Shown here: one piece after another, positions 1 through 64,000 of the stretch
Numbering within the stretch: the stretch's first letter is position 1
Layout: each line of letters opens with the position of its first letter
DNA from: a virus
Reading direction: 5' to 3' (one strand)
DNA length: 64,000 bases
Virus record (IMG/VR): IMGVR_UViG_3300029422_000001
Location: 46,744 to 110,743 of that record
Translations under genes and position numbers: made by a program
The notes under the pieces: model-generated
Told to the model about the DNA's origin: nothing
The model's input: the letters and a program-made list of their open reading frames with translations, nothing else
Databases searched by the model: none

Positions 1-3000
1 AGGTTTTGCCGAAGATCTTATAGGTGATGATTCTAAGATCGAATTTAGAAAATACGTAGCTCGTAATGCCTTCCTTGGCCTTCAATCAGAATCAAGGATG
101 AAAGACATAGCTTCTGTCATAGAAACTCTTTCGGGGCAGCCTCGCGTGGCGGATGCGCTAAGTACGTTTTCCCGGCTGTCGGGTAGAGCGAGGGAGCGGG
201 CTATGGCTATCCGTGGCATACGGTCAAGAATAGAAGAACTTGAATCCGAAATAGAAGATCTTGCTACTCGTCCTCGTAACGTAGATGGAAAAGACCCACA
301 AGCTGAATCCATACAACGAAAAACTAAAGAATTGGAAGATCTTAGAACCAATTACAATAATTCGTTGTCTGAGTTATCAACGTTAATAGGAAAAGAGTTT
401 TCGATAGAAGAGTTGGTAAGTAGAACCGAATCTGTTTTATCATCACCTCTTTCTCCTATAAGTTCACAAGATGTAATAGAGGCCTATGATACGCTTGTAG
501 CTTTTGATGATTATTTCAATGTAAAATCAAGACAGGAAAAGAAGTTTACGGCCAAAGATAAAGCCATGAGATCCTTGGTAAATGAATACCGCAGGAGTTT
601 GATGGATTATAGGAATATGAATAACTTCTTATCTAAGATGCTTGATAAAAGATTCTTAGCTGAGGAAAACAGGGGGTTTTCAAAAGCGCTGTCTTCTCTA
701 TGGTCTACTCCTTATAAGGGGGATGACAAGGTTCCTGATTTTGCAGAGCCTAATAAAGTTGGTGAATATGACACTGATGAGGTAGTAGATCAAGCTGTGT
801 CAGAAGGTAAGATTTCGGAAGACGAAGCTTGGACTATCAAGGCTTTTATGCATGCTCTTGATAGAGTAAGGGAAGATAGGATGAAGGAGGCAGAAGATGA
901 TATAAAAGAGTCACCGCTTACGGAGTCTGTATCGGATGAAGATTATGAGGCTGCTATGGATAATCCTATTATGGTTCCGGTAGTAAGGCAGTCTATAATT
1001 GATAAACTATATACAGGTAATGCCGATCTTCTTACTGCGAGAGAAAAAGATGTGTATGATAAATACAAACAAGATTTTGATGATTATGTATCGTCTTTAG
1101 GTGATAGTCCTGTTAATCTCATTAAATCATTATCTGAAAAGGCTGACAGGCTTACAAGTCCGAGATCAGTATATGAGGAAAATAAAGCTATTATTGATAT
1201 GGCTAAGTCTAATTTGGAGCCAGATCAAAGAAAGGAGCTTGATGATGCTATTTCTTCGTATGTTGATATAATGAACAGGCGGGACAAAGGAGAGAAAGTT
1301 GACGAAGATAAACTTGCAGATTCGGTATTTACCATAGAAGATCTTGGCCAGGTTGGAAATATCACGGACCTCCTTCCTTATATCGAGCAAAACAGGATTA
1401 TTGATAAAGGTCGTATCTCTGAATCTACGTTAAGTAATTTCGGGGAGGATGATGCTAATATAGATTCTCTTGTAAATGAATTAGACGAATCTGATAATAC
1501 GCCGGGAGCCAATATAGATAGCGCCCAGAATCCAGAGACGTTGATGGTTAGAAGAATCTCTAATGATGGCAATGAAAGGTATGAAATTGCGGGTCTTAGA
1601 GCCGATAAATTTATATCTTCCATAAAATCATTGGTTCCTATTCAAATAAGCTCTGAAACGAACGCTAATGGCACTAAAAGGTATTCTCTTAACATAGGTG
1701 GAGAAACGGCTACTATAATTGAACTTCCTTATCATGCGAGATGGTCTATAGATAAAGAATCGGCTCGTGTTCTTAACCGTTACACAGATGTGTCTATTCA
1801 GGACGTGGGTAATTCCTATTCTTTGGTTTATAAGCGTCTTGATTCAGATGAGTTGGTTCCGTACAGAACGGGTGTCGGATTCGGAGAGAATGAAGTAGAT
1901 AAAATAGATCAGGAAGCATTATCTTCTTTGAAAAAAGGAGATAAGGTTAATCTCGAAATAGATGTAAATGATACCTATAATCAGTCTCTTTTTGCCGAAT
2001 ACAATGATGCTGTTCAGTCCGGCGATAAAAAAAGAATAGAATCTGCTGAGAATAAACTGGTGTCCAATATGGTTATCAAGGTCATGAGTGGGAACAGATT
2101 CGTTTCTGTTGTAAAAGCTGACACAGGGGGCATAGATGGTATAAGTAAAATAAGAAGAACGGCTTTTAACAAGTGGAAGAAAGATGCTGGTCGGTCGGCT
2201 ACCATCAGCGTCGGCACGCATGTCGTTGCCCAGACTCTTCCCGGAAGACCGGTGTTTAACATGAAGGTGAACGGTCAAGGATATGGCCAGGTAGAAAATC
2301 TCCCCATTACCGAAAAAGGTGCTGAAAAAGTATCTGATGTCGGATATGTATTAAATGGCAAAGTCGTGCTTAAGAACGGATCTAAATACACAGGCTTCCC
2401 ATTTGCTTATTCTATATTAAATGACAAGGGGAATAATTACAAAAATGTAAGAGTTCCGGTAGTTGTCATCAAAGGTAAAAACGGTCTTAATTATCTTTTC
2501 CCAGTTAGCCTACGTTCTGTAGAATCAGAGGAAGGGCAGAAATGGATGTCTTTTATAGATATGCTGCTTGAATCTGGTGATTCTGAATTGCTACAGATGG
2601 GTCAAGATGATATACAAGATCTTAATGCGTATCTAACCAAGTTAGGCCTTGATCCGGCTTCGTATCAAGTATCGTATTTGAATCCTATTTCAGGGCTTAG
2701 AAAAGCTCGTGAGGCTATAGAAAAATTATCTACGGTTCCTGATGTTGTTAAGTGGGTAGAAGATGAAAGCAGGAATGTGAAAGACATTGTGACGTCTGAA
2801 GTAGAATCTGGAATAGATTTCGAAGGTGAGATGTTTGTCGCTCCTAAGATCAGGATTCAGTTTGGTAAATCATCTTCCAGACCTAAGTCGCTTATAGAGG
2901 ATGATCTTCCTTTCTCTGATGAGGGTAAGATCGTTACTTCTAAAGAAGACGTGGATGTTTATGAAGAGGAAATGTCAGAGGAAGGGGCTGTCCGGGGGAC

Positions 3001-4693
3001 TCAGCCGGCGCCATTAGCTCAGCCGGCTCCTGCGGCACAAGCTGCGCAGTCTTTATCTGGCAAGAAGCGTACCTCCAGGAAAAACTTCTCTCTTATGTTA
3101 AACGAAATAGAATCTCATATAGAAAAAGAAGGATTGCCGTCTTATGCTAATATTTTTGATTTTATAGCAAGGAAGATTGTAGGAGGTGATTTGAGGTTTC
3201 TTCGTGAGAGAGGTAATCCTAAAAGCCTTAAGGAAGAAATGGGATTAGAACCTAAAGGAACAGTAGGTGATAAAATATCCACTCCTTCCAGTAAAGGTGG
3301 TAAGACTTTAGAAGAATATGTTTCTTGGCTTCGTTCTCAAACAGATCAGGTGGTGGTTGATTATGTTGGGCCAAGATATGATGAACAAATTATATCAGAG
3401 TTGAAAAACTTTTTGAAATATATTGATTTTGTTCCAAGCAAGGCTTTGAATTATTCTCTTAGAGTCAATGGCATGGATACCCTAAAAGAATATGGCACAA
3501 AAGAGGAAGTAGAAAAAATGGAATCTGATATCAATAGTTTGGTTTCTAAAGTTTTTCCTACGGTGGATAATAAAACTGTAGAAGATGTTTCTACTGCAAT
3601 AAAATCAAACAACTTGCCTGCCATATGGGAGCCTGTGGAAAGCCTTGATATGACAAACGAGGAAAAAATAGAGTTTTTGAATAACGTAGCAGATTTCCTT
3701 AGCGGCATACCAGAGTATGATGCTGTCGTGGAGTCTATAGAGTCAGAATCAGATAATATTTTAAATGATGGAAAAGAAGGAAGTGCAGAAGGCGGTGCAG
3801 TACGCACTGAGGAAGATGGCGATAAAAAGGGAGATGGAGAAGGCAAAGGACAATCCAGAACAAATGTCGAAGTTGAAAGAAATGTCGAATTACCTGGATC
3901 TGAAGAAGGAAGAGTAGATAACTATAGGAAGAACGGAAATAAGTTCTCTGACATTGCTGAAGTTACTTTATGGCTACTTAGAAGGGCTGCCGGTATAACC
4001 TCTATCCCGGAAGGAGAAGAGGTTTATGTAGAGGGAGATGAGGTTAATAGTATTATGACCGATATGGAATCAAGGTACGGGATAGACACCATCAACCACT
4101 CACATACGACTAAGGCTATAAGGGATCTTGACGGCGTGTCAGGTTATAAAGTAGAATACGGCTTAACCTTTTTGACATACGATCCTTTTATTAGAATATC
4201 CAATCCAAGGAAAGAATCTAAGGCTGCGAAAGACGAGCCTCGTATATCCGAAGAACCGCTTACTCACATATCAAGGGTGACAACCCCTTATTTCCTGTAC
4301 GGCGGTGATGAAGCATATACATCTGTTCCGGCTAAGGTAGAACCTATACCGGAGAAGATAATGGGTCGTAATGGCATTAAATTTGGTATGAGTGTAGTCG
4401 AGCTAACCAAATTAGGATACAAAAAAGCTGGTGGAAACTGGATATATAAATTCTATATGAACTCAGGTGTGTATGATTTGTATAATATCAGTACCGGTGA
4501 AGCGTTTAGGGCAAAACCGGATCTTGGAGTTAAGATAAGTTCCAGTGCATTCATCCGCTCTTTATCTCAATCTGGTAGAAAAATACAAAATATGATGAGT
4601 AATATGAGCCAGGAAGAGATAGATAGGAATAAGAATCTCGTAGAAGGTTCTGATAATTCGGATTCGATAAATGAGTTAAATAAGGAGTGTTGA
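1..4693 (+). CDS. Giant virion-associated protein, 5'-partial (1531 aa from first Met at 98; frame stays open back to nt 2, so more than 1563 aa)
   Basis: No stop in frame from nt 2 to the TGA at 4691-4693. Long acidic, low-complexity protein with PAPLAQPAPAAQAAQ linker. Co-oriented with the other giant ORFs. Confidence 0.8.
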   Translation, partial: GFAEDLIGDDSKIEFRKYVARNAFLGLQSESRMKDIASVIETLSGQPRVADALSTFSRLSGRARERAMAIRGIRSRIEELESEIEDLATRPRNVDGKDPQAESIQRKTKELEDLRTNYNNSLSELSTLIGKEFSIEELVSRTESVLSSPLSPISSQDVIEAYDTLVAFDDYFNVKSRQEKKFTAKDKAMRSLVNEYRRSLMDYRNMNNFLSKMLDKRFLAEENRGFSKALSSLWSTPYKGDDKVPDFAEPNKVGEYDTDEVVDQAVSEGKISEDEAWTIKAFMHALDRVREDRMKEAEDDIKESPLTESVSDEDYEAAMDNPIMVPVVRQSIIDKLYTGNADLLTAREKDVYDKYKQDFDDYVSSLGDSPVNLIKSLSEKADRLTSPRSVYEENKAIIDMAKSNLEPDQRKELDDAISSYVDIMNRRDKGEKVDEDKLADSVFTIEDLGQVGNITDLLPYIEQNRIIDKGRISESTLSNFGEDDANIDSLVNELDESDNTPGANIDSAQNPETLMVRRISNDGNERYEIAGLRADKFISSIKSLVPIQISSETNANGTKRYSLNIGGETATIIELPYHARWSIDKESARVLNRYTDVSIQDVGNSYSLVYKRLDSDELVPYRTGVGFGENEVDKIDQEALSSLKKGDKVNLEIDVNDTYNQSLFAEYNDAVQSGDKKRIESAENKLVSNMVIKVMSGNRFVSVVKADTGGIDGISKIRRTAFNKWKKDAGRSATISVGTHVVAQTLPGRPVFNMKVNGQGYGQVENLPITEKGAEKVSDVGYVLNGKVVLKNGSKYTGFPFAYSILNDKGNNYKNVRVPVVVIKGKNGLNYLFPVSLRSVESEEGQKWMSFIDMLLESGDSELLQMGQDDIQDLNAYLTKLGLDPASYQVSYLNPISGLRKAREAIEKLSTVPDVVKWVEDESRNVKDIVTSEVESGIDFEGEMFVAPKIRIQFGKSSSRPKSLIEDDLPFSDEGKIVTSKEDVDVYEEEMSEEGAVRGTQPAPLAQPAPAAQAAQSLSGKKRTSRKNFSLMLNEIESHIEKEGLPSYANIFDFIARKIVGGDLRFLRERGNPKSLKEEMGLEPKGTVGDKISTPSSKGGKTLEEYVSWLRSQTDQVVVDYVGPRYDEQIISELKNFLKYIDFVPSKALNYSLRVNGMDTLKEYGTKEEVEKMESDINSLVSKVFPTVDNKTVEDVSTAIKSNNLPAIWEPVESLDMTNEEKIEFLNNVADFLSGIPEYDAVVESIESESDNILNDGKEGSAEGGAVRTEEDGDKKGDGEGKGQSRTNVEVERNVELPGSEEGRVDNYRKNGNKFSDIAEVTLWLLRRAAGITSIPEGEEVYVEGDEVNSIMTDMESRYGIDTINHSHTTKAIRDLDGVSGYKVEYGLTFLTYDPFIRISNPRKESKAAKDEPRISEEPLTHISRVTTPYFLYGGDEAYTSVPAKVEPIPEKIMGRNGIKFGMSVVELTKLGYKKAGGNWIYKFYMNSGVYDLYNISTGEAFRAKPDLGVKISSSAFIRSLSQSGRKIQNMMSNMSQEEIDRNKNLVEGSDNSDSINELNKEC

Positions 4694-4695
4694 GT

Positions 4696-5226
4696 ATGAG
4701 AAGGAGATTTTTTAATGCTGCGGATAATTTCGTGGGAGGATGTTATAATAAGTTATCCAATGAAGATATAAAAAGGCTTGGAGGAAAAAGACCTTATGTA
4801 TGTCAGTTTAATAAAATTCATATACATATAGGACCTGTATTAAAAGATCATGATTCTGATGTTAGTTACATAATGTTTAATAGTGATTGGAATAATGGTG
4901 GTTATGAATCTATGGTTTATAATCATAGCAATAATGGTATTTTTATATTAGGTGAAAACAAAATTGGTAACATAGAAGATCATATACAAGATCTAACATA
5001 TTGGTACGAATATGATCCAAGCATTAATGAAAATCAATGTTATTTTTATTATGAGGCTAATAACAGCGGAAATGCTATCAAGTTGAATGGTGAGTTTAGT
5101 GATACCAGTACTGTTTTCAACATTCCCAGCTTGGAAGTCTCCACTCTTCGTGATGGCAGTTTGAGTTTTCCGGAGATTTATATAGAAGGAATTTGGGATC
5201 CGTCATTGTATAAGTCGGTTTTGTAA
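4696..5226 (+). CDS. Small protein with MRRRFF N-terminus (paralog 1 of 3 MRRRF genes), intact
   Basis: ATG at 4696, 3 nt after the stop of the giant ORF, preceded by AAGGAG. The track ORF 4687..5226 uses an upstream GTG. The N-terminal MRRRFxN...GG motif is shared with the ORFs at 20640 and 21263. Confidence 0.6.
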   Translation: MRRRFFNAADNFVGGCYNKLSNEDIKRLGGKRPYVCQFNKIHIHIGPVLKDHDSDVSYIMFNSDWNNGGYESMVYNHSNNGIFILGENKIGNIEDHIQDLTYWYEYDPSINENQCYFYYEANNSGNAIKLNGEFSDTSTVFNIPSLEVSTLRDGSLSFPEIYIEGIWDPSLYKSVL

Positions 5227-5252
5227 TTAACTTTGCAAAAAAGTTAATTACA

Positions 5253-7511
5253 ATGGGTGTCAAATGTCAGATAGAAAAAAAGGAAAATGAAATAAAACGG
5301 GTTAAGGCTCCTAACGGGGAGCCTTCCGTTCTTTACGAAAGTGCTTTAAAAGTATTAGGAAACAGCGAGCGGGCTCTTCAGGTATGGGCTAAGGCTTACA
5401 CTCCGGGTTTTTTGTCGTATTACGGTCATTGGAATAACCCGGCTCCAGGGGAGATGTTTAACACCGATCCCAATGGCGAACCTCTTTTAGAAGATGTGCT
5501 GTCGTATATGAAGCGTCAGACTTATTTTGCTGATCCTTTAACGGCTCAGGATGTTAAGGATGTAAGGGATTTCCTTTTGTCTACTCATTATTTTTTCAAT
5601 GCGTCTTCATTGTCTAATGCTATTCTCTTCGATTTTTATGTAGATGGCAGTTTGATACTGAATGAGCAGAAATTAAGGAGATCCGGTTTGTATGATGAAA
5701 CAGAAATAAGTCGTATTTTATCCGATCCTTCTGTTTTAAACGAGGTTTCGACTTCCATGAGAAAGTTAATAGATTCTTCTATTAACGAACATGATAGGGA
5801 AAAAGATAATTATTTTATGTCTATTGACTATCAGTATGGTCCTATTGTTTACAAGGAGGGAGTGTTTAACCAATTTGGTAAAAAAGTACCATATAATCCT
5901 TCTGAGCTTTATTATGCTATGCGTAAAACAGTAGCCGGCATAAAAAACTTTTCTGAATTTTCATCTGCTTTTGAATCGTTGAGAAACTCATACCCTGAAC
6001 TGGTTGAGAAATTCGTTTCTGATAAAGAATTTGCCGAATCTATGTTTGATGAGTTCTCATCTACGAATAAGATTCCGGTAATAAACATAGAAGGGGATGA
6101 TGTGGTGGAAGGCAAGAGAAGATCCTTATCTAAGCTACAAGATCTGTCTTATTACAATCCTGGCAAAATAGAGTTCCTAAGAGCTCGTATATCAGCTTAT
6201 TTACATAGGGCTAATGCCGACACCGAATCTGATTTAAGAAGCATGATATGGGATATAGAAGAGGCTTGTACGTGGTTTGGCATAGATATAATAGGGACAT
6301 CGGAAACTTATGATGGCACAGAAGAATCTTTGAATAAGATAGATAATTTGATGCTGGATCTTGATATTTATGTGGCCAGGCATAATGATGTAAATTATGC
6401 TCCAACGCTGGCATCTTTTATAGATGATGTTCTTGGTGATAGCACAGATTATTATTCTGAATTATTGCCGGAGTATATGGATAATTTGAATATCGTTTAT
6501 TCTGAATCCGATATAGACCCAGTAGAAGCGTTTGAGAAACATTCATTGCTTAAGGTAGGAGATAATCTATATCAAAGGATCAGCAAAGATGATATTAACG
6601 AGATGTATCAAATATCAACAGTGTTAGCCAAGCACAACCTAACTCATTTTTCTACTAAAATATATCCTGAATCTTGTTTTAAGAACGGCGTTTTGGATAA
6701 AGAGAAAGTACGGAACGTAGATAATAATACGCTCATGGATTCCATTAAAAAATACGTCAGATCGTTCATGGATTCTCAGAACACAGAGGACATGATAATG
6801 ACCAGGATGGCGTTTGGGCACCCGGAGGTACTTGACGTTCCTTACGTGGATGTGGATCGGGAGTATAGTCGATACATGAACAAAAAACAAGATAGCGAAA
6901 ATCCATTATCCTTATTCGATTTATACCAATCTTACCTTGACAACAAACTCCATAAAACAAAATTATATGATAATGCCTATAAGTATCTTGACTTCAAACC
7001 TGGTCCATCTTTGGGCCTTATTTCTGATGATCCTGATATTTTGAAATCAATAGAATTATCTTTATCTGGAAAAGACAGGTTGATGTTGTTTGATTATAGC
7101 ATGACCAGTACCGACCCTTCTTTATCAGAATTGTTTTATTTGGAGAAGTATGACCCTTCGTATGCCGGGAATGATTTTGAACACTATTTTTACACCAGGC
7201 ACCCGTATTTGTTAAAAGAAAAATCGGGCCCTAATATCGTAGAGCAAGATGGTGTTATAACAGCCGAAGGTATTTATGATAATTTTATAAGAGTAGGTAA
7301 TAAGATATGGTCTAAAGTAAGCGAGAGTAGTTCCGGCTCTATCTACCAAAATCTGACAGGAACCGAATCGGAGGTGAAATACGATTCTACCCAGAAGGCT
7401 AAGACGGTAGAAACTGATTACGCTCCATACCAAAACAGATCTGGCTTGACGCAAGATATGATCGTAAGCAAGTCTGAATTGGATGATCTTAACAAATTAG
7501 AATGCAGGTAA
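5253..7511 (+). CDS. Large hypothetical virion protein (752 aa)
   Basis: Uninterrupted 2259-nt ORF in the same orientation as the flanking giant genes. No recognisable catalytic motif. Confidence 0.75.
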   Translation: MGVKCQIEKKENEIKRVKAPNGEPSVLYESALKVLGNSERALQVWAKAYTPGFLSYYGHWNNPAPGEMFNTDPNGEPLLEDVLSYMKRQTYFADPLTAQDVKDVRDFLLSTHYFFNASSLSNAILFDFYVDGSLILNEQKLRRSGLYDETEISRILSDPSVLNEVSTSMRKLIDSSINEHDREKDNYFMSIDYQYGPIVYKEGVFNQFGKKVPYNPSELYYAMRKTVAGIKNFSEFSSAFESLRNSYPELVEKFVSDKEFAESMFDEFSSTNKIPVINIEGDDVVEGKRRSLSKLQDLSYYNPGKIEFLRARISAYLHRANADTESDLRSMIWDIEEACTWFGIDIIGTSETYDGTEESLNKIDNLMLDLDIYVARHNDVNYAPTLASFIDDVLGDSTDYYSELLPEYMDNLNIVYSESDIDPVEAFEKHSLLKVGDNLYQRISKDDINEMYQISTVLAKHNLTHFSTKIYPESCFKNGVLDKEKVRNVDNNTLMDSIKKYVRSFMDSQNTEDMIMTRMAFGHPEVLDVPYVDVDREYSRYMNKKQDSENPLSLFDLYQSYLDNKLHKTKLYDNAYKYLDFKPGPSLGLISDDPDILKSIELSLSGKDRLMLFDYSMTSTDPSLSELFYLEKYDPSYAGNDFEHYFYTRHPYLLKEKSGPNIVEQDGVITAEGIYDNFIRVGNKIWSKVSESSSGSIYQNLTGTESEVKYDSTQKAKTVETDYAPYQNRSGLTQDMIVSKSELDDLNKLECR

Positions 7512-7553
7512 TTTTTGTACATATATATAGTTTTTCCATAGTTATAATTTGGG

Positions 7554-7579
7554 AAGTGAGGCTTGTGAAAGTCTCACTT
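7554..7579 (+). terminator. Hairpin aagtgag-N12-ctcactt followed by T-rich run. Terminator of the 752-aa gene and/or a subterminal hairpin of the IS left end.
   Basis: Perfect 7-bp inverted repeat read directly, 43 nt after the stop at 7511. Confidence 0.4.
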
Positions 7580-7730
7580 TTCTCATATATGTACGTATAT
7601 CAATAACATACAAGAAAAGTTAGATTTTCATTGTTTATGAATTATTTTTATTAAGTTTGCAATATTAGTTTCAGGAAGGGATTATGGAAATAAGGAAAAG
7701 TAAAATAGCATGCATATTACTTTAATCACA

Positions 7731-7738
7731 TAATTTTG
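7731..7738 (+). promoter_or_regulatory. TAATTTTG, matching the Bacteroidota sigma-A -7 box (TAnnTTTG), upstream of tnpB
   Basis: Exact consensus match about 22 nt upstream of the ATG at 7760. Confidence 0.3.
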
Positions 7739-8968
7739 TATCATAAAGCTGATAAGATAATGATCAAAGGTTACAAATATAGATTAGATCCTACACCGGA
7801 ACAGATTGTCCAAATGGAGAAAACATTTGGCTGTTGTAGGTATGTCTATAATTGGGCTCTTGATCTTAAAATCAAAACTTATCAGGGTGAAAAACGATCT
7901 TTGTCAGCGGTTGATTTATGCAAGCAGCTAACGTTACTCAAAAAAGATGATAACCATCTTTGGCTAAATGAAGTATCTAATGAATGCTTGCAACAATCTA
8001 TCCGCTGTATGGATAGCGCTTTCACCAAATTCTTTAGAGAACATGCTGGTTTCCCAAAATTCAAATCCAAACATAGGGGCAAGAACGTTTTTAAGAACGT
8101 AAACTCTGTTAAGTTTGATTTTGAAAACAACAGAGTTAAGATTCCTATCATTGGTTGGGTAAAGTTCTTTGCCAATCGGTCTTTTGAAGGAAAGATTGGT
8201 ACGATAACAATATCCAAATCATCAACTGGTAAGTTCTATGCAAGTATCTTAATAGATGACGGAATCCCTAATCCTGACAAGTTTGTTATCAATCCCGATA
8301 CGACAGTGGGAATTGATGTAGGGATCAAGGATTTCGCCGTCCTTTCCAACGGCCAGGTTTTTAGTAATCCGAAGTATTTTGAATCTGCGCAGAAAAGATT
8401 AGGATGCTTGCAAAGAAGAATGTCTCGTAAAAAGAAGGGAAGCAACCGATACAAGAAGGCAAAGCATGATGTTGCTGTTTGTCATGAACGGATTCGAAAT
8501 TGTAGACAAGATTTCTTACATAAGGTTAGTAAGAGGATAGTAAGTGAGAACCAAACTATTATCATCGAAGATCTTAATGTAGGAGGTATGTTGAAAAATC
8601 ATTGCCTTGCTAAAGGGATTGCTTCTGCATCATGGAGCGAGTTCTTTAGGATGTTGCAATATAAATCGGATTGGCGCGGTGTTAATTTAATTCGGATTGG
8701 AAGATTCGAGCCGAGTTCTAAGATGTGCGGATGTGGGTATATCCATCGTGATCTGAAGTTATCGGATCGTGTATGGACTTGTCCTGAATGTGGTGCCGTC
8801 AATGATCGTGATTTACTTGCAGCTAATAATATTAAAAAGTTTGGGTTAGAAAAACAGAATCTTCTACCCCAAGAAAATATTAACAAGACACCGGTGGTGA
8901 ACCGGGAAGGGGACGTGGAGTTGCCTACGTTGGTAGGAACGGTGAAGCGTCAAAATGTACTGGTGTAA
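7736..8968 (+). CDS. tnpB: TnpB, IS200/IS605-family RNA-guided endonuclease (OrfB); no TnpA partner
   Basis: N-terminal KGYKYRLDPTPEQ motif. RuvC-I TVGIDVGIKDFAVLS, RuvC-II IIIEDLNVGGM and a CxxC...CxxC zinc finger (CGCGY...CPECG). RuvC-III NDRDLLAANNI. The track start is TTG; a likely ATG lies at 7760 (MIKGYKYRL). Confidence 0.85.
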   Translation: MYHKADKIMIKGYKYRLDPTPEQIVQMEKTFGCCRYVYNWALDLKIKTYQGEKRSLSAVDLCKQLTLLKKDDNHLWLNEVSNECLQQSIRCMDSAFTKFFREHAGFPKFKSKHRGKNVFKNVNSVKFDFENNRVKIPIIGWVKFFANRSFEGKIGTITISKSSTGKFYASILIDDGIPNPDKFVINPDTTVGIDVGIKDFAVLSNGQVFSNPKYFESAQKRLGCLQRRMSRKKKGSNRYKKAKHDVAVCHERIRNCRQDFLHKVSKRIVSENQTIIIEDLNVGGMLKNHCLAKGIASASWSEFFRMLQYKSDWRGVNLIRIGRFEPSSKMCGCGYIHRDLKLSDRVWTCPECGAVNDRDLLAANNIKKFGLEKQNLLPQENINKTPVVNREGDVELPTLVGTVKRQNVLV

Positions 8969-9205
8969 ACTGGCATTTAATCACCTCCTATATTTATAAT
9001 CTGATACAAAATCAAACCGGATTAAGTATCAGAACTATATCCCATGTCTTGAATCACACAAAAGAACAGGATACAGATTCTTTGTGAAAGGCATACATTT
9101 TCCTATATTTGTGTGTTCTTTAGTTTTTAGATTTAAGTTTTTCATGGTATTAGTTTAGATTAGTGTAGATCAGGGCTCGCAGTGATGCGGGCCCTGGTTT
9201 GATTT
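8850..9205 (+). ncRNA. Candidate TnpB omegaRNA (reRNA) and IS right end. Contains a GNRA-capped hairpin 9171-9196 (cagggcucgca-GUGA-ugcgggcccug) plus U-run.
   Basis: Established architecture places the omegaRNA over the 3' end of tnpB and about 100-250 nt downstream. The hairpin and U-tract were read directly. Boundaries are not determinable without homologs. Confidence 0.3.
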
Positions 9206-9374
9206 AAAAAGTATTAAAATATTTGCTATTTAAAATCCTGTTCCTGTCTTTGCTCCAGAAACAATGAACAACGAGATCCCACCTCTGGTTGTTTGATGTT
9301 GAAAGATATTTTTGGCTCATTAGGGTTTGTCATAGTGGGATCTGACATTCTCTTTTGGGCCTATTTTTTTTATC

Positions 9375-9941
9375 ATGGATAAAGTTTCTGTTTTTGAAAG
9401 TTCGGATTTTGGAGAGCTTAGAATTATTGTAGATCCAAAAGGAGATGTTTGGTTTGTGGCGTCAGATGTGGCTAAATCTCTTGGATATATAAATGCTAAA
9501 GATGCGGTAAAAAGACATGTAGATGATGATGATTCTATGCTTTTGCAAGTATCTGATAATCAATGGGGCGTAAAACGATCTATATTGAAAACCAGATATA
9601 TAGATAGTATAAGAATAATTAATGAATCTGGTTTATATTCTCTTATATTATCTTCAAAATTAGAGTCTGCTAAGAGATTTAAGAAATGGGTAACATCTGA
9701 GGTTCTTCCTTCTATTCGTAAAACAGGAGAATATAAAACAAGTTCCGGTGGAAAGGGAATTTTGGTCCCTGACTTTTCTAATCCGGCAGATGCAGCAAGA
9801 GCCTGGGCTGATCAGTATGAAGCTGCTCAGAGAGCTATAGCTGAAAAATCTCAGGCAGAGGCAGAAGCCGGCGTTCTGATGGGACGTACATGGGGTACGG
9901 TGGTGGTATTTACGACCATTACGGTATGCATGAGAAGATGA
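9375..9941 (+). CDS. Bro-N (BRO/antirepressor N-terminal) domain protein
   Basis: FESSDFGELRIIVDPKGDVWFVASDVAKSLGY matches the Bro-N signature (F..IR....G..WF.a.DVa..LG). Confidence 0.7.
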   Translation: MDKVSVFESSDFGELRIIVDPKGDVWFVASDVAKSLGYINAKDAVKRHVDDDDSMLLQVSDNQWGVKRSILKTRYIDSIRIINESGLYSLILSSKLESAKRFKKWVTSEVLPSIRKTGEYKTSSGGKGILVPDFSNPADAARAWADQYEAAQRAIAEKSQAEAEAGVLMGRTWGTVVVFTTITVCMRR

Positions 9942-10147
9942 AGGAAATGGAAGAGCGAGAAAACGAGCTGGAAGAAAGGGAAAGAAGGCTCGAAGAGCGC
10001 GAACGTCGTCATGAAATGGAAGACCGGGAATACCGGAGGATGGGTTACGAATCCTATCCGACCGATTACTATGGAGACGACAGATACTACGGTGACGGAC
10101 CTCAGATGCGTAGAGGTCGCGGACGTGGCAGAGGTCGTTCTTATTGA
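9890..10147 (+). CDS. RE-rich / RGRGRGRGR-tailed ORF overlapping the Bro-N 3' end in the +2 frame. Possible frameshift-fused C-terminus.
   Basis: EERENELEERERRLEERERRHEMEDREYRR coiled-coil-like region and C-terminal RGRGRGRGRSY. Open in the +2 frame from a TGA at about 9820. Confidence 0.35.
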   Translation: MGYGGGIYDHYGMHEKMKEMEERENELEERERRLEERERRHEMEDREYRRMGYESYPTDYYGDDRYYGDGPQMRRGRGRGRGRSY

Positions 10148-10240
10148 GGAGCAGACGCAGAGGATCCAGCTTATCAGAAATATGTAGATACTTACGGCTA
10201 CCATTTTTCTAATGCTCTCGCTGATGAGGCGGTAAAGAAG

Positions 10241-10534
10241 ATGGTCAACGTCGATGGATCCAAGAGGATCTGGAAGCAGCCGGAAATAAAAGATATTTTT
10301 GAAAAGTGCGGAGCGAAGAAGCCGGATAAAGCGACATGGGGCGATGTCCAATATGTCTTTGCAATGTACTATTCGGATGGTTTTCCGAAGGTCTTCAAAT
10401 GTGAGAACGAGTTGGTGAAAGCTACGTTAATGTATTTGGATGATCCGGATGCTCCCGAAGGAGTAGCCTTTATAAGATGGCTTGCCGTGCAAGATTACCT
10501 CGGCGAAAAAATAAACTGGAAGGATCTGACCTGA
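10241..10534 (+). CDS. Hypothetical protein (97 aa)
   Basis: ORF with protein-like composition. Confidence 0.5.
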   Translation: MVNVDGSKRIWKQPEIKDIFEKCGAKKPDKATWGDVQYVFAMYYSDGFPKVFKCENELVKATLMYLDDPDAPEGVAFIRWLAVQDYLGEKINWKDLT

Positions 10535-10638
10535 GATCCAGACCCAGGTCCTTCCGGTGGTGCGGGAGCCATAGTAAAAAATATGATTCCCGCATTCCCG
10601 TTTTTCCCGTTTGGAAAAAAAAGAATAAAAATGTTATA

Positions 10639-10680
10639 CCGGTCGGCGGGCAATAGAATACCCGTGGCCGGTTTGTTTCA
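10639..10680 (+). terminator. GC-rich hairpin ccggtcggcggg-N10-cccgtggccgg plus TTTGTTT
   Basis: Stem with G-U wobbles read directly, about 100 nt after the stop at 10534. Confidence 0.45.
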
Positions 10681-10698
10681 CATAACTTTTTTTTTGAC

Positions 10699-10875
10699 AT
10701 GAATATAGCACACGAATCTAAATCGAATAAAACCCCATTGTATTTAATAGGAGAGTTGATTGGCGTACCGAATACGGTTATGGACTCAGCATTGCATGAA
10801 CTGAAAGATAGAATAGACAAAGACCCTAAATATAAAGATGTTAAAAATTGGCTCGAATCTTTACCCAAGATCTGA
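10699..10875 (+). CDS. Small unlisted ORF (58 aa): MNIAHESKSNKTPLYLIGELIGVPNTVMDSALHELKDRIDKDPKYKDVKNWLESLPKI
   Basis: Translated by hand; it falls below the ORF-track cutoff. Immediately followed by its own hairpin terminator. Confidence 0.45.
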   Translation: MNIAHESKSNKTPLYLIGELIGVPNTVMDSALHELKDRIDKDPKYKDVKNWLESLPKI

Positions 10876-10898
10876 ACCTATTTTTTTTTCAATACCAG

Positions 10899-10934
10899 GC
10901 CCGATGCGATTTTAACGTATCGGGTTTTTATTTT
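10899..10934 (+). terminator. Hairpin gcccgat-N13-atcgggt plus TTTTTATTTT
   Basis: Read directly. Classic intrinsic terminator shape. Confidence 0.5.
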
Positions 10935-10979
10935 AATTCATATTGTTTTATTTTAAATCTAATTAATTCGTGAATGTCG

Positions 10980-10987
10980 TACTTTTG
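10980..10987 (+). promoter_or_regulatory. TACTTTTG -7 box candidate upstream of the IscB omegaRNA/iscB
   Basis: TAnnTTTG match about 270 nt upstream of the iscB ATG. Bacteroidota promoter consensus. Confidence 0.3.
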
Positions 10988-10989
10988 TT

Positions 10990-11257
10990 GAAAAAGTATT
11001 TTTTATGGAAAATAAGGAAGATTACGTTGGTTACGAAGATCAAGAACTGTGTAACCGGTATTACAAAGAGGCTGAAGCCATGAGGCAAAAGCAGGACTGG
11101 TCTCGGCTTAGGGCTGTCCCTGCTCCGGCTAAGGGAACGCCATCGCCCGGCTGGGGTCAGCTTGGACGTGGAAATGATGTCCGTGTCAAGTATGTTAGCA
11201 TCAATTCAGGATTAATTCCTGACTTATGTTGAATAAACATTAAAAACGTTTGTAGAT
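10990..11257 (+). ncRNA. Candidate IscB omegaRNA (guide + scaffold), directly upstream of iscB
   Basis: Locally GC-rich (gggctgtccctgctccggctaagggaacgccatcgcccggctggggtcagcttggacgtgg) within an AT-rich genome. Small hairpins present (ggg-ctgt-ccc; ggac-N11-gtcc). IscB omegaRNAs are encoded immediately 5' of iscB. The 75-aa ORF 11005..11232 lies inside it and is probably not real. Confidence 0.4.
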
Positions 11258-12478
11258 ATGGTGTACGTACAAGACATAAATGGTAAACCTATGATGCCAA
11301 CAACGAGGCATGGTAAGGTTAGGAGACTGCTTAAAGATAAAAAGGCAGTCGTTGTGAACCTATGTCCGTTTACCATCCGATTAACGTACGTCACATCTGA
11401 TTACAAACAGGAAATTGTGTTAGGCGTTGATGCTGGAACTAAGCATGTTGGTCTATCAGCTACAACGAAAAGCAAAGAACTTTACAGTAGTGAAGTGATC
11501 CTTAGAAATGATATCGTAGATCTTTTGTTTACCAGAAGGGAGCTACGAAGAGCAAGACGGAACAGGTTAAGATATAGAAAACTTCGTTTTAATAATAGAA
11601 TAAAAAGCAAGCGTCCAGGATGGACAGCACCTTCGGTGAAGTACAAAATAGACGCCCATATTCGTGTTATTGATAATGTTTTTTCTATACTGCCTGTATC
11701 TCGTATTGTTATTGAAGTAGCTCAATTCGATACTCAAAAGATTAAGAATCCTAATATATCGGGTAAAGAATATCAGGAAGGTGATCAACTTGGGTTTTGG
11801 AACACAAGGGAGTATGTTTTAGCAAGGGATGGGCATAAATGTCAGTATTGTAAAGGAAAGTCAAAAGATAAGATCCTTAATGTTCATCATCTTGAATCCC
11901 GAAAAACGGGAGGTGATTCCCCTTCTAATCTTATTACCTTATGTGAAACTTGTCACAAAGAATACCATAAAGGTAATATAGATTTGAAGATCAAACGGGG
12001 ATCGTCGCTCCGCGACGCGGCCGTAATGGGGATCATGAAATGGAAGTTGTATGAAGAACTGAGATCCAGATACGACAGAGTTTTTATGACGTTTGGTTAC
12101 ATTACGAAACATAATCGGATTAAATATGGGATTGAAAAATCCCATACATCCGACGCGTTTGTCATTTCTAAGAATATTAATGCGAAACGAATCGAACGTC
12201 AATATTTAAAACGTTTAATTCGTAGACATAATAGACAAATACATAAAATGAAAATTTTAAAAGGGGGGAAGAAGAAAAACAATCAAGCTCCTTTTGAGGT
12301 TTTCGGTTTTAGGTTGTTTGATAAAGTGTTGTATAACAATAAAATATTCTTTGTTTATGGAAGGAGAAAATCAGGGAGTTTCAATATCAGGGATTTCAAC
12401 GGAGAAAATTCAAAAGATGTTTCACGCAAAAAGTTTAAACTCATTAGAGGGAAGAGGCATCCGATTATATTAAAGTAA
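11258..12478 (+). CDS. iscB: IscB, OMEGA RNA-guided HNH/RuvC nuclease (Cas9 ancestor family), 406 aa
   Basis: N-terminal PLMP domain (GKPMMPTTRHGKVRRLLK). RuvC-I GVDAGTKHVGLSAT and Arg-rich bridge helix RRELRRARRNRLRYRKLRF. HNH DGHKCQYC...NVHHL...NLITLCETCHKEYH and RuvC-III SHTSDAFVIS. Domain order and spacing match characterised IscBs. Confidence 0.85.
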   Translation: MVYVQDINGKPMMPTTRHGKVRRLLKDKKAVVVNLCPFTIRLTYVTSDYKQEIVLGVDAGTKHVGLSATTKSKELYSSEVILRNDIVDLLFTRRELRRARRNRLRYRKLRFNNRIKSKRPGWTAPSVKYKIDAHIRVIDNVFSILPVSRIVIEVAQFDTQKIKNPNISGKEYQEGDQLGFWNTREYVLARDGHKCQYCKGKSKDKILNVHHLESRKTGGDSPSNLITLCETCHKEYHKGNIDLKIKRGSSLRDAAVMGIMKWKLYEELRSRYDRVFMTFGYITKHNRIKYGIEKSHTSDAFVISKNINAKRIERQYLKRLIRRHNRQIHKMKILKGGKKKNNQAPFEVFGFRLFDKVLYNNKIFFVYGRRKSGSFNIRDFNGENSKDVSRKKFKLIRGKRHPIILK

Positions 12479-12515
12479 ATGAACAGATTTAATAAATTTA
12501 ATAGAAAAACGTATC

Positions 12516-12821
12516 ATGTATAATAAAGAAATAGTAATATGCGCGGCCATCTGGGTGCAGGACGACAAGAAACGTCCCTATCAGCCCACCAATATACCAT
12601 CCGGCACCGTGTTCTGTGGATTGAGACACCCCTCTATACTATCTCAACTTGCGGCATACGGTATAGCCCATAAAAACCGCAGTGTTCAAGGATTTTTGAC
12701 AAGCAAGAATCGGTTTCTAACAAGAGAGGAGGCATCTGAACTTGTTAAGAGCAATAATCAGGAAATGGTAGTAGATAGGAGTGCCATTAGAGAACAATTG
12801 TATTCAGAAGATCTATATTAA
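12516..12821 (+). CDS. Hypothetical protein (101 aa)
   Basis: ORF downstream of iscB. Cargo, phage moron or IS-flank gene. Confidence 0.45.
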   Translation: MYNKEIVICAAIWVQDDKKRPYQPTNIPSGTVFCGLRHPSILSQLAAYGIAHKNRSVQGFLTSKNRFLTREEASELVKSNNQEMVVDRSAIREQLYSEDLY

Positions 12822-12838
12822 CTAAAAAACAAAACAAC

Positions 12839-13192
12839 ATGGGGTTTAAAATCAAAAAGTCAATCACTTATGATATGATGGACGACAGTCGGGTAGAGTA
12901 CGAATTTGATAATACCAATGATTTAAATCATATCATATTTAAAGGTAATTGTAGAGAACCTTTTTCATTTAGCAGAGTACTTGTTGAAGAATTAATTAAG
13001 ACATTTGAAACCATACGGGATAGATACTCTGATAATTATGAACTTAAGGTCTATCTTTACAATTGTATAATTCAACTGAGCGTAAATCCAAAGGACCCCA
13101 GTGAATCCTTTTTTGGCGTATATGATAGAGATGAGATGAAATTGATATATAGTATAAAAAATAGTATCTTGAAAGGAATGTTTGGCATATGA
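12839..13192 (+). CDS. Hypothetical protein (117 aa)
   Basis: ORF abutting the next ORF (4-nt overlap). Confidence 0.5.
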   Translation: MGFKIKKSITYDMMDDSRVEYEFDNTNDLNHIIFKGNCREPFSFSRVLVEELIKTFETIRDRYSDNYELKVYLYNCIIQLSVNPKDPSESFFGVYDRDEMKLIYSIKNSILKGMFGI

Positions 13193-13500
13193 TTACTAAA
13201 CAAGATATACAAGCAGCAGCATCGTATATTTTCCGAAGCAGTTTTGTCTCGGAGGACCGGGCAAGGAAAGCAATGGTAAGAGCCGGCAATAACGCTACCA
13301 AGATCCTCGTCAAGACCTTTAGAGGCAAGTTGTTCAATAAAGCTTTTGAAAGAGCCCGTAGAGGAAAGGATATCAGCTCTTTTGAAAGACAGGAAAAAGA
13401 AAGTGGTTTCAATTTTCTACATAATCCTAATAATGGTCGTATGCAAAGCGGTCATGTCAAAATAGATGAAATTGGACTATTTAAACAAATAATAGAGTAG
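13189..13500 (+). CDS. Hypothetical basic protein (103 aa)
   Basis: ATGA start/stop overlap with the preceding ORF. Confidence 0.5.
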   Translation: MITKQDIQAAASYIFRSSFVSEDRARKAMVRAGNNATKILVKTFRGKLFNKAFERARRGKDISSFERQEKESGFNFLHNPNNGRMQSGHVKIDEIGLFKQIIE

Positions 13501-13538
13501 GGTACGTAAGTTATCCGACTTTTTCATATATTTGTGGC

Positions 13539-13862
13539 ATGGCAAGAGGTTATTATTGGATACCACAAACAGATGAAACGTTAAATGGCAGAAGCTATTA
13601 CGTGGCTAAGATAGTAGGAGATATCACGTTTGATACTAAACGAAAAAGAATCGTATTTCAAGCTGATAGGTATTTCCCTGTAGGATCTGTTTTCCATTTT
13701 ACGCACAATTGCTTTAACTATATCATAACTTGCCGACTTCGTAAGCCGGGGCTTTGGTTTGAAGCCAGGAGAGAAGATTCAGGCTCTATTTGTCCTGAAG
13801 ATATTGAGCGCTTTGAATCGGGAAGGTTTATTCACCGAGATGGGTACATGCATTACATATAA
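13539..13862 (+). CDS. Hypothetical protein (107 aa)
   Basis: ORF followed by the hairpin tgacga-ttttt-cgtca and a T-run at about 13880-13910. Confidence 0.5.
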   Translation: MARGYYWIPQTDETLNGRSYYVAKIVGDITFDTKRKRIVFQADRYFPVGSVFHFTHNCFNYIITCRLRKPGLWFEARREDSGSICPEDIERFESGRFIHRDGYMHYI

Positions 13863-13972
13863 GCTGAACTTGACGATTTTTCGTCAGATTATAATTTTTT
13901 TTCATATTATTTTAAGCCATCAGACTGAGAAGTTAGGTGGCTTTATTTTTTATGATATGCTTGATTTTTAAC

Positions 13973-13980
13973 TACCTTTG
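13973..13980 (+). promoter_or_regulatory. TACCTTTG -7 box 24 nt upstream of the 2140-aa gene
   Basis: TAnnTTTG consensus match read directly. Confidence 0.35.
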
Positions 13981-14003
13981 TCTCATAACAAAAATGTTTT
14001 ACT

Positions 14004-17000
14004 ATGACATCAACGTGTATTATTAAAAGAGATAATAAAAAGAAAGTTGTTTCTGTCTCTACCAGATCAGGGGACAGGTCTATGTTGTTTGATAAAATAG
14101 CATCTATTCCTCTTATGGAGAACAGAGAACGGGCTACTACTGTTTTTAAAACCGTATTTTCTAATAAGTTCTTAAAGGCTTTTGGCGACTGGAGAAAGAG
14201 AGTGCCTATCAACAAACCGGCTTATAATAAGGTAAAATCCAACATCGATCTTATTCCGGAAGCCTATAGAGAAAGGGTGCTGGATAAGGCTTCTAAGATG
14301 AGTAACCCTGTTCTTGTGTCAAAATCAGATGCACCTTATGAAATCCAAGAATCGGGCTTTGGATTCTACAGCCAAAATCTGGGTGATAATATTATGTTGG
14401 TGGATGTTATGGTTCCTTCAAGTATTTCCGTGCCGGAAGGACCTGGAATAGACGCCGGGCAGTATCTACAAGATGCTATATCTTCGGACTTCACTCCCGT
14501 ATCTATGGTACAGGATAAGGGTGTTAATTATATGGTTATAAAAGACGGTCTTAAGATATTTAGCCCAGAAGAGTTACCACAGACAGATTCTAATCCTGTG
14601 GGTGTAACGTATCAGACCGGAGAGCCTCGTTTGTTTTTCATGAACGATCGTAGTCAATTATTTGAAGATTACGGAGAAGCTCTTCGCTCTGGCGGGAATG
14701 ATATTAGAATAGGATTCTTATCAGGCACCGTTCAAGAATCTGCCTGGGATGGCGTGGCAGGCATTACTTACAAAGCTGGAAAGTATGTTCTTAATAATCC
14801 CAAATCTTTTATACCGGTCATGACCGCTTCTGCTTCTACTTCTTTATCAACAAAAGGTGGTATAATTAACTACCTTATAAAGAAAGGTCTTTTGTCCGGA
14901 TCTAAGATATTCGATCCTGAAACAAGAAGCTATTATCTTACAGGAGAAGGTCATACAGGACAAATTAGACTTTTCAATTCAGCCTTATCATACACCGAGC
15001 TCCGTAATCATTTTGGTTCCGATGTTTCCATGAACGACCAAGGTATGATAACCATAAGCTCGTTGGATAACAGTAAGGTAACTATGAGACTCGCCACCGG
15101 AGGAACGGAAAGGATTAGTAGGGAACAGATAAAGAACGATCTTAAGTCAGGAAGATACAATGAATTGGACGCCAAGTACGATCATTTTGATGCGCTTGTA
15201 GTTTCATTCATATTAGAAGACAACGATCTTTATGCTGATACTAAAGCTAAGATCGTATCGGATTATAGCAGGCAGGAACGTGACCAACGAAATTCTATTG
15301 TCGAGATACTGAAAACGCTTGGAGTTAGTGTCATAGGTATGACCGACTATATAGAGAAGTATCAAACCAAATACGGGCATGAACCTTCTGCTAAGGCATT
15401 GGCTGATATTGCCAATAACGTAATAGCAGTTGGTGAAGATGCTACTTTATCTGATTTAGTAGAAGAAACAGCCCACTTCCTTGTAGAGGCATACAGAGAT
15501 CAGAATGCTGTTGAGGCTGTTCTGCAAGATGTAGAAGGTACGGAAGAGTGGAACCAATATGCAGGTCAGTATTATAATACATACGGTAAGGTATATGAAG
15601 GAGCTGAGCTTGATAATGCTGTTAGGAGAGAAATTCTTGGAAAGATCCTCGCCAGGGAGATGCAGACCGGCACAGCACAGGCGCCGGTAGAGCCCACCTC
15701 CTTCCTGGGGCGCGTCCGGCAGCTTCTCTCTGGAATCGTAAGCTGGCTTAAATCAGCTTTATCAACCCAAAGACAAGATTTGAATAACGTTATTAAAAAC
15801 ATTCGTGATCTTGCCATTACTGACATAGATAAAGGATTTGACACCTCTCTGTTAAAGGATAATGACTTTACATTATACTCCCTTTCTTCTATGAACAAGA
15901 ACAAGTTTCTTGAGTCTAAGATCAGATCACTAAGAAAAACATTAAGAGACTTACGTCAGATAAGCTCTGATAGGGCTGTAACTACGTCTATGACCCTTGC
16001 GCAGCTTAAGACCATAGAAGATAAGATAAATAAGGTAGAGACCGAAATAGACAAGAATGAGATGGCGGCTGCCATGAACAGCATGATCTCCACAGCCGAA
16101 GCTCAGGTCAGATACTTAAACAATGTCGTGAACACCATTCTTCATGGAGATACTAAAGACGGTAAGCTTCACTTCAATACCAATGATCGAAAGAACGTAG
16201 ATATTATCAACAATCAGGTTCTTCCGATCATGAACGATCTTCGAGGATATATCCGTAACAGAAGTACCGAATTTGATGAACGTGAAAAGCAGGATTATAC
16301 AAATAGGATCAATACCGTCATTGCCGACATTAATGGTATTCAATCTGATATTAAATCAGTACAAGACCTTGATGAAAGTACGTTGCTTGATAAGTTAATG
16401 AACGAACTTCATGTGCCGGCAGATAAGGTAAAGAGAGTAAAAGAATTTTTTGACAAAGTTCAACATGATGTCTCTTGGATAAGTAGGTGGTTTGGTATAT
16501 TAGAGCATTCTTCCAGTCCGTTCAATAACGCTCTTGGAGCTATGATTGCCAAAGACAATTACAATGCGATGGTGAATGCCCAGCCCGCCATATCCGACTT
16601 CCTGGCATATGCTAAAAAGCATGGTTTTAACAAATCTGAATTTGAAAAACTGCTTCAGAAAGTAGACGGCAAAACTTCTAATTACCTTCGTAGTGCTCTT
16701 GATATGGCTAAATACGATCGTAATAAGAAGCTGGCGCAGATGCGAGCGTTTGCGACTGCCATGAACATAGAGATATCAGAAGAAGAAATTGGTGATGTGG
16801 TTGACAATAACCGTAATTACGTATTTAAAAGAGAAGTAGTTGACAAGGATGGAAATACGGTTACTGAAAACGCTAAATTCAAACCATCGTCTGATAGAGT
16901 TAATACCGATATTTTTACCATCGAGCAGGAAAAGATTTATACAGAACAGATGGAAAAGTGGGATGCTGAAAATTCGGAACTGGAATTTAGCGAAAGTTAT

Positions 17001-20000
17001 GCCACAAGAATGGAATCCATATACAAAAAGGCTAAAGAAGAATTAGGGCATCCGGTTTCTCAAACAACCAAAGAATACCTTAATGCTCTATCCAGGCAAA
17101 AACGGATATTGAGGCAGCCTTTTATTGATAGCGGTGGTAATTTTGATGAGGTTGCCTATTTTAAAAGCAGCAATTACGAAGAAGAAGGACTGCTTCGTAA
17201 ACAACGTAAGGAAGCAGCTTCGGAATACATATATGTTGGTACCAGACGTGTTGAAAAAACCGGAGACCAGCTTAAGATGGCTAAAGAAATACAAGCCATA
17301 AATGAAGTTTGGAGAAAAGAATCAGATAAGGTTTCCAATGCCGTATCAGAATCGTTTTTGCAAAAATTGAGAACGATTCAAAGCGAGTCGGGAGGAGAAG
17401 CTGCGCTGAAGACACTTATGTTGGGAGGTCACCTGTCATTTAATGATCGGTTTTGGAATGATGTAGAATCGGAACAGTCGGCACGTACCGAATCAAATAA
17501 CAAGGCTTCGTATCTCAAAATGGCGCATGATATCATTAGTTCTACGACAAGTGATAGAGATGCGACTGACGTGGACTCGATTGTAAAAGATATAGAAAAA
17601 AATAAGGCCATTATCAAGGAAATAATCGGAAACAATCGCGATGTGGCTGATATCGGAGAAATTAACGAAGCGACATTTACCTCATCCGAAAGAGATGCTT
17701 TTAGGGCCGCATCTGAAGCTATTGAAGCCGATTACGCTATTTTGATAGATTATGCTAAGATGGTGGGTCTTGAAGATATTGATAAGTACCTTACTAAAAG
17801 CAGTAAGGCTGAAAACGAAGTAAATCAGTCTTATTTAAATGCTCTTGCTGACTCCAAGGAAGTGGAATGGAAGTTCGTACAACGTCATACTACGGCGAAG
17901 AAAGCAAAAAGGATTCAGGCTTTAAGGGATAAGCTGTTTAAGGCTGCTGATAACCGATATCTGTTTACCGTATCTGAAACCAATTACCTGTCAGAAAAGC
18001 TTGGTATAAGCAAAGAATTAGACGGTAGAGATTTTAGGAATGCTGTTAATGCTAAGATGGCCAGCTTATTTTTAAATAATACAAGAGAGGAGGGCATAGA
18101 AGAGGCCAATGCTATTGTTAATGAATTTGCCAGGAGCCAGGTCTTTTCGTACTATAAACGCATGGCGCCTACCGGATATGCGGCTATGATCGACAAAATT
18201 GGTCGAGGTGAGATAGATGTGGCGCAGATGGTTAAGGACGTACAAAATGGTACATCCACCCAAGATTATGGCATGGACATATCGTACCTGTCTTTCGATC
18301 CTGCAAGGGCATGGGTGGCTGAATCTGAAGCCGAAAATAGCGGCCGTAATCCTGATTATGTAAAAGATCATGGGTATGGTCATCGAATGCCTAAGAAAAG
18401 CCTGTATCGTGACGAATCGTATTTCAATGACTTTGGTATCAAGTATGATGCTGACGGTAATGAGGTTGCTACTAAAAACGTAGAGCAGTGGAATATGATT
18501 CAAAAGCTCAAAGAAATAAAAAGACAATCCCTTGATCTATATAAAGAGCAGAGTCCCAATTTGTATGCTATTCCACAGATATCAAAACAAGACATAGAAC
18601 GTATGGAAGGATTGGGTATTAACTTCAAAAATACGGTTCGTAATTTTGTATCAGATCTGTGCCTGGACAGAGTAGACGATTCTCTATATGGTAAGACCAG
18701 GCAAGGGGAAGTATATGATCCGGAAGACAGACTTAGGTCTATACCTAAATACTACATATATGAGTTGGAGAACCAAGATGATGTATCTCACGATTTTGGC
18801 TACTCTTATTCGATGCTTATGATGCAGTCATCGTTATATAACGAAAAGCAGAAGTCTATAGAGCTTGCCCAAGGACTGGAGCAGATGTTACTGAATAAAC
18901 AATTTGAAGGCGGTAAGAAGGCTGAAGCAACCCAAGCATATCAGATGTTCAGGGACTTCTTCAACGATCATTATTATGGCATTAGGATGAACACCAAAAA
19001 ACTTACGGTGAACATCGGAGGATATACGGTAGACCTTACAAGAATTATGATGGCTGTTGAAAGATTTATGTCGGTTATGAACTTGGCACTGTCTCCGTTT
19101 GTGGCAGCTACCGGCGCCCTAACAGGTCATATCAACCTCATCGTGGAATCTGCCGTAGGACAGTATATAAGCAAAGACTCCCTTAAATACGCATCGGCTG
19201 AGTTTTCACGTCTTGCGCCATCTTGTATAGCAGAAACCGGAGACATAGATAGGAAAAGCAAATTATATGTCATAGGTGAGAGAATGGGGATATTCAATAT
19301 CCGAAATCGTATGTATGGTGCCGGATACAATAGAGCGGCCAGGACCTTAATGCGTTCGCCTATGTATGCTTTTATGGAAATCCTGAACTACCCTCTTGAT
19401 CCGCAGGTTATGATTGCTACTATGGACAATGTTCGTTATTACAAAGGCCGGTTCTACACGTTCCAAGATTTCAAGATGGAAAAAGAACGTAATAAAGAAC
19501 AGAGTACCATAAAAAGAGAATGGAATGCATTAAAAGATCGTACTTTATGGAGTATGGTAGACGTCGTGGATGGGAAGGTGGTTGTAAAGCCAGGATCGGG
19601 TGTTACTGTTGAGGAAGTTGAAACCCAGATGGCTATAACCAGAAATCAAGTTCGTAGCTTGTCGCAGATATGTAACGGATCTTTGAATGAAGAAAACCGA
19701 ACTGCCGCATCGCGCAACTGGATAGCCAGGTTCATGACCGCCCACCGAGGATGGTTGGTGCTGGCGGCTCAACGTCTGTGGAAAAGACGTGGCTTCAATT
19801 TCCAGACAATGCAAGAAGAGGAAGGACTGTCAATTACGTTAAAGAATATGATAGCCAAAACATTTAGCTTAGCTTCCGAGTCTGGTATGAAAAACATCAT
19901 AGATGCCTGGAACGAAAATAAAGACAATATGAATGAGGTAGAGAAAACCAATATAAAACGTCTCAGTGTCTATGCCGGCACGTTCCTTATCATGCAAGCC

Positions 20001-20426
20001 GTATCCATGCTTCTTGCCGGATGGCGTGATGATGATGAAAACGAAGAAAGTTGGCTTACTCAATTTGGATCCTATGTCGGATTCAGAACCATAAACGAAA
20101 TAGCTTCACAGATGCCGTTTATTATGGAGCTTAACGTTGTAGATATCATTAACGACCCGTTTGTCATGGGGCGGAAGTTGAAGGATCTTACTGATCTTAG
20201 GAATTACTCACTTGATAAAGTAACATCCGGCACATACAAAGGAGAGTCTAAGTTATTTAGGCAACTCGCCAAACAGACGTTTATCAAACAATGGTATAAT
20301 ATCAAGACGCCGGAAGACGTAGCGCGCGCCTATAATTGGTGGCAGCAGACGAACAACAAGTCAATGATGTTCTTCATCGGCGCCACTCCTGATTCGGAAG
20401 GGGACGATGATGTTAATTACAAATAG
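14004..20426 (+). CDS. Giant virion/ejected protein (2140 aa). Candidate crAss-like virion-RNAP-type protein by size and context only.
   Basis: Uninterrupted 6.4-kb ORF. No canonical DxDGD motif was found by eye. The size class (about 2.1-2.2k aa) and the neighbourhood of giant genes resemble virion-packaged RNAP modules of crAss-like phages. Confidence 0.8.
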   Translation: MTSTCIIKRDNKKKVVSVSTRSGDRSMLFDKIASIPLMENRERATTVFKTVFSNKFLKAFGDWRKRVPINKPAYNKVKSNIDLIPEAYRERVLDKASKMSNPVLVSKSDAPYEIQESGFGFYSQNLGDNIMLVDVMVPSSISVPEGPGIDAGQYLQDAISSDFTPVSMVQDKGVNYMVIKDGLKIFSPEELPQTDSNPVGVTYQTGEPRLFFMNDRSQLFEDYGEALRSGGNDIRIGFLSGTVQESAWDGVAGITYKAGKYVLNNPKSFIPVMTASASTSLSTKGGIINYLIKKGLLSGSKIFDPETRSYYLTGEGHTGQIRLFNSALSYTELRNHFGSDVSMNDQGMITISSLDNSKVTMRLATGGTERISREQIKNDLKSGRYNELDAKYDHFDALVVSFILEDNDLYADTKAKIVSDYSRQERDQRNSIVEILKTLGVSVIGMTDYIEKYQTKYGHEPSAKALADIANNVIAVGEDATLSDLVEETAHFLVEAYRDQNAVEAVLQDVEGTEEWNQYAGQYYNTYGKVYEGAELDNAVRREILGKILAREMQTGTAQAPVEPTSFLGRVRQLLSGIVSWLKSALSTQRQDLNNVIKNIRDLAITDIDKGFDTSLLKDNDFTLYSLSSMNKNKFLESKIRSLRKTLRDLRQISSDRAVTTSMTLAQLKTIEDKINKVETEIDKNEMAAAMNSMISTAEAQVRYLNNVVNTILHGDTKDGKLHFNTNDRKNVDIINNQVLPIMNDLRGYIRNRSTEFDEREKQDYTNRINTVIADINGIQSDIKSVQDLDESTLLDKLMNELHVPADKVKRVKEFFDKVQHDVSWISRWFGILEHSSSPFNNALGAMIAKDNYNAMVNAQPAISDFLAYAKKHGFNKSEFEKLLQKVDGKTSNYLRSALDMAKYDRNKKLAQMRAFATAMNIEISEEEIGDVVDNNRNYVFKREVVDKDGNTVTENAKFKPSSDRVNTDIFTIEQEKIYTEQMEKWDAENSELEFSESYATRMESIYKKAKEELGHPVSQTTKEYLNALSRQKRILRQPFIDSGGNFDEVAYFKSSNYEEEGLLRKQRKEAASEYIYVGTRRVEKTGDQLKMAKEIQAINEVWRKESDKVSNAVSESFLQKLRTIQSESGGEAALKTLMLGGHLSFNDRFWNDVESEQSARTESNNKASYLKMAHDIISSTTSDRDATDVDSIVKDIEKNKAIIKEIIGNNRDVADIGEINEATFTSSERDAFRAASEAIEADYAILIDYAKMVGLEDIDKYLTKSSKAENEVNQSYLNALADSKEVEWKFVQRHTTAKKAKRIQALRDKLFKAADNRYLFTVSETNYLSEKLGISKELDGRDFRNAVNAKMASLFLNNTREEGIEEANAIVNEFARSQVFSYYKRMAPTGYAAMIDKIGRGEIDVAQMVKDVQNGTSTQDYGMDISYLSFDPARAWVAESEAENSGRNPDYVKDHGYGHRMPKKSLYRDESYFNDFGIKYDADGNEVATKNVEQWNMIQKLKEIKRQSLDLYKEQSPNLYAIPQISKQDIERMEGLGINFKNTVRNFVSDLCLDRVDDSLYGKTRQGEVYDPEDRLRSIPKYYIYELENQDDVSHDFGYSYSMLMMQSSLYNEKQKSIELAQGLEQMLLNKQFEGGKKAEATQAYQMFRDFFNDHYYGIRMNTKKLTVNIGGYTVDLTRIMMAVERFMSVMNLALSPFVAATGALTGHINLIVESAVGQYISKDSLKYASAEFSRLAPSCIAETGDIDRKSKLYVIGERMGIFNIRNRMYGAGYNRAARTLMRSPMYAFMEILNYPLDPQVMIATMDNVRYYKGRFYTFQDFKMEKERNKEQSTIKREWNALKDRTLWSMVDVVDGKVVVKPGSGVTVEEVETQMAITRNQVRSLSQICNGSLNEENRTAASRNWIARFMTAHRGWLVLAAQRLWKRRGFNFQTMQEEEGLSITLKNMIAKTFSLASESGMKNIIDAWNENKDNMNEVEKTNIKRLSVYAGTFLIMQAVSMLLAGWRDDDENEESWLTQFGSYVGFRTINEIASQMPFIMELNVVDIINDPFVMGRKLKDLTDLRNYSLDKVTSGTYKGESKLFRQLAKQTFIKQWYNIKTPEDVARAYNWWQQTNNKSMMFFIGATPDSEGDDDVNYK

Positions 20427-20562
20427 ACGAAGAATATCAGACTTCCATTGTTTTTGTATGATTCCAATATGTTATATTAGCATCGTCAAAGAGTAGATTA
20501 TGCGTTTTTTGTTCTTACTTGAAAGGTTATGTAGGTTTATTTTTTCTGAAATTGTTTTCTTA

Positions 20563-20604
20563 CCGGTTCTCAGTCAGAGATGATAGGGAACCGGTTTCTT
20601 TTAT
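20563..20604 (+). terminator. Hairpin ccggttc-N19-gaaccgg plus TTTCTTTTATGTT
   Basis: 7-bp perfect inverted repeat about 140 nt after the stop at 20426. Confidence 0.45.
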
Positions 20605-20639
20605 GTTGTCAATTATTGCTATCTTGCAAACAAAAAATC

Positions 20640-21258
20640 ATGAGACGAAGATTTCAAATAGGGATGGGGGGTAAATCCCTCGCTTATAATCAATAAAGGC
20701 ATATACATCCAACATGTAGATGGAGGATTATATACAAAAGAAAATTGGTCTAATAAAGGATATTCCAATGATCTATGCAATGGAATAGCTCTTGTAGATA
20801 AAGTGTGTTTTGTTATAGCCACCGAATATATTGGCACATTTCGTTGGGGTAAGGATGGAGAAATAGACAATATATTTGCACAAGATAGTTCTCATATGGA
20901 GACCGTTAAAAAGGATTATTGGGGGCGTGAAAATCAGAATGCGTATCTTAAATATGATACCAGTAATACAGATTACGCTTTTAATAAAGCTAATAGCTAT
21001 TTATTTAAAAATGGTCAAAATGGATATGTAGGTGGCGCCGGAGAGTTTTTTTTGATATCATTGTATGCGAATGAAATAAACGAATGCCTTTTAATGGTAG
21101 GAGGTACGATAATGAGTAATAGAATGTGGACATCCACTCGAAATGAAAAATTTACCTATTCGTGGTATTATGATATAAACATCCAAGGAGATCATTTGGA
21201 TACAGGTTCAAGGGGTAGTTCACGTTATGTCCGCCCCTTTACTGAATTAATTTTATGA
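20640..21258 (+). CDS. MRRRF paralog 2: DUF1566/Fib_succ_major-like (lectin-fold) protein, frameshifted at a G6 tract 25 nt after the ATG
   Basis: ATG at 20640 gives MRRRFQIGMGGKSLAYNQ*. With 5 Gs instead of 6, the frame continues as ...GMGVNPSLIINKGIYIQHVDGG... into the track ORF 20803..21258. That ORF ends ...MWTSTRN...RYVRPF, which resembles the DUF1566 YWSST...VRxV tail. Confidence 0.5.
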
Positions 21259-21262
21259 AATT

Positions 21263-21999
21263 ATGAGAAGAAGATTTGAAAATAATGCTAAACTATATGA
21301 GTATAAGATAGTTAGCGATTGTATAGGGGGGGGGTAATCGTAGAAGGAAAGAAAGTAGGCACCATTCCACAGGGCGGGCAATTTATCTTTCTGTCTAAAA
21401 AAGAACGGCTGGATTCCATAAGTGTCCAAGGCGGTGTTCCAATGGAAGATAGGCAAGAGATCGATAGTCAGGTTGATACGACAGAGGAATTGCTTGAACA
21501 GGATTCGGTGGTTCTTGCTATTGCTTTAACAACCTCTCCTTATTATGGATTTAGAGTAAGTGTGATAGCACCTGATGAGTTTACGCTAAGAACAACCAAT
21601 AGGATTAATAGAACCTTTTTAATAACAAGCTTTACTCCACCTGCTGCTATATACGGTGTAAACTTTAGTGATCCTATTGTCCTTAATTATGATAGTTACC
21701 AATATGAGATGTCAGATCTTGTAATTGATGGACCTCATGATAGAATAGTTAGGGCAGATCCTAATTTTACTTGGGCTATAAGATGTACAGATGCCGACTT
21801 TACACCTTTGCCATATCCAGAATCATGGTCTGGCCAAGGTTTAAATTCTATGTTCTTATCAGAAATGAAACGTCTTACTCCTGGTGATCATCATGTATCA
21901 TATACAGCTTATATTAATTTGGACTTGATAGATGATGGCGGAAGTAAAGTTCATACTGAATATCTGATATTAGAAAAAACACTTAATTTTACGATATGA
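21263..21999 (+). CDS. MRRRF paralog 3, frameshifted at a G9 tract (21326-21334) after codon 21
   Basis: ATG at 21263 gives MRRRFENNAKLYEYKIVSDCIGGG*. One extra G fuses it in frame to VIVEGKKVGTIPQ..., the track ORF 21319..21999, which otherwise needs a TTG start. Confidence 0.5.
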
Positions 22000-22045
22000 C
22001 AACAATCCCCAACCGTACGCCTATTGTATGGTTGGGGATTGTTGT
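22000..22045. terminator. Perfect 15-bp-stem hairpin (caacaatccccaacc-N16-ggttggggattgttg) at the convergent +/- junction. Likely a bidirectional terminator.
   Basis: Exact inverted repeat read directly. Lies between the + gene ending at 21999 and the - gene ending at 22089. Confidence 0.55.
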
Positions 22046-22088
22046 AGTTACCATCTTTTCTTGTATAAGCAGAACATGAAATAAGTTT

Positions 22089-22577
22089 CTAAGCATTAAC
22101 TTCATGACCTCCCCTATCTGTGAAAACTAAACCAATACCTTCTATGATATGTCCTACTACAGGAGCTTTGTCAAATTCCTCCTTCGTAGCCCAAGTAGCA
22201 TTATCAGGCATAAGATCCTTGAATGCGTCCGAAACATCACCTTGACACCAGCAGTTATTTGATGTAACAATGCCTTTCCCTTCGATATTGATATACATTT
22301 TTCTTCCACCACATCCAAGGCTGTTCCATCCGCTCGGTACGTTTTCCACCATAGGCTTAAGCACCCAGCTTACACCGTCTATCCTAACCCATCCAGGATC
22401 GTCTTTGTGCTTGTCGTACAAGTTTTGCCAAAAAGAGCATTCGTAGCACCATCCCCTGTCTTCCATGACAGTTCTTATCTCACTCCTTTCAAATCCATCT
22501 GCATCCATCGTGTGCGGAGAATGAGGCTGGTGAGGGGTGCCACATTTTGGACATACGAGTTTTAAATTCTTTTCCAT
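22089..22577 (-). CDS. Hypothetical Cys/His-rich protein (162 aa)
   Basis: N-terminal CPKCG...H..H and several internal Cys. Last gene of the minus-strand array, or lies within the right flank of the TnpB-2 IS. Confidence 0.5.
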   Translation of the reverse strand: MEKNLKLVCPKCGTPHQPHSPHTMDADGFERSEIRTVMEDRGWCYECSFWQNLYDKHKDDPGWVRIDGVSWVLKPMVENVPSGWNSLGCGGRKMYINIEGKGIVTSNNCWCQGDVSDAFKDLMPDNATWATKEEFDKAPVVGHIIEGIGLVFTDRGGHEVNA

Positions 22578-22644
22578 GTTATGAAAAATATTAAATTAAA
22601 TAAAAATCTATTACATTTCTTTATAAGTTTCGGAATGCACCTTC

Positions 22645-23877
22645 TTAACAAAATACATTCGTAATCCTTACCGGGTTAAACAATAACCCTCTATCAATTA
22701 TCCTTTGAATGGATTCACAGGAATCACCGACTACTTTTCTCATAATGTTTAATGCCCCATTTACATCAGCATTTATGAGTTTTCCTACTGAAGATTGAAA
22801 CAATCCTCGTTTCTTCCTTCTTCCTAAATAGCTATCATGTTTTCCTATCTTCTCAAATGCCAATGAATCACATTTTGAAGTATATGATTCTTCGTGAATA
22901 ACTATTTCAATACCAGATAATTCACATTTATATTCTAAATAACTTACTAATCTCGCAAAAGGGATTTGGGTAAACTTTTGGTTGTTTCTTTTTCCCATGT
23001 TTACTCCAGTTTTCCATCCCTTGTTATAGCCTACAACTAATTTTGTTATCTTAGAATCGATAAGTAAATCAACTATCTTTCTACTGATTTTATGAAAGAC
23101 ATCTTCTATGTACTGTTCTCTATCATAATATAATTTCTTTATTCGTTTTGTTGTTCCTTTTATCTTTTGTAAATCTTTGATACTATTTAATTTAGCAAGT
23201 GTTTTATTAAATCTCTGATTATATGATTTAACAAAATTACCGCTAAAAAGATAGGTAAAATCTTCACTAACTAATGTTACAAGATTGTCTATTCCTAAAT
23301 CAATAGAAGCAACTTTTTCTTCCCTACCTTTAGATACTTCAGTATCTTTTACCTCATAAATGATTTCTATCTTATATCCACACGCTAATGGTTCTATTCT
23401 AATCTGTTTAAAATCTTTAATCAAATCAGAATACTTTTCATATTGAGGAATATCTATTGAAAGATTTTTTGATAGGATTATTTTCCCATCTTTTATTCTG
23501 CAACTCTGACTCGTGTAATACAAATTAAACTCAGAACCTCTCTTCCTGTAATTAGGAAGACCTGGTTTTTTCTTATACTTATTAGGATGTTTTTTGTAAT
23601 CTTAGACCGATTTGTAATAGCTTTTTATATTCTTATCAAGAATACGAAGAACTTGTTGAGAGCATTGAGCCTTTAGTAATCTGTAATTAATGTCTCCATC
23701 TAAGTTCTTGGTATTCTTCATGATAGAATCAAGTTTAAAATAGGATAACCACTTATCTTCTTTAGAAAGTGTTTCTCTGAAAATATATAATGCCTGATTG
23801 TACAAGTTATTGCTAATCTTGCACAGAGATGATATATTTTCATTGTTTCCTATGTTGAACTTGTATGCTAATCTCAT
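22645..23877 (-). pseudogene. tnpB: TnpB copy 2 (IS200/IS605-family) interrupted by a single in-frame TAA (minus-strand codon at 23602-23604). Otherwise a full-length, about 410-codon reading frame.
   Basis: Track ORFs 23602..23877 (MRLAYKFNIG...) and 22645..23523 are in the same frame: ...YKSV*DYKKHPNKYKKKPGLPNYRKRGSEFNLYYTSQ... RuvC D (ASIDLGIDN), E (IHEESYTSKCD), zinc finger and D (NADVNGALNI) are all retained. Confidence 0.75.
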
Positions 23878-23989
23878 GATTTTTAATACTATAAATATTG
23901 TCTATGAATCATATATCTAAGATACGAATTACATTTGTATTACAGAATAGAATCTATTATTTTTAATGTTATTTTGCACCATATTATTT

Positions 23990-24181
23990 TCAACATAAAA
24001 ATTTGTAACCTGGTTTTACCACTTCAGCTTCTTCTCTCGTATCAAACATTAAGGTAGTAGTTGATTCTGTACATTCACAAATGTAAGATACTTCCACCCA
24101 CCACCTAAAAATCCCAGAGCCATAATCATCATAGTACGGCTCAGAAAGAACTTCTTCTACATACCCATCCAAATAATTCAT
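23990..24181 (-). CDS. Hypothetical small protein (63 aa)
   Basis: ORF in the tightly packed minus-strand array, overlapping its neighbour by 4 nt. Confidence 0.4.
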   Translation of the reverse strand: MNYLDGYVEEVLSEPYYDDYGSGIFRWWVEVSYICECTESTTTLMFDTREEAEVVKPGYKFLC

Positions 24182-24891
24182 GATCGCTCCTCCTTGTTTT
24201 TAGATTCTGCTTCTTCGAGTATGCTAATTACTTTGTCAACAATATCTGAATCGGACATCTTCTCAATAAAAACATCCATTGCCTTAGTTATGTCATTGGC
24301 TTCTTTTTCTTCAAAAGCTATTTCTCCACCGGTAATAGCATCAGATAATGATGTAGATAAGTGTCTTATCTTATCAATGCTCATAAACGTAAATGGATTA
24401 CCACCTTGACCCCCACCCATTTCTTTCATGATCTGATATCCACCTGAGATAAGTCTGCCTGATGTCGTGGCCAAAGAGGATACGATTAGGGACAGTACCG
24501 CCGCTTCCGTCCGCTCCTCGGACACGCCCTTCGACCACACGGCTGCCCTTATAGCGCCGGCCAGGTCGTCTATGTATGGCATGAGGCAATCCTCCATCGC
24601 TTGTGTTATATCAGCTATAACCTCACTACGCTCTTTATTTATGTAGTAGATAGAAGCATTGTACTTCTTTATCTCTTTGTCCATGTCATTTAAAAGACGT
24701 TTGATATTGTGCTTATACATAGGACTGGTTTTAATTACCTCCTTTAGCTTAAGAATGTAATTATAAGCCTGGTCGTTTACGAATAACGTCATGGTCTCAA
24801 CCGTTGAATGAAGCGTGTTGAGACTGTTAAGAATCTTATCGAAATTGTTTATCAAATAAGCTTTTCTGGCTTTTGCTGCATAGTTAATCAT
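24178..24891 (-). CDS. Hypothetical protein (237 aa)
   Basis: ORF, minus-strand array. Confidence 0.6.
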   Translation of the reverse strand: MINYAAKARKAYLINNFDKILNSLNTLHSTVETMTLFVNDQAYNYILKLKEVIKTSPMYKHNIKRLLNDMDKEIKKYNASIYYINKERSEVIADITQAMEDCLMPYIDDLAGAIRAAVWSKGVSEERTEAAVLSLIVSSLATTSGRLISGGYQIMKEMGGGQGGNPFTFMSIDKIRHLSTSLSDAITGGEIAFEEKEANDITKAMDVFIEKMSDSDIVDKVISILEEAESKNKEERS

Positions 24892-25426
24892 CGCATTCGA
24901 ATTTTAGATTTTCAAGTTCATGTATTTGTAACCTAAGAGACTTAATTAAATTCGTTCTCTGTTCCTCTGCATGTTTTAAAGCCTCTTCCTTGCTTTCAAA
25001 AGCACAATCCCCTATCTGATAAGGGGTGTAACGACCAGGGGTGTCGGCTAATAAAAGACCACCACAATCTTCTATTCTGGCTTTTACCTTTCTTATTTTC
25101 CCATCTTTTAGACACATGTCTGTAACCCATACGAATTTACCATATAATTTACCATACTCTTCTGATCTCTCTTCTTGCAATTCATACCATTTAGGCTTAG
25201 GAAATCTTAATGTGAATCTAATTTCGGTATCTTTCTCTAAGACATTAATATCATACGCCTCCGGCCACAGTTCTTTTATGCTGTCTTCGTCTTCGGCATA
25301 CGCTACAAGTATGAATGAATCATCGGATTCACCACTACACCAATATGGATATTTTATAGGCCATTTGACTGGACGGTAGTCATTACCGCAGTCGGATTTT
25401 TTAATGTAAAATCTTGCTCTAATCAT
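24884..25426 (-). CDS. Hypothetical protein (180 aa)
   Basis: ORF, minus-strand array. Confidence 0.6.
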   Translation of the reverse strand: MIRARFYIKKSDCGNDYRPVKWPIKYPYWCSGESDDSFILVAYAEDEDSIKELWPEAYDINVLEKDTEIRFTLRFPKPKWYELQEERSEEYGKLYGKFVWVTDMCLKDGKIRKVKARIEDCGGLLLADTPGRYTPYQIGDCAFESKEEALKHAEEQRTNLIKSLRLQIHELENLKFECDD

Positions 25427-25433
25427 ATCGTTA

Positions 25434-25745
25434 TTAATTTAATAATTTTTCTATTTTAATTGATTTTGATGATAGATACATATTCCATGTTCCTCTGCCT
25501 CTATCACCTTTTTCGTTTTGTTTTTGGATTGTCAAGTACAGATCTCCGTCTTCACATACTTCAACTTTTTTCAAGAAGCCTATCATTTCATCTCCTGCTT
25601 CGTGTAAAATACGGATCTTATCTCCTTCTTTTAACCCATAATTGGAATCAAAATATTCTTTTTTGATTCTATCAATGTTGTCTTTATGTTTTTTTATAGC
25701 ATAAAGCTCTTTTCTTAATAAATAATTTAGTTGTTCTATTGTCAT
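25434..25745 (-). CDS. Hypothetical protein (103 aa)
   Basis: ORF, minus-strand array. Confidence 0.5.
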   Translation of the reverse strand: MTIEQLNYLLRKELYAIKKHKDNIDRIKKEYFDSNYGLKEGDKIRILHEAGDEMIGFLKKVEVCEDGDLYLTIQKQNEKGDRGRGTWNMYLSSKSIKIEKLLN

Positions 25746-26299
25746 TTCTTTTCCTCCTTATTTAATGGCATTAACCCTTTTCCGTGCTTGTCATACCACA
25801 GCATAGCTATGCAGTTCCATGCACATTGTGCAAGATGAAAACATCCTGTATCGGAATCCATTCTTTCTCCTTTCATGTATTCCATCAGGTGTCGAAACAT
25901 TGCAGCTCGATACCGTTCAAATCCGTTGTCAAGATTCTGCCAAGTATTAGGATCGTACTTTTTGGCTCCGGCATGATAGACTTTTACAATGTCCTCAATC
26001 TCTTCCATTGGAAGTAAATCCCATCGTAGTTTATCGTCAATGATGTCATTTTTCACCGATTTGTTTTCTCTGGATACTTTGACAGGAATAATACCCATAA
26101 TGTCCGTTCCTACGATAAACGTCTCTCCATTGCAACAAACCTCCGCATATTCATCATCTACCTCTATGTCTGATACTGCCTCCACTATAGCTCCTCTGGC
26201 TATTTCTAATTCGGAACTGATTACATCACTTTCCAACATGCGAAAAATAGATCCTTTTGGATAAAGGATGTTTTTAGTATTATTGTCCATCTTTTCCAT
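25742..26299 (-). CDS. Protein with dATP/dGTP diphosphohydrolase N-domain-like motif (185 aa)
   Basis: KLRWDLLP...GAKKYDPNTWQN recalls the phage dNTP pyrophosphohydrolase N-terminal family (KLRYDLIP...GA.KYG..NW). This is a recollection, not a search result. Confidence 0.45.
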   Translation of the reverse strand: MEKMDNNTKNILYPKGSIFRMLESDVISSELEIARGAIVEAVSDIEVDDEYAEVCCNGETFIVGTDIMGIIPVKVSRENKSVKNDIIDDKLRWDLLPMEEIEDIVKVYHAGAKKYDPNTWQNLDNGFERYRAAMFRHLMEYMKGERMDSDTGCFHLAQCAWNCIAMLWYDKHGKGLMPLNKEEKK

Positions 26300-26343
26300 T
26301 GTTTTATCGTTGTTTTAATCGCTTGATATAATAATATAATCCA

Positions 26344-26682
26344 TCATTCTCCTGTAAAGCGGTCAAATTCTTCTCCGCTCATGACAATGCGGTTAATGAT
26401 AATTATGCCGTTATCGCTATAATCATCATCTTTAATTCCCATATCATCAAGCTCTTTCTTTAAGTCTTCAAATGTGGGACCTTTCTTGTCTTTAGAAAAT
26501 AAAGTAGCATGTACAACCTTTCCGTTGTTTAGTTTTACTCTCACGGTATAGAGATATCCTTTTTCTTCTTCATCCTTTTTATTGATACCATCAAGGATGC
26601 TATTTATCATATCCTTGTTCTCACGTGATAGGTTGGGTATAGCTATTCTGACCTTGAATCTAAATACTTCGTTTTCGTTCAT
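26344..26682 (-). CDS. Hypothetical protein (112 aa)
   Basis: ORF, minus-strand array. Confidence 0.5.
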   Translation of the reverse strand: MNENEVFRFKVRIAIPNLSRENKDMINSILDGINKKDEEEKGYLYTVRVKLNNGKVVHATLFSKDKKGPTFEDLKKELDDMGIKDDDYSDNGIIIINRIVMSGEEFDRFTGE

Positions 26683-26966
26683 GACTTTCTGTTTTTATTG
26701 TTTTCAAAATATTGTCTTACGGCTTCTATGGCTTTATCATCATCAAAAACTTCTTCAAACTCCGTGTAGAACCTATCTCGCTCCATGCAGAATGTGTTTT
26801 TCCCTTCCGGTATAGGACGGAACACAACCATCCTCTCTTTGTCGTGATTGGTTCCTATTATGTTATTATCTAAGATAATAGAATACCTTCTTGAACTTTT
26901 GTTGATAACAACATCATGTTGAAGACCATACAATTTAAGTATTTCCCTTAATTCATTTGTTTTCAT
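26679..26966 (-). CDS. Hypothetical protein (95 aa)
   Basis: ORF, 4-nt overlap with neighbour. Confidence 0.5.
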   Translation of the reverse strand: MKTNELREILKLYGLQHDVVINKSSRRYSIILDNNIIGTNHDKERMVVFRPIPEGKNTFCMERDRFYTEFEEVFDDDKAIEAVRQYFENNKNRKS

Positions 26967-27323
26967 TTATATTACTCCTTCCAAATTTACTTTAATAGAA
27001 CCATTTATGGTTTTAATGCTCCCATCTATGGTTGAAATCACATCATCTATATCATTTATAATACTTTCCATGTCATCAACCACCTCCTCCATATCAGTTA
27101 CAGCCTGATCTGATTCCCAATATCTTTCTGAGTCTTGTAACGATTCCGGTATATTATCTCTCGCCTCAGTCTCTTCGTCTAAAATCATATCAACATCATC
27201 TTTGGCTGAATTTATGTTGCACTTCAACTCCGATAACTTTGATTTGATGTATTCAAAATCTGTTTTATACTTATTTACGTTGTTAATAACATCCGATATT
27301 TTTTTTCTTCTCTTGTTGTTCAT
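26967..27323 (-). CDS. Hypothetical acidic protein (118 aa)
   Basis: ORF abutting the helicase gene. Confidence 0.5.
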   Translation of the reverse strand: MNNKRRKKISDVINNVNKYKTDFEYIKSKLSELKCNINSAKDDVDMILDEETEARDNIPESLQDSERYWESDQAVTDMEEVVDDMESIINDIDDVISTIDGSIKTINGSIKVNLEGVI

Positions 27324-28741
27324 GCTTTTATCCTATTATAATATTCTATAACCTTTTCTTTTCTATCTCCTGGTTTTACTGCCATATTCTCAGCCAAGAA
27401 CCTAAAATACGACACCGGTATGTCCTTGAATCTAATTCCTTCATATTTTCCAAACCACATTATTATACTATCAAGATCGTCTTCTCTCCTACCATCTCCA
27501 TTCACAGATTTAAGCGAGGCTGCCCGACGAAGGATCTCGTCTTTGGTAATAATATCACCCATCCTTATATTAGACAGAAGTTGATCGCCAGCAAACATAC
27601 ACCAGCCCTTAGAAGGGAATTGCTCGATTGTCAGGTCTTCTATCCGACCAAAGCGTCTCATGTTGTCGCAGCAATCAACTATCAGCGCCTCTTTCTTGTC
27701 AGGATGGATGCGGACGGCGCGGCCTAATATTTGGTAATAAGTTGAATATGAGAAAGTTGGTCGACCAAACATCACACAATCAAGTTCAGGAAAATCAAAT
27801 CCGGTAGCAAGCGTTGAATAATTAAAAACCACCTTCAACTTACCTTCTTTGAAATCGGATATGATTTGCTCTCTTTTCTTTTTGGTTGTTAGCGATGTTA
27901 CGACACCGGTTATGGCTCCCATCCTGGCATTCATGAACTCTGATATTCTATTACATGATTCGATAGAATCCATGCAAACCAAAATGGCTTTACGCTCGTT
28001 CATAAGTTGAAGAAGGCGCTTGTAGATAGAGTTGTTTAAGCCGTTTCGTACAATACTTTCTTTAATAGATTCGTTGGTGTATTCGGCTCCGGTACTGTTT
28101 AACATCAGAGCCGATTCATCAAACGACCATCGTTCGTACTTAAGTGGACACCAAAACCCTTGAGAAGTTAGTTCTTGTATTTGAGTCACATGAACTATTT
28201 TCTTGAAGAAGTTATGCTCGTCTTTCGTCAGCATATTGAGCTTGCTATAGTTCCCTTCCAGCATGGAACTGTAGGTTCGGAGGCGGCAGGGAGTGGCGGT
28301 GAAGCCCAGTACCTTCGCCTCTGGGAACCTGTTCATAAACTCCATAAATTCAGAACCTTCTTCAGGAGAATATCCTGAATGACATTCGTCTATCAATAAG
28401 GTATCTATCCCTATATCCTTCAACCTCGCTACATCTTTCTTTATGCTCTTTAATGTTGCATAAGTCATAGCCGACAGCTCCTTTATACCACATGAAGCAG
28501 AATATATAGTAGGTTTAGAACCGAATGATACGGCCTTTGCATAATTCTGCTCCAGAATCTCTTTTGAGGGCTGTAATACTAATGTCGGTCTATTTATTTC
28601 ATGTGCTATCTTGGATATCAGAAGGCTCTTTCCACATCCGCATGGGGCTACGATTATGCCAGGCTTCTTAGATCTTCCTGTAAGAAACTTAAGCCCGGCA
28701 TCTACTGCTTCTTTTTGGTAAGGTCTAAGTTCAAAGCCCAT
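27320..28741 (-). CDS. SF2 DExH-box helicase (473 aa)
   Basis: Motif I APCGCGKS, motif II LLIDECH, motif III GFTATP, motif VI YQILGRAVR. Confidence 0.85.
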   Translation of the reverse strand: MGFELRPYQKEAVDAGLKFLTGRSKKPGIIVAPCGCGKSLLISKIAHEINRPTLVLQPSKEILEQNYAKAVSFGSKPTIYSASCGIKELSAMTYATLKSIKKDVARLKDIGIDTLLIDECHSGYSPEEGSEFMEFMNRFPEAKVLGFTATPCRLRTYSSMLEGNYSKLNMLTKDEHNFFKKIVHVTQIQELTSQGFWCPLKYERWSFDESALMLNSTGAEYTNESIKESIVRNGLNNSIYKRLLQLMNERKAILVCMDSIESCNRISEFMNARMGAITGVVTSLTTKKKREQIISDFKEGKLKVVFNYSTLATGFDFPELDCVMFGRPTFSYSTYYQILGRAVRIHPDKKEALIVDCCDNMRRFGRIEDLTIEQFPSKGWCMFAGDQLLSNIRMGDIITKDEILRRAASLKSVNGDGRREDDLDSIIMWFGKYEGIRFKDIPVSYFRFLAENMAVKPGDRKEKVIEYYNRIKA

Positions 28742-29117
28742 CGCAATCTATTATATTATTTTTTGAAAGTTCTATTATCGCCTCTTTCAACATCTCCCTT
28801 GCTTTATTCTCATTATCTTCAAACAGGCATACACTGCATGTAGCACCTTTGGAGGGGTAGTCTCTGTAGGCTTCTGCTCTTTCTACAACGTACTCACAAC
28901 AATAGTCGTGACTCATGTCTTTTGCTATACTTATAAAATGATCTTCTCCATCCATCAACACGCAATATTCAGCATCGTTTTCGCATGCAATAACACCTTT
29001 GTTTTTTAAAATGGATAGCACTTTATTTCCAAAAAGTCCAATATAGACCCATATATCTTTCCCTGCATTTTTGTAAAAAATATCCATTCCTTCTTTGATT
29101 GTGACTTTCTTTTCCAT
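28731..29117 (-). CDS. Hypothetical protein (128 aa)
   Basis: ORF, minus-strand array. Confidence 0.5.
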   Translation of the reverse strand: MEKKVTIKEGMDIFYKNAGKDIWVYIGLFGNKVLSILKNKGVIACENDAEYCVLMDGEDHFISIAKDMSHDYCCEYVVERAEAYRDYPSKGATCSVCLFEDNENKAREMLKEAIIELSKNNIIDCDGL

Positions 29118-29123
29118 AATCCC

Positions 29124-29474
29124 TTATTTTATATCAGTAATTAAAACATATATTTTAGCAATATCTTCAAGACTCACAGAAGAACGTATATATAGTTTTT
29201 CTTCGTACTCATATAGAGCGTACCCTTCTTTTATGTCTAATATCTTAATCACATGCTTGCCTCTTTCAAATGGATCCTCAAAGTAGCTCTTATGTTCGTA
29301 TCTTTGACCTACTTTGATTTTGTCAGTTTTCTTCTTCATCTTATAACGCTCTACTGCTCTACCTGTTTTTATGAAAGCTGTCGTGAGTAAGTATAATAAA
29401 ACTAAATACAAAAGGATCGCTACTCCACATATTAGATCTTCTTTCATTACACTCCTTTTAAATAGTTGAACCAT
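29124..29474 (-). CDS. Hypothetical protein with N-terminal TM helix (116 aa)
   Basis: Hydrophobic CGVAILLYLVLLYLLTTAF segment. Confidence 0.5.
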   Translation of the reverse strand: MVQLFKRSVMKEDLICGVAILLYLVLLYLLTTAFIKTGRAVERYKMKKKTDKIKVGQRYEHKSYFEDPFERGKHVIKILDIKEGYALYEYEEKLYIRSSVSLEDIAKIYVLITDIK

Positions 29475-29613
29475 ATATCCTCCAGCTTCTCCTAAAGCTC
29501 AAACGCTTTCTTGAAATTCCCGCATTTTACAGCAACGTCTCTCATGTATTCTACGTTTATAACTTCCGGATCTTGCCGGTATTTCGTTCTTAACTTTTGA
29601 ACATCCTCGTATT

Positions 29614-30633
29614 TCATCGTTTTATCTTTTTAGACGGATCCCAATCTGAAGAGAAAGGGCATTCGTTTTTGTTATGTAATCCAAAGTCACAATAATAACA
29701 CAGCGCCGACGGGCAGGGTAGCTTGTTTTGCGAAACAGGCTGGCTTAGGGTGGCGCGCCGCTTGCTATACCTGGCTTCTTCTGCTCCCTGGATGTACGCT
29801 TGAAATGTTTTTACACTATTATCTTCAAAATCATACATTTTAGACAAAGTGTCATTTAGCATTTCTATAGATTTTGTTTTACGTTCTTCATCTACTTTAA
29901 CCTTTTGGTACTGCCTGGTTCTGGTAAAGAAATAGATGTTCATATCTGGCAGAACTCCACCATATTTTCTATAGATGTAAAACGAATATATAGGATGCTG
30001 TAAATTCGTTTCCAACTTCTTAGAGTCAAAAACCTTGTTTCCTGATTTCCAATCTATGACATAATGGTGAACTACGTTCTTGCTCTTTATAGCCAGATGA
30101 AGGTCTACCGATCCTACTATGTACACATGAGTATGAATTACTCCATTTATATCAACAGGCTTAGGAAGACGGTACGGCAGCACAAAATCTTCTTCGACTC
30201 CAACTATAGCGCCGTGTCTGATAAGTTTCTCACAGGGATTAAGATCACTATCAGCTATCATAAACCTATTCCCGTCTTTTTTAAACAGATCCACAATCCA
30301 AGCAAGAAGCTCCCCAGATTGTTTCATGGCTATCATCATATTTTCCGGTGATAGCCAAGGTATGTCTTCTTGGTAAGCATAGTAACTTATTGCTTCTCCA
30401 AGGTCTTTACCAGAAGGCTGTCTTCCGTTCTTAAAGAAGTATTCCAGTGTCTTATGGATAACCGTACCATAAGATGTAGCTTCTTGTTTTTCTGTAGACC
30501 TTTTGCCCTCTACGTAAGTTTTATACCATTTCATTGGACAGGTAAGAAACGTATCTATCTGGGAATAAGATATGGCAAGACGTTTCACACCATTAAACTC
30601 CTTATATAGCAAATGCGTTTCCGGGACCATCAT
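29614..30633 (-). CDS. Cas4/RecB-like PD-(D/E)XK nuclease with 4-Cys cluster (339 aa)
   Basis: N-terminal Cys (TCPMKWY), core GSVDLHLAI...IDWKSG (D...D-x-K), C-terminal CPSALCYYC...C triad. This is the Cas4/DUF83 architecture. Confidence 0.7.
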   Translation of the reverse strand: MMVPETHLLYKEFNGVKRLAISYSQIDTFLTCPMKWYKTYVEGKRSTEKQEATSYGTVIHKTLEYFFKNGRQPSGKDLGEAISYYAYQEDIPWLSPENMMIAMKQSGELLAWIVDLFKKDGNRFMIADSDLNPCEKLIRHGAIVGVEEDFVLPYRLPKPVDINGVIHTHVYIVGSVDLHLAIKSKNVVHHYVIDWKSGNKVFDSKKLETNLQHPIYSFYIYRKYGGVLPDMNIYFFTRTRQYQKVKVDEERKTKSIEMLNDTLSKMYDFEDNSVKTFQAYIQGAEEARYSKRRATLSQPVSQNKLPCPSALCYYCDFGLHNKNECPFSSDWDPSKKIKR

Positions 30634-30989
30634 AAGTCATTGTCTTTAAATCCTTCTGGGTAATATACGACATACTTCTTACCGTCTTCTGGTGTCATGG
30701 CAAACTGCATGTAGTTATTACGATTACGATGCTTGCCATCCAATCCTCGTTTCCAATACAGGATACCGTCTATATCCACATAAGATCGGCCGCGGTCGGC
30801 TCTAACCACGTCCGTGTGTAGCAGATACCCGTCGGAAGACACAATCCACACTTTATCCCCTTTGCTTAAATAAGATATTCTTTTTCTTACAACAACCCTT
30901 TTCTTATTATCCAATACAAATTCCTCGTCAGTCATACTCTTCATCCTCCTCTTCTTCTGTTTCAAAATCAATTCCATAATACTGATCAT
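30630..30989 (-). CDS. Hypothetical protein (119 aa)
   Basis: ORF, minus-strand array. Confidence 0.5.
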   Translation of the reverse strand: MISIMELILKQKKRRMKSMTDEEFVLDNKKRVVVRKRISYLSKGDKVWIVSSDGYLLHTDVVRADRGRSYVDIDGILYWKRGLDGKHRNRNNYMQFAMTPEDGKKYVVYYPEGFKDNDL

Positions 30990-31142
30990 AATGCTTGGTC
31001 AGTTCTTCTGGTTCTAAATCTTGTCCAAAATCCATGTTAAAAATATCGTAATTAGTAAAGCACTGTTCCTGCCGGCAGGAAATCTATGAATGCTGCTTTT
31101 ATTTCTTCAATTAGGCCCAAGTGTAACCTTGGGCCATTGTAT

Positions 31143-32843
31143 TTATTTTTTGTCATCTCCTTTTAGCTTCTTTAAAGTATCTGCAATCGGAAGCTGATCA
31201 ATGACTCCCAATGCCGGAGCGACGGTCTTGACAACATTGTTAAGGAAATTACCGGTACTGTTCTGACCGCCGTCAAATACTGTGATATTTCCGAGGTTAA
31301 TGTGCTCAAATGCCTTAACCTGTTCTCCGGCAATTTCTTTCCACTGATTAACCATCTTGTACTGGATGGCGATCTGAGGATTGGATTCTGCTGCTTCCAC
31401 CATGGCCTTAAATCCGTCGGCTTCTGCCATTAACGACTTTTTCTTACCTTCGGCTTCTGCCTCCAGCTTCATCTGAATAGCTTTTGCCTCCGCCTCAGCT
31501 CTTGCCAAATGTGCTGCTGCCTCAGCCTCAGCCCGGCGTTTGATCTTCTCGGCCTCGGCATCAGCTTGCAAGATAGCCTCTTCCTTCTGGGTTTCAGCCG
31601 GCACAATCTTTTCAGCCTTAAGCGCAGCCTGAACTTTCTTAGCCTTAGCTTCTTCCACTTCTTTGTCGGCAAGCTCTTTTGCTGTTTTTACAGCCGCTTC
31701 CGATTTAACTTTTTCTTCTCCGGCCTTCTTCTCTGATTGAGCTTTGATGATCTGTAGTTCTGATACTGATACAGCAACCTCCTTCTGGGCATTGTTGTAT
31801 CCTATAGACGCATTTTTCTCAGCCTCAGCCTTCTTAATCTGAGCTTCAGAGTCTTGTATTGCTATAGCTGCTTCCTTGTCAGCTTCAGCCTTATTCTTTC
31901 CGACTTCTTCCATTCTTTCAGCCTCGGCTTTATTTACTTCAAGTTCTGCCTTAGATCTTACGATCGCCGATTCCTTGTCGGTTAAAGTTTTTGCGATAAC
32001 CGCAGCCCTGTCTCTATCTGCTTGAGCTACACCGATCTGTTTCTCTTTGTCGGTTAAAGCTAAAGCTATTTCTTTTTCTTTCTTCGTTTCAGCTACTATT
32101 GTCTCCTTTTCTTTTTCAGTACAAGCAATTTGAATCTCTTGTTCTTTTTTGGTATTAGCCACAGCCGTTTCTTTTTCCTTCTGCTGTACAGCAATTTTAA
32201 TAGCACCCAGCTTCTCCTGTTCTTCGATATTAGCCTGTGCCTCGTTCAGAGCCCTACTTTCAGCTTCCTTACCAAGGTTCATAATATAACCGGCTTCGTC
32301 TCTGATGTCACTGATGTTGATGTTCAGGAGGTAAAGACCTAACTTGTTAAGCTCGTTATCAATGTTCTTTCTCGCCTTATCCAAAAACTCATCCCTGTCA
32401 GAATTAAGTTTTTCGATTGTCATTTCAGCAATAATCAAACGCATCTGACCGTAAACGATGTCCGTAATAAGATTTTCAGTAGATTCGGTATCCATCCCCA
32501 AAAGTCTTTCTGCCGCATTTTGCATGATCTCTGGATTTGTACTGATAGCTACTGTAATGGTCGTAGGTACATCTACTCTAATATTCTGAGATGACAAAGC
32601 ACCGGTAAGCTTGCAATCTATTTGCATAGGCTCCATTGACAAAACATCATAGCTTTGAATAATAGGCAAGACAAATGCCGCTCCACCATGATATAATTTC
32701 GCCGATTTCTTTTCCCCACCTGTCTTACCGTAAACGACCAAGACCTGATTAGGTTTACATCTACGATACCTTGATAAGACTCCGATGATTGTCAAAATAA
32801 TCACTACAGCTAAGATAGCTGACACGTACATGATTATTGTCAT
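31143..32843 (-). CDS. Flotillin-like SPFH/band-7 protein (FloT/YqiK type, 566 aa)
   Basis: N-terminal TM helix, SPFH core, then a long EA-repeat coiled coil (AEAE..., KAEAEK...), the flotillin-domain hallmark. Confidence 0.8.
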   Translation of the reverse strand: MTIIMYVSAILAVVIILTIIGVLSRYRRCKPNQVLVVYGKTGGEKKSAKLYHGGAAFVLPIIQSYDVLSMEPMQIDCKLTGALSSQNIRVDVPTTITVAISTNPEIMQNAAERLLGMDTESTENLITDIVYGQMRLIIAEMTIEKLNSDRDEFLDKARKNIDNELNKLGLYLLNINISDIRDEAGYIMNLGKEAESRALNEAQANIEEQEKLGAIKIAVQQKEKETAVANTKKEQEIQIACTEKEKETIVAETKKEKEIALALTDKEKQIGVAQADRDRAAVIAKTLTDKESAIVRSKAELEVNKAEAERMEEVGKNKAEADKEAAIAIQDSEAQIKKAEAEKNASIGYNNAQKEVAVSVSELQIIKAQSEKKAGEEKVKSEAAVKTAKELADKEVEEAKAKKVQAALKAEKIVPAETQKEEAILQADAEAEKIKRRAEAEAAAHLARAEAEAKAIQMKLEAEAEGKKKSLMAEADGFKAMVEAAESNPQIAIQYKMVNQWKEIAGEQVKAFEHINLGNITVFDGGQNSTGNFLNNVVKTVAPALGVIDQLPIADTLKKLKGDDKK

Positions 32844-32874
32844 AACTTTTAAAATTTAATTGTTGATAAAAAAA

Positions 32875-33369
32875 TTAGATACTTAATTCTCCTTCTTCAT
32901 ATTTTATATTCACCTTGTCACCGTTTTTGTAGGTTTTTCCAGACAAGCATCTTACTCTCATTTGCTCCTGTCTTCCATTTTTCGAAATATTTACCATATA
33001 ATGATTCTTCCCTGATCTAAACACTATCTCCACTTCTCTTCCATTTAAATCTTCCGGACATTCGTACACCATTTCTTGCTTTAACTTAAGAAGTAACTTA
33101 TATACGTAAAACAAAACGATAAAGAAAAGCGACCCTATCACAACCCCTACTAAATGGGAACCCGAAAAGTAGGTAGTCCAGCTATATCCAAGAATAAAAT
33201 GTGTTATGCCCTTGAATGATATGATGTCCGACAAAGACATGCTTAAATCAGAAGCACTGTCAATGTCAATATCCGTATCCAGATCAGATCCTAATATCGA
33301 CAACAAAAACTGTATAACAAAAGCAAATGACGCTATTAAAGCCATGCATAAAATTATGTCACTTCCCAT
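32875..33369 (-). CDS. NfeD-like membrane protein (TM helices + C-terminal OB-fold beta-barrel), cognate partner of flotillin
   Basis: 2-3 predicted TM segments. C-terminal GREVEIVFRSGKNHYMVNI...GDKVNIKYEEGELSI beta-rich tail. Gene order NfeD then flotillin as in bacterial operons. Confidence 0.7.
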   Translation of the reverse strand: MGSDIILCMALIASFAFVIQFLLSILGSDLDTDIDIDSASDLSMSLSDIISFKGITHFILGYSWTTYFSGSHLVGVVIGSLFFIVLFYVYKLLLKLKQEMVYECPEDLNGREVEIVFRSGKNHYMVNISKNGRQEQMRVRCLSGKTYKNGDKVNIKYEEGELSI

Positions 33370-33610
33370 ATCCTTCTGTTATTATTTTGTAAACAAGATC
33401 AGTCATATCTTTGATGGTCTCCATATCATAATCAATAATAACAATATTGAATTTTTGTTCCACCATCACATCAAGCTCAATCCGATCAACAGAATCTAAT
33501 CCAAGTTCTTTAAACGACACATCTTCTTCATGAACTATATCTATTTCCGAATTAAGAAACTGAGTAATAATTATATCCTCTATTATCTTTCTGATTCTTA
33601 CTTTTTCCAT
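33359..33610 (-). CDS. Acyl carrier protein-like (83 aa)
   Basis: FKELGLDSVDRIELVMMVEQKF matches the ACP phosphopantetheine-site motif (LGxDSLDxVEL) with a conserved Ser. Confidence 0.6.
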   Translation of the reverse strand: MEKVRIRKIIEDIIITQFLNSEIDIVHEEDVSFKELGLDSVDRIELDVMVEQKFNIVIIDYDMETIKDMTDLVYKIITEGYGK

Positions 33611-34311
33611 TGCTTTCTAATTTTGTTAAATAAGTATGTTTTTATGTTTTTCAATCTCTCTTTGTCTGTTTCAGAACTTCCGGTAAATAAATAATCCGGA
33701 TTGCCTTTAGCCGGCGGCGTAGGCAATTTAGATACGGCAAACAACCAATCCATTTCCTTATTCTTCTTAGGCTCCAAATAAGGCTCGGTAGCGATCTTAA
33801 ATTTTTCAGCTATTAAGTCAAAGAGCTTTGAATTTTTAAGGTTCATATGAACTGAAAAAGTTTGAGAAGGCGGTTTCCATATGAAGTTACATAAGCTCAT
33901 TGTATAATCTCCTGACTCTGCTATATAAGATTCCGTTACCTGAAGTATGACCTCTTTCTTGAATGAGGTGTTACCCATAAACCAACACAATCTGGATTCT
34001 GCTTCTTTTCTGCTGACACCTATGTCTTTTGAATATGATTCGTACATTCCTATCATAATCTTCAACGTTTCCAGAACCTCGTCTGTCATTTCCGGTGTCT
34101 CTATATAATTCACAAAAGACGTTCCCTTGTTGGTCAATCTCATCACGCCTGATTTTAATTTCTCAACCAGGCCAAGCTCTATATACCTCCCAGCATCTTC
34201 TTCTGGCATAGCTTCGATCATAACCGAATCCTTCTGTCTTATGGCAAGAAGATTGGCAAGATCATTAGGGGTCATGTCTGATGCTGCAAGTTGTCTGAAA
34301 TTGATGTACAT
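33598..34311 (-). CDS. Hypothetical protein (237 aa)
   Basis: ORF, minus-strand array. Confidence 0.55.
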   Translation of the reverse strand: MYINFRQLAASDMTPNDLANLLAIRQKDSVMIEAMPEEDAGRYIELGLVEKLKSGVMRLTNKGTSFVNYIETPEMTDEVLETLKIMIGMYESYSKDIGVSRKEAESRLCWFMGNTSFKKEVILQVTESYIAESGDYTMSLCNFIWKPPSQTFSVHMNLKNSKLFDLIAEKFKIATEPYLEPKKNKEMDWLFAVSKLPTPPAKGNPDYLFTGSSETDKERLKNIKTYLFNKIRKQWKK

Positions 34312-34313
34312 TC

Positions 34314-34607
34314 TTAATCAGCTTTAATAAAAATAACATCCTTACCATCCTCCCTCTCTACGTGATTACACGGGCCTGCGACTACATCTACCGACCCGCA
34401 TGTAATGTGGTCATTAAATATACATCCTTCACATCCTAAGTCTGGCTCTGGAGCATCCACACATTTTAATCTTACAAGTCCGGCATCAAACACTTCTCCT
34501 ACTTTAAATTCCTTCTTTTCCATATTTCCTCCTTTTTTTTTAACTATTGTATCCTTCTTTGATAATCGAATTTCTACCGGTAGATACCGACTGACGAAGA
34601 TCATCAT
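34314..34607 (-). CDS. Hypothetical Cys-containing small protein (97 aa)
   Basis: CVDAPEPDLGCEGC...C..H pattern. Confidence 0.45.
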   Translation of the reverse strand: MMIFVSRYLPVEIRLSKKDTIVKKKGGNMEKKEFKVGEVFDAGLVRLKCVDAPEPDLGCEGCIFNDHITCGSVDVVAGPCNHVEREDGKDVIFIKAD

Positions 34608-35142
34608 GTACAGAATCTACCGTAGAATACTTGTTTCTGGTTGTAAAAATCACTTCCAGCATCTCCTTGTAGTCACCTAAAGCTACTTCGTATCTCGGAT
34701 CCACTTTGGCTTTTCTTTCAGCCTCGGCATTACTTTTAGCCAGTTCTCGGTCGAGGAGGTCTTCTTTGATTCGGTCAGCAATCATATCAAGTTCTTTTTT
34801 AATAACTTCTCCTGCTGCCCGAAGTTGACCTTCTACGTCACCAAGCTGGTCTTGGACGGTACCTATTTCTTTCTTTAGACGATCGTATTCGTTAATCATA
34901 CCCATATCACCTGCATAGCCGGAAAAGTCCTTGATTATTCTGGTTCCTTCTTTAAGGAGCTCAATGACTCGTCTTTTGCGTTCTCTGCTTATTAAAGACG
35001 GAAGACGATAATTCATATCCGCTACTGCTTTATCATGTATGGAGTTGATTAAAAACATCTCTCTTTCATCCCCTGCGAACTCAGTAAGAACCAAAAGGAA
35101 CTTACTTATCAAGTATTCGTTTTCTTCTACGGTAAGTCTCAT
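34540..35142 (-). CDS. Hypothetical coiled-coil protein (200 aa)
   Basis: ORF. The start may be internal because it overlaps the next ORF by 68 nt. Confidence 0.5.
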   Translation of the reverse strand: MRLTVEENEYLISKFLLVLTEFAGDEREMFLINSIHDKAVADMNYRLPSLISRERKRRVIELLKEGTRIIKDFSGYAGDMGMINEYDRLKKEIGTVQDQLGDVEGQLRAAGEVIKKELDMIADRIKEDLLDRELAKSNAEAERKAKVDPRYEVALGDYKEMLEVIFTTRNKYSTVDSVHDDLRQSVSTGRNSIIKEGYNS

Positions 35143-35155
35143 ACGTTTCTTTTTT

Positions 35156-36289
35156 TTAATATACTGACTGTTCTTCCTTTACCTCTTGTTCTTGATCTTG
35201 ATTGCTCGTAACGTCTTCCACAGTATAGAGCTTGGGCGGCGTCGGCGGCTGGTTGGGGTTCACGAACTTCGTCCCTCCCTCCCCGTACATCCATCCATGC
35301 CCCGGCAGGATCTCTGGGTGGATTGTATTAGTAAGCTCTTCCATACTAACTTGCCTTACCTTCAGTATATGATGAAACACCAGTCCGGCTGTCCTGAATG
35401 ATGTTTTGTTTTCAGTTTTAAACCGGTCAAGAGTCTGATACCAGTCTTTTCCAAATATCATATACTTATCTAGCCCGTACCGACGAGGATTATGCAAACC
35501 TATCATCAACGTACATAATTGACCCAGCGTATCAGACTGGTAAAAATCAGAAAGACGAGGCGGCTGCTCTTGTGGGCTTTTTATCCTTCCTTCTATCTCT
35601 CTATTGAATTGGGATATGATGAGGAAAAATATGTTTTTATATACTAATTTAGCCTCATTCATAACCGCCACCAAATCATCTATAGCCGACTTAGGATCTA
35701 ACCCCATTCTTTTTATCAAAGCAATATGATCGACTTTAAATATTATAAGACGTTTGTCTTTGTGTTTGGTAGCTATATGATACACAGCCGCCTCAAACTC
35801 TTTTACCGTACACGGAGCATCGATGTATATTATATTATTCCTGATTTCACCTTGAAGGATTTCAAACATCCTCATCTCTTCTACTGTATTAGAATCTTGC
35901 CTTCTTAATATTTCAGGAGCTCGCTTTTTCATATCTTGGCTCATTCTACGAAGAAGAAGATCTTGAGGATTCATTTCGAACTCGCAATTAACAAGAAAAT
36001 AATCTTCTGCTTGCGGGTTGATCATCGGATTCATCACATTTTCCAATATCTTTTGGGCCACATACGATTTACCTACAGATGGCCGGGCTCCTATGGCAAT
36101 AGCGTGCTGAGGAAAAATACCTCCAAGTAAAGCTTCGTCAATATAATCGTATCCGGTTTTAGCGGGGATAAGCTCTCCCCGCCTGTATTTCAATATATTC
36201 TCATACGCCTCTTCCATAACCTGTTTAGAGGTCTTGAATATCCTTCTTATATCTATCCTATTTGCTATCTCCTCTTGCATTTTTGTCAC
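35156..36289 (-). CDS. DnaB-like replicative helicase, RecA-fold C-terminal domain (377 aa)
   Basis: Walker A GARPSVGKSYVAQ, typical of the DnaB C-terminal domain. Downstream motifs fit the DnaB/gp4 family. Confidence 0.8.
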   Translation of the reverse strand: MTKMQEEIANRIDIRRIFKTSKQVMEEAYENILKYRRGELIPAKTGYDYIDEALLGGIFPQHAIAIGARPSVGKSYVAQKILENVMNPMINPQAEDYFLVNCEFEMNPQDLLLRRMSQDMKKRAPEILRRQDSNTVEEMRMFEILQGEIRNNIIYIDAPCTVKEFEAAVYHIATKHKDKRLIIFKVDHIALIKRMGLDPKSAIDDLVAVMNEAKLVYKNIFFLIISQFNREIEGRIKSPQEQPPRLSDFYQSDTLGQLCTLMIGLHNPRRYGLDKYMIFGKDWYQTLDRFKTENKTSFRTAGLVFHHILKVRQVSMEELTNTIHPEILPGHGWMYGEGGTKFVNPNQPPTPPKLYTVEDVTSNQDQEQEVKEEQSVY

Positions 36290-36536
36290 CTTTCGTATCC
36301 GATTTGGAGCCCCTATTAGCTTTTACTGATTTATACCTAAGACCGTTCTTGGTATGAGAACAATCTTTGCCTTTCCTCCAGCCCTTTCCCTTCTTCTTGT
36401 CCGTTTCGTAGTTTTTACGACCAAGCTCTCGGCGTTTGGCTTTCTGTTCCGGTCTGGCATTTATCTCCTTGTCCTTTTTAGCCTTTTTCTTCCTGGCTTC
36501 GGGATGAGTCCTGTAGTACTCTGTTGATCTGCCCAT
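36258..36536 (-). CDS. Extremely basic 92-aa ORF (K/R about 40%). A histone-like DNA-binding protein or a spurious ORF.
   Basis: Fills an otherwise 250-nt gap. Composition is unusual. Confidence 0.3.
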   Translation of the reverse strand: MGRSTEYYRTHPEARKKKAKKDKEINARPEQKAKRRELGRKNYETDKKKGKGWRKGKDCSHTKNGLRYKSVKANRGSKSDTKGDKNARGDSK

Positions 36537-36588
36537 GTGCTTATATTTTTTTTGATTAATAATAGCACAAAGATAGGCAATTCGCGCC

Positions 36589-37155
36589 CTATTTCAACCT
36601 GCCGTAGCTCATATCAGGATCACACCAGACATATCCGTCTTTCTCATCATGAAGATACTCAGGACATCCTCTACATGCGCTACTGCCTGACACTATTTGA
36701 TTGTTTTTATTAGGGCACTTATCTCCAGGTTTATGCCATTCTATTCTCGAACCTGATCGTTCTTTGTTTACATGACATAACTGAAAGATTTTTCCCATCG
36801 TCTTCTCGCCGAACATACCTATATGTGTGTATTCTTCCGGTATAGAGAGAAATTCAGATAAATCTTTATACATCCTTTTCCGTTCCTCCGGCGTAGACCA
36901 TAGTCTGTCAAGTTCGGCATGGACTCTTATCTTAAGAGACCTCAGTGATGGCCCCGCAAGCCGGCCTTTAGCTTTTCCCTTATTCGGCCCTGATTCATGA
37001 ACACCGACATAAGCGTTGCATGGTTTACACATCATAACCATCCCTAAGCCTTTTCTGCTATATATTTTATCGGCATTGACCAACTCGGTTTCTCTTCCGC
37101 AATAAGGGCAAATTTCGCCTCTTAAAATCCGTTGTTGCCGCACATTGAGTTCCAT
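36589..37155 (-). CDS. Zn-ribbon protein (188 aa)
   Basis: CPYCG...CKPC N-terminal ribbon and C-terminal CRGCPEY...C. Confidence 0.55.
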   Translation of the reverse strand: MELNVRQQRILRGEICPYCGRETELVNADKIYSRKGLGMVMMCKPCNAYVGVHESGPNKGKAKGRLAGPSLRSLKIRVHAELDRLWSTPEERKRMYKDLSEFLSIPEEYTHIGMFGEKTMGKIFQLCHVNKERSGSRIEWHKPGDKCPNKNNQIVSGSSACRGCPEYLHDEKDGYVWCDPDMSYGRLK

Positions 37156-37397
37156 ACTCTATCCTTTTGTTTCTCTTTAAACTTTTCATACAAACTGCTT
37201 TCAGTTTCCATTTCCGAGATCTCCACCTCTACGTCCTCTCTTTTGAAAATTACTTTCTTGGCTGTAGGATACGCACATTTAGAGATACGAATAGCATTAC
37301 GAATAGCGTAAACAAAATACGTTTCTGGTGATGATTCGATCACCACTACCTCGTTTAAAGTGTTTTTATAATTTTCCATATTATCTACTTGCTTCAA
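37122..37397 (-). CDS. Hypothetical protein (91 aa)
   Basis: ORF, minus-strand array. Confidence 0.45.
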   Translation of the reverse strand: MKQVDNMENYKNTLNEVVVIESSPETYFVYAIRNAIRISKCAYPTAKKVIFKREDVEVEISEMETESSLYEKFKEKQKDRVWNSMCGNNGF

Positions 37398-37734
37398 TTA
37401 CACACCCTGGATTATCTTCACATGCCTCTTTGTATTCGATAAGAAACTTAAGAAATGAATCATAAGACCCCCATCCGTTTTCTGGTTCGTATCTCAAAAG
37501 ACTCTTTCTCTTGGAGATCATAATATATATACCTTTTGTGAGTATCTTCACCATCTCCTTAGTATCTATTTCCCTGCCCAATTCTTCCGGTCTCCAAACA
37601 TAATCGTACAGCGTTTCTTTATTTTCCGATACGAATATTCTTTGTGCCATCTTGTTCATGTTGTGGGTGATGTTTGCAACCCATTCACGATCCTCTTCTT
37701 TCTTCTTGTTCTTAATATAAACATCCAGGCTCAT
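37381..37734 (-). CDS. Hypothetical protein (117 aa)
   Basis: ORF, minus-strand array. Confidence 0.5.
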   Translation of the reverse strand: MSLDVYIKNKKKEEDREWVANITHNMNKMAQRIFVSENKETLYDYVWRPEELGREIDTKEMVKILTKGIYIMISKRKSLLRYEPENGWGSYDSFLKFLIEYKEACEDNPGCVIEASR

Positions 37735-38725
37735 GATATTTTTCTTTTATCTTGTTACTAATTATCAAATCTGCCACATCATCTCCGTCTCCTACATTTT
37801 CAACATTTTGAAGATAGTCCGATACTTTTATCCTTGACTTCATCATCATCCCATCTATCTTTTTACTCCATGTCTCAAATGCTTGTCCTTTGTCCGGAAA
37901 AGCTACAGTCTTTCTATCTTTTAAAACATCTATCACTTCCGGCCTTAGATTCTGCAACCCACCGGTAGCTACAAATAACTCATCTGGTTTATTCACAGCG
38001 CATATAATAGCCGTCTTTTCTGATTCCACCAAATTAACCACCTTATCCGGATACTGGCTTAGAAGATGTTCTCCAAACAGGCATTGTCTAAACAAGAAGT
38101 CTCTTGCATGCAACGAGTGATAAAACATAACATGAGGCCGCTCATTGTCACCGTCTTTTTCCTTCACTCTTTTTACATCAATCTCATTCCCCTGGCTGTC
38201 GGTCTTTATACAAAAGTCCATGATCTTGCCGGTTCTGCATACAAAATCTTTGTCTATCTGCCAGAATATACAACACCCTTTCCATCCCCATAAGTCCATT
38301 GTTCCGACATGATACCTTCTGAACACATCAGATACCCTTTCTTTTCCCCATAGAGACGATAAAAATCTAAATACGGTGTTTCTATCGTCTGGAACCACAG
38401 TCCTCTCAAACTCGCTAAAAGGTATGTAATTTACAACGTCAGGATTTACAGGAGGACGATAAGCTCTTATACACTTGTTTCCCGAAATCCAAAGATCTTT
38501 GTCACCTACATCCTTGCCGGTAGGTCGTTTATCGTAACCGCAAGTCCGTTCATGATCGCATCTTCCGAACTCGTTTCCAACAACCTGACCTGTTGCCACA
38601 TCAATATAAGGGGTGAGGCACCGGCTTTTCCCGCAGGCCGGGCAGGTTAGCTTCAGCCGGCTCCTGCCGGGTCTGCGGTCAAGTTGAAACCGGGGTACGT
38701 TTTCGTATTTTCTAAAATCAAGCAT
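37712..38725 (-). CDS. Primase-like protein (N-terminal Zn-binding domain + TOPRIM-like core, 337 aa)
   Basis: CPACGKS...CDHERTCGY zinc motif. Later VESEKTAII and FPDKGQ resemble TOPRIM E / DxD elements. Confidence 0.6.
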   Translation of the reverse strand: MLDFRKYENVPRFQLDRRPGRSRLKLTCPACGKSRCLTPYIDVATGQVVGNEFGRCDHERTCGYDKRPTGKDVGDKDLWISGNKCIRAYRPPVNPDVVNYIPFSEFERTVVPDDRNTVFRFLSSLWGKERVSDVFRRYHVGTMDLWGWKGCCIFWQIDKDFVCRTGKIMDFCIKTDSQGNEIDVKRVKEKDGDNERPHVMFYHSLHARDFLFRQCLFGEHLLSQYPDKVVNLVESEKTAIICAVNKPDELFVATGGLQNLRPEVIDVLKDRKTVAFPDKGQAFETWSKKIDGMMMKSRIKVSDYLQNVENVGDGDDVADLIISNKIKEKYHEPGCLY

Positions 38726-39068
38726 TTTTAACTCCTCTCATCGCCTCTATGATTCTATCTGCTATAGTTATAGACCATGACACCACATCTGGTACATATA
38801 CTCCGCAATCTATTTCACCTTTTCTATTTTGTGCTTTAACAAACTCAATAGAATAAGCCTTAATAAGATCGAATCTACGTTGCTCCCAGTCTACATCTTT
38901 GTTTTCGTCATTTACAGGAAGGGTATCGAGATAAAAATTTAAACTCTCACTTATCACATTCCCATTATCACCATAGAACTGTATTCTGTCATGGTCGCTT
39001 CTTGTAGTTGAGCTACTGAAAGTGATTACGTCTATTATCTCTCCTGTTCTTCTAATTTTTCTTTTCAT
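38718..39068 (-). CDS. Hypothetical protein (116 aa)
   Basis: ORF, minus-strand array. Confidence 0.5.
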   Translation of the reverse strand: MKRKIRRTGEIIDVITFSSSTTRSDHDRIQFYGDNGNVISESLNFYLDTLPVNDENKDVDWEQRRFDLIKAYSIEFVKAQNRKGEIDCGVYVPDVVSWSITIADRIIEAMRGVKNA

Positions 39069-39298
39069 ACTCTTCTTGTATTTCTGACCAATATAGGCAT
39101 TATTATTTCGATGGTCTTGCCATATTTCTTATGAGATGCAAGTACACATATTGCATATTTATCTCCTATTTTCAAATCTTTCGATAATCTTAATCTCGAA
39201 CCCCTTTTGATGTTAATAAAATAACCACCAAAAGGATTGATGCATATCGGTTTTACGATTTCTATATAATCTCCTTCAGGAATAACAATATCGTTCAT
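39065..39298 (-). CDS. Hypothetical protein (77 aa)
   Basis: ORF, 4-nt overlaps on both sides. Confidence 0.45.
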   Translation of the reverse strand: MNDIVIPEGDYIEIVKPICINPFGGYFINIKRGSRLRLSKDLKIGDKYAICVLASHKKYGKTIEIIMPILVRNTRRV

Positions 39299-40611
39299 AT
39301 TATGAATCTTTTAGACATTTCCTCTGCAATATCATACACGACCGTATGATCCTCTTCATTGTACGGCTTATTGATATTCAGCACTCCTTTTCTCACTTTG
39401 AACTTCTTATCTTTTCTAAGGTGATTCAACATACCTTGTTGGAACACGCAGTCCGCCTTTTCAAGTGCTATACTGTCTTCTGTCCATTCTTTCAACGTAT
39501 ATCCTTTGCTGCTCGTGCTTTTTGGAGAAAAGTTCATAATACGTGCATCAATCCCATACCATGCTTTAACCATTCTTCTTTCAGCTTCTAATTGAAATGC
39601 GTATGATTCCCATATTCCCCCTGATTTAAAGTCGAGAATAACCACTTCTTCCTTCTCCACGTCTCTTACCTCCTTCTTCGGATCACCTTTTTTAAACTGC
39701 CCTGTAGCCCTTTGATACACGGCTCCAAAATAACCTTCTTCTTTGTATTTGAATGTCATTTTAACCATCGCATCTATCGGCGTAGCTACTAAATAGTCTT
39801 CTAATGACAATATTCTTTCAATCATCATCGGCTTAACCTTATACTCTGAACAAAATTTGGCAAACTTCATAATTCTGACAATCATATCATCAAGATCATC
39901 AATACTGTTAAAAAACCGATCAAGATTTTTCTTAGATATTTTCAGCTTGCCTTCTTGCACTGTCTTAACTACAAAGCTTCGATTTAAGACCATATCTCTA
40001 CCTGTTAGGTACAATCCGTACAGATAGTGCATGATCGTTCCCCTGTCGGCTTCATACTGTGCCACCTCTTCCGGATTGCGACCAAGCATCTTCATCTCTT
40101 GCTTCCATTCCTGAAGTGCGGTCTTATCATCTACATACCCATCTTTGATTAAAGTTGTTACCGAAGCATATATCTTGGCCGTTCCATCATCCATCTTCCT
40201 TACATAAAAACGATTGTCGTCTAATGTCAATCTTACGAATTTGGGAGTCTCAATCTTCTTTAACTCATCACAGATATAAAACGGTTCTAACGTTTCCTGA
40301 TTTTCTGTAAACGGATTCGAATCCTCTTCTCCAGGGTTAGGAGCGGCTTCCTCCGCCGGAGCTTCCGGTTCCTCCTTCTGGGCCTGCTCTGTCTCAGGCG
40401 CCGGCTCTTCAACTACTGGAACCTGTCCGCCTCTTTCTGCTATGTCTCTGTTCTTTATTAAAGACATAACCTCCTTCTTCAACTGCTCTGGTGTTTGGTT
40501 AGGATCTGACACCGACATCACAACATCGTTCATTCTAAACAACGTATTTCCTTCTCCTTCCACCATAGGGACAAATCCTAAATCTGTCAATATTTTTATT
40601 TTCTCTTTCAT
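39295..40611 (-). CDS. PD-(D/E)XK-type nuclease (recombination exonuclease-like), 438 aa with acidic/Pro-rich N-terminal linker
   Basis: ATPIDAMVK ... VVILDFKSG ... YAFQLEAERR fits the D...hhDxK...Q/E core. Confidence 0.5.
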   Translation of the reverse strand: MKEKIKILTDLGFVPMVEGEGNTLFRMNDVVMSVSDPNQTPEQLKKEVMSLIKNRDIAERGGQVPVVEEPAPETEQAQKEEPEAPAEEAAPNPGEEDSNPFTENQETLEPFYICDELKKIETPKFVRLTLDDNRFYVRKMDDGTAKIYASVTTLIKDGYVDDKTALQEWKQEMKMLGRNPEEVAQYEADRGTIMHYLYGLYLTGRDMVLNRSFVVKTVQEGKLKISKKNLDRFFNSIDDLDDMIVRIMKFAKFCSEYKVKPMMIERILSLEDYLVATPIDAMVKMTFKYKEEGYFGAVYQRATGQFKKGDPKKEVRDVEKEEVVILDFKSGGIWESYAFQLEAERRMVKAWYGIDARIMNFSPKSTSSKGYTLKEWTEDSIALEKADCVFQQGMLNHLRKDKKFKVRKGVLNINKPYNEEDHTVVYDIAEEMSKRFII

Positions 40612-40793
40612 GATCTTCCTCTAATCAATTCTTCTTTAATACAATGTAACACTGTTTCCACTTCATCTTTATCTCTATCTTTCACTGCGATAGCTATATC
40701 CTTACCATAACTTTCTCTCTGTATGTGAGCATAAAAGATAGTTTCATCGTCAGCTTCTATTCTTATTTTATAAAGTTTTCTCATATCTGTCAA
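40608..40793 (-). CDS. Hypothetical small protein (61 aa)
   Basis: ORF, minus-strand array. Confidence 0.4.
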   Translation of the reverse strand: MTDMRKLYKIRIEADDETIFYAHIQRESYGKDIAIAVKDRDKDEVETVLHCIKEELIRGRS

Positions 40794-41292
40794 TTATTTC
40801 AATAATTAATCTACCTCTTTCTTTAATCATTCCCCTGCTTTCCATATCCAGCACCTTCTTTACCGCATACTTCCACACAAAAGGAAATTCTGTTTCAAGT
40901 TTATCAAATTCCATCCGGTCAAGATACATGTCGAATACCGTATGCTCTGATTCATGAAGGAAAACTATATTATCCCTGCAAGTGGCAACCGACTTATATA
41001 ACCTTTTCGGAAGTATGTGACAGACGTTACATACTGTAGGAAAATGAATAGCTTTACCAGTCATAGACATTCGAATAGTACTCAACTCCTCCAACATAAG
41101 ACGAAAAAACCCGGATAAATCCGGGTTCTCTAACTTTTTCTTCTTGCTGCTGTTTTTAATGGATGTAATTCTGTTTTTTTTCTTCGGAGTCAACTCTTTG
41201 CTCCTGCAAGCCTGGCATAAGCCATGACTTCTTATCATCACTTTTCGTCCACATCGTTCGCAGACGTATAGCTTCTTTTCCTTGCTTTCCAT
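40768..41292 (-). CDS. Zn-ribbon protein (174 aa)
   Basis: N-terminal CERCG...CQAC. Confidence 0.5.
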   Translation of the reverse strand: MESKEKKLYVCERCGRKVMIRSHGLCQACRSKELTPKKKNRITSIKNSSKKKKLENPDLSGFFRLMLEELSTIRMSMTGKAIHFPTVCNVCHILPKRLYKSVATCRDNIVFLHESEHTVFDMYLDRMEFDKLETEFPFVWKYAVKKVLDMESRGMIKERGRLIIEIIDRYEKTL

Positions 41293-41477
41293 TCGAATAA
41301 TAATGATATTATTGAAAAGAACAATCCCGCCGAAGCCAGTAGATAAGGTACGTTCATTAATAATTTAGATACCTCGTCTGTCTTAATCACTATCAGAAGG
41401 AAAGCGCCTGCTGAAAGCAATGATATTATCGCCACAACAAGCGCTATGTTGGAAACTACATCAGCCTTACTCTTCAC
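41238..41477 (-). CDS. Small membrane protein (79 aa, 2 TM)
   Basis: Two hydrophobic helices. Confidence 0.45.
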   Translation of the reverse strand: MKSKADVVSNIALVVAIISLLSAGAFLLIVIKTDEVSKLLMNVPYLLASAGLFFSIISLLFEWKARKRSYTSANDVDEK

Positions 41478-41937
41478 TCTTCTTCTCGCCTAATTTTTCA
41501 GCTCCCTTCTGAAGATCGTATTTAAACACTTCAATGATTTTCGTTTCCACAATAGACTCGCAATTCCAGTCTCCTAACGTACCCTGCATACCTTTAGTCA
41601 ACACAGCTTCGGCATCCTTAGGATTTCCGGCCTGGATATACATATAGCATGGAGTTTTCTTTTCTTTACCTTTCTTTTCATCCAGTGTAATGTAATTCAC
41701 CTTACACTTATACCAGTACTCAGCTTCTCCGTTGAAGAAGATTTCCGACACTTTAATAGGATTAATTTTTACAACCTCGAAAGAATTGTACAAATCCTCG
41801 AAGATCTCCAACGATCTTGATTCTGCCTCTGTGTAAGACAAGGCATCCACTAAATACTTTTCAGTTACTTTCTTTTTTTTGCCGTTCTCGATATTATCAA
41901 TCTCGGCTTTTACCGTAATTTCAAACCAGCGATTCAT
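41467..41937 (-). CDS. Hypothetical protein (156 aa)
   Basis: ORF, minus-strand array. Confidence 0.55.
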   Translation of the reverse strand: MNRWFEITVKAEIDNIENGKKKKVTEKYLVDALSYTEAESRSLEIFEDLYNSFEVVKINPIKVSEIFFNGEAEYWYKCKVNYITLDEKKGKEKKTPCYMYIQAGNPKDAEAVLTKGMQGTLGDWNCESIVETKIIEVFKYDLQKGAEKLGEKKSEE

Positions 41938-41948
41938 TGTATTAATAT

Positions 41949-42209
41949 TTAATTAGTTGATTTCTTTCCTTTTTCTATTTCTGTTTGAAGCCTGGCTGAG
42001 CACCATTGTAGTACATCCATCATCATCATATTATTATTTGATAATACACCTTTTATAACCAAAGCCAGTTGACGAGGAGACATACGCTGACTCATATCAA
42101 ACCTACATTCTTCTTCGTTTACTATCGTGGCCACAAAATATTTGCAACCTTCTAAATGTATCAGGGCTTCAGTCATAGCCTCTTTAATCTTTTCTTCTTC
42201 CTCTTTCAT
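41949..42209 (-). CDS. Hypothetical protein (86 aa)
   Basis: ORF, minus-strand array. Confidence 0.45.
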   Translation of the reverse strand: MKEEEEKIKEAMTEALIHLEGCKYFVATIVNEEECRFDMSQRMSPRQLALVIKGVLSNNNMMMMDVLQWCSARLQTEIEKGKKSTN

Positions 42210-42277
42210 GTTTCTTATTTTTCGGACAAAGATATGTCTTTCGTTGCTTAATAAGAGACAAAATGATTTAATATAAA

Positions 42278-42946
42278 TTAATTTTCTTCTGGGTTAACAT
42301 CGATAGACATATTGTATCTTTTCCTGATAAAGACTTCTGTTTCTTCATTAAACGGGTAGGCTTCTTTCAAGAAAGCCATAGCCCGCTCCGCATCTTTATC
42401 TGCTATCTCAATATATCTCTCGAAAGTCATGCAAAGGTCGATGTTGTACGCACGCTCCTGTTTTATCTTGTCCACGTATTTCAACACTCGGCTTCTTATG
42501 TTGTTGGCTTCCTCTACTGTCTTATTAAATGATCCTATTTTTGCTGATTCAGGATCATTGTTTTCTTTGTTAACTCTTTCAAATTCTTCATTGGTGTATC
42601 CTACGCAACCCTCTACTGCCGGCACGACGCCCTCGTTTATGACGTTTAACCTCTCATAAGATCGGTTTAAATACTTTGAACCCACCTTAAAAGCCCTGGA
42701 CCTGACCAGTAAATTCACCACCTCTGTAGCGTCCTCTATCTTTCTAAATCCTACACCTATGTCTTTAATAACAAATATCGGAACCCCGCAATCCGGGTAC
42801 ACAACTTCCTTTTCGTTCTTTATATTCCAATTTTTAGCTTCAATTGGAATACCCTTACCAGCAAGCTCTTTGTCTATATACAGACTTATCTCTTCGTCTG
42901 TCAATGCCACAATCTCATCTCTGCTTAAATCAAAAACTGTTTTCAT
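42278..42946 (-). CDS. Hypothetical protein (222 aa)
   Basis: ORF, minus-strand array. Confidence 0.55.
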   Translation of the reverse strand: MKTVFDLSRDEIVALTDEEISLYIDKELAGKGIPIEAKNWNIKNEKEVVYPDCGVPIFVIKDIGVGFRKIEDATEVVNLLVRSRAFKVGSKYLNRSYERLNVINEGVVPAVEGCVGYTNEEFERVNKENNDPESAKIGSFNKTVEEANNIRSRVLKYVDKIKQERAYNIDLCMTFERYIEIADKDAERAMAFLKEAYPFNEETEVFIRKRYNMSIDVNPEEN

Positions 42947-43145
42947 TTCTTTTATTCATTAAATTAAACAATCTACCTCTTTGTTCGGGCTCCGTATATT
43001 CCACCCATATATCGGCTGCTACATTTCTAAGAAATTCCATAAAGTCTTGATGATCCCTGTATTCAGCAGAATCAACTTTTCTCACAAAACTTAGAATTTC
43101 CTTTAACATCTTATTGTTTTCTTCAAGAAGTTCTCTGTCGGTCAT
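42930..43145 (-). CDS. Hypothetical protein (71 aa)
   Basis: ORF, minus-strand array. Confidence 0.45.
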   Translation of the reverse strand: MTDRELLEENNKMLKEILSFVRKVDSAEYRDHQDFMEFLRNVAADIWVEYTEPEQRGRLFNLMNKRNENSF

Positions 43146-43151
43146 AACCTT

Positions 43152-43361
43152 TCAAATTTTCTTCTTATGGTGTTGATTCTTTACCGCTCCGGCTACCGCC
43201 GACAACTCCACGTCCCTTTCCATTGTTACCCGAAGATCTTCTTCTGTTAAAGAAAAAGACATAGTTAACACAGGAGTATCCTTAAAATACCAATCACATA
43301 ATTCTTTTAACTCTTTACGTTCATCCTCGTTTTTACATTTATGAATGGTAAGGTAATTCAT
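43152..43361 (-). CDS. Hypothetical protein (69 aa)
   Basis: ORF, minus-strand array. Confidence 0.4.
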   Translation of the reverse strand: MNYLTIHKCKNEDERKELKELCDWYFKDTPVLTMSFSLTEEDLRVTMERDVELSAVAGAVKNQHHKKKI

Positions 43362-43434
43362 TCTTTCCTCTTTTTCTTTGTCTGTTAAATATTTTTTTCA
43401 TAATTCTAACTTTTAAAATTGAGTATATAATTAC

Positions 43435-43695
43435 CTAAGGTAATAGATCATCCAAATAAGCCCATGATTCCATTTCATCTAATCTGCATAAAATACATCC
43501 TGGACGGCTGGATATAAAAGTTTTGTTCTCTTCCAATATACCCATAATTGGATTCTTTGATCCTATTGTTGATTTCTTAGGGAGAAACACAATAAAACGG
43601 TGGCAATCTGGAATTACTGTTATAGAATGCCACACGCTGTTAATGCGCCACTCTGCACCAGCTTTAAAAAGAGGAATAGCATATTCTTGTTCCAT
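43435..43695 (-). CDS. Hypothetical protein (86 aa)
   Basis: ORF, minus-strand array. Confidence 0.45.
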   Translation of the reverse strand: MEQEYAIPLFKAGAEWRINSVWHSITVIPDCHRFIVFLPKKSTIGSKNPIMGILEENKTFISSRPGCILCRLDEMESWAYLDDLLP

Positions 43696-43701
43696 GTCTA
43701 T

Positions 43702-44157
43702 TTAGTTTTGAATTAATGTGAAAAGGGCAATTATAGTCGCAACTGATATAATAGATAAAATAACGTTTGCCAATATATGCTTTAAGAGGCGCCTTTCGAG
43801 ATTTGCGATATGCTTTCTTAGCCCTTCGCAATGTTTTTTTGTAGATCTGGATTCTTTGAGTTCTTTGTTGTATTTTTCCATATTTTTGTCACACCATTTC
43901 ATTATATCAGCACTTGCTTTGTTAAGCATATCTCTGATTTTTTTATCATCATAGAATGGTATCTCAACATCAACACAAGTATATGGATTGTATGATACTC
44001 CGTATGTATAAAAATGTACTTTCAATGTGACAACTTCAGGCTTAGCCATTTCTTCGGCTTGTTTCTTTATCTGTTCATCTGTTGCTTCGGCTTTAGCTTT
44101 AAGCTCATTGTAGTCTTCTATATTCAGCAAAGCCATGTTTTCAAATTCTGTATTCAT
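43702..44157 (-). CDS. Hypothetical protein with C-terminal TM anchor (151 aa)
   Basis: C-terminal ILANVILSIISVATIIALFTLI. Confidence 0.5.
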   Translation of the reverse strand: MNTEFENMALLNIEDYNELKAKAEATDEQIKKQAEEMAKPEVVTLKVHFYTYGVSYNPYTCVDVEIPFYDDKKIRDMLNKASADIMKWCDKNMEKYNKELKESRSTKKHCEGLRKHIANLERRLLKHILANVILSIISVATIIALFTLIQN

Positions 44158-44343
44158 ATCTACTATTTCTTATTTAGAGTGAATGTTTGCCAAATGCTTT
44201 ATCCCAACGCCTGCTTGCTATCTGTACACATACTACCAACGCATCACGATATTTACGGGATTAGATGGTTCTTATGTGGCGGATGTTGATAATCCTAACA
44301 ACGCATTCGTACTGATTTTTGCAAACTGTTCACTCAATTATTT

Positions 44344-44595
44344 TTAATTTTTAATTAATTCAACTCCTATAATATCTTCGTAATCAATATAGTGCATCAT
44401 TGAAACACCGTTGTCATCATCGGCCATTATTTCAACACAAGCAGAACAGCCATTGAACGCACCTTCGATTGTAATACCTGTTAATTGCCTAAAGAATCCG
44501 AGAAATTTCTTTGGTCTGATAACTCTAATACGGACAAGATCATTCCAAGTTATTCCTTTCTCTTTGCAAATAGATTTAAACTTCTCGGCTGTCAT
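44344..44595 (-). CDS. Hypothetical protein (83 aa)
   Basis: ORF, minus-strand array. Confidence 0.45.
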   Translation of the reverse strand: MTAEKFKSICKEKGITWNDLVRIRVIRPKKFLGFFRQLTGITIEGAFNGCSACVEIMADDDNGVSMMHYIDYEDIIGVELIKN

Positions 44596-44612
44596 AATTC
44601 AATTATACTTAA

Positions 44613-44909
44613 TCATTTAATTTGTTCTCGCATATAGTTAATCCAATTCAAATACCATTCGCGGGATTTTTCTTTAGCTTTTTCTTCATTCTCAATACCT
44701 TCATAAAATTCATCTTCTTTTGAAAACGGATCATACTCAATAAATTTCTCGGTATTGCAGAATGGGCAAGGAATATCTCCTTCTCCATATAAATTCCCGT
44801 TTTCGTCACATTTATCCAAATCCCATAGATATCCATTGATACAACGAGCATCTGGATAAGATGCACCAAAAAATGGAAATTCAGGACATTGCTTATTTTG
44901 TCCGCTCAT
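44613..44909 (-). CDS. Cys-rich small protein (98 aa)
   Basis: CPEF...C..G...CDENG...CPFC pattern. Confidence 0.5.
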   Translation of the reverse strand: MSGQNKQCPEFPFFGASYPDARCINGYLWDLDKCDENGNLYGEGDIPCPFCNTEKFIEYDPFSKEDEFYEGIENEEKAKEKSREWYLNWINYMREQIK

Positions 44910-44929
44910 GACTCATTTCTTTTTAGCTG

Positions 44930-45214
44930 TTAGTTATTTTTTGAAATCCAGTTATCCGTATCACAGTGAAAGCAATATCCGGTTTTAGGATGCTCCGCAC
45001 CGTCTTTAGCTCCGCAGGTTCCGCAATAATATTCCTTATCATATTCTGGGGAAAGACCTTTATTTCGTTCTTTGATAACAGCTTTTCTTTCTTCGAGCAT
45101 CATCATTTTATCAGGATTACGACTCAAATAAAATTTTCTGACTTTATGTATTTGCTTATCAAACAGATCATCGGACTCGGCAATTTGTTTTGCTGTATAT
45201 TTACTCATACTCAA
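44930..45214 (-). CDS. Zn-binding small protein (94 aa)
   Basis: C-terminal CGTCG...CFHC. Confidence 0.5.
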   Translation of the reverse strand: MSMSKYTAKQIAESDDLFDKQIHKVRKFYLSRNPDKMMMLEERKAVIKERNKGLSPEYDKEYYCGTCGAKDGAEHPKTGYCFHCDTDNWISKNN

Positions 45215-45367
45215 TTATTTTTAAAGTTTATCTATTATTTTGTCACCCATTTCCTGCCATTCATCACTCACGCTTATAACCAATCCTATGACAGTGAATG
45301 ATAATAACAACGTAAAAATAAGCCATAACAGAAAGCAGATAAAAACACATACACACCTCATGATTTT

Positions 45368-46114
45368 TTAGTTGTTAGATAAAAGCAAAATCGGTTCATT
45401 TGACCCCGCAATTGCTTTTATTTGTTCTGGATTGATAAAACTCTTAACTTGTTCGCTTATATTACAAATGGACTTGATCATATCAACGAATAATTTCGAG
45501 GTACATTCGTTACACTCCACTTCCATTACCTGTTTATATCTATTGTATGATATGCTCGTTACACAATTCAGCCAGTGCGCATAGGTTCCTTTTTCTGTAT
45601 TTAACCTGCTGTATTCTACTTTTGTCTCTCCATTTCCATATTCAATTACTCTTTTTAGAAATGGTTTTGCATAAACACTAAAACCGAAAGGTTGGGCGTT
45701 TAAGGCATCTAAACGGGAAGTTCCATCCCTCCATTCTCCATTTTCATCGCCTCCTGTCCATTCCTTAGAGGGGTTAGGGACAATATTTCCGTTTTTGTCA
45801 TATGAAAACATGCAATTCGTTTCCAGTTGATACTTAATAACAGGCACTTCTTCTACTATTTTATAACTCAAACATCTCTTCAGGACTTCCCTGATTTGAC
45901 TTTCCAAATCAGAAAGTGCTATACTATTGAAATATCCTTCGTTGCCTAATCTGTTTGTAGGTAATTTGATCCCATAAGAATGAATCTTGTCCACATCTTC
46001 TTTTGACAAGGTAGTGGTAAACACTCCTTCTTTGGTGACATTCACTTTAACAGTTACAGACAAACTGTTATTAGCGTTCTTTTCCGTTATATTTAGTGTT
46101 GTTAATGCTGCCAT
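45368..46114 (-). CDS. Hypothetical protein (248 aa)
   Basis: ORF, minus-strand array. Confidence 0.55.
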   Translation of the reverse strand: MAALTTLNITEKNANNSLSVTVKVNVTKEGVFTTTLSKEDVDKIHSYGIKLPTNRLGNEGYFNSIALSDLESQIREVLKRCLSYKIVEEVPVIKYQLETNCMFSYDKNGNIVPNPSKEWTGGDENGEWRDGTSRLDALNAQPFGFSVYAKPFLKRVIEYGNGETKVEYSRLNTEKGTYAHWLNCVTSISYNRYKQVMEVECNECTSKLFVDMIKSICNISEQVKSFINPEQIKAIAGSNEPILLLSNN

Positions 46115-46132
46115 AATCAGATCTTTTTAAAA

Positions 46133-46393
46133 TCAATTCGAATAAATATAATACATTCCTGCTTCATATACCTTATGTACATCAGGGTCATTCTTGTCTT
46201 CCGGTTCCAATTCACTCTCTTCACAAGTATAATCCCATTCAGAGTTGTAGTACATATCCTCGTCTGTTTTCTCCAAGGAACAATCTTTCATTAGATTCAT
46301 ATTTTCTCCCCATACTGCAACTTCTTGTCGTTGCTCTTCTTCTGTCATAAGAGATATTTTGTCTTTCAATTCTTTCCAAGTCATGATTTTCAA
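46133..46393 (-). CDS. Hypothetical acidic protein (86 aa)
   Basis: ORF, minus-strand array. Confidence 0.45.
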   Translation of the reverse strand: MKIMTWKELKDKISLMTEEEQRQEVAVWGENMNLMKDCSLEKTDEDMYYNSEWDYTCEESELEPEDKNDPDVHKVYEAGMYYIYSN

Positions 46394-46408
46394 AAGATGA
46401 TTAATAGT

Positions 46409-46792
46409 TTATTCTACATCAAAAAGCTGATCTAACACCAATAATTCGGCATCCATATCTTCATCTTTCGGGAAACGAACTTTTATGTTTCCGAACTTAG
46501 ATGTCTTAAACAAGATGTAGGGGTTCATATCTTCGGCGGTCACCGGCTTATATTCCTTAACTTCCGACATCTTGAGATACCAGTCGCCTATTTTTACAAA
46601 TCCGGAGAAGATAGAACACAGATGCGCTTTTACGGACTGTATCTCCTTTTTATCTTTGAAAGGTATAATTTCGTCCTTTCCCCTTATCCTGATTGACAAG
46701 AAAGGACGAATGTTATCTGTTTCATTTTGAAATTTGAAGCCTGTTATGGCTTGCTTGGGGATTCTTCTTCCCATTAATATAAAATAGCTCAT
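46409..46792 (-). CDS. Hypothetical protein (127 aa)
   Basis: ORF, minus-strand array. Confidence 0.5.
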   Translation of the reverse strand: MSYFILMGRRIPKQAITGFKFQNETDNIRPFLSIRIRGKDEIIPFKDKKEIQSVKAHLCSIFSGFVKIGDWYLKMSEVKEYKPVTAEDMNPYILFKTSKFGNIKVRFPKDEDMDAELLVLDQLFDVE

Positions 46793-46832
46793 TGTGATAA
46801 GTTTATAAAAAAATGGTATATAATTACTTCAA

Positions 46833-47630
46833 TTAATTAGATGCAAATATGCTAATTTTGTTTAGATATCCTTCTGTCATCTCTATGAAATTCACACAAT
46901 CTAATTTGCTTAACTTGTAAATCAATGCCGGATTGTGTACTATGGCTATAATTTGCGTTTGTGGTTTATGGAATGACAATACATTATAAATTTGCATTAC
47001 GTTGTCAATGTCAAGATTCCTATCTGGCTCATCCATGAGAACCGTGTATTCAAAACTGCTTTCTGTTAATGTTATGCGGTTTCTTTCATAATACTTCAAC
47101 AGGTTATCAATTCTTTTAATCCAAAACGCATTTGATTTTTTCTTGTATTCTACAAGATCTTGTATTGGAAATGTATAATCCTTTTGACCGAACATTAAAT
47201 TGAAGAGTGATTCCAATGATAACACCACTTTCTCTCCATAAGATCTTCGAATATTATTCACATACAAATCGAAATTGCTGATGTTTTTCAATACGCTATC
47301 TCGATTCATCTCCGCCGATGGCAATAAACGGAATACTTTCCCTGCATAATCAGATGATATGTCAATCCCATCAAGAACCTTGTCATCATCATCAAATATA
47401 GGTGGAAAATCCAGCGCCTCAGCCGGCATTTCAGAGCACATGGACTTCTCGCATAACGCATACATTGATATGATGTTAAGCAAAGTTGATTTTCCACTAC
47501 CGTTTTTACCTACAATCACATTCACTCCTGGCTTGAAAATAAATTCTCTACTATTTTCAAACGCTTCTATGTCAGAAGCATATTCAAAAGGAGTTTTTGT
47601 ATTGTCTTTTATTTTTACTGATGTTATCAT
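46833..47630 (-). CDS. Small ABC-type ATPase (AAA_15/21-like; 265 aa)
   Basis: Walker A GKNGSGKSTLL, signature-like RRSYGEK, Walker B VLMDEPDRNLD, H-loop IVHNP. Confidence 0.75.
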   Translation of the reverse strand: MITSVKIKDNTKTPFEYASDIEAFENSREFIFKPGVNVIVGKNGSGKSTLLNIISMYALCEKSMCSEMPAEALDFPPIFDDDDKVLDGIDISSDYAGKVFRLLPSAEMNRDSVLKNISNFDLYVNNIRRSYGEKVVLSLESLFNLMFGQKDYTFPIQDLVEYKKKSNAFWIKRIDNLLKYYERNRITLTESSFEYTVLMDEPDRNLDIDNVMQIYNVLSFHKPQTQIIAIVHNPALIYKLSKLDCVNFIEMTEGYLNKISIFASN

Positions 47631-47641
47631 TGTAATCCTTT

Positions 47642-48496
47642 TTAAAAATCAATTACCGCCCGAACCATGTCTCCGATGTGCTTGTTGCCGGTGCCCGTGA
47701 GGCCACTGGAGAAGACCACGTACCACGCGACGGCCTGGCTGCTCTCAGTACTGGACCAATACCACGTCGAGGAGAGGGGAGATGCCGAAACATAAGTGAA
47801 TGCTTTGTTTAGTTCGTCCATATAATGGGCCATTAAATTTAATTGACCAAGAGATGGTATATACTCGCCATCTTCCAGCAGATTTCTCAATTTTGGATTT
47901 CTGGTTACAAGGCGTTCCGTATTGCCGCGTCCGTCAATGTCAAACAGCGCATCACATTCACGCTCGTAATATGTCCCACTTCCGGATTCTTCACGGCTAT
48001 CATCGTCAAGCAATTGTATGATATCATGCTCCGTCAGTGAGATTGCAAATGACATGTATCTGTGCTTCAACCCAATGTATCGTACACAATCTTTGGAGTT
48101 ATCGCCGGTAAACGGCTCTGCATGTCCGTCTTTGTAGATTATATACAGTCCGTCAGTTGACTCTTTCTTATCCTCTTCGGATGGTACTCTGTTTTCACAT
48201 GTACATTTCTCACTTTTGGATCTTACGATTATATTCAACTCATTTAATACATGATCCCTGATGACGCTCTCGCACGCTTTTCTTACAAAATCATGATCTC
48301 TTCGTTTGAGTTCATCATTCACCATGCATCTGATCCAGTTTTCTATCTGGTTGTCACCTCCATATGTATTAACCATGTACCGTTTTACGTGTTTCTCCAA
48401 TAACGGCTCTATGTTTTTGATTATATCTTCTTTGGTAAGGTGAAGTTCATTTAATATACAGTTCCTTACTGCCCTGCATTCTTTACTTGTGCTCAT
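47642..48496 (-). CDS. Protein with C-terminal DUF1566 (Lcl-like, C-type-lectin-fold) domain (284 aa)
   Basis: C-terminal GEYIPSLGQLNLM...YWSSTESSQAVAWYVVFSSG...MVRAVIDF matches the DUF1566 hallmarks (WRLPT..EL, YWSST, VRxV). Confidence 0.5.
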   Translation of the reverse strand: MSTSKECRAVRNCILNELHLTKEDIIKNIEPLLEKHVKRYMVNTYGGDNQIENWIRCMVNDELKRRDHDFVRKACESVIRDHVLNELNIIVRSKSEKCTCENRVPSEEDKKESTDGLYIIYKDGHAEPFTGDNSKDCVRYIGLKHRYMSFAISLTEHDIIQLLDDDSREESGSGTYYERECDALFDIDGRGNTERLVTRNPKLRNLLEDGEYIPSLGQLNLMAHYMDELNKAFTYVSASPLSSTWYWSSTESSQAVAWYVVFSSGLTGTGNKHIGDMVRAVIDF

Positions 48497-48507
48497 GATA
48501 TGCCCAT

Positions 48508-48975
48508 TTAATACTGTGAATCATATTTTCTTTCTCTCCCGCTGTCTTCCCCTATAGGATTATCCCATCCGTATTTTACAGCCGTAGCTTTAAATAGAGG
48601 TAGCCCGTAAAATCCATAATCATCCTCATCCCAGTCTTCAAGACCTTCTTCCAGGATGTAGTTCCACATCATTACACATTCAAACATTAAACTGGCTGAT
48701 ATTCCTCTCTGATTTAATGCCTTTTCAAAACCGAATCTTACATCTTCTTCAAGCTGTTTCAAAACATTCTCCCTGGTAAATTCAACTACAGTACTGTTCC
48801 ACCTTTCTTCGTTATTGTATTCTTCGTTCGGCTCCATACCGAAATCCTTTATCATGTTATATGGGATAAATTTAGCCAGTCTGTTAAAATCTCTACCGTC
48901 TAAACATTTTGATGCTAATTCTTTAAGTTGTTCTAATGTTTTCATAAGCAATTTTGTTTTATAGGTTAATCCCAT
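48508..48975 (-). CDS. Hypothetical protein (155 aa)
   Basis: ORF, minus-strand array. Confidence 0.5.
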   Translation of the reverse strand: MGLTYKTKLLMKTLEQLKELASKCLDGRDFNRLAKFIPYNMIKDFGMEPNEEYNNEERWNSTVVEFTRENVLKQLEEDVRFGFEKALNQRGISASLMFECVMMWNYILEEGLEDWDEDDYGFYGLPLFKATAVKYGWDNPIGEDSGRERKYDSQY

Positions 48976-49655
48976 CCTCCAGTAGTGTACAAAGATACAT
49001 CTTCCTCCTCTACGTTTACACCTTTAATAGCCTGTAGAAGTTTTTTCTTTGTCTCCCGGCACATATTGTAACCATATCCTTTATACCGATATGAGCGCTC
49101 CCATGTACTTACTGGAAAAGGAATATTTTCGTCAATGACCAGCCTCTTCATATGAAGATGTTCGAAGAATTTCTCATGATAGAGTAGTTTGTACTCGTAT
49201 GCTACTATACTTGCAGATGAGAATGGAAAATAATCATCTTCTTTTTCTTCGTATTTGGGCTCCTTATAGTAAGCCATTTTTGCCACAGTAAAATCGAAGC
49301 TCCTAAGAATCTCTTCCGGCTTTCCAAACTCTGACTCTATAAACTCTACCCATACCTTTTCTCCCTCTTTCTGGAATGCGCATACCTTCTTATTTCTATA
49401 TTTAAATTTCCATCCTTCTTTCTGATGTTTTTCATCATTGAACAAATCAACAGCCTCCTGAAAATCGCTTTCACTTTCAAAGAAAATATCAATGTCTTTT
49501 ACTCTTTCTCCGGAAAGGATATTTTTAAAACATCCTCCGGCAATGAATCCTTTATGACCTTCCATATATTTGTCAAGCCATCTTATTTGCCAGAAGTTAT
49601 CTGGAGTGTCTGTTATGAAATTACTCATATCGTTTATGTTTTTGATTGTCACCAA
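48966..49655 (-). CDS. Pol-beta-superfamily nucleotidyltransferase, CCA-adding/poly(A)-polymerase head-domain-like (229 aa)
   Basis: FIAGGCFKNILSGERVKDIDIFF matches the class-II CCA-enzyme motif GGAVRDLLLGRPPKDFDI (hGGxxR/KxxLxGxxxKDxDh). Confidence 0.55.
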   Translation of the reverse strand: MVTIKNINDMSNFITDTPDNFWQIRWLDKYMEGHKGFIAGGCFKNILSGERVKDIDIFFESESDFQEAVDLFNDEKHQKEGWKFKYRNKKVCAFQKEGEKVWVEFIESEFGKPEEILRSFDFTVAKMAYYKEPKYEEKEDDYFPFSSASIVAYEYKLLYHEKFFEHLHMKRLVIDENIPFPVSTWERSYRYKGYGYNMCRETKKKLLQAIKGVNVEEEDVSLYTTGGWD

Positions 49656-49903
49656 GCGAGATAAAAATTCCGCTTTACAATAATACAGTAAGGGTAGCCA
49701 TCCAGATCAATACCATTATCTGCAAATGTATCCAGGACCCGTTTTTCAACATATTTCAGTTTTACTATTATTCCTTTCTGTAACTCTTCTAACATCTTTT
49801 CATTACACTCAATAGGCCCAATAAGACAGTATCTATTCGAAGGATTGTCTGATATACAATATGTCTGACATCCTAACATGTTGCTTAAAATATTCTCATA
49901 CAT
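49649..49903 (-). CDS. Hypothetical protein (84 aa)
   Basis: ORF, minus-strand array. Confidence 0.45.
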   Translation of the reverse strand: MYENILSNMLGCQTYCISDNPSNRYCLIGPIECNEKMLEELQKGIIVKLKYVEKRVLDTFADNGIDLDGYPYCIIVKRNFYLAW

Positions 49904-49927
49904 ATTTTTATGATTTTAATATGATAT

Positions 49928-50659
49928 TTACAAACGTCGAAACTGATAGTGACTCGCTGTATTTACGATCTTTGACAAAGCCCCTGCTTTTAAGCAGGGG
50001 ATCAATTCTTCTGGATTTTCAACAGTTCCTAAAAGATATTCATTGCCCTCAAAAGGAATGCAACAATTCCACAGCGTTCCATTGGAACATTCATACTTAT
50101 AAGACAATCCATCAGAATCGTCCACAATTTCCCTTGCAAACAAGCTGATATGCCATTCTTTATCGTCCTCGTCTCTTACCAGCACTTTGTCAAACGGCTT
50201 AAAATCATATTTCGGCTTTTCTTCAATCCCGAAGAAGCGTTTCAGATACTCTTTAGCTTTAGGTTCTTTGCTTGCCTTTAATGCGTCAACCAACTTTTGT
50301 CTTTCGGACTCAGTGGCAAATCTGTATTTTTCTATCTGATTTTCCCAAGCAGATAAACCATCTTCTATTTTAAGAATACCTTTTTGATTTAAAGAGGCAT
50401 AAAAAGACGTTAAATATTTCCCATGTGTATTTAAAATAAAGATATAGCTACCATCTTTATTGCTTAACACCTCTCCATCTTTAAATGTAATATATTCTGG
50501 AACTTCAAGAAGGAGGCGATTTTCGCTGCTAAGTGCTTTTCCTGTAGCAGAAAACCAGTCTGCCGATACAGAAATCGAATGAATTACAACCAATAACGGA
50601 CAATTTGACGAATTGTCTTCATATACGATTTCTGCTCTATTTTGTCCTTTCTCTGTCAC
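49928..50659 (-). CDS. Hypothetical protein (243 aa)
   Basis: ORF, minus-strand array. Confidence 0.55.
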   Translation of the reverse strand: MTEKGQNRAEIVYEDNSSNCPLLVVIHSISVSADWFSATGKALSSENRLLLEVPEYITFKDGEVLSNKDGSYIFILNTHGKYLTSFYASLNQKGILKIEDGLSAWENQIEKYRFATESERQKLVDALKASKEPKAKEYLKRFFGIEEKPKYDFKPFDKVLVRDEDDKEWHISLFAREIVDDSDGLSYKYECSNGTLWNCCIPFEGNEYLLGTVENPEELIPCLKAGALSKIVNTASHYQFRRL

Positions 50660-50777
50660 AATACGACCTGCTATTTCCCCTATGTTTATTTTTTCGCCGT
50701 TTCTAAATCAAACGGAACAATAATTGGATTTTCCATATTTTTCTTGTTTTTAGTTGTTATAAAATAAGATGGGTTAC

Positions 50778-51842
50778 TTAAACCCATCCCAGTTGTTTTG
50801 CTATTCTCTCCATTTCGTTATATGCTATCCTATGACATCCAACGGTTAGCAAATCGTTTTCGTACCGATTTAGACTCCACTGGTGACCGGTGACGTCCTC
50901 CACCAGACCGTGCCGAAACTCGGCGCCCCGGTGCATTGCCGACACAGCCCGCCACAGTTTTCTGGCTTCTGCTATTCCAATCTTTATCTGTTTACTTGTC
51001 TCAATAATATTTCCTTTTATACGGATCCAGGCGTTAGGTTTTTCACCAGGAATATAGAAAGGTGTATTCAAGAAATTTATTTCTCCTGACTTCCACTCTT
51101 CCAGTTTTTCATCAAAATCCTTGTAACGGGCTTCTTCTTCCTTTCTTAATCTCTCTAATTTTATTCTTTCTCTTTCTTCCTCACCCTTTCTCCATCTTTC
51201 AGATCTTTCTGAATACTTAATCCATGTACCTTCCCCGCAAACTTCATCTACAATCACATTAACGGTTCCAAGGACTTCCAGTGCTTGATGATTCAACAAT
51301 ATCTGGAAAATGTGTTTCAATTCACGGACATACTCACGTTTAATCTTATCTGATTTCCGTGATAATTCATGGTTAGTTCCAAGCCATTCGTTTGCGCTCT
51401 TTTTAAGAAGACGCCGGGGAGTCCCCATATCGAAGAACTCAATATAATCCATCAGATTTTTAAACGTTTCCCAAATATCTCGATAGGACAATTCGGTTCT
51501 TGCTTTTTTGTATTTTTCAATAGCATCTTTAATGGATTCCAACATATTGGTAACAAAGAGCATGTTACCGATACAATATGACATATTACATTCAACATAG
51601 AACACCTTTGAACCAGTTGGTATTGCTTCACGAACATAATATTGATGCTTGCTTGTAGTAGAAGAATGGTATGTATCATTAATCAAATACGCCTTTTCTC
51701 CACGCTTGTTTCGCACGATTCTTCCGACCTCAAAATGTCTTCCATAGGAATAAATACTTTCACCTTCAAAATAGAAGTTACTACCATGCGCTGATTCTTG
51801 CTTTTCGTTTGCCCATAAGTGAGCGACCATTGAATTGTTCAT
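50778..51842 (-). CDS. Hypothetical protein (354 aa) with ERERIKLERLRKEEE coiled segment
   Basis: ORF, minus-strand array. Confidence 0.6.
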   Translation of the reverse strand: MNNSMVAHLWANEKQESAHGSNFYFEGESIYSYGRHFEVGRIVRNKRGEKAYLINDTYHSSTTSKHQYYVREAIPTGSKVFYVECNMSYCIGNMLFVTNMLESIKDAIEKYKKARTELSYRDIWETFKNLMDYIEFFDMGTPRRLLKKSANEWLGTNHELSRKSDKIKREYVRELKHIFQILLNHQALEVLGTVNVIVDEVCGEGTWIKYSERSERWRKGEEERERIKLERLRKEEEARYKDFDEKLEEWKSGEINFLNTPFYIPGEKPNAWIRIKGNIIETSKQIKIGIAEARKLWRAVSAMHRGAEFRHGLVEDVTGHQWSLNRYENDLLTVGCHRIAYNEMERIAKQLGWV

Positions 51843-51854
51843 ATAAGTATGTTT

Positions 51855-52262
51855 TTAATTGTTTAACTTGCTTCTATTATATGATTCTCTTTGTTCATAT
51901 TTTTCAATGCGTTCGGTTATCATATCGCAGAAGACTTGCCCCTCTTTTTCGGAACCTCTGAAGTAACCAACCATCTTCAGGATATTTCCGTCAAATTCAT
52001 GGACAAACTTGTTATAATAATGTTCACCCATTACCCGTCCGTATTTTTCTACGAACAAATCCTTGTCCAGTGATTCATCCTTAAAGCAACGGTTGTAATC
52101 CCATCTTACGATACGAAACAATGTTTCAAAATTCAATCTTTCCATATCTTGTATTTTATGAATTTCCTCACATTCTTCATCCGTTAATCCAGTGTAATCA
52201 TCATTGATTAACGGACAAGCCCAATAAGATGGCAACCTGTATCTTATTACTTTTATGCTCAT
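51855..52262 (-). CDS. Hypothetical protein (135 aa)
   Basis: ORF, minus-strand array. Confidence 0.5.
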   Translation of the reverse strand: MSIKVIRYRLPSYWACPLINDDYTGLTDEECEEIHKIQDMERLNFETLFRIVRWDYNRCFKDESLDKDLFVEKYGRVMGEHYYNKFVHEFDGNILKMVGYFRGSEKEGQVFCDMITERIEKYEQRESYNRSKLNN

Positions 52263-52651
52263 AGTTTTATTAATCTACAGTTACTATCTTCAAATACCGG
52301 AACCTTCCCTTGTTCTCTAAAATAAGCAGTGGCCACCTTGAAAGCATAAAGCGGATTTACTTTCTGGATTTCTCGTTGTGATTTATAGAAAGATACTGGC
52401 TGGCATACATAGAAGTTTTCATTGCCAAGACTCCCAAAAAGCCAATCCATACTACCTTCATCACAATTAGTGCCACCCAGTATTATTAAATCACATCCGG
52501 TCTTCCGGGTTCCCAAAATAAATGCCTTGTTCTCATTCTCTGGCTGCATGAATATCTCTTTATCGATATTAAACCAATCACCCTGGCAGCTCTCTACATC
52601 CCGGAGAATAATTCCTTCAATCTCACGGGCATATTCTTCTTGTGTTTTCAT
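52259..52651 (-). CDS. Hypothetical protein (130 aa)
   Basis: ORF, 4-nt overlap. Confidence 0.5.
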   Translation of the reverse strand: MKTQEEYAREIEGIILRDVESCQGDWFNIDKEIFMQPENENKAFILGTRKTGCDLIILGGTNCDEGSMDWLFGSLGNENFYVCQPVSFYKSQREIQKVNPLYAFKVATAYFREQGKVPVFEDSNCRLIKL

Positions 52652-52688
52652 AAGATATGTTATTAAAAATGATAACTACATATGTTTC

Positions 52689-53102
52689 TTAAAAGAAATT
52701 CCAACAACCTGTTACGATAAATTCTCCCATCCCGTATTCAGCAAGTTGCTTAAACGATTCTATCCCATTGCAATAACAAGAAACATCATCATTATCATCA
52801 TCGTTGATGCTCAATGATAGTTTTATTGTCTTTCTTTGTTCATTTCCTGTCTTTTTCCGTACAATCTGACATTCTACGTATTCAGGCTCCTTACCTGTTT
52901 TTTCTACAAATTCATGAAATCTTAAATCAATTTCATGTTTGACTTCTTCAACGTTAGATATTATTACCTCGTTTTCACAATCCCCGCAAATAGCATGCTC
53001 GAAAGATTCATCAAAATAATCTATTATTTCTCTGGTATTCGGATTTACTATGGCTTCACAGACAACATTTGTTCCACCACATCTTGTACATATATATCCC
53101 AT
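52689..53102 (-). CDS. Zn-ribbon protein (137 aa)
   Basis: CTRCGG...C and CGDC motifs. Confidence 0.5.
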   Translation of the reverse strand: MGYICTRCGGTNVVCEAIVNPNTREIIDYFDESFEHAICGDCENEVIISNVEEVKHEIDLRFHEFVEKTGKEPEYVECQIVRKKTGNEQRKTIKLSLSINDDDNDDVSCYCNGIESFKQLAEYGMGEFIVTGCWNFF

Positions 53103-53246
53103 AATTATCTTCTTTTAAAATGTTCAACAATTTCATCTACTGTAGCCTTACGCCACGCAAGACAGGTCCCATCTCCCCTGAACCGGAGCTCTTTGCACTT
53201 TACCCACCTGTCTCCTGTGGCATCCGTCACTATCAGCCATTATAAC

Positions 53247-54056
53247 CTATTCTTCTAAGCCATTCTCTATCATGACTTCCTTTATCAATTCATCTGTCTC
53301 CTCGTAACATCCCCAGCAAGAATCAACCTCTTCCCATTCTTCGCAATCTTCATCCTCTCTTGATTCGTCTTTGTATTTCTTGGTAAATGCTACCTTCTTT
53401 TCAAGAACGTACCCTTTTACATCTCCCCACATCCACATACCTATGGACTTTACTTCATTATCTATAATTTTGGCACAATCTTCTTTCCAATCTCCTTCTT
53501 TGTTGCAGACTTCATTATCATATTTTTCTTTTGTAACGTATGCTATCCCTTTTATATAATCACCTTGACTATAACCCCTTGTTGACCACTCTATAGCTAC
53601 CACATCTTTTCCATATTTGGATATGATATCTAACAGGTCTTCATCATCCAGATCCTCTATTAATTCTCCTCTGTAATCAAAGTCCTTCAAATCACCTGGT
53701 AAAAACTCTTGACCTATATATGGACTTGTCTTATGCTTCAACTCCCATACATTGCTACCTCTGTTGTATGTGAATGAGATCCCATTCGCTTCCCCTTTCT
53801 TTAAATATTTTACAATATCTTTCTGTTCTATATGCTTCATTACAATAGCATCAATAACATCTCTAAGATCATGCTTGTTATCGTAGAAGAAAGTTTTCCA
53901 ATTGCATTCATCATGCAATCGATGCATATCAGAGTATTCAAAAAAGAATGACCCAAACAAACCCCAATTAGTTATAGGGCATTCTGAATCATGGCAATAA
54001 TACACTTTAATGCGATAATCGCCTACTTCTTTTGTTGTAATAAGATCGTCTTCCAT
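53247..54056 (-). CDS. Hypothetical acidic, Cys-containing protein (269 aa)
   Basis: ORF, minus-strand array. Confidence 0.55.
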   Translation of the reverse strand: MEDDLITTKEVGDYRIKVYYCHDSECPITNWGLFGSFFFEYSDMHRLHDECNWKTFFYDNKHDLRDVIDAIVMKHIEQKDIVKYLKKGEANGISFTYNRGSNVWELKHKTSPYIGQEFLPGDLKDFDYRGELIEDLDDEDLLDIISKYGKDVVAIEWSTRGYSQGDYIKGIAYVTKEKYDNEVCNKEGDWKEDCAKIIDNEVKSIGMWMWGDVKGYVLEKKVAFTKKYKDESREDEDCEEWEEVDSCWGCYEETDELIKEVMIENGLEE

Positions 54057-54104
54057 GTCTTTATATTTTAAATAGTTCTTAATTTTTCTGCTGCTGTCAT
54101 AATA

Positions 54105-54419
54105 TTAATCTGTTATTCTGTAATAATAATCAAGTTCTTCTCCCTTAAAGTTATTCATGGCATACTCGTCAGCTTCTCGCCACAACCGGTCATACAGTGC
54201 AGCCAGTTCACGATTGCTGTCATAATGCTGCCAGATTTTATGATTCAATACGAGCGTTAATTCCGTGAAAAACTTATAATCATCTTTCCATTCACTGAAT
54301 GCACGTTTGTAGGTATCTTTGACACCTGCTACACCATACTTGTCGGCTATGCTGAAATCTTCCCAAAAGGTAGTTATCCGGTCATAGCCGTTCTCCTGCA
54401 TAAATTCTCGAAATGTCAT
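54105..54419 (-). CDS. Hypothetical protein (104 aa)
   Basis: ORF, minus-strand array. Confidence 0.5.
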   Translation of the reverse strand: MTFREFMQENGYDRITTFWEDFSIADKYGVAGVKDTYKRAFSEWKDDYKFFTELTLVLNHKIWQHYDSNRELAALYDRLWREADEYAMNNFKGEELDYYYRITD

Positions 54420-54453
54420 AAGCTATTATTTTAATCTTCTTTTTACATTATGC

Positions 54454-55209
54454 TTACTTTTTCCAGCACCAAAAATTCACAGCATATTTTCCAGTAGTTA
54501 TAAATATCTTATCTCCTCCTATCTCCGCAAGTATGTTCTTTCCAAATATCCTTGTAAGAAGCGGTATATACTTTGCATCTATAGGTAAATCCTGGATTTC
54601 TTTTATAGGTCTATATGGCACAAACGCTTTGTTCTCATATACCATCTCAATATACAATCCATCCGGTGATTCAAACACGTCTTTCCCTTTCTGTCTCATC
54701 CCAGATCGTATTATCCGTTCTTTCCAAGATTGAATATATGATTTTCTAAGGGTCTCATTTATCTTATTAATGACCTCTTCCTTAAATTCGTAATACTCAT
54801 ATATACGACCTTTGTAGTCAGCTATCATTTCTTCAATCTTACTTTCGGATGCCCATAACCCATAATACACATAGCAATCCAATAATCTATCTACCGAAGA
54901 AACACCAATCAGTACCATTTTAGAAAGTGGATTTCCCTCTTTTTCCAATTCTTCTCTTGCTCTGTCTGTCGCCGCATCCCACCATTGCCCTTCACACTTC
55001 TCTATCTCCCCGTTGTCAAGTACGATATCGAACTTTCTACCTCCGAAAGCTTCTCTTCGCTCATTTCTCTTTGCAAGGAAATCATAGAATATACCTCCTA
55101 TCCTTCCAATAATGGTATCATCTCCGTACTTTGTGCTAATTTTATCAGGCATTTCGTCAAAGACAAGGAACTTCGATTCTCCTGACTCTACTAAATATAA
55201 TAGCTTCAT
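54454..55209 (-). CDS. Hypothetical protein (251 aa)
   Basis: ORF, minus-strand array. Confidence 0.55.
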   Translation of the reverse strand: MKLLYLVESGESKFLVFDEMPDKISTKYGDDTIIGRIGGIFYDFLAKRNERREAFGGRKFDIVLDNGEIEKCEGQWWDAATDRAREELEKEGNPLSKMVLIGVSSVDRLLDCYVYYGLWASESKIEEMIADYKGRIYEYYEFKEEVINKINETLRKSYIQSWKERIIRSGMRQKGKDVFESPDGLYIEMVYENKAFVPYRPIKEIQDLPIDAKYIPLLTRIFGKNILAEIGGDKIFITTGKYAVNFWCWKK

Positions 55210-55220
55210 GATTTATCTCT

Positions 55221-55700
55221 TTAGATGTAAGTTATGCTGCCAACATTAATCTGCATTATATCGTTTTCCAACGTAATGAAATTATTTTGTTTTATGGGCC
55301 CAAACATCAATCCATATACACTTACTGTATTAAACAACCTAACAGTGTGAAAATCTTCATTTGGCTCTACCCTGTTTTTATCCCAATATCCCAAATCGTT
55401 GATAGTTGCCGGGAATCCTCCTACGTCGTTATACTTATAGTAATCGTTTTGATTGAAAACGATTCCCTTTATTAACAGGTTCCCGATGCTTTTCATGTTG
55501 AATCCGGACAACGCGATCTGCTCTGAGATATAACTAATCAAACAGTTATGATACGTGTTTGGCTTATCTCCTCTCTCGTTAATAATTTTCTTCCATTTCT
55601 TCGTTAATGGAACCCTAATAGCCATATATGCACCAAATACGACTATGTTAGGACATTCTCCTTCAAACTTCGTTAAATCTTCTACTCTCATAATTAACAA
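55221..55700 (-). CDS. Hypothetical protein (159 aa)
   Basis: ORF, minus-strand array. Confidence 0.5.
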   Translation of the reverse strand: MLIMRVEDLTKFEGECPNIVVFGAYMAIRVPLTKKWKKIINERGDKPNTYHNCLISYISEQIALSGFNMKSIGNLLIKGIVFNQNDYYKYNDVGGFPATINDLGYWDKNRVEPNEDFHTVRLFNTVSVYGLMFGPIKQNNFITLENDIMQINVGSITYI

Positions 55701-55793
55701 ACATTTGTATTGTTTTCGTCGTTCATTATCTGACTAATGTACGGTCCTGGCCACAGACAGCCAGGCCGACCTCATGGCAGGGCAGGCGCCGCC

Positions 55794-55982
55794 TTATTCT
55801 GGCTGTTCTACCCACTCCCTGTATCCTACATTAAAACCAATAGGATCATACCTTTTGATCATAGTGCCATAATTCTCTCTACCGCAATACCTGTTCTTTC
55901 CTCCAATGATCCATGCCTCATCGTCTCTATCTGGAGATATGGAGTTAAGATACTTTTCATAATCCTTTCTACTCTTTCCCAT
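55794..55982 (-). CDS. Hypothetical small protein (62 aa)
   Basis: ORF, overlaps the next by 14 nt. Confidence 0.35.
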   Translation of the reverse strand: MGKSRKDYEKYLNSISPDRDDEAWIIGGKNRYCGRENYGTMIKRYDPIGFNVGYREWVEQPE

Positions 55983-56328
55983 CTTTGTCTTGATTTAAAC
56001 AATAGTTAATAAAATAAGCAACCTGTTCATTTTCCCCTGTATTATCAAAATCACCTAAAGTCATATCATCATAATCCAGCAGAACCATACGAAAACCGTT
56101 TTTTTTGACATACACCTCCGTTAAAAACATAGGAATCCCAGCAATTTCTATTATCACCGGAAACTGATCATCAAAGTCAAACGCATTATTATCTTCTCCC
56201 CATTTTTTAAATTTTAGCTTTATACTTCCACCGTTCTCCACTAATGCCTCTTTGATGTACTTTAACCTTTTTGCATTCAGATCAATCTCTGCTTTTTCTA
56301 TTTCTTTGTACAATTCATTCAGATCCAT
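55969..56328 (-). CDS. Hypothetical protein (119 aa)
   Basis: ORF, minus-strand array. Confidence 0.5.
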   Translation of the reverse strand: MDLNELYKEIEKAEIDLNAKRLKYIKEALVENGGSIKLKFKKWGEDNNAFDFDDQFPVIIEIAGIPMFLTEVYVKKNGFRMVLLDYDDMTLGDFDNTGENEQVAYFINYCLNQDKDGKE

Positions 56329-56830
56329 ATTCCACTATATTTATGTTGTCAAATTTTTCTTTTATAACATCCAAGGCTCCACACTCGTTTGTTACCATAA
56401 CATACTTTCCTGGCTTCATTCTCCACAGATTAAAATATCTTGTCACATTTATAATGCTATTAAATAATGATATTTCGTATCTTGTGTTCCCATTTTCATC
56501 ATGTCCAGCTTTTTTAAAATAACATAGGGTCGGCTTGTATTTGAAATAATTAAAAAGCCTATACCATCCCTTCCCGTTACATGTTTCACGATTCCATATT
56601 CCAGTAAGCTTCCTATATCCCCTTACCGGTATTTTCACTATTTCCCTTGGCACGATTTTAATATACTTTCCTTCTCCGATTGGTATAGTCATATTACCTG
56701 TCTCTTCCGTGCAAAAGTATTCTATTTCAGATGCCATGTCTTTATATACATAGAACCGGTATAGGTTCCCGTCAGGGTCTACCCGATCCATGTAATATAA
56801 TATCACTTTGTCTACTTTTATCTTTTTCAT
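56315..56830 (-). CDS. Hypothetical protein (171 aa)
   Basis: ORF, minus-strand array. Confidence 0.5.
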   Translation of the reverse strand: MKKIKVDKVILYYMDRVDPDGNLYRFYVYKDMASEIEYFCTEETGNMTIPIGEGKYIKIVPREIVKIPVRGYRKLTGIWNRETCNGKGWYRLFNYFKYKPTLCYFKKAGHDENGNTRYEISLFNSIINVTRYFNLWRMKPGKYVMVTNECGALDVIKEKFDNINIVEYGSE

Positions 56831-57150
56831 TCCTTTATTCTACTTATCTTTAAATTGTTATTCTTACAGTATTCCTTCAACCAACTATCTGTTAGATAAC
56901 GATTGACTCTATCGTATTTCTTTTTCGGACCCTTGCTCCAGAATTTCCATTCGTTTGTGATATCGTACCCATATTTATCAAACCAATAGATATAATACAC
57001 TACGTTACCGTATAAATCCACTCTTTTTCTTTCCTGTATGACTACCTCATAAGGTATCTCCTTGTCTCTTTTTCCCATCTTTGTCCTCCTTTCTTGAATA
57101 AAAAAAACGGCACCTATCTTCACAGACCAGTGCCGGCAACTAACTCGCAT
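56827..57150 (-). CDS. Hypothetical protein (107 aa)
   Basis: ORF, minus-strand array. Confidence 0.5.
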   Translation of the reverse strand: MRVSCRHWSVKIGAVFFIQERRTKMGKRDKEIPYEVVIQERKRVDLYGNVVYYIYWFDKYGYDITNEWKFWSKGPKKKYDRVNRYLTDSWLKEYCKNNNLKISRIKE

Positions 57151-57156
57151 GAAAAA

Positions 57157-57567
57157 CTACTTAACCTCAACTAATTCTACAGAGTTGTAGAATTTAGTGA
57201 AGCTACCAACAAATTCTCTTATATTTTTATATTCTTCTGGTCGTTTTCTGTTACCATCTTTTATATAATTCACCCACAGTCTATCCTCTATGTTCTTAAT
57301 CGCATTCTCTATCGTAAATTCGTCGCTGACGCTCATTAAACACGAAGACCCGGTTTTCTTATGTGGTTTATATATCCTTGAAAAAGACCACATTTTTATT
57401 CTATCATATATATATCCGTTGTTGGGATAAACGAATCCTATCCGGCTGTCACCTTCTTTAGCGTAAAACACACCTGGCTCCTTCCCGCCCTTTCTATATA
57501 CTACAAATCCTTTTTCTTTTAGGATATTAACCACTTTATCTAATTTATTTTCTACGTTCATTTTCAT
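57157..57567 (-). CDS. Hypothetical protein (136 aa)
   Basis: ORF, minus-strand array. Confidence 0.5.
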   Translation of the reverse strand: MKMNVENKLDKVVNILKEKGFVVYRKGGKEPGVFYAKEGDSRIGFVYPNNGYIYDRIKMWSFSRIYKPHKKTGSSCLMSVSDEFTIENAIKNIEDRLWVNYIKDGNRKRPEEYKNIREFVGSFTKFYNSVELVEVK

Positions 57568-58018
57568 GCAAAAATTTAAAAACGACCCTCATTATAGTTG
57601 CGAAGTTCTCTACCTTAACCCACTCATGAGCTACTGCTCTAAGTACAGACGTTTCATATGTTGGGACATTGTCTTCTTCAACCACCTTACAAGAAGCCAG
57701 AACTCCTTCAGTCGGCTTTAGTCCACGGTCATGCAGCTCGCAGAGACCGTCTGGCCGGCGGAACACGCACCACCCGTCTTTCTCTGTTGGTTGGATCATC
57801 GCTATTGGTTTTTCTTTCACTGCAAGATACCCTACCATCCACATTGTTTCTTTTAACCTGTCAGCGTATCCGGCATCTATGATAGCCTCTATGTCTTTTG
57901 GCGTACCAATACAAGCAACCTTACACATGTTCTTGCATTTATCACATGCACAAGGTTGCTCCCATCTGTTATGATCTATGCCTACCAACTTCTTTATCCG
58001 TTCTACTTCTTCTTTCAT
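57545..58018 (-). CDS. Cys-rich protein (157 aa)
   Basis: CACDKCKNMCKVACIG plus later Cys. Confidence 0.5.
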   Translation of the reverse strand: MKEEVERIKKLVGIDHNRWEQPCACDKCKNMCKVACIGTPKDIEAIIDAGYADRLKETMWMVGYLAVKEKPIAMIQPTEKDGWCVFRRPDGLCELHDRGLKPTEGVLASCKVVEEDNVPTYETSVLRAVAHEWVKVENFATIMRVVFKFLHENERRK

Positions 58019-58019
58019 A

Positions 58020-58304
58020 TTATACTATCTCTGTTAGTTTTTCATAATACAACTTCATTTCCGGTGAAGCATATTCCATGAATGCTTCGAATAAGTGGGG
58101 TACCTCTATTATCATATTCACATTACAACCTTCTGCCTGTGAAAGCAATTCAGGATCATTACTGTACAGACACGCAACATGAGCACCTATATTAAATACA
58201 TGCAAATCTATCCTTACGTATTCTATACATGAAGACAATGCATTAAACAAATTCTTTACTTCATTCTTGTCAAAAAGTTCTATAAATTCTCTCAACCCCA
58301 TCAT
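58020..58304 (-). CDS. Hypothetical protein (94 aa)
   Basis: ORF, minus-strand array. Confidence 0.45.
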   Translation of the reverse strand: MMGLREFIELFDKNEVKNLFNALSSCIEYVRIDLHVFNIGAHVACLYSNDPELLSQAEGCNVNMIIEVPHLFEAFMEYASPEMKLYYEKLTEIV

Positions 58305-58684
58305 TTTACTACCCTTTCTACGTGTTTAATTAATACTACTGCTATCCCCTTACCGGTTTTTATCGCACATTCCGACCCTTTTATCCATTCTACACACCCT
58401 ACATACTTTTCCGTAGCATGAAATCCGGGATTGTATTTTCCAGATGTACTGAACTCTACCGTATCCCCTACCTTCAGATCGTTAAAAGCAATAGACCATG
58501 TGGTCCAAATTCTGTCATGTCTCCCAGGCTGAATGGCCCCGATTACGCCTTTTTTACAACCGTTTTTTATTGCCCTTAGTATTATCTTCCTATCACCTTC
58601 GATAAGGCTGCAAAAGCGCCCGTAAAAGGTTAAATCAACCTGTTTTCCTCCTATTTCTTCTCTTATTTTTGTTATTCTGTTCAT
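58301..58684 (-). CDS. Hypothetical protein (127 aa)
   Basis: ORF, minus-strand array. Confidence 0.5.
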   Translation of the reverse strand: MNRITKIREEIGGKQVDLTFYGRFCSLIEGDRKIILRAIKNGCKKGVIGAIQPGRHDRIWTTWSIAFNDLKVGDTVEFSTSGKYNPGFHATEKYVGCVEWIKGSECAIKTGKGIAVVLIKHVERVVK

Positions 58685-58928
58685 TTTCTGATTTTGTTTT
58701 ATTTTTTTCTCTGTTTTTTCTATCTTCTATAGAAGATGATAATAACATTATCTTTTCTATGTTACTTTTTGACTGTAAAAAAGAATCGCATTTCATTACT
58801 ACTACCACCTTCTTAAGTTCCCCATTATCGTATAGCGATACACGCATCATGTTTTGCACCTCGTCCACTATCAGACCTGGAGTAGTCTTAGCCATTTTGC
58901 GTAGCTTATTATACTCCGGTCTTTCCAT
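58635..58928 (-). CDS. Hypothetical protein with basic C-terminal tail (97 aa)
   Basis: ORF overlapping neighbours; uncertain. Confidence 0.4.
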   Translation of the reverse strand: MERPEYNKLRKMAKTTPGLIVDEVQNMMRVSLYDNGELKKVVVVMKCDSFLQSKSNIEKIMLLSSSIEDRKNREKNKTKSENEQNNKNKRRNRRKTG

Positions 58929-59193
58929 TTCCTCTGTTTATTACTCTATAGTATTTATCCTTATCCCCTTCTTTCAACTTCTCCAGATAGAAAATTCCAT
59001 CATGTAAATGAGACAAACAAAACCTGTATCCGTATTTCTGTACTCTTCTTACATGATCCCGCAGTCTTATCTCTTCACTTTTGTCTTGTACTTTGATTTT
59101 AATACTGTCTCCTTCTTTGATTGTGTATAAAATAGTTTGAATCTCTTCTTTTTTCATCTTATAAAATATTTTAACGGCAGCACCTATACTCAC
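58909..59193 (-). CDS. Hypothetical protein (94 aa)
   Basis: ORF, minus-strand array. Confidence 0.45.
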   Translation of the reverse strand: MSIGAAVKIFYKMKKEEIQTILYTIKEGDSIKIKVQDKSEEIRLRDHVRRVQKYGYRFCLSHLHDGIFYLEKLKEGDKDKYYRVINRGNGKTGV

Positions 59194-59220
59194 GCACCAC
59201 TACTGCCTTATGTTTAACAA

Positions 59221-60030
59221 TTAAATACTTAACTCTTCAATGGTCAAGCCTTTTTCTTTTGCCCACTTTAGCATCGCGCATAATTCTGTTTCTGACTTAT
59301 ATTTCGGATCACGCCACGCCCATCCGAATTTATCCAGGACATGATGATATAATTCGTCGGCCTTTGCCGTGTAAATGTCTTTGAATAAATGCTCCGAACC
59401 TTCCGGTATAAGCATCTCTGTTGTTGCAAAATCGGAATACGATAAACATCCGTAAGCATATTCTGTTATTTCACTCCATGCTTCTCCGGCTTTAAATCCA
59501 AATTCTTTTACAAAAGCCAAAGTTAGATACATATTTAATAATATTGTTACATCATATCCGGAATCCGACTTTCTTTCTATTATTTCCTTTTCAAATTCCT
59601 TTAAATCTTCAGGTCCTAAAAAGATGTATCCTGATACCGACCGGTAATTAGTCTCCGCATACTTCTTGCATTTATCATCATTGACAATCTTACTAATGTT
59701 AGATAACATCTTTTGCCTCCATTCATCACAAAACTCTACCTCTACGTTCATCCAATCAGTACCATAATTATATTCTTTCGGATATCCGACCGATGTTACC
59801 TTTATACTATTCACGCCATATCCGTAAAGGCGTTCACTTACCTCATTCGCCCATTCCTGTACAAAAGGAATAAACTTATTGTAATAAGAATCAAAATCAA
59901 AATCCGATTCCTCCTCATATTCTGGCATCTCTTCATAATCCTGTTCAAAGAAATGACGAGGATCTGCTATTGTTTCGTAGAAACTTACGTTAATGAAACA
60001 AAACTCGTTGGTTGTCGTTTTTAATATCAT
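59221..60030 (-). CDS. Hypothetical protein (269 aa)
   Basis: ORF, minus-strand array. Confidence 0.55.
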   Translation of the reverse strand: MILKTTTNEFCFINVSFYETIADPRHFFEQDYEEMPEYEEESDFDFDSYYNKFIPFVQEWANEVSERLYGYGVNSIKVTSVGYPKEYNYGTDWMNVEVEFCDEWRQKMLSNISKIVNDDKCKKYAETNYRSVSGYIFLGPEDLKEFEKEIIERKSDSGYDVTILLNMYLTLAFVKEFGFKAGEAWSEITEYAYGCLSYSDFATTEMLIPEGSEHLFKDIYTAKADELYHHVLDKFGWAWRDPKYKSETELCAMLKWAKEKGLTIEELSI

Positions 60031-60281
60031 AACTTTTTGTATTTACGTACATTTTTCTTGCCATAGAATCTACACATGGCACGAATCTGACTATAAAATA
60101 CTTTTGTCCTCCTGGCCTCAAAGTATTTAAACATTTCTTCATTCTTTGTTTCCCAAACGTAATCCGTTTGGGAACTCATGCGATCTTTCTCCTTGCGTGA
60201 ATAATGGTAATATGATACCACAACACGTTTCATACCATTCTTTACAGGTACGATATTTACGTCTATACTATTCTCTGTCAT
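60027..60281 (-). CDS. Hypothetical basic protein (84 aa)
   Basis: ORF, 4-nt overlap. Confidence 0.45.
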   Translation of the reverse strand: MTENSIDVNIVPVKNGMKRVVVSYYHYSRKEKDRMSSQTDYVWETKNEEMFKYFEARRTKVFYSQIRAMCRFYGKKNVRKYKKL

Positions 60282-60400
60282 ATTATTATTGTTTTATGCA
60301 TTATACAAATACAAAGAGCGCATACCTTCACAGGCCGGCGCTCCTTTCAATAAAAATAAAAAAACTAATATTACATAAACATATTGTTTTCTACTCTTTA

Positions 60401-60634
60401 TTACAATACTTTTGTTCCGCAATTATTATATCTTCCGTACTCTTTTTTCGTATCATTCAAGATTTCAAAAACCATCTTCTTGTGATCTTCGTTTGGTAAC
60501 CTATCCTTAACAGCCGATATTACGCCCGCTATAGACGTAAAGCCTGAATCTGTTATTGAACACAGCAACACGCCTCTGTCGGCTCCGGTGCTTATTGCTG
60601 ACGCCTTTATAATATCATTCTTATATATTCTCAT
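60401..60634 (-). CDS. Hypothetical protein (77 aa)
   Basis: ORF, minus-strand array. Confidence 0.45.
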   Translation of the reverse strand: MRIYKNDIIKASAISTGADRGVLLCSITDSGFTSIAGVISAVKDRLPNEDHKKMVFEILNDTKKEYGRYNNCGTKVL

Positions 60635-60655
60635 AACTTTTTTGTTTTATTGTTT

Positions 60656-60764
60656 GTGAGATGCCCAGAATCGAACCAGGACCGGCACATACGCACCGGC
60701 ACGCCGCGTCATCCCCTCTATGATGCAGAAATTGGCATGCCTATCCTCACGAACCGACATGCCA
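60656..60764 (-). ncRNA. tRNA-like structured element 1 (T-arm GGTTCGATTC + acceptor-like 3' end; no canonical cloverleaf found) with adjacent 7-bp hairpin tggcatg/catgcca
   Basis: Minus-strand read ...cctggTTCGATTctgggcatctcac. A 5' partner gggatg for the acceptor was found. D and anticodon arms could not be folded by hand. Confidence 0.3.
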
Positions 60765-60809
60765 AAACCCAAAACTTAATTTGATGAATAAAATAGATTA
60801 ACAAAAATA

Positions 60810-61124
60810 CTATTCTAATTCTTTTATAATATCTTTCACAATATTCAGCCTTACCTCCTTCGTTTCTGGACTAAGACAACCAAACCACCCATAAAACGTT
60901 CTTGTTTCCTCTGGTTCTGTGGCCATACTTATCTTCTCCTCCAATTCCGGGAAATATATTCTCACCATTTCGTCTGAACGAAACTCATAGATATTTTTAT
61001 GTGTTTTGAAATACATAAACACTACATTTCTTAACGCAACACATATGTATTCCCCATCCTCTAACCTATCAATCATCTCATATACCTTTTTCCATATGAA
61101 TAATCGCTCTTCTTTTGTAAACAT
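60810..61124 (-). CDS. Hypothetical protein (104 aa)
   Basis: ORF, minus-strand array. Confidence 0.5.
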   Translation of the reverse strand: MFTKEERLFIWKKVYEMIDRLEDGEYICVALRNVVFMYFKTHKNIYEFRSDEMVRIYFPELEEKISMATEPEETRTFYGWFGCLSPETKEVRLNIVKDIIKELE

Positions 61125-61132
61125 ATCTTTCT

Positions 61133-61480
61133 TTATTTTTGTGGTATTATTTGACTGTACGCAGACTTTTCCATGTACACAATACTATGCTCCTGTCCAA
61201 GTATTTTCTTTGCCGCCTCTTTCTTTATCGCGCAATATCTCCCTGTACGATACGGATTCTTTTGATCTGATCCATCCTCGACTTCGATAATAAAACAACC
61301 TCCGTCATCTATTATCTTTTTGCAATTGTCACATATTTCTCCCGTGCATATATGATGCGGCGCCTGCCCTTTGATGTTATTCCCTAATAAAGCAATCCCC
61401 ATCTCTTCACCGCATACTATGCATAGTTCTATGGATGGATTCAACCCATGCTCTGGATGCAATACAATACCGTCTTTCAT
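61133..61480 (-). CDS. Cys-containing hypothetical protein (115 aa)
   Basis: CIVCG...HHICTGEICDNC. Confidence 0.5.
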   Translation of the reverse strand: MKDGIVLHPEHGLNPSIELCIVCGEEMGIALLGNNIKGQAPHHICTGEICDNCKKIIDDGGCFIIEVEDGSDQKNPYRTGRYCAIKKEAAKKILGQEHSIVYMEKSAYSQIIPQK

Positions 61481-61881
61481 TTTCTATCCTCCTTTATTAA
61501 TTCTATTATAAACTTTTTATCTTGTTCCCACAATGGCAGCCCTTCTTTTACTGTGTATGCCACTGTTTCCCTCTCTCCTATTAATCGCACGGCAATCTCT
61601 CTTGCTTTCAAGTCATCCTCCTCATGCGATTTGTTTATTAAATCATAGGCACATGATTCCACCTTTTGCCTTTCGATTATTATCGAACCCATTAACTCGC
61701 TTATATGCGATCCTAAAAACGATAAGACATTAATAGCTTTCCCAATATCATTTGAAATAGCACTTGCTAAATACATCTTATCCATATACTCCGGCAAAGC
61801 CTCGTATGCCGTTTCTATGTTTTTATACTGATTTTCGTTTACCTCCCTTTTAATCAGTTCTTCAAATTCTTCTTTTAACAT
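61477..61881 (-). CDS. Hypothetical protein, about 134 aa from MLKEEFEELIK. The track ORF 61477..62028 carries a non-protein-like N-terminal extension that translates the tRNA-like element.
   Basis: The first 49 codons of the track ORF (MRKISSLIFLCFRQNAPICEDRSICFMGFMVQ...) coincide with the structured-RNA region. An internal ATG sits at 61881. Confidence 0.5.
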   Translation of the reverse strand: MLKEEFEELIKREVNENQYKNIETAYEALPEYMDKMYLASAISNDIGKAINVLSFLGSHISELMGSIIIERQKVESCAYDLINKSHEEDDLKAREIAVRLIGERETVAYTVKEGLPLWEQDKKFIIELIKEDRK

Positions 61882-61902
61882 GTTCTTCCCTATTTTAATG
61901 TT

Positions 61903-61990
61903 GTGTGAGATCGCCGGAATCGAACCGACTTGCTGCACCATGAATCCCATAAAGCAAATGCTCCGATCTTCGCAGATGGGAGCATTCTGT
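61903..61990 (-). ncRNA. tRNA-like structured element 2 (T-arm gtcggTTCGATTccggc + acceptor gatctca/tgggatt minihelix)
   Basis: Read directly. An acceptor-T-arm minihelix can be drawn (7 bp with 2 G-U). No canonical D or anticodon arm. Confidence 0.3.
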
Positions 61991-62574
61991 CTAAAGCATA
62001 AGAAAATTAATGAAGAAATTTTTCTCACTTACGCCATAGCATCTAAAATAGCTATCAGCACTATTTCTATGACAAACATAATAGAAAATATCTTAAATGC
62101 CTTTTTCATATCGCTATCTCCTCCTTTTTATTTTTTTTTTAGTTCCACAATAAACTGTTCCGGCTCTGCTCCGACCTACGTTCCACCTACAACCGCAGGC
62201 CTTAGCCCAAGGCGCCGCCTACTCCCCCTCTATGGCAGCCTGTTCGTACCTACAAAGCCAATCCCCATCTACACAACTATCACTACGCGATAATAAACAT
62301 TTATCCTTATAACAATCATCCTTATGACAATCATAAAAAAATACACCTATCACAACTGTAATCCTTAACGTCTACACAGCTAACTACCTTAGCATATACT
62401 ATTCCATCACTGCCTTCTATTCCTTTTACCCCGAAAATAGAACCTTCTACCTCCTTACTCAAATCTAAGTCAGGCGCAAAGTCATATACGTTCATACCAT
62501 CCATATTTTAATTGTTAAACATCCCGCTTAAAAAAAAATACTCACATAATGCAGTCCTCAACCCTTAATCTGTT

Positions 62575-62983
62575 GGAAGGAACCTATATAATGCTGTTTT
62601 AAACCCTTATCATATTGAATTTTGTGGAAATGATCTACAGAACACTGTTTTAAAACGCTTATCTATTGAATTTTGTTGGTAGAAACTACAAAATGCTGTT
62701 TAAAACGCTGTAAGTCTTAATTTTGTGGGAAAATCCTACATTATGCTGTTTTAAAGCTCTGATCTATTGAATTTTGTGGGAAGAAACTACAAAATGCCGT
62801 TTAAAACGCTGTAGGTCTTAATTTTGTGGGAAGAAACTACAAAATGCTGTTTAAAACGCTGTAGGTCTTAATTTTGTGGGAAAATCCTACATTATGCTGT
62901 TTTAAAGCTCTGATCTATTGAATTTTGCTGGTAGAAACTACAAAATGCTGTTTAAAACGCTGTAAGTCTTAATTTTGTGGGAA
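62575..62983. repeat. Tandem direct-repeat array, 8 units of about 50-52 bp in two alternating variants (A: gaaactacaaaatgctgtttaaaacgctgtaRgtcttaattttgtgggaa; B: aatcctacattatgctgttttaaagctctgatctattgaattttgtgggaa). The first two units are degenerate.
   Basis: Units were segmented by hand. The conserved core is ctaca..atgctgttt(t)aaa...attttgtgggaa. A units contain TAATTTTG. Confidence 0.85.
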
Positions 62984-63190
62984 GAGAGTGCCCACCCTCT
63001 CCCCCTCTCCCCCTCTCCAACTCCCGCTAATCCTCCGGCTTTCCGCATAGAACCCACGCCCTACCGCCTCACTACCGGCATACGGAGAGCGCTACAAGCT
63101 TATACTCTGGCATGAAGTATGGGGTGTTTGGAGATAATATCATTCCATAGAGAGAATAGAGAGTCTTCAGCCCACGCCCTACCGTCTGCT
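62984..63190. repeat. CT-rich tracts (ccaccctctccccctctccccctctccaactcccgc) plus two copies of the motif cccacgccctaccg (about 63050 and about 63170)
   Basis: Strong strand compositional asymmetry (pyrimidine-rich on +) read directly. The motif duplication was read directly. Confidence 0.5.
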
Positions 63191-63364
63191 CCTCCTATCA
63201 AAATAGATATTTAAACCTATAATCAAAGCCAATAAAGAAAAGCAAAAGACCATTACAATATTATACTGATCCGGTCCGTACTCCAACATAGAACGAATAC
63301 CAACCGACAGAAAATACAAGTCAGCTACTAATAAAAACCACCACATAAAATAAAAAAAATACAA
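63179..63364 (-). CDS. Small 2-TM membrane protein (61 aa)
   Basis: Two hydrophobic helices. The ORF lies in a compositionally biased region and is uncertain. Confidence 0.35.
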   Translation of the reverse strand: MYFFYFMWWFLLVADLYFLSVGIRSMLEYGPDQYNIVMVFCFSLLALIIGLNIYFDRRSRR

Positions 63365-63730
63365 TAAGTGTGTCCGAAAATACGGGTATTATAAAACCTA
63401 ACTAATTGATAGTCAAGCATACATCATTTTTGAGAAAAATACAATAAGCTTAATTTTCAATCCATAGAGACGAAAAAGGCGGCATCCGACACCCTATTTT
63501 GGGTCAGAAAACCGCCCAAAGTTTCGTTTTAGACCAATTTTAACGACATTATATAGACAAAATACCGGCATTATATCCAAACAGCCTTATTTTTGTTTCG
63601 ATTTGAACCAATATACGCATTCCTACCTTGTTTGTCGTCGTGTTCACTCTCAGAATATCTTACCCGTAAATAGAAAGAGTAGGATACAAAAATAGGGCTG
63701 CTCCGATATTCGGAACAACCCTACTCCTGT

Positions 63731-63988
63731 TTAAATACTGTTTATGTTTTCCTTCACGTATGTTCGTGATGTATGGACTTTGCGTTTGCATTTGTCCTTT
63801 CCCGTATCGGCATGATACGCTTCTTTAAGATCACGATACAACATAAATTCACGATACGCTCTTTTCCGCTTTTCTTTAGCTTCTTTCCTGGACAGACCGC
63901 GGACGTCTACCATATAAGATTTAAATTTCCTTTCCATGTTATTATATTGTTTATAATTTAGAGGTTGCTCCGGAATCGAACCGGACAC
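63731..63988 (-). CDS. Small basic protein (85 aa). Its 5' end overlaps the tRNA-like 3' segment, so the true start is probably internal.
   Basis: K/R-rich ORF (REAKEKRKRAYREF). Confidence 0.4.
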   Translation of the reverse strand: MSGSIPEQPLNYKQYNNMERKFKSYMVDVRGLSRKEAKEKRKRAYREFMLYRDLKEAYHADTGKDKCKRKVHTSRTYVKENINSI

Positions 63989-64000
63989 GCATTCCTATCC
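63961..64000 (-). tRNA. 3' portion of a tRNA(-like) gene truncated by the window edge (T-arm tccgg-TTCGATT-ccgga, acceptor gcaacct)
   Basis: Perfect 5-bp T-stem and canonical TTCGAtt loop on the minus strand. The 5' half lies beyond nt 64000. Confidence 0.4.

Follow-up and report, generated by a model that had tools for sequence, protein, structure and literature searches.

Positions 7697-8985 of the window (the whole 64-kb stretch of DNA analyzed here, from an epsilon crAss-like gut phage related to crAssE-Sib) are probably a left-truncated, immobilised copy of a ~1.33-kb non-autonomous transposon of IS1595 type, with an intact ISDra2-like TnpB as cargo and the omegaRNA at its 3' end.

Element boundaries and the tnpB gene

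Boundaries were drawn from a comparison of 80+ element copies, together with IS-free alleles. Homology to >45 copies in other genomic contexts consistently covered ~7697-8986. The IS-free sibling crAssE-Sib shares window positions 5219-7703 and 8986-9865 at ~95% identity and has no element between them, and two further relatives (L045, L069) are also IS-free; the empty site that the initial annotation proposed to seek in sibling phages was thus found. Beside the window element, ~125 bp of the IS-free allele are missing. A 75-aa ORF at the crAssE-Sib empty site, labeled 'lactose operon repressor', was not accepted as a gene (no Pfam support; frame broken in L045 and L069). The following features were assigned.

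7688-7698, + strand: left flank, AAAT + AAGGAAA, probable original target (8-bp TSD TAAGGAAA), joined to IS-internal sequence
7697-8985, + strand: probable left-truncated, non-autonomous TIR/TSD (IS1595-type) element with tnpB as sole gene, from copy comparison and the IS-free sibling
7731-7738, + strand: candidate Bacteroidota-type -7 box TAATTTTG, 22 nt 5' of the ATG, inside the element
7736/7760-8968, + strand: tnpB ORF, 402 aa, start ATG 7760, from Pfam, NCBIfam and ISDra2 TnpB matches
8840-8985, + strand: predicted omegaRNA scaffold (RNAalifold, 19 distinct copies), overlapping the tnpB 3' end
8840-8851/8862-8873, 8891-8895/8901-8905, 8912-8916/8947-8951, 8920-8928/8933-8940 and 8956-8964/8969-8977, + strand: predicted scaffold helices, followed by a tail at 8978-8985
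8965-8985, - strand: degenerate right TIR (IS1595-type), 3 mismatches to GGTGATTATATACMATTTTAC, sole TIR copy in the window
8987-9002, + strand: predicted guide-encoding flank CCTATATTTATAATCT, preceded by the T of AAAT at 8986; the right flank begins here in all copies

By its protein features, as read from the translated sequence, the window gene is a real, intact TnpB. The product was matched by the Pfam models HTH_OrfB_IS605 (PF12323, 70.7 bits), OrfB_IS605 (PF01385, 97.3) and Cas12f1-like_TNB (PF07282, 68.2), and by NCBIfam guided_TnpB (NF040570, 341.9 bits vs. a cut-off of 100). The best-scoring model was NCBIfam IS200_TnpB (411.6 bits, slightly below its cut-off of 425), and the closest match was to the ISDra2 TnpB structures (PDB 8EXA, 8H1J, 8BF8; E 4e-74, aligned residues 3-363). 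These matches agree with the solo TnpB and the likely ATG at 7760 proposed at the outset, and an element of 1.29 kb with a single ORF likewise bears out that no tnpA is present. The full-length reading frame is free of frameshifts, and no catalytic or zinc-binding residue is missing. The RuvC triad had been called intact, and D186 (GIDVGIKDF), E270 (IIIEDLN) and D351 (NDRD) are indeed kept in the window TnpB and in 23 relatives; in the alignment they correspond to D191/E278/D361 of ISDra2. The putative zinc finger (C323-G-C325 ... C341-PE-C344) has the four cysteines and the second CxxC pair of the CxxC..CxxC motif described earlier, but its first pair is CxC; this form is kept clade-wide, down to ~43% identity, and is therefore not decay. 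The candidate -7 box also stood, and the ATAATTTTGTATCAT stretch is conserved in other element copies.

Directly next to the element lie a gene of 752 aa and one of the Bro-N type, within a ~6.5-kb variable stretch flanked by large ORFs of 1531 aa and 2140 aa, whose crAssE-Sib counterparts carry the annotation 'structural protein'. A position 'between two giant virion genes' therefore holds in a loose sense only. A neighbouring IscB has lost its omegaRNA. Two strong hairpins had been taken as parts of the element. Both exist (7551-7582 at -19.2 kcal/mol, z -6.0; 9166-9201 at -27.4, z -7.4), but both (7554-7579 and 9171-9196) lie outside it, in phage backbone that is ~95% identical in crAssE-Sib. 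The first is thus not a left-end subterminal structure; the true left end is absent from the window copy.

Terminal repeats, target duplications and transposases

Full-length copies are bounded by TIRs of ~21 bp, with perfect TSDs of 8 bp; reverse-complemented, the right end GTAAAMTGGTATATAATCACC gives the left end GGTRATTATATACMATTTTAC. On the left these copies reach ~42-45 nt beyond the window copy and so take in the left TIR (GGTAATTATATACAATTTTAC). TIRs with an 8-bp TSD (<=1 mismatch) were found in 54 distinct insertions, and TSDs were recorded for TnpB-size units in L003 (= L100; TTACAATA), L092 (TAAGCTAA), L029-type copies (TATAGCTA) and L138 (ATTGTGTC). Filled and empty allele pairs overlap by 8 bp. 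Units in relatives measure 1.22-1.35 kb, which leaves space for tnpB alone.

The TIRs of tnpB units are also found at the ends of MITEs, both bacterial and phage-borne, of units with a second, unrelated TnpB family, and of elements with an IS1595 transposase. In L268 (6008 bp; TSD AAAAGGAC), the only complete autonomous unit recovered with both TIRs, the transposase lies 84 nt inward from the TIR (NCBIfam NF033547, 185 bits vs. a cut-off of 75; Pfam PF12762, E 8.6e-39), and a type III R-M system is the passenger. Homologous IS1595 transposases lie directly inside the TIR in L304, L228, L278 and L277; a search over 1.4 kb gave no right TIR for L304 or L228. L209 and L241 have the TIR together with a partial transposase match, and on an epsilon crAss-like phage contig (L189) an IS1595 transposase scoring 207 bits is accompanied by a right TIR that can be recognised as such. 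The 64-kb window itself yielded no IS1595 transposase. More distant TnpB relatives (40-50% identity, L049-L081) are without these TIRs.

Because tnpB units and IS1595-transposase units have their ends in common, and because TIRs and TSDs are present, the transposon belongs, by its ends, to the IS1595 type and is non-autonomous; the label 'IS200/IS605-type' was dropped. Shared TIRs and the 8-bp TSD hold at the family level, and the window copy itself has only the right TIR, its TSD being gone. The alternative would be an IS200/IS605 (IS1341-type) solo TnpB that depends on a Y1 TnpA acting in trans, with asymmetric hairpin ends (7554-7579 being the left one), an omegaRNA at 8969-9205 and a TTAC-like TAM. 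It is in keeping with the IS200_TnpB score and the closeness to ISDra2 TnpB, with a subterminal hairpin at the element right end, the terminus being 8-9 nt away, and with a fixed tetranucleotide that always stands 5' of the right flank in the empty allele, as in IS605. Given the TIRs, the perfect TSDs and the ends shared with transposase units, it was considered highly improbable. Y1 TnpA is absent from the units, and none was seen in the loci examined in a non-systematic search; both hairpins and the whole of 8986-9205 occur in IS-free genomes; and the 7 nt from AAAT to the left end come from the target.

Several Y1/IS605 models for the left junction, read as 'AAAT + 7 variable nt' (N7 in the element, N7 from the donor right flank, imprecise right-end cleavage), were ruled out on this last point, N7 being target-derived and also present in the L035 and L029 empty alleles. 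The N7 of L004 includes the stop codon of the upstream gene, and no match was seen by eye between the N7 of any copy and the right flanks of other copies. An IS607 serine-recombinase core dinucleotide was also rejected, as no dinucleotide is common to both junctions.

In the window copy, the left end has lost its first ~45 nt by deletion, so that the left flank abuts IS-internal sequence. With the left TIR lost and the right TIR degenerate, this copy is no longer able to transpose. A history of three steps is favoured rather than proven: the element inserted at 7688-7698, a deletion at the right end reached to the next AAAT, and the left ~45 nt were lost separately. A single deletion at a microhomology (AAAGTAA) was rejected for the left junction, since it predicts 5 A, the number in empty alleles, and the window has 4. 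No ancestral full-length allele at the window site was found in IMG/VR, nor was the truncated junction found elsewhere in IMG/VR contigs; a single metagenome match (TARA contig) was due to chance. Most TnpB-bearing copies have no matching TSD, probably because of right-end adjacent deletions, as the series L035/L037/L038/L140 suggests.

omegaRNA scaffold, predicted guide and AAAT motif

The omegaRNA had been placed in the ~200 nt past the stop, ended by the hairpin at 9171-9196. From 8986 to 9205, however, the DNA is phage backbone, and the predicted scaffold overlaps the ORF 3' end instead. It is encoded by the last ~130 nt of the tnpB ORF and the element right end, and its final 21 nt are the transposon TIR. 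Pairing was kept in 98.1% of cells, vs. 32-50% in slid controls, with compensatory changes at 7 pairs. A check by structure homology was answered in part: an Rfam search (gathering and E-value thresholds) returned no omegaRNA family match for the scaffold, but the scaffold is conserved and covarying. FopS at 9135-9208, the only notable weak Rfam match, was set aside. Two pairs are broken in the window scaffold (8867, 8977), and the single-sequence fold still gives all helices. Taken with the right TIR substitutions, the broken pairs suggest that the window copy may already be decaying.

Carried further, the same signs would make the truncated element an inert relic, immobile, inactive and awaiting deletion. 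Loss of the left TIR, the 3 mismatches in the right TIR and the broken pairs fit such a relic, as do the lost omegaRNA of the adjacent IscB and the many 5'-truncated TnpB fragments in relatives (L027, L041, L044, L069, L079). It was nevertheless judged very unlikely, because the ORF is full-length and unshifted, its catalytic and zinc-binding residues and the promoter box are kept, and every helix forms in the single-sequence fold.

The guide is predicted to start at 8987, with its length taken over from ISDra2. The conserved flank motif is AAAT and not the TTAC-like TAM first suggested. AAAT stood at -11 to -8 in 9/14 contexts (any other offset in <=1; T at -8 in 14/14), and five further contexts with AAAT were read by eye. 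In empty alleles the right flank comes after (A)AA/T, the slash marking the junction, and only ~4/39 MITE sites have AAA/T. From this pattern we infer that AAAT is the TAM; alternatively, the transposase could prefer this motif when it inserts into phage DNA. In the IS-free L045 and L069, TTTCAAAAT/CCTATATTTATAATCTGATAC gives AAAT plus an exact match to the predicted guide, and the crAssE-Sib empty allele has an indel at target position 13. With two such IS-free relatives, TnpB homing is still plausible as the means by which the element is maintained.

Proposed homing and a possible OMEGA/DDE partnership

For the IS1595-type element, the following course of events is proposed. The element would have entered an AT-rich site by means of an IS1595 transposase acting in trans, from the host or a co-resident phage. 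A transcript started at the internal promoter would cross tnpB and leave through the right end, TnpB would bind the 3' scaffold, and the adjoining flank, from 8987 onward, would serve as guide. During co-infection the complex would cut IS-free genomes bearing AAAT and then the matching flank, and recombinational repair from the IS-bearing genome would copy tnpB over (homing, or interference with a competitor). The advantage would be limited to insertions or right-end rearrangements with the guide beside AAAT in the IS-free allele; such selection would explain the fixed AAAT offset of TnpB-bearing copies, which MITEs do not show. With one TIR gone, the window copy would now spread only through homing or ordinary recombination. 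For IS605, homing driven by TnpB is the accepted model, and a nuclease-mediated advantage of homing endonucleases in phage co-infection is documented (PMC13565253).

That documented advantage could also favour a domesticated weapon, in which TnpB-omegaRNA is kept for cutting related IS-free competitors in co-infection (marker exclusion or interference) and self-copying is secondary. The ORF and catalytic residues are intact despite loss of the left TIR, exact TAM-plus-guide targets stand in L045 and L069, and the crAssE-Sib position-13 indel might be an escape change. Domestication was still thought unlikely. The window copy shares 92-94% DNA identity with mobile copies, so immobilisation looks recent; the truncated copy was found in no other contig, so that nothing points to its being kept for long; of the omegaRNA pairs, two are broken; and the mechanism overlaps largely with the main explanation.

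The ISDra2 TnpB-omegaRNA system of Deinococcus radiodurans is alike in domain order (HTH/WED-REC, RuvC D/E/D, zinc finger), in an omegaRNA coded at the ORF 3' end up to the right end, and in a guide taken from the flank. It has a Y1 TnpA, no TIR or TSD and the TAM TTGAT, whereas the window family has TIRs, an 8-bp TSD, an IS1595-type DDE partner, the inferred TAM AAAT, CxC as first zinc pair and the TIR in its scaffold. The IS1595 family and its MITEs share TIRs starting with GG, an AT-rich 8-bp TSD, passenger genes, MITE derivatives, and a ~310-aa transposase with an N-terminal zinc ribbon and a DDE_Tnp_IS1595 domain; the window element differs in having no transposase, one degenerate TIR and, as passenger, an RNA-guided nuclease whose guide RNA would include the TIR. 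Fanzor-bearing eukaryotic DDE transposons also carry an OMEGA nuclease as TIR/TSD cargo, with TAM and TSD spatially linked. The window case is prokaryotic (phage), and AAAT lies upstream of a variable 8-bp TSD, sharing with it no more than its first base, whereas in described Fanzors the 5' TSD itself forms part of the TAM (PMC13565253).

Altae-Tran et al. 2023 (PMC10691335) document prokaryotic TnpBs that are associated with DDE transposons and lie between inverted ends, as well as solo TnpBs whose mobilisation occurs in trans; the DDE-associated TnpBs are listed as ISL2, IS630 and IS1031 in PMC13565253. They resemble the window family in that TnpB lies between symmetrical inverted ends, with its 3' end within 250 bp of the end, and in that solo TnpBs and transposase-bearing elements have identical ends, from which mobilisation in trans follows. 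The differences are the IS1595-family partner, named in neither text, and the abundance of the present copies in crAss-like phages, those described being in bacteria or giant viruses. The two TnpB families that use the present ends have a mutual identity of only 18% (per PMC11054128).

The window annotation is hereby corrected for element boundaries, omegaRNA position, predicted guide and TAM, and loss of transposition. TnpB is the ancestor of Cas12, and to our knowledge its natural role has been worked out for IS605 and IS607 only, both of which excise scarlessly. The question touched here is whether a DDE (TIR/TSD) transposon benefits from an OMEGA nuclease, prokaryotic pairings of the two being regarded as rare and of doubtful benefit in a 2026 review (PMC13565253). 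In highly abundant human-gut viruses, the family supplies numerous natural alleles with and without the element, together with TSDs, nested deletions and a candidate TAM, and so makes that question directly testable. Tentatively, epsilon crAss-like phages may carry two unrelated TnpB families on one IS1595-type chassis, in which the TIR is the omegaRNA 3' end, the DDE transposase scatters copies into AT-rich sites and homing amplifies only those copies and right-end deletion derivatives that have AAAT before their flank in IS-free genomes. If this somewhat doubtful reading holds, the fixed AAAT offset and the nested right-end deletions, which end at AAAT, would be the trace of an OMEGA nuclease that drives a cut-and-paste transposon through a population of viruses.

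Element boundaries, the tnpB gene and its neighbours

The sole close relative of the window, itself from an epsilon crAss-like phage, in the phage collection was crAssE-Sib (OR575929.1), in which two TnpB genes have been noted (PMC11054128). Window positions 5219-7703 and 8986-9865 align to crAssE-Sib at ~95%, and 125 bp of crAssE-Sib are replaced by window ~7704-8985; the empty site that the initial annotation had proposed to seek in sibling phages was thus found. Relatives of the window TnpB are encoded at 80 IMG/VR loci, and in >45 of these, spread over many unlike contexts, DNA homology to the window covers 7697 to ~8986 only. Other copies reach ~42-45 nt further left, through a stretch (GGTAATTATATACAATTTTACACCAATCATGTTGTAAAACAT) absent from the window (copy-to-copy comparison). 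Given where homology stops, and the alignment of the IS-free sibling, both hairpins assigned to the element by the initial annotation and all of 8986-9205 are phage backbone. The hairpins do exist (7551-7582, z = -6.0; 9166-9201, z = -7.4, by folding) and are present in crAssE-Sib, so they were removed from the element, as was the omegaRNA zone placed past the stop.

Features of the gene (window coordinates)
7736/7760-8968, +, tnpB ORF, 402 aa from ATG 7760
7731-7738, +, candidate promoter box TAATTTTG, also preserved in other element copies

The ORF matched HTH_OrfB_IS605, OrfB_IS605 and Cas12f1-like_TNB (Pfam) and NCBIfam guided_TnpB (341.9 bits, cut-off 100), and scored 411.6 bits against the NCBIfam IS200_TnpB model, below its cut-off of 425. 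ISDra2 TnpB was the nearest solved natural structure (E = 4e-74, residues 3-363). Catalytic D186, E270 and D351 were preserved across an alignment that included 23 relatives, and the zinc finger read C323-x-C325 ... C341-x-x-C344. The CxC spacing is common to the TnpB clade down to ~43% identity, which marks it as a lineage trait rather than damage. The TnpB ORF, its D/E/D residues and the promoter box, all proposed from the first reading, were borne out; of the CxxC..CxxC finger, the four cysteines stand and the spacing of the first pair does not.

Downstream of the element, 9135-9208 (+) gave a sub-threshold Rfam match to RF04319 (Bacteroidetes FopS paralogous sRNAs; 32.2 bits, gathering score 56, E = 0.019), with a 5' part (GUUUUUCAUGGUAUUAG) almost the same as the consensus and a terminator stem corresponding to the 'GNRA hairpin' at 9166-9201. 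This stretch is backbone, kept in crAssE-Sib, and may be a phage-borne FopS-like sRNA. An IscB unit lies further on.

11215-12519 (ORF 11258-12478), +, IscB unit; NCBIfam guided_IscB 348.6 bits (cut-off 175), Pfam RRXRR and HNH

IscB relatives numbered 331 in IMG/VR. The unit shared by 77 related loci begins ~240 nt upstream of the ATG and includes a conserved structured region; homology of the window IscB begins only 44 nt before the ATG, and the unit signature AACATTGGCGATGGGTACTAACAG was not present anywhere in the 64 kb of the window. Judged from sequence, the window IscB is genuine but has lost its omegaRNA. The gene is missing from crAssE-Sib, where three other CDS take its place. The site (window 11213/11214; ~10489-12057 in the compared locus L001; also L045, L002 and L310) is a hot spot for alternative cassettes, holding IscB in the window and DUF2829 plus two hypothetical CDS in crAssE-Sib; a TnpB element lies ~228 nt further on in L045 and at the equivalent of L001 11805 in L002.

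Terminal inverted repeats and the IS1595 chassis

The left end of the element family, GGTRATTATATACMATTTTAC, is the reverse complement of the right end, GTAAAMTGGTATATAATCACC, over ~21 nt. Viral contigs scanned for the TIR motif yielded three kinds of element with identical ends: a 51-bp palindromic MITE (L083), MITEs of ~335 bp, and a second TnpB family (L092; crAssE-Sib 64190-65413), which is only 18% identical to the first (PMC11054128).

L092 1583-2929 and L202 (the crAssE-Sib stretch) 1112-2461, second TnpB family, 407 aa, recognised by Pfam as TnpB

Across all loci, 54 distinct TIR-bounded units had an 8-bp TSD with <=1 mismatch, including TnpB-size units with TSDs TTACAATA, TAAGCTAA, TATAGCTA, ATTGTGTC, GAACAGTA and others, and filled/empty pairs within the data set showed the expected 8-bp overlap. 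The second TnpB family and the 51-bp and ~335-bp MITEs of epsilon crAss-like phages (L083, L129, L119) likewise have 8-bp TSDs.

In bacterial genomes the motif was found in Chryseobacterium, Alistipes/Rikenellaceae, Melainabacteria and others, mostly as 70-225-bp MITEs with perfect TSDs. The 21-nt TIR, GGTRATTATATAYMATTTTAC, is unchanged across several phyla (L203-L308; these taxa, with Melainabacteria/Vampirovibrio and MAGs labelled Alphaproteobacteria), the MITE bodies between the TIRs are lineage-specific, and TnpB was found at just one of 109 bacterial TIR sites (L289, a Muribaculaceae MAG). One bacterial locus, L268, holds a complete 6008-bp unit with TSD AAAAGGAC, carrying a type III restriction-modification pair and, 84 nt inside the TIR, an IS1595-family transposase (312 aa; PF12762, E = 8.6e-39; NF033547, 185 bits). 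Homologues of this transposase begin 85-112 nt inside the same TIR in L304, L228, L278 and L277; L209 and L241 have the TIR plus a partial transposase match. An epsilon crAss-like contig (L189, IMGVR_UViG_3300045988_084586) encodes both a TnpB element (L036/L160) and an IS1595-family transposase (11854-12783, -; NF033547, 207 bits), with a right TIR ~266 nt past the transposase stop and no recognisable left TIR.

With its TIRs, its 8-bp TSD and ends in common with IS1595 transposases, the chassis is assigned to the IS1595 family. The IS200/IS605-type transposon of the initial annotation is very improbable, as that family has neither TIRs nor TSDs (PMC13565253).

Scaffold RNA, predicted guide and the AAAT motif

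The final ~150 nt of the element are strongly conserved among copies whose proteins are 65-96% identical, and RNAalifold predicted five helices there, which make up the predicted omegaRNA scaffold (window 8840-8873, 8891-8905, 8912-8951 enclosing 8920-8940, and 8956-8977).

End at 8985, +, scaffold tail UAAUCACC, after helix 8956-8977

Across 19 distinct sequences, 98.1% of cells were paired, versus 32-50% with partners slid, and 7 pairs had compensatory changes, a count matched by 1 of 500 shuffles. The loop of the final hairpin includes the tnpB stop codon. The window scaffold has two broken pairs (8867, 8977), and its own single-sequence fold still yields the same helices; an Rfam search returned no family matching the RNA. 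Since the scaffold ends at 8985, the predicted guide should be the flank from 8987 (CCTATATTTATAATCT...).

Of the 14 independent left flanks compared for the first TnpB family, 9 had AAAT at -11 to -8 from the left end (other offsets, <=1 each); per base, T was found at -8 in 14/14, and A at -9, -10 and -11 in 12, 13 and 11; a further five AAAT contexts were seen by eye. The T is base 1 of the 8-bp TSD. Directly before the sequence that matches a copy's right flank, empty alleles read (A)AA|T, as seen for the window copy (compared with crAssE-Sib, L045 and L069) and for L004, L028, L038 and L019. The motif may instead be a transposase preference; MITEs with the same TIRs have (A)AA|T at only ~4 of 39 sites, so AAAT tracks TnpB, not the transposase. 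From these alignments, the TAM is inferred to be AAAT (or AAT). Insertion by the DDE enzyme would then be no more than AT-biased, and a copy would persist or spread if, in genomes without the IS, the TAM stands before the stretch that its guide matches. Upstream of the muzzle-protein gene, L004-type phages have the first TnpB family and crAssE-Sib (L202, 64190-65593) the second, at the same right junction, AAAT|CTCTTTTG; the site has thus been used by different TnpB elements.

A matching TSD is missing in many TnpB copies. The left junction is one and the same in L035, L037, L038 and L140 (empty alleles L166/L092); on the empty allele, the right-hand joins map 0, 168, 271 and 842 bp downstream, and those that were read (L035, L037, L038) follow (A)AA|T. 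Similar shifts occur in L028 (23 bp) and L002 (251 bp). These nested shifts look like adjacent deletions starting at the right end, caused by intramolecular transposition or by recombination with a copy close by, and each would give TnpB a new guide.

History and present function of the window copy

The left flank, AAAT AAGGAAA (7688-7698), is fused directly to IS-internal AGTAAAATAG, and empty alleles read AAAT AAGGAAAAAGTAAG, one A more than the window. Every base is accounted for by a three-step history: insertion at 7688-7698 with TSD TAAGGAAA; removal at the right end of ~118 bp, as far as the AAAT that follows (sibling TTTCAAAAT|CCTATAT); and truncation of the left end by its outermost ~45 nt. 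The alternative for the left junction, one deletion between microhomologies, is less favoured, since it would leave five A where the window has four. Under either history the left TIR is gone, and a single TIR remains in the window, that of the right end, in which three positions are mismatched; this excludes DDE-mediated transposition of this copy. Searches of IMG/VR and metagenomes returned no second instance of the junction and no full-length ancestor at the site.

The ORF, candidate promoter box and, apart from its two broken pairs, scaffold of the truncated copy are intact, and an inert relic is accordingly quite improbable. In the IS-free relatives L045 and L069, sequence identical to the predicted guide stands directly after AAAT; the crAssE-Sib target has an indel at position 13. 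Present activity would most likely be TAM- and guide-dependent cleavage of IS-free relatives at co-infection, upon which tnpB would be copied by recombination or the competitor excluded. A pure competition weapon, for which any copying of tnpB would be secondary, is unlikely, if somewhat less so than a relic. Homing is the accepted model for TnpB (PMC13565253); here the same logic would be carried over to a phage and a DDE chassis.

Altae-Tran et al. described TnpBs within inverted-end DDE transposons as well as solo TnpBs that are mobilised in trans (PMC10691335), and a 2026 review names ISL2, IS630 and IS1031 as DDE partners, such pairings being rare in prokaryotes (PMC13565253). No text joining TnpB and IS1595 was found in the literature searched, which did not extend to the supplementary tables of PMC10691335. 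The window copy itself is no more than a truncated remnant; it is the family behind it that is of interest.

Follow-up and report, generated by a model that had tools for sequence, protein, structure and literature searches.

The IscB gene of the 64,000-nucleotide stretch of phage DNA analysed here (the window) lies in what is probably a recently disarmed, 5'-truncated copy of a non-autonomous IS200/IS605-type IscB element. The element copy spans positions 11215–12515 and is a truncated member of an already known, abundant family, which populates a clade of human-gut phages of roughly 140–160 kb. A complete copy consists of a guide derived from the flank, a HEARO scaffold of ~240 nt, a leader of ~50 nt (in which a hairpin covaries), iscB and a distal end of ~35 nt that runs up to an ATG. 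In the window, one deletion of ~316 nt would have removed the guide and the whole scaffold, so that the 3' end of a small phage gene (ORF75) now runs into what is left of the leader, its final 43 nt. The lone copy would then be unable to form an RNA-guided nuclease, and its intact reading frame would reflect how little time inactivating mutations have had to gather.

The 406-aa ORF itself (11258–12478, plus strand) is intact and encodes a true IscB with the full domain order and all catalytic residues. The NCBIfam equivalog NF040563 (guided_IscB, "RNA-guided endonuclease IscB") matches residues 2–303 with 348.6 bits (cutoff 175), Pfam assigns RRXRR (5.3e-57, residues 2–175) and HNH (5.8e-10), and a phmmer search of PDB sequences retrieves OgeuIscB-type chains with E-values of 1.8e-44 to 2.5e-43. 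The alignment with the PDB chains keeps the RuvC-I Asp (GxDxG), the RuvC-II Glu (IEV/LEL), the HNH His pair and the RuvC-III H..D. This bears out the proposal of an earlier, sequence-only note that the ORF is an IscB with complete domain order, and the motifs quoted there are all found at the expected positions, i.e., PLMP with GKPMMPTT at residue 9, RuvC-I with GVDAGTKHVG at 56 (D58), the bridge helix with RRELRRARRNRLRYRKLRF at 93, RuvC-II with IVIEVAQF at 150 (E153), HNH with CQYC at 195, NVHH at 208 (H210/H211) and SNLITLCETCH at 223, and RuvC-III with SHTSDAFV at 295 (H297, D300). A C-terminal region of ~100 aa follows, and residues ~334–406 lie beyond the range aligned by the HMM and PDB matches.

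Domain order and catalytic residues are shared with OgeuIscB (PDB 7UTN/7XHT) and with GstIscB of ISGst5; however, the window protein is shorter than OgeuIscB (406 versus ~496 aa) and, unlike these IscBs of the IS200/IS605 family (ISC), it is phage-borne and has lost its omegaRNA and guide entirely. Free-standing phage HNH homing endonucleases of the T4 seg/mob type are likewise intergenic between small phage genes and polymorphic in presence or absence among related phages, but they recognize DNA by protein alone and have no RuvC, PLMP or omegaRNA, whereas the window protein belongs to the RNA-guided IscB family.

The omegaRNA of IscB corresponds to the Rfam family HEARO (RF02033; PMC13565253; Meers et al., bioRxiv 10.1101/2023.03.14.532601). 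The relatives considered here are 79 IMG/VR loci (numbered with the prefix L) that encode an IscB 79–97% identical to the window protein. Homology to the window IscB unit starts at 11214–11219 in every one of the 79 loci and ends at 12439–12519, most loci having unrelated flanks. The relatives share a conserved block of 225–300 nt directly 5' of the iscB ATG, which the window lacks, and HEARO is detected in all 18 distinct relatives scanned, with 90.9–113 bits (gathering score 83). Relative to the iscB ATG the match covers about −290 to −51, with its 3' end at −51 to −54. The omegaRNA core is present upstream of iscB in 77 of the 79 loci, the exceptions being L016 (see below) and L080, where the contig ends.

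In an alignment of 16 omegaRNA sequences there are 55 consensus pairs, 10 of which show compensatory changes. The core is nearly identical across subfamilies, and the 5' stem covaries between at least two forms, ATATCCG…CGGATAT and TAATCG…CGATTA. Conservation halts exactly where the 5' stem begins, and the DNA further 5' varies with the insertion site; this variable DNA occupies the position expected for the guide. Like IS200/IS605 IscB elements, complete copies in the relatives carry a HEARO omegaRNA directly upstream of the gene, with the guide outside the element end.

In contrast to its relatives, the window contains no HEARO match at E ≤ 1 over the 64 kb, and the covariance-model search of the upstream region that the earlier note had proposed, run with Rfam HEARO on 10000–13000, came back empty at E ≤ 10. 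With the family omegaRNA profile, the best nhmmer match in the window had E = 3.4; searches with the family omegaRNA sequences by blastn (word size 7) and by nhmmer matched only a leader remnant of 39–43 nt. This remnant (11215–11257, plus strand, 43 nt), delimited by the start of family homology and by the end of HEARO in relatives, lies 3' of the region modelled by RF02033; nothing else of the omegaRNA region survives. A structured HEARO-type omegaRNA immediately 5' of iscB on the same strand is therefore absent from the window. So is a guide segment at an omegaRNA 5' end, as the deletion covers the start of the scaffold and what lay 5' of it; the guide that had been expected to reveal the target of the nuclease cannot be read from this copy. 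The sub-threshold Rfam matches in the window (trpB motif, miRNAs, FopS, S15 leader) are attributed to chance and none of them is HEARO. The weak trpB motif match is due to a strong terminator-like hairpin at 10897–10927 (plus strand; 12 bp, 6 GC, with a T-run), which is located after a small ORF at 10699–10875 and just 5' of ORF75.

The stretch at 10980–11257, which the earlier note had taken for the candidate omegaRNA of a complete OMEGA system, is no omegaRNA but an ordinary phage gene. ORF75 (11005–11232, plus strand, 75 codons) is a conserved small gene outside the IscB element. The closest phage in GenBank, csAssE-Sib (OR575929.1, 151 kb, human gut), has no IscB and yet is 97% identical to the window over 9853–11213, the whole candidate omegaRNA included; its counterpart of ORF75 is annotated as a 75-aa CDS (WOZ57313.1) and is near-identical up to 11213. 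Across 19 distinct homologs ORF75 has neither stops nor indels, and of its 34 variable columns, 24 are third codon positions (binomial P = 1e-5). No PHROGs family is matched by ORF75, and a literature search on csAssE-Sib found nothing. In syntenic relatives that bear IscB, 0.3–1.9 kb of other DNA lies between the ORF75 region and the IscB unit, their own HEARO adjoins iscB, and IscB copies at other genomic sites are never accompanied by the ORF75 stretch.

The description of the upstream DNA as conspicuously GC-rich and hairpin-rich holds in part. The G+C content is 0.428 for 10980–11257 and 0.498 for 11005–11213, against 0.376 for the whole window, and the 341-nt stretch 10960–11300, which contains 10980–11257, folds better than shuffled sequence (z = −3.56). 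However, the enrichment is not extreme, since 13% of stretches of that length match or exceed it and the region 9700–10600 reaches 0.45–0.51. Folding, base composition and a position that is the usual place of IscB omegaRNAs are what speaks for a divergent, non-HEARO omegaRNA at 10980–11257, with which the locus would still be a complete OMEGA system. That reading is extremely improbable and may be regarded as already refuted, because the stretch has no Rfam match, is present in the IscB-less csAssE-Sib, lies apart from iscB in the relatives and evolves like coding sequence.

The junction that separates ORF75 from the IscB leader is located at 11214/11215, where the alignment with csAssE-Sib diverges and as defined by comparison of the window with the flanks of L005, L013, L018 and L020. 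In relatives of the L005 type the order is ORF75, a truncated next gene, omegaRNA and iscB, and compared with such a relative a single deletion of ~316 nt accounts for the window. The deletion spans the final 19 nt of ORF75, the flank on the guide side and the omegaRNA scaffold in full; its left breakpoint follows …TTCAGGATTA (11214) and its right breakpoint precedes ATTCCTGA… (11215). In place of its last 6 codons, ORF75 now reads on into the IscB leader remnant, and the C-terminus, which is …SGLGGGIDY* in csAssE-Sib and the relatives, reads …SGLIPDLC* in the window. Because a native ORF75 C-terminus that is conserved elsewhere has been replaced, the state of the window is derived, and we infer a deletion rather than an ancestral absence of the omegaRNA. 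In the resulting arrangement iscB is probably co-transcribed with ORF75.

A 6-bp hairpin, TCAGGA-TTAAT-TCCTGA, spans the junction (11206–11222, plus strand), with its left arm derived from the ORF75 3' end and its right arm from the omegaRNA terminal hairpin. The counterpart of this hairpin in relatives covaries (CAGGA/TCCTG, CAGAG/CTCTG, CAGGG/CCCTG). The hexamer CAGGAT is found just 5' of the breakpoint in both parents; however, a simple microhomology deletion at CAGGAT predicts the loop GAAATA, whereas TAA is observed. A blunt join, two and five bases past the shared hexamer, is the best reading of the junction.

An assembly artefact is ruled out by an independently assembled ENA contig (L081), which is 99.995% identical to the window over 21 kb and carries the same junction; the junction is therefore real. 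The identical IscB protein occurs on six contigs of 50–200 kb, one of them being ENA ERZ27297370 k119_92872, and prevalence was judged from these six contigs alone. The exact junction has no match in IMG/VR or in JGI metagenome contigs, and the lineage is therefore rare. The same locus provides a second example of decay in L016 (IMGVR_UViG_3300045988_112464), in which an independent deletion joins the equivalent of window position ~7317 to IscB codon 20, and thereby took TnpB, the anti-repressor and ORF75 as well as the omegaRNA and 19 codons at the start of IscB.

Pairwise dN/dS values of 0.06–0.16 place the IscB family under strong purifying selection. The window protein is 96–97% identical to copies with an omegaRNA, and compared with 68 full-length relatives the window ORF has one private nucleotide change, C272T, which leads to S91F at the start of the bridge helix. 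As this is the only private change, the deletion is recent.

The iscB-distal end of the window element (12479–12515, plus strand) is intact, in contrast to the deleted omegaRNA-side end. It abuts the ATG of the next gene at 12516, and family homology ends there, at 12509–12519. Alignment to relatives without the insertion, likewise suggested in the earlier note, brackets the IscB unit, as homology to csAssE-Sib stops at 11213 and resumes at 12513. In almost every distinct site (L002–L080) the distal end of ~35 nt is directly followed by an ATG, the sequences after it being ATGTAT, ATGAAA, ATGAAT, ATGTTG, ATGGCA and others. In transposon orientation the distal flank thus reads …CAT and often TTCAT (from ATGAA), the latter being equal to TTCAT, the TAM determined for GstIscB by Meers et al. 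(bioRxiv 10.1101/2023.03.14.532601), in whose work the TAM lies at the element end that does not carry the omegaRNA. This flank is consistent with IS605-type targeting. The genes called in the 10 kb to each side of IscB in the near-identical contig L081 include no member of the Y1_Tnp family, in agreement with the earlier note, which saw no TnpA alongside. Absence of TnpA is typical of non-autonomous IscB elements of the IS200/IS605 group (Meers et al., bioRxiv 10.1101/2023.03.14.532601), and the window family resembles them in this respect.

Two other insertion sites of the family, both on the minus strand (~41973–42118/42218 and ~29447–29616), lie within the window and are unoccupied. At both, a small ORF or part of one takes the place where relatives carry a complete omegaRNA–IscB element; instead of being simply inserted, the element therefore takes the place of DNA as far as the ATG of the next gene. 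Among the loci syntenic with 11214–12515 (L002–L023), the iscB-distal junction is constant and there are at least eight different omegaRNA-side junctions, each of which coincides with the first scaffold base, and hence different guides. Recombination between elements at neighbouring …CAT sites is a possible origin of these differing junctions. One locus, L025, contains two element copies 4.2 kb apart.

As to the surroundings of the gene, the claim that it is embedded in a virion-gene block is only loosely correct, in that a 2140-aa virion structural protein (phrog_37651, 2e-76) begins 1.5 kb downstream of IscB, but the immediate neighbours are small ORFs and an anti-repressor; upstream of IscB there are a Bro-N/Ant anti-repressor and small ORFs without known function. 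A second OMEGA-type gene, encoding a TnpB of 402 aa (7760–8968, plus strand; Pfam HTH_OrfB_IS605, OrfB_IS605 and Cas12f1-like_TNB; phrog_506, 7e-125), is present further upstream, and TnpA is absent near it as well. The omegaRNA of TnpB is expected at the 3' end of its gene. In a blastn comparison of window 8001–16000 with the csAssE-Sib region, 8000–8985, where TnpB lies, is unmatched and homology starts at 8986. In L015, four tandem tRNA genes (2552–2915) are located ~1.1 kb upstream of the IscB–omegaRNA element.

IscB has no REC lobe, and target selection relies on the omegaRNA scaffold (PMC13565253, section 5.3). For this reason the window copy alone would not constitute an RNA-guided nuclease and is probably non-functional unless an omegaRNA is provided in trans. 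Such provision could come from the other ~90 kb of the genome, through a second IscB–omegaRNA element or an omegaRNA on its own, or from a co-infecting related phage. It is the alternative that deserves most attention, since only 64 kb of a genome of ~150 kb is seen here, and a fully intact ORF in a family under strong purifying selection counts against a dead remnant. At least three related contigs carry two IscB–omegaRNA copies, one of them with the two within 9 kb, and the near-identity of the omegaRNA core across subfamilies makes cross-loading plausible; the protein, which keeps every catalytic residue, would then add to the dose of nuclease or would address whatever the trans guide specifies. 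However, the 64 kb contain neither HEARO nor a second IscB (tblastn), both further insertion sites of the family are empty, and there is no sign of selection since the deletion, the sole private change being non-synonymous. We therefore consider supply in trans rather unlikely. A more far-reaching version, in which omegaRNA-less IscBs are kept for the use of trans omegaRNAs and the IscB–HEARO family serves RNA-guided homing or marker exclusion between co-infecting gut phages, is speculative and would have to be given a low probability.

Domestication of the protein as a guide-independent HNH/RuvC nuclease that acts like a homing endonuclease, for which loss of the omegaRNA would be immaterial, is very unlikely. 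The grouping of the protein with phage 'HNH endonucleases' in PHROGs and the intact ORF would agree with it, as would the frequent occurrence in phages of free-standing homing endonucleases (PMC13565253, section 3.2). Yet with such high identity to omegaRNA-bearing copies and a single private substitution there is neither time nor signal for neofunctionalization, and the omegaRNA-less state is rare, with two of 79 loci (L016, and L080 by reason of its contig end) and a junction not seen in IMG/VR or JGI metagenomes; the dependence of IscB on the scaffold for target selection also argues against it. A recently disarmed remnant thus remains the probable identity of the window copy.

For this phage, a false lead is removed, as the window holds no readable guide and no complete programmable nuclease, and the supposed scaffold is a phage gene. 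The copy offers a natural example of the decay of an IscB element, in which the omegaRNA goes first while the ORF is still intact, and it warns that OMEGA systems should not be called from the protein alone. If omegaRNA-less copies were kept for trans omegaRNAs in a homing population, this would account for the fact that elements take the place of small ORFs and stop exactly at the following start codon, and the window copy would be a 'guide-free' participant and no dead remnant. Compact IscBs (406 aa) with their cognate omegaRNAs could be mined from the relatives and not from the window copy. The family data, in turn, reveal a large, multi-site and actively polymorphic IscB–HEARO population in ~150-kb human-gut phages, with defined ends and empty sites, which could serve the study of RNA-guided homing between phages.

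Follow-up and report, generated by a model that had tools for sequence, protein, structure and literature searches.

Poly-G tracts of variable length in two MRRRF genes of a crAss-like gut phage and a probable slipped-strand contingency switch

Two adjacent genes at the end of the structural block of a crAss-like phage, here called A and B, are each interrupted by a poly-G tract shortly after a conserved N-terminal module that begins with MRRRF, and the lengths of both tracts differ among related assembled contigs, in some cases between contigs that are otherwise identical. We interpret this pattern as probable slipped-strand, poly-G contingency switching of accessory MRRRF genes, whose products are probably located on the virion surface. 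The contingency reading is clean for gene B, whereas gene A fits recurrent loss equally well. Throughout, the window is the whole stretch of DNA that was analysed (64,000 nucleotides), ON denotes a tract length that leaves the full-length frame open and OFF one that closes it.

The A-B unit and its poly-G tracts

The window has a 151-kb relative from the human gut, csAssE-Sib (OR575929), with which it shares 97% identity and whose annotation includes crAss-like structural genes; on this sequence evidence the window is a crAss-like human-gut phage. Genes A and B are the final two genes of its + strand late/structural block. The features of this region, together with the third MRRRF paralog (gene C), are as follows.

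4696..5226, + strand: gene C, third MRRRF paralog, 176 aa, MRRRFFNAADNFVGGC..., intact and without a homopolymer (GTG GGA GGA)
14004..20426, + strand: giant virion structural protein gene, 2140 aa, matching phrog_37651 'virion structural protein' (E 2e-76), directly 5' of gene A
20562..20595, + strand: stem-loop followed by UUUCUUUU, 3' of the giant gene (fold -19.6 kcal/mol, z -4.2)
20632..20637, + strand: A6 run, 2 nt 5' of the gene A start codon, A5 to A10 in relatives
20640..20696, + strand: gene A 5' frame in the OFF state, ATG at 20640, MRRRFQIGMGGKSLAYNQ, TAA after 18 codons
20666..20671, + strand: poly-G tract A, G6 in the window (OFF), G5 or G8 in relatives (ON)
20674..21258, + strand: gene A body, in the +1 frame relative to 20640, as read in the fusion translation
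21046..21053, + strand: T8 tract within gene A, a further site whose length varies and breaks the frame
21263..21337, + strand: gene B 5' frame in the OFF state, ATG at 21263, 24 codons and then TAA, the conserved N-terminal module
21326..21334, + strand: poly-G tract B, G9 in the window (OFF) with TAA directly after it, G10 being ON
21337..21999, + strand: gene B body, in the -1 frame relative to 21263, all-beta, Ig-like sandwich
21999..22045, no strand assigned: perfect 21-bp hairpin (-35.1 kcal/mol, z -9.3), which separates gene B from convergent - strand genes

The hairpin is the 3' boundary of the A-B unit, and the stem-loop is likely its 5' boundary. Only three ATG starts followed by three Arg codons and Phe or Tyr occur on either strand of the window, and all three lie at the 3' ends of giant + strand structural genes, in agreement with the first-pass annotation, which had also described gene C correctly as intact.

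That annotation had further described genes A and B as broken near their starts by G6 and G9 tracts. This is what the sequence contains, but tract A had been placed at 20664-20669, two positions off. Tract A lies within codons 9-11 of gene A and tract B within codons 22-24 of gene B, and in both of these 5' coding homopolymers a change of one nucleotide shifts the frame. The two repairs that had been proposed work as described: with one G removed from tract A, gene A continues through ORF 20803..21258 as a 205-aa protein, and adding one G to tract B fuses gene B to ORF 21319..21999 and yields 245 aa (244 aa if two G's are removed instead). The N-terminus of gene A in the window reads MRRRFQIGMGG..., and tract A is largely an interrupted remnant (GGGATGGGGG); in one lineage it is an uninterrupted G10, giving MRRRFQIGGGV, with the same IGGGV motif as gene B. 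Stop-codon reassignment was considered as a source of the two early stops and rejected, both being TAA and the adjacent 2140-aa ORF being open under the standard code. The length of the A run just upstream of gene A, which might modulate translation initiation, was not correlated with G-tract state among relatives.

The window is 37.6% GC, with G at 16.9%, and contains three G runs of at least six nucleotides and no C run of that length. Two of these three runs fall in the first 75 nt of the adjacent paralogs A and B, and base composition predicts ~0.007 G9 runs for 64 kb. GGG is the least used Gly codon of the window (12.9%), and none of the 29 Gly-Gly dipeptides in its long ORFs is encoded by GGG-GGG. 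Given this scarcity of G runs and the rarity of the GGG codon, the placement of the two tracts is far from chance. Nor is poly-G a coding necessity, since an alternative gene B cassette (B2) encodes the IGG motif as GGC GGA.

Several mobile or unusual elements lie in the same window. A truncated TnpB gene (IS605 OrfB/Cas12f-like, 292 aa; 22645-23523, - strand) is inserted beside the A-B unit; it occurs in few relatives only, with an ORF of 259, 292, 358 or 410 aa at that site, and looks like a recent, decaying insertion. A full-length TnpB-like gene (410 aa; 7736-8968, + strand; domains HTH_OrfB_IS605, OrfB_IS605 and TNB) lies within the structural block, with a Bro-N antirepressor-like gene (9375-9941) 3' of it. 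At 63001-63013 there is a C-rich short repeat, CCCCCTCTCCCCCTCTCC, unusual in an AT-rich genome.

Tract lengths and ON/OFF states among related contigs

We read tract lengths from ~140 related assembled contigs in IMG/VR, ENA, Logan and JGI; two IMG/VR scans contributed 158 loci, which reduced to ~112 distinct contigs. The first-pass annotation had suggested slipped-strand length variation and pointed to population data as the place to look for it, and in these assemblies both tracts proved polymorphic. Across the whole set, tract A occurred as G4, G5, G6, G8 or G9 and tract B ranged from G8 to G12. Among 107 distinct IMG/VR contigs, tract A was G5 in 84, G6 in 13, G9 in four, and G4 and G8 in three each; csAssE-Sib also has G5, and its gene A is annotated as an intact 205-aa CDS. 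In the 62 distinct IMG/VR contigs that carry the window's version of gene B (cassette B1), tract B was G10, and thus ON, in 21 and OFF in the form of G9 in 23 and of G8 in nine. Interrupted tracts were also present among these 62 and fell both in and out of frame, the variants G8AGG, G8AAG and G9AGG being out of frame. In-frame alleles of tract B account for ~40% of contigs. Seventeen ENA metagenome contigs gave G8 three times, G9 seven times, G10 four times and G12 once.

The tract varies while its flanks are conserved. Nine ENA, Logan or JGI contigs that encode an identical neighbouring protein carry G8, G9, G10 or G11 at tract B. ENA contig L322 matches the window over 6.5 kb with no difference, whereas over the same length JGI contig L324 differs from it by a single G in tract B, and contigs L318 and L319 differ from each other only by two G's in tract B; some such identical-backbone pairs may be one sample assembled twice.

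If the true tracts were always in frame, both genes would be intact in the window's phage and the variation would be homopolymer error in sequencing or assembly. Runs of G9-G10 are error-prone on all platforms, contig pairs that differ at the tract alone could be the same reads assembled differently, and the interrupted tracts of 10 nt are mostly in frame; any single contig may hold a consensus error at G9-G10. Other homopolymers of the same contig family, T8 and C5 runs, served as controls, there being no G9-G10 run in an essential gene for a like-for-like comparison. T8 runs in conserved coding regions were invariant (35/35 and 75/75), and C5 runs were unchanged in 73/74 and 42/42 cases, but the T8 tract within gene A does vary in the same contigs. 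With 0 of 110 T8 runs in conserved genes variable, generic assembly error is unlikely. Intergenic A7, T8 and T9 runs, by comparison, were highly length-polymorphic in relatives (T5 to T9, for example), at the following sites.

32868-32874, 35150-35157, 36546-36553 and 10881-10889: variable intergenic runs, relatives compared

Homopolymer variation thus follows selection rather than assembly noise, and slippage seems to be generally frequent in this phage lineage where selection permits. Several features of the tracts themselves also run against error: G8 would require a consensus error of two nucleotides, yet ~15% of contigs have it; OFF alleles are present in SPAdes contigs from ERZ827150 and ERZ826146, which carry stated coverages of 39x and 150x in their names; the same length spectrum recurs in IMG/VR, ENA, Logan and JGI; and some interrupted tracts, G8AGG and G9AGG among them, leave the frame closed. 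We regard sequencing or assembly error, which had been raised as the alternative to real variation, as improbable.

The third G6 run of the window (12263-12268) lies within an RRXRR + HNH endonuclease gene (11258-12478) and was invariant in 9/9 cases in which its flanks were conserved; the control scan anchored on this gene had few usable loci because of paralogs and diverging flanks, several relatives carrying a paralog elsewhere in the genome.

ON and OFF states of gene B changed repeatedly. On a neighbour-joining tree of the 62 B1 contigs, at least 16 changes of state are needed, compared with 20.4 for shuffled states and a minimum of one, and the nearest neighbour has the same state in 35/62 cases, compared with 31 at random. 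Because state is almost uncorrelated with phylogeny, the OFF alleles appear to be young. The states of the two genes are independent of each other, the pairs for A and B being ON/ON in 16 contigs, ON/OFF in 17, OFF/ON in 11 and OFF/OFF in 17 (Fisher p = 0.61).

Full-length protein might instead be produced from G9 or G8 alleles during expression, either because ribosomes slip by -1 on G GGG GGG ahead of the TAA or because RNA polymerase stutters on the G run, in which case the DNA tract length would be nearly neutral and free to drift. The bodies of OFF alleles do stay intact, and G9, the modal allele of tract B, has a zero-frame TAA abutting the run, for which reason frameshifting is retained as a minor rival. 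The run, however, is not a slippery site of fixed length, occurring as G8 to G12 and in interrupted variants, many genomes (~40% of alleles) are already in frame, and a shift that repaired G9 would be the reverse of the one required by G8. Folding at both tracts revealed no downstream structure (z -0.36 for B and -0.26 for A), and thus no stimulatory element 5-9 nt downstream, and in the G6 state of gene A the stop lies eight codons downstream of the run. Programmed frameshifting, also put forward in the first-pass annotation, is therefore unsupported, and we consider recoding of any of these kinds very improbable.

Gene bodies, cassettes and the MRRRF family

All 35 OFF alleles of cassette B1 retain an intact body of ~220 codons, and no frame-breaking indel was found in the body in any of the 62 alleles. 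The gene B body has accumulated 134 nonsynonymous and 32 synonymous substitutions but no stop codon, although neutrality predicts ~5. The dN/dS ratio of the body is 1.46 (dS 0.017), compared with 0.10 (dS 0.11) for the first 21 codons, 5' of the tract, and 0.024 (dS 0.14) for the last 553 codons of the giant structural gene, which served as a control for purifying selection (the spans compared for dS are 21263-21999 for gene B and 18765-20423 for the structural gene). The dS of the body is thus ~8-fold below that of the adjacent gene, which, with the higher dS of its own first codons, suggests that the B cassette spread recently across diverged backbones. The OFF allele G9 is no rarer than the ON allele G10, which means that no strong selection acts constantly on the B protein.

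These alleles might merely record the recurrent loss of dispensable accessory genes, that is, real mutations without a selected switch, with homopolymers as the most mutable sites of genes on which selection is relaxed or fluctuates. Gene A has much of what such loss predicts. It is intact in only ~64 of 112 contigs (~57%) and is broken at the G tract in 17, at the T8 tract in 11, at both in three and by other lesions in ~14, and its body has a dN/dS of ~0.9, so that gene A bears part of the marks of a decaying pseudogene, which are secondary stops or indels and neutral evolution. Its T8 tract is T7 in nine, T8 in 87 and T9 in eight of 104 contigs, and so varies in 16%; T7 is present in a SPAdes contig with a name-stated coverage of 150x. 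Apparent alternative gene A cassettes of 137 and 144 aa were rejected, these being the T7 and T9 frameshifts. Given the variable T8 tract, the other lesions and the intact fraction, recurrent loss is as plausible for gene A as a designed switch. Loss would also accommodate the high frequency of OFF alleles in gene B and the absence of both genes from one contig. In that contig (L321, ENA ERZ28579120), an identical 162-aa neighbouring gene is kept and the giant structural gene ends 478 nt from it.

Against loss as the explanation for gene B stand its otherwise intact OFF bodies, the missing stops and the youth of OFF alleles that follows from their scatter over the tree. The tract itself is also retained where it need not be. 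Cassette B3 has a different downstream sequence from B1 and keeps a G tract, there ON at G9 and OFF at G8, so the long tract persists across divergent cassettes even though it relies on the least used Gly codon and could be replaced by synonymous ones, whereas cassette B2 has no tract. G tracts moreover accompany three different MRRRF loci. Of only four G runs of at least six nucleotides in the 150 kb of csAssE-Sib examined, the longest, a G11 (63256-63266; L329 13256-13266), lies 19 nt upstream of an MRRRF gene at 63285 (240 aa), and this site ranges from G7 to G11 in relatives. We therefore consider recurrent loss rather unlikely as the overall explanation. By these measures gene B apparently combines a conserved N-terminal module with a cassette that is young, evolves fast and still functions, and the OFF mutation at its tract is likewise young. 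Gene B lacks the marks of a decaying pseudogene, and its pattern, which includes homoplasy and intact OFF alleles in keeping with frequent, reversible change, appears to be the signature of a contingency locus rather than of decay.

Some further observations concern csAssE-Sib. The sequence after its G11 run (TAATCC) resembles that after tract B (TAATCG). Its next MRRRF ORF, at 64017, is only 32 aa long, with a TnpB gene after it. Also annotated in this genome is a diversity-generating retroelement (VR, TR and reverse transcriptase; L328 45751-47816) that targets a putative tail fibre and is located outside the window.

In the mechanism that we favour, slipped-strand contingency switching, tracts A and B would be hypermutable homopolymers at which DNA polymerase slippage adds or removes G's. 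Each gain or loss would shift the frame just behind the conserved N-terminal module (MRRRF...IGGGV), so that gene A would yield either the 205-aa protein or an 18-residue peptide and gene B either the 245-aa protein or a 24-residue peptide. The switch would be heritable, reversible (as tract-length homoplasy implies) and independent in the two genes, and a phage population could comprise up to four expression types. Both genes are members of a family specific to this phage clade, in which cassette exchange affects the fast-evolving C-terminal domains. Their products are probably accessory virion proteins that act at the surface or in host interaction, and switching could then hedge between hosts or conditions in which each protein helps or harms.

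What these proteins do was approached through profile and fold searches. Neither Pfam nor PHROGs yielded a match to A, B or C, and close homologs of the three were found in this phage clade only. Database products of 226, 221, 151 and 144 aa proved to be OFF alleles called from internal starts; because annotation pipelines split or truncate the genes in this way (the 226-, 221- and 151-aa products are public), tract state needs to be genotyped from reads. An exhaustive profile search with the gene A body identified a family of 798 representatives, some standing alone at ~220 aa and others forming the C-terminal domain of giant surface proteins of BspA-LRR/CotH type. Lcl_C/DUF1566 (PF07603) matches below the gathering score were obtained for 25/64 members of this family, and protein A itself had no match at all. 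The first-pass annotation had assigned DUF1566 to the 284-aa protein at 47642..48496, and a match is indeed there (E 2.4e-4), but at 21.8 bits it lies under the curated cut-off of 34.9; hhalign gave a probability of 6% for protein A against this protein. A distant relationship of the gene A body to DUF1566/Lcl_C is a weak, if consistent, lead and falls short of established membership.

An AF2 model of protein A from a 7-sequence alignment had a pLDDT of 28 and was unusable for a fold search; a profile from a shallow alignment had no match among PDB sequences, and one from a deeper alignment had weak matches only (4eps_A and 8q4e_A). Protein B was modelled as all-beta (pLDDT 74), the Gly loop being borne by a small domain at its N-terminus; the model matched only generic Ig/FN3-like sandwiches among PDB folds and, in BFVD, nothing beyond its own homolog. 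Pfam, PHROG and fold searches gave no specific match of A or B to any receptor-binding protein. The lectin-like or receptor-binding function proposed earlier thus keeps slight backing in the weak Lcl_C matches of the protein A family, but not in any Pfam match of protein A or in the generic Ig-like fold of B. The observations that bear on this function are the position of A and B at the end of the structural block, the Ig-like beta-sandwich of B and the weak DUF1566 likeness of A.

Exchange within the family is visible at the tract. In two contigs the N-terminus of A is joined to the body of B exactly at the G tract, and chimeric proteins (P0063 and P0064) exist, which together indicate cassette shuffling among MRRRF genes; gene B of csAssE-Sib shares the MRRRFEN start and then continues into an unrelated 149-aa cassette. 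It is conceivable, though we hold the idea only tentatively, that the MRRRF family is a modular system dedicated to host interaction in crAss-like (epsilon-type) gut phages, in which the small, conserved N-terminal beta domain would serve as virion anchor and poly-G both as ON/OFF switch and as microhomology site for C-terminal cassette swaps. The A/B fusions at the tract and the chimeras would fit such a system, as would at least three loci per genome switched independently (one via an upstream tract) and the presence of a diversity-generating retroelement in the same phage lineage. Were this so, single phage populations would display combinatorial surface phasotypes.

Comparison with known systems

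A literature search on csAssE-Sib and on crAss-like phages with homopolymers or frameshifts returned nothing relevant. We found no report of poly-G contingency switching in crAss-like phages; the kind of mechanism is already known from Campylobacter phages and from bacteria.

Poly-G tracts that are hypermutable have been described in Campylobacter Fletchervirus phages (Sorensen et al. 2021, Cell Rep 35:109214, as relayed in PMC12823448 and PMC10877375). As with tracts A and B, the runs reportedly lie inside genes of a lytic phage. Unlike those phages, the phage described here is a crAss-like phage of gut Bacteroidales with unrelated proteins, known here from sequences alone, and its tracts lie inside a conserved N-terminal leader module of a paralog family with swapped C-terminal cassettes. 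In the Campylobacter phages, changes of poly-G length within genes reportedly switch expression and create phenotypic sub-populations, in a genome that otherwise has few G runs. If our reading of genes A and B is correct, phage poly-G contingency loci extend beyond the phages of Campylobacter.

Simple-sequence contingency loci of bacteria include poly-G/C tracts in surface genes of Campylobacter, Neisseria, Haemophilus and Bordetella. They resemble A and B in having a 5' coding tract at which a change of one nucleotide toggles ON and OFF, independent loci that combine into 'phasotypes', and fast-evolving genes, but the replicon that carries A and B is viral, with a different generation structure and polymerase. 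Phages also diversify by other means, such as mutagenic retrohoming by the diversity-generating retroelement of BPP-1 and site-specific inversion of the Mu G segment. These systems and our reading of A and B have in common a phage-encoded diversification of host-interaction proteins, but homopolymer slippage in A and B would toggle genes and leave the protein sequence unchanged. The frameshifts of dnaX and of the tail chaperone genes G/GT resemble gene B at G9 in having a slippery run, a zero-frame stop and a downstream ORF in the -1 frame; those sites are fixed and conserved, whereas the gene B tract varies in length and has in-frame alleles in ~40% of contigs.

The crAss-like phages rank with the most abundant viruses in the human gut, and they persist for long periods alongside their Bacteroidales hosts, whose own surfaces phase-vary. 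A stochastic switch on the phage side, acting on accessory and probably surface-exposed proteins, would, if real, help to explain both this coexistence and the plasticity of host range, and would place genes A and B beside the contingency loci of Campylobacter phages and of bacteria.

Follow-up and report, generated by a model that had tools for sequence, protein, structure and literature searches.

A phage-borne tnpB gene interrupted by a single in-frame TAA codon on a mobile element of human-gut phages

The split tnpB frame and the element that carries it

The stretch of phage DNA analysed here, 64,000 nucleotides long and hereafter called the window, contains on its minus strand a tnpB frame of 410 codons, which extends from 23877 to 22648 and has a single internal stop, the TAA at 23604-23602. 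Minus-strand translation of 22642-23940 reads MRLAYKF...YYKSV*DYKKHPNKYKKKPGLPNYRKRG...NVFC*. The 91-aa ORF (23602..23877) and the 292-aa ORF (22645..23523, TTG start) lie in this one frame, and retranslation bore out the original prediction of two collinear minus-strand ORFs parted by one TAA, coordinates included, as well as its claim that the 26 linking codons (23601-23524) are open. The joined 410-aa product matches the Pfam families OrfB_IS605 (9e-23) and Cas12f1-like_TNB (2.5e-12), with profile scores of 81 bits for PF01385 (cut-off 30.5) and 47 bits for PF07282 (cut-off 26.3). Hundreds of proteins of 410 aa encoded on ~150-kb phage contigs can be aligned with it over the full length, with a top identity of 93% (E 1e-250), so the collinearity of the two ORFs is not a matter of chance. 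Together they are one tnpB gene and, with TAA at codon 92 in place of a complete TnpB ORF, the window copy is a pseudogene of the TnpB family. The features of the locus are the following:

22576..23980, minus strand: whole mobile element, ~1,405 bp, made up of the left end, tnpB, a 3' structured RNA region and the right end
23878..23980, minus strand: left end, 103 bp upstream of the tnpB ATG, conserved across loci and with one occurrence in the window
23605..23877, minus strand: tnpB codons 1-91 (N-terminal WED/REC part, the 91-aa ORF), known from the translation and from 12 contigs with an identical product
23602..23604, minus strand: premature stop TAA at codon 92, formerly CAA (Gln), with C→T at 23604 (minus-strand base)
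22648..23601, minus strand: tnpB codons 93-410, a frame that is still open and holds the RuvC residues, with columns that are invariant among homologues
22645..22647, minus strand: normal tnpB terminator TAA, followed by G, the same tetranucleotide as at the premature stop
22576..22805, minus strand: conserved structured RNA region (ωRNA/reRNA-like scaffold), which runs across the 3' end of tnpB exactly as far as the right end
22556..22575, minus strand: right flank GGAAAAGAATTTAAAACTCG, the would-be guide portion of a read-through ωRNA and also the start of the 162-aa ORF
22089..22577, minus strand: neighbouring 162-aa ORF, whose ATG contributes its 'AT' (22577-22576) as the last two bases of the right end of the element

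The ends of the element were obtained from 77 aligned related phage loci, in which similarity begins at GGTGCAAAATAAC (23980) and stops after ...TTTTTCATAACAT (22576). These loci present 23 distinct junction pairs, with 12 distinct left contexts and 17 different right flanks, and two of the copies (L008 and L028) sit on one contig. The diversity of junctions and the presence of two copies on one contig indicate that the element is mobile. On the 5' side of the left end, the window has TAT at 23983-23981, and the same three bases occupy positions -3 to -1 of the left flank in all 12 distinct contexts, with A at -4 in 10 of them, and the right flanks vary. The first 27 bp of the left end are deleted in L005, L006, L007, L012, L069 and L093-L096.

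The element moves around within a group of ~150-kb human-gut phages that are relatives of csAssE-Sib (OR575929.1). Of the complete genomes in the phage collection, csAssE-Sib is the nearest one that we found. Between phage backbones, the element is 10-50 times less diverged than its flanks. csAssE-Sib itself is devoid of the element and has in its place a 232-bp stretch with an 82-aa lipoprotein-like ORF. Its empty allele reads ATAT/GGAAAATAATTTAAAACTCG, with one mismatch to the right flank of the window, and a csAssE-Sib-like empty site reads ATAT/GGAAAATAATTT. A literature search on 'csAssE' returned no relevant paper, and a scan of the region for promoters and terminators gave counts at background.

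There is no transposase gene in the window element, in which the 103 bp of the left end alone precede the tnpB ATG. More distant relatives (L059/L060) possess a full TnpA, composed of a MerR-HTH and a serine recombinase ('YSRVSTNKQ'), that overlaps the start of tnpB, and remnants of TnpA are retained in L070/L076. The left tip of these TnpA-bearing or remnant-bearing relatives is similar to that of the window element (TTAT/GGTTT, TTAT/GATTT). Given that tnpA is missing from the window copy and that its relatives have an IS607-type TnpA, the window element is best described as a non-autonomous IS607-type derivative. With ..TAT closing the left flank in 12/12 contexts and ..ACAT closing the right end, both junctions would be compatible with a crossover at 'AT'. 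In this respect, the (A)TAT/AT junction dinucleotide and flank motif of this family differ from the published example, ISXfa1, for which GG was reported.

The right end of the element is the site of a conserved RNA structure. Using RNAalifold on 14 diverse copies, we obtained 59 predicted pairs, 7 of which show compensatory double changes, and the sequence varies least over the final ~100 nt of the tnpB ORF. To judge from these alignments, the last ~230 nt up to the right end would fit a right-end guide RNA scaffold. The right flank (22556..22575), which varies between insertion contexts and has one occurrence in the window, may then provide the guide, as in characterised systems. Neither the element, scanned against Rfam at E ≤ 1, nor the whole window, scanned at gathering thresholds, gave any match, be it to a group I intron, RAGATH-18 or a known ωRNA family.

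Protein features and relation to known TnpBs

The original prediction of intact RuvC-I, RuvC-II and RuvC-III motifs and an intact zinc finger is correct for two residues, D193 of RuvC-I (23301-23299) and D371 of RuvC-III, found in the motif NADVN (22767-22765). It does not hold for RuvC-II, where the position of the canonical Glu is an invariant Gly, G283 (23031-23029; 'VVGYN', 'LVVGYNKGW'), and a relocated Glu is present at E329/E330 (22893-22888), with E329 six residues before C336. Nor does it hold for the C4 zinc finger between RuvC-II and RuvC-III, which is absent from the whole family, C336 and H347 being the only such residues in 'SKCDSLAFEKIGKHDSYLGRRKKRGLFQSS'. Across 33 homologues, D193, E329/E330 and D371 show little or no variation, and they probably constitute the RuvC D-E-D triad, with the Glu at the relocated (Ealt) position.

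A relocated-glutamate RuvC-II arrangement has been described for several TnpB clades and Fanzors (PMC10691335, PMC10711439). The first of these studies reported the replacement of the RuvC-II Glu by Gly together with a compensating Glu and an NADxN motif, and the second an 'Ealt' Glu six residues upstream of the zinc finger. Since zinc-finger loss was also reported in some TnpB branches (PMC10691335), the missing zinc finger does not disqualify the protein as a TnpB. The window family resembles the Ealt or RIIr-type IS607 TnpBs (Altae-Tran et al. 2023 PNAS, PMC10691335; Yoon et al. 2023 NAR, PMC10711439) by G283 and NADxN, by the location of E329 six residues before the first zinc-finger Cys position, by the serine-recombinase TnpA that overlaps the tnpB start in L059/L060, and by the structured right-end RNA. 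In contrast to Ealt IS607 TnpBs, the window copy has no tnpA, has lost the C4 zinc finger, carries a premature stop and shows no RAGATH-18 or Rfam match. The element family is a reasonable, and unsurprising, new addition to the IS607 / relocated-glutamate TnpB group.

Structural comparison points in the same direction. An AlphaFold2 model of an intact homologue with 93% identity (P0001) has a pLDDT of 78.5, with low confidence at residues 334-351, and its top Foldseek matches are ISFba1 TnpB 8iaz (E 2e-15), Cas12f, ISDra2 TnpB and the mimivirus Fanzor2, which indicates a TnpB/Cas12f fold whose closest solved representative is the TnpB of ISFba1 (IS607). Such a fold search was needed: a PDB sequence search with the single protein did not reach the natural solved TnpBs and had an AI-designed RNA-guided nuclease as its only TnpB-like match, and a PDB profile search reached ISDra2 TnpB weakly (E ~0.09). 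In the P0001 model, residue 92 is part of a predicted helix in the REC region (residues 70-96). The stop falls inside this helix, so the 91-aa product would be devoid of the rest of REC and of all of RuvC.

ISDra2 TnpB, an RNA-guided homing nuclease of the IS200/IS605 family (PDB 8EXA/8H1J), is similar to the window family in fold and domain order, and its RuvC-I Asp aligns with D193. The ωRNA of ISDra2 overlaps the 3' end of the gene and takes its guide from the right flank, an organization that is predicted for the window family as well. Nevertheless, the identity is only ~15%. In ISDra2 TnpB, the RuvC-II Glu is at its canonical place, a C4 zinc finger is present and the partner is a Y1 TnpA, whereas the window family belongs to a serine-recombinase lineage, is devoid of the zinc finger and has its Glu relocated.

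Another TnpB of 410 aa with Pfam OrfB_IS605 and TNB matches, TnpB-1, is encoded in the window (7736-8968, plus strand). TnpB-1 differs from the split TnpB by an N-terminal HTH_OrfB_IS605 and by a higher score on the TNB (zinc-finger) model, and the two proteins share 22% identity in a partial alignment. The original prediction called the split gene a 'second copy', and also stated that low identity to TnpB-1 would mean independent insertions. The alignment supports the latter view: the split tnpB is an unrelated insertion and not a paralogous copy.

Origin of the codon-92 stop

Among 74 related IMG/VR phage loci, codon 92 is CAA in 67 and CAG in 3, and a stop is found at this codon in none of the 74. 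In 17 aligned homologues of 60-99% identity, the corresponding residue is Q in 15, with one H and one K. The ancestral codon being CAA, the stop arose when window base 23604 underwent one C→T transition (CAA→TAA). An intact protein in the public collection, P0150, has Q92 and is identical to the window protein at the other 409 residues; the contigs that carry it number at least 14 and represent 8 different phage backbones (neighbourhoods). The element DNA of the P0150 contigs is 2-4 nt different from the window in 1,415, with flanks that are 2-15% different, and the intact alleles L097-L104 all show TCCAAGAT at the codon-92 site.

The TAA allele has a narrow distribution. The carriers examined are a k119_ contig of ERZ27297370, a METAG scaffold of ERZ28584550 and a Logan contig of SRR4481704, and all have the T. 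Over 7.8-20 kb, the identity of these contigs (L002-L004) to the window is 99.8-100%, and the restriction of the TAA allele to assemblies of such identity shows that it marks one essentially clonal phage strain.

A recent nonsense mutation was one of the options listed in the original prediction, and it is the one favored by the CAA found in 67 of the 74 loci and by the exact intact allele only 2-4 nt away. At this distance from intact alleles the mutation is too young for the window copy to have acquired a second lesion. On these sequence comparisons, we consider it very probable that one C→T transition of very recent date, which made codon 92 TAA instead of CAA, put tnpB out of action as part of ordinary decay. 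The truncated product has presumably lost its function, and low-level read-through is presumably absent.

Other, independent lesions are found in sister alleles of this phage locus (63-aa ORF / element / 162-aa ORF), whose sequences are nearly identical to that of the window. L087-L089 have an additional A in an A6 run at codon 94, and L087 has a second additional A at codon 295; L005 has lost an A at codon 13; the start ATG is changed to ACG in L006; and L090-L092 have S334* (TCA→TAA). The L089 element differs from that of the window solely by the codon-94 A and the codon-92 base. The lesions at codons 92 and 94 are within 10 nt of each other on the same allele background, a closeness that could hint at selected inactivation. 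The frameshift at codon 94 is explained by the A6 run, which is a mutational hotspot.

Altogether, stops or frameshifts disrupt 11 of the 77 IMG/VR copies. The intact copies have a dN/dS of ~0.12 relative to the window sequence over a wide range of divergence, a value which argues that intact members of the family are under purifying selection, and one intact allele, P0149, is found on 60 contigs and indexed in 103 blocks of the collection. Additional frame disruptions, which the original prediction would have taken as a sign of plain decay, are thus seen across sister alleles at the same locus; inside the window copy, there is the single stop. This pattern is the signature of a selfish gene that is kept functional by its own spread while resident copies rot individually.

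The same lesions might also have been selected, if the phage gained from losing TnpB after fixation of the element at the locus. The occurrence of at least 5 independent lesions in near-identical alleles at one locus, two of them within 10 nt, speaks for this possibility, as does the S51 allele group, in which broken forms (12 + 10 contigs) are about as frequent as the intact form (14 contigs). However, these contig counts are non-independent samples, two of the lesions are in A-runs, which are mutational hotspots, and intact alleles are common, as P0149 shows. In addition, with up to 3 mismatches allowed, the window contains no other match to the 20-nt guide-equivalent flank and therefore no self-target for it, and neutral decay of a selfish gene predicts the same pattern. 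We regard selected inactivation as unlikely; it would be a variant of the main explanation, and it is not required in view of the A-run lesions and of the dependence between contigs.

The stop could in principle act as a leaky throttle, with near-cognate decoding of UAA by tRNA-Gln(UUG) restoring Q92 and yielding a little full-length TnpB. Such read-through would remake the exact ancestral protein, a related phage carries tRNA-Gln(TTG), and both the remaining ORF and the ωRNA-like region are undamaged. Nevertheless, the stop is unconserved in every other lineage, its TAAG context is that of the gene's own terminator and of 10 other terminators, and the undamaged remainder is fully explained by the youth of the mutation. 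Both release factors read UAA, and among bacterial stops it is generally the least leaky. We therefore see only a slim chance that the codon works as a throttle. A wider version, in which tRNA-Gln(UUG) gives a trickle of TnpB beside a full supply of guide RNA and dosage is lowered after fixation or, in milder form, knock-outs are selected, is very unlikely. A -1 frameshift at the A-run was also considered and was rejected, as the run is downstream of the TAA.

The original prediction had proposed context-dependent read-through as well, which is not supported in view of the use of TAA as the main terminator, the absence of a suppressor tRNA and the lack of conservation of the stop in relatives. 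Of the 68 non-overlapping window ORFs with a length of 100 aa or more, 42 are terminated by TAA, which is followed by G in 10 cases. We detected no tRNA gene in the 64-kb window, and positions 1-150,000 of csAssE-Sib encode six ordinary tRNAs, namely Cys(GCA), Arg(CCT), Gln(TTG), Met(CAT), Tyr(GTA) and Lys(TTT), so that no suppressor tRNA is present in either. Nothing supports a programmed local read-through.

A sequencing or assembly error, another option of the original prediction, would mean that the true base is C and the gene intact. An error could well produce a single-base difference, and intact alleles exist only 2-4 nt away. The same T is nonetheless found in at least three other assemblies, which are independent and follow differing naming conventions (ERZ27297370, ERZ28584550 and SRR4481704), although this rests on agreement between assemblies, some of which may share one person or study. 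Furthermore, the exact 91-aa truncated product is recorded on 12 contigs, and the codon-92 site is outside any homopolymer. An error thus appears highly improbable.

It is also extremely implausible that the gene functions as a split, either through its 91-aa and C-terminal pieces together or through the C-terminal RuvC piece by itself. The C-terminal 318 codons are open and hold all of the catalytic residues, but the first candidate start past the stop is a TTG located 26 codons downstream, the break is inside the predicted helix 70-96 of the REC region, and no relative has a conserved split, the others being broken elsewhere.

For reassignment of TAA, we aligned stop-free segments of csAssE-Sib to the window, ~19,000 residues in all, and screened them for in-frame stops. 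Of the 16 apparent cases raised by this screen, 15 were rejected as antisense or alternative-frame ORFs or as lying upstream of the true start, and the remaining one is a +G frameshift in a G-run that involves no stop codon. Real genes of the window thus contain no other in-frame stop over these residues. The original argument against genome-wide recoding was correct in this respect, and genome-wide TAA reassignment is excluded at the scale of the window. That this phage reads TAA as an amino acid such as Gln, in the way that some gut phages read TAG or TGA, is next to impossible: recoded gut phages do exist, the ancestral residue is Gln and csAssE-Sib encodes a tRNA-Gln, but this tRNA has an ordinary TTG anticodon with no suppressor tRNA beside it in the window or the 150 kb of csAssE-Sib, TAA ends 42 of the 68 long ORFs, tnpB among them, real genes are free of in-frame stops, and the premature TAA is confined to one clonal strain. 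The likeness to recoded gut phages (TAG→Gln or TGA→Trp, in some crAss-like and Lak phages) is limited to an in-frame stop where relatives have Gln; here, there is one such stop in one gene of one strain, the codon is the main terminator TAA, no suppressor tRNA is found and the other genes are normal. A possible lead on TAA recoding in gut phages is hereby closed, as there is none here, and the split TnpB should be annotated as a pseudogene.

A proposed homing cycle and its decay

The tnpB gene rides a 1.4-kb TnpA-less IS607-type element that moves among csAssE-Sib-related human-gut phages. We hypothesize, by analogy with characterised TnpBs, that intact TnpB and the right-end guide RNA would act together as an RNA-guided homing nuclease. 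The 3' part of the RNA would be transcribed from the flank, the complex would cut element-free alleles in which the TAM is followed by the flank sequence, and recombination repair of the cut allele would copy the element in. The low divergence of the element compared to its flanks and the near-matching empty allele of csAssE-Sib are consistent with homing of this kind. In one phage strain, the C→T change would halt translation after 91 residues, in the REC helix, and no functional nuclease would be made. The nuclease half of the system would be off in the window strain, with the RNA half intact in sequence. Selection on such a selfish element would act through its spread and not through a benefit to the phage, which may explain why resident copies decay repeatedly.

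TldRs are TnpB relatives that are full-length, with RuvC sites that are mutated or truncated, and that are conserved as such (PMC10705468). The window copy resembles these nuclease-dead TnpBs domesticated by phages in that it is phage-borne and probably no longer cuts. It differs from them in keeping its catalytic residues and in being cut short by a strain-specific nonsense codon.

The locus documents an uncharacterised IS607-type TnpB element, without a zinc finger, with a relocated glutamate and with an (A)TAT flank motif. This element swept recently across diverged ~150-kb gut-phage backbones and now decays copy by copy, and its allele series may be seen as a natural record of the loss of selfish RNA-guided nucleases. 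The intact alleles P0150 and P0149 could be candidates for a compact nuclease.

Probable spread of the element over diverged phages

The 1.4-kb element carrying the split tnpB (window 22576-23980, minus strand) was compared with its counterparts in the related phage sequences L007, L089, and L093-L104, and in this comparison divergence is much lower in the element than in the surrounding phage DNA. In L007, the left flank shares 89.5% identity with the window and the element 99.4%, while L097-L104 share 85-98% in the flanks and 99.7-99.9% in the element. This low divergence relative to the flanks suggests that recombination or homing has recently carried a single element allele into one and the same locus of phage backbones that are themselves diverged.

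Two other related sequences encode a transposase:

L059 and L060, about 2400-3000: full-length IS607-type TnpA, with a MerR-like HTH and the serine-recombinase motif YSRVSTNKQ

In both, the 3' end of tnpA overlaps the start of tnpB; in L070 and L076, tnpA is reduced to a 3' remnant. The TnpA-encoding relatives are likely the autonomous elements that mobilise the short ones.

Junctions and altered ends

We compared the right junctions of the window (22556-22580), L008, L011, L013, and L062, and the segment 3140-3460 of L001. The left junction is invariant at the locus, and the right junctions fall into four variants (window, L008/L013, L011, and L062), each of whose positions is directly preceded by ATAT or CTAT in the element-free sequence of csAssE-Sib, the closest complete phage genome found. 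It looks as if deletions adjacent to the right end, or re-insertions, had terminated at the target motif of the element. The 82-aa lipoprotein-like gene of csAssE-Sib is lost stepwise. One junction falls within a start codon:

22576-22577: "AT" of the ATG of the 162-aa ORF (22089-22577), from the last two bases of the element right end (..ACAT)

This ORF, which adjoins the element, thus has a chimeric start codon, contributed partly by the element and partly by the phage.

A 27-bp deletion, equivalent to window 23964-23990 and bounded by short direct repeats (AAAATAATA), removes the left-end tip and the final phage-flank bases in L005, L006, L007, L012, L069, and L093-L096. These copies are probably immobilised, and several of them retain an intact tnpB. 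At the right end of L018 (about 4290-4315), the tip TTTTCATAACAT occurs as a tandem duplicate, followed by the flank GGGTGTCAAATG.

Frameshifts in tnpB and in another gene

23584-23600, minus strand: A6 and A7 runs (GATTACAAAAAACAT...AAGAAAAAACC), just 3' of tnpB codon 92

These runs are hotspots for frameshifts in the tnpB family of the element. Lesions in this region occur at codons 95-99 in L063/L064, about codon 112 in L065, and codon 94 in L087-L089, and likewise in the protein fragments P0128 and P0130.

20640-21258: frameshifted homologue of csAssE-Sib WOZ57324.1 (205 aa)

Here a +G frameshift at about codon 10 (G6 vs G5, G-run 20666-20671) leaves a 151-aa ORF with a GTG start. At the equivalent position, L002, L098, and L101 also have the 151-aa call, and L097, L099, and L090 the 205-aa form.

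Other OMEGA-type genes

7736-8968, plus strand: TnpB-1, intact, 410 aa, HTH_OrfB_IS605 domain present
11258-12478, plus strand: ORF of IscB-like architecture, 406 aa, RRXRR (PF14239, 5e-57) and HNH domains

TnpB-1 and the split TnpB share only 22% identity, in a partial alignment, and the TNB (zinc-finger) domain model matches TnpB-1 more strongly. Counting the IscB-like ORF and both TnpBs, the 64-kb window thus holds, by architecture, three mutually unrelated OMEGA-type (TnpB- or IscB-like) genes. The 406-aa RRXRR and HNH gene is also found in L005.
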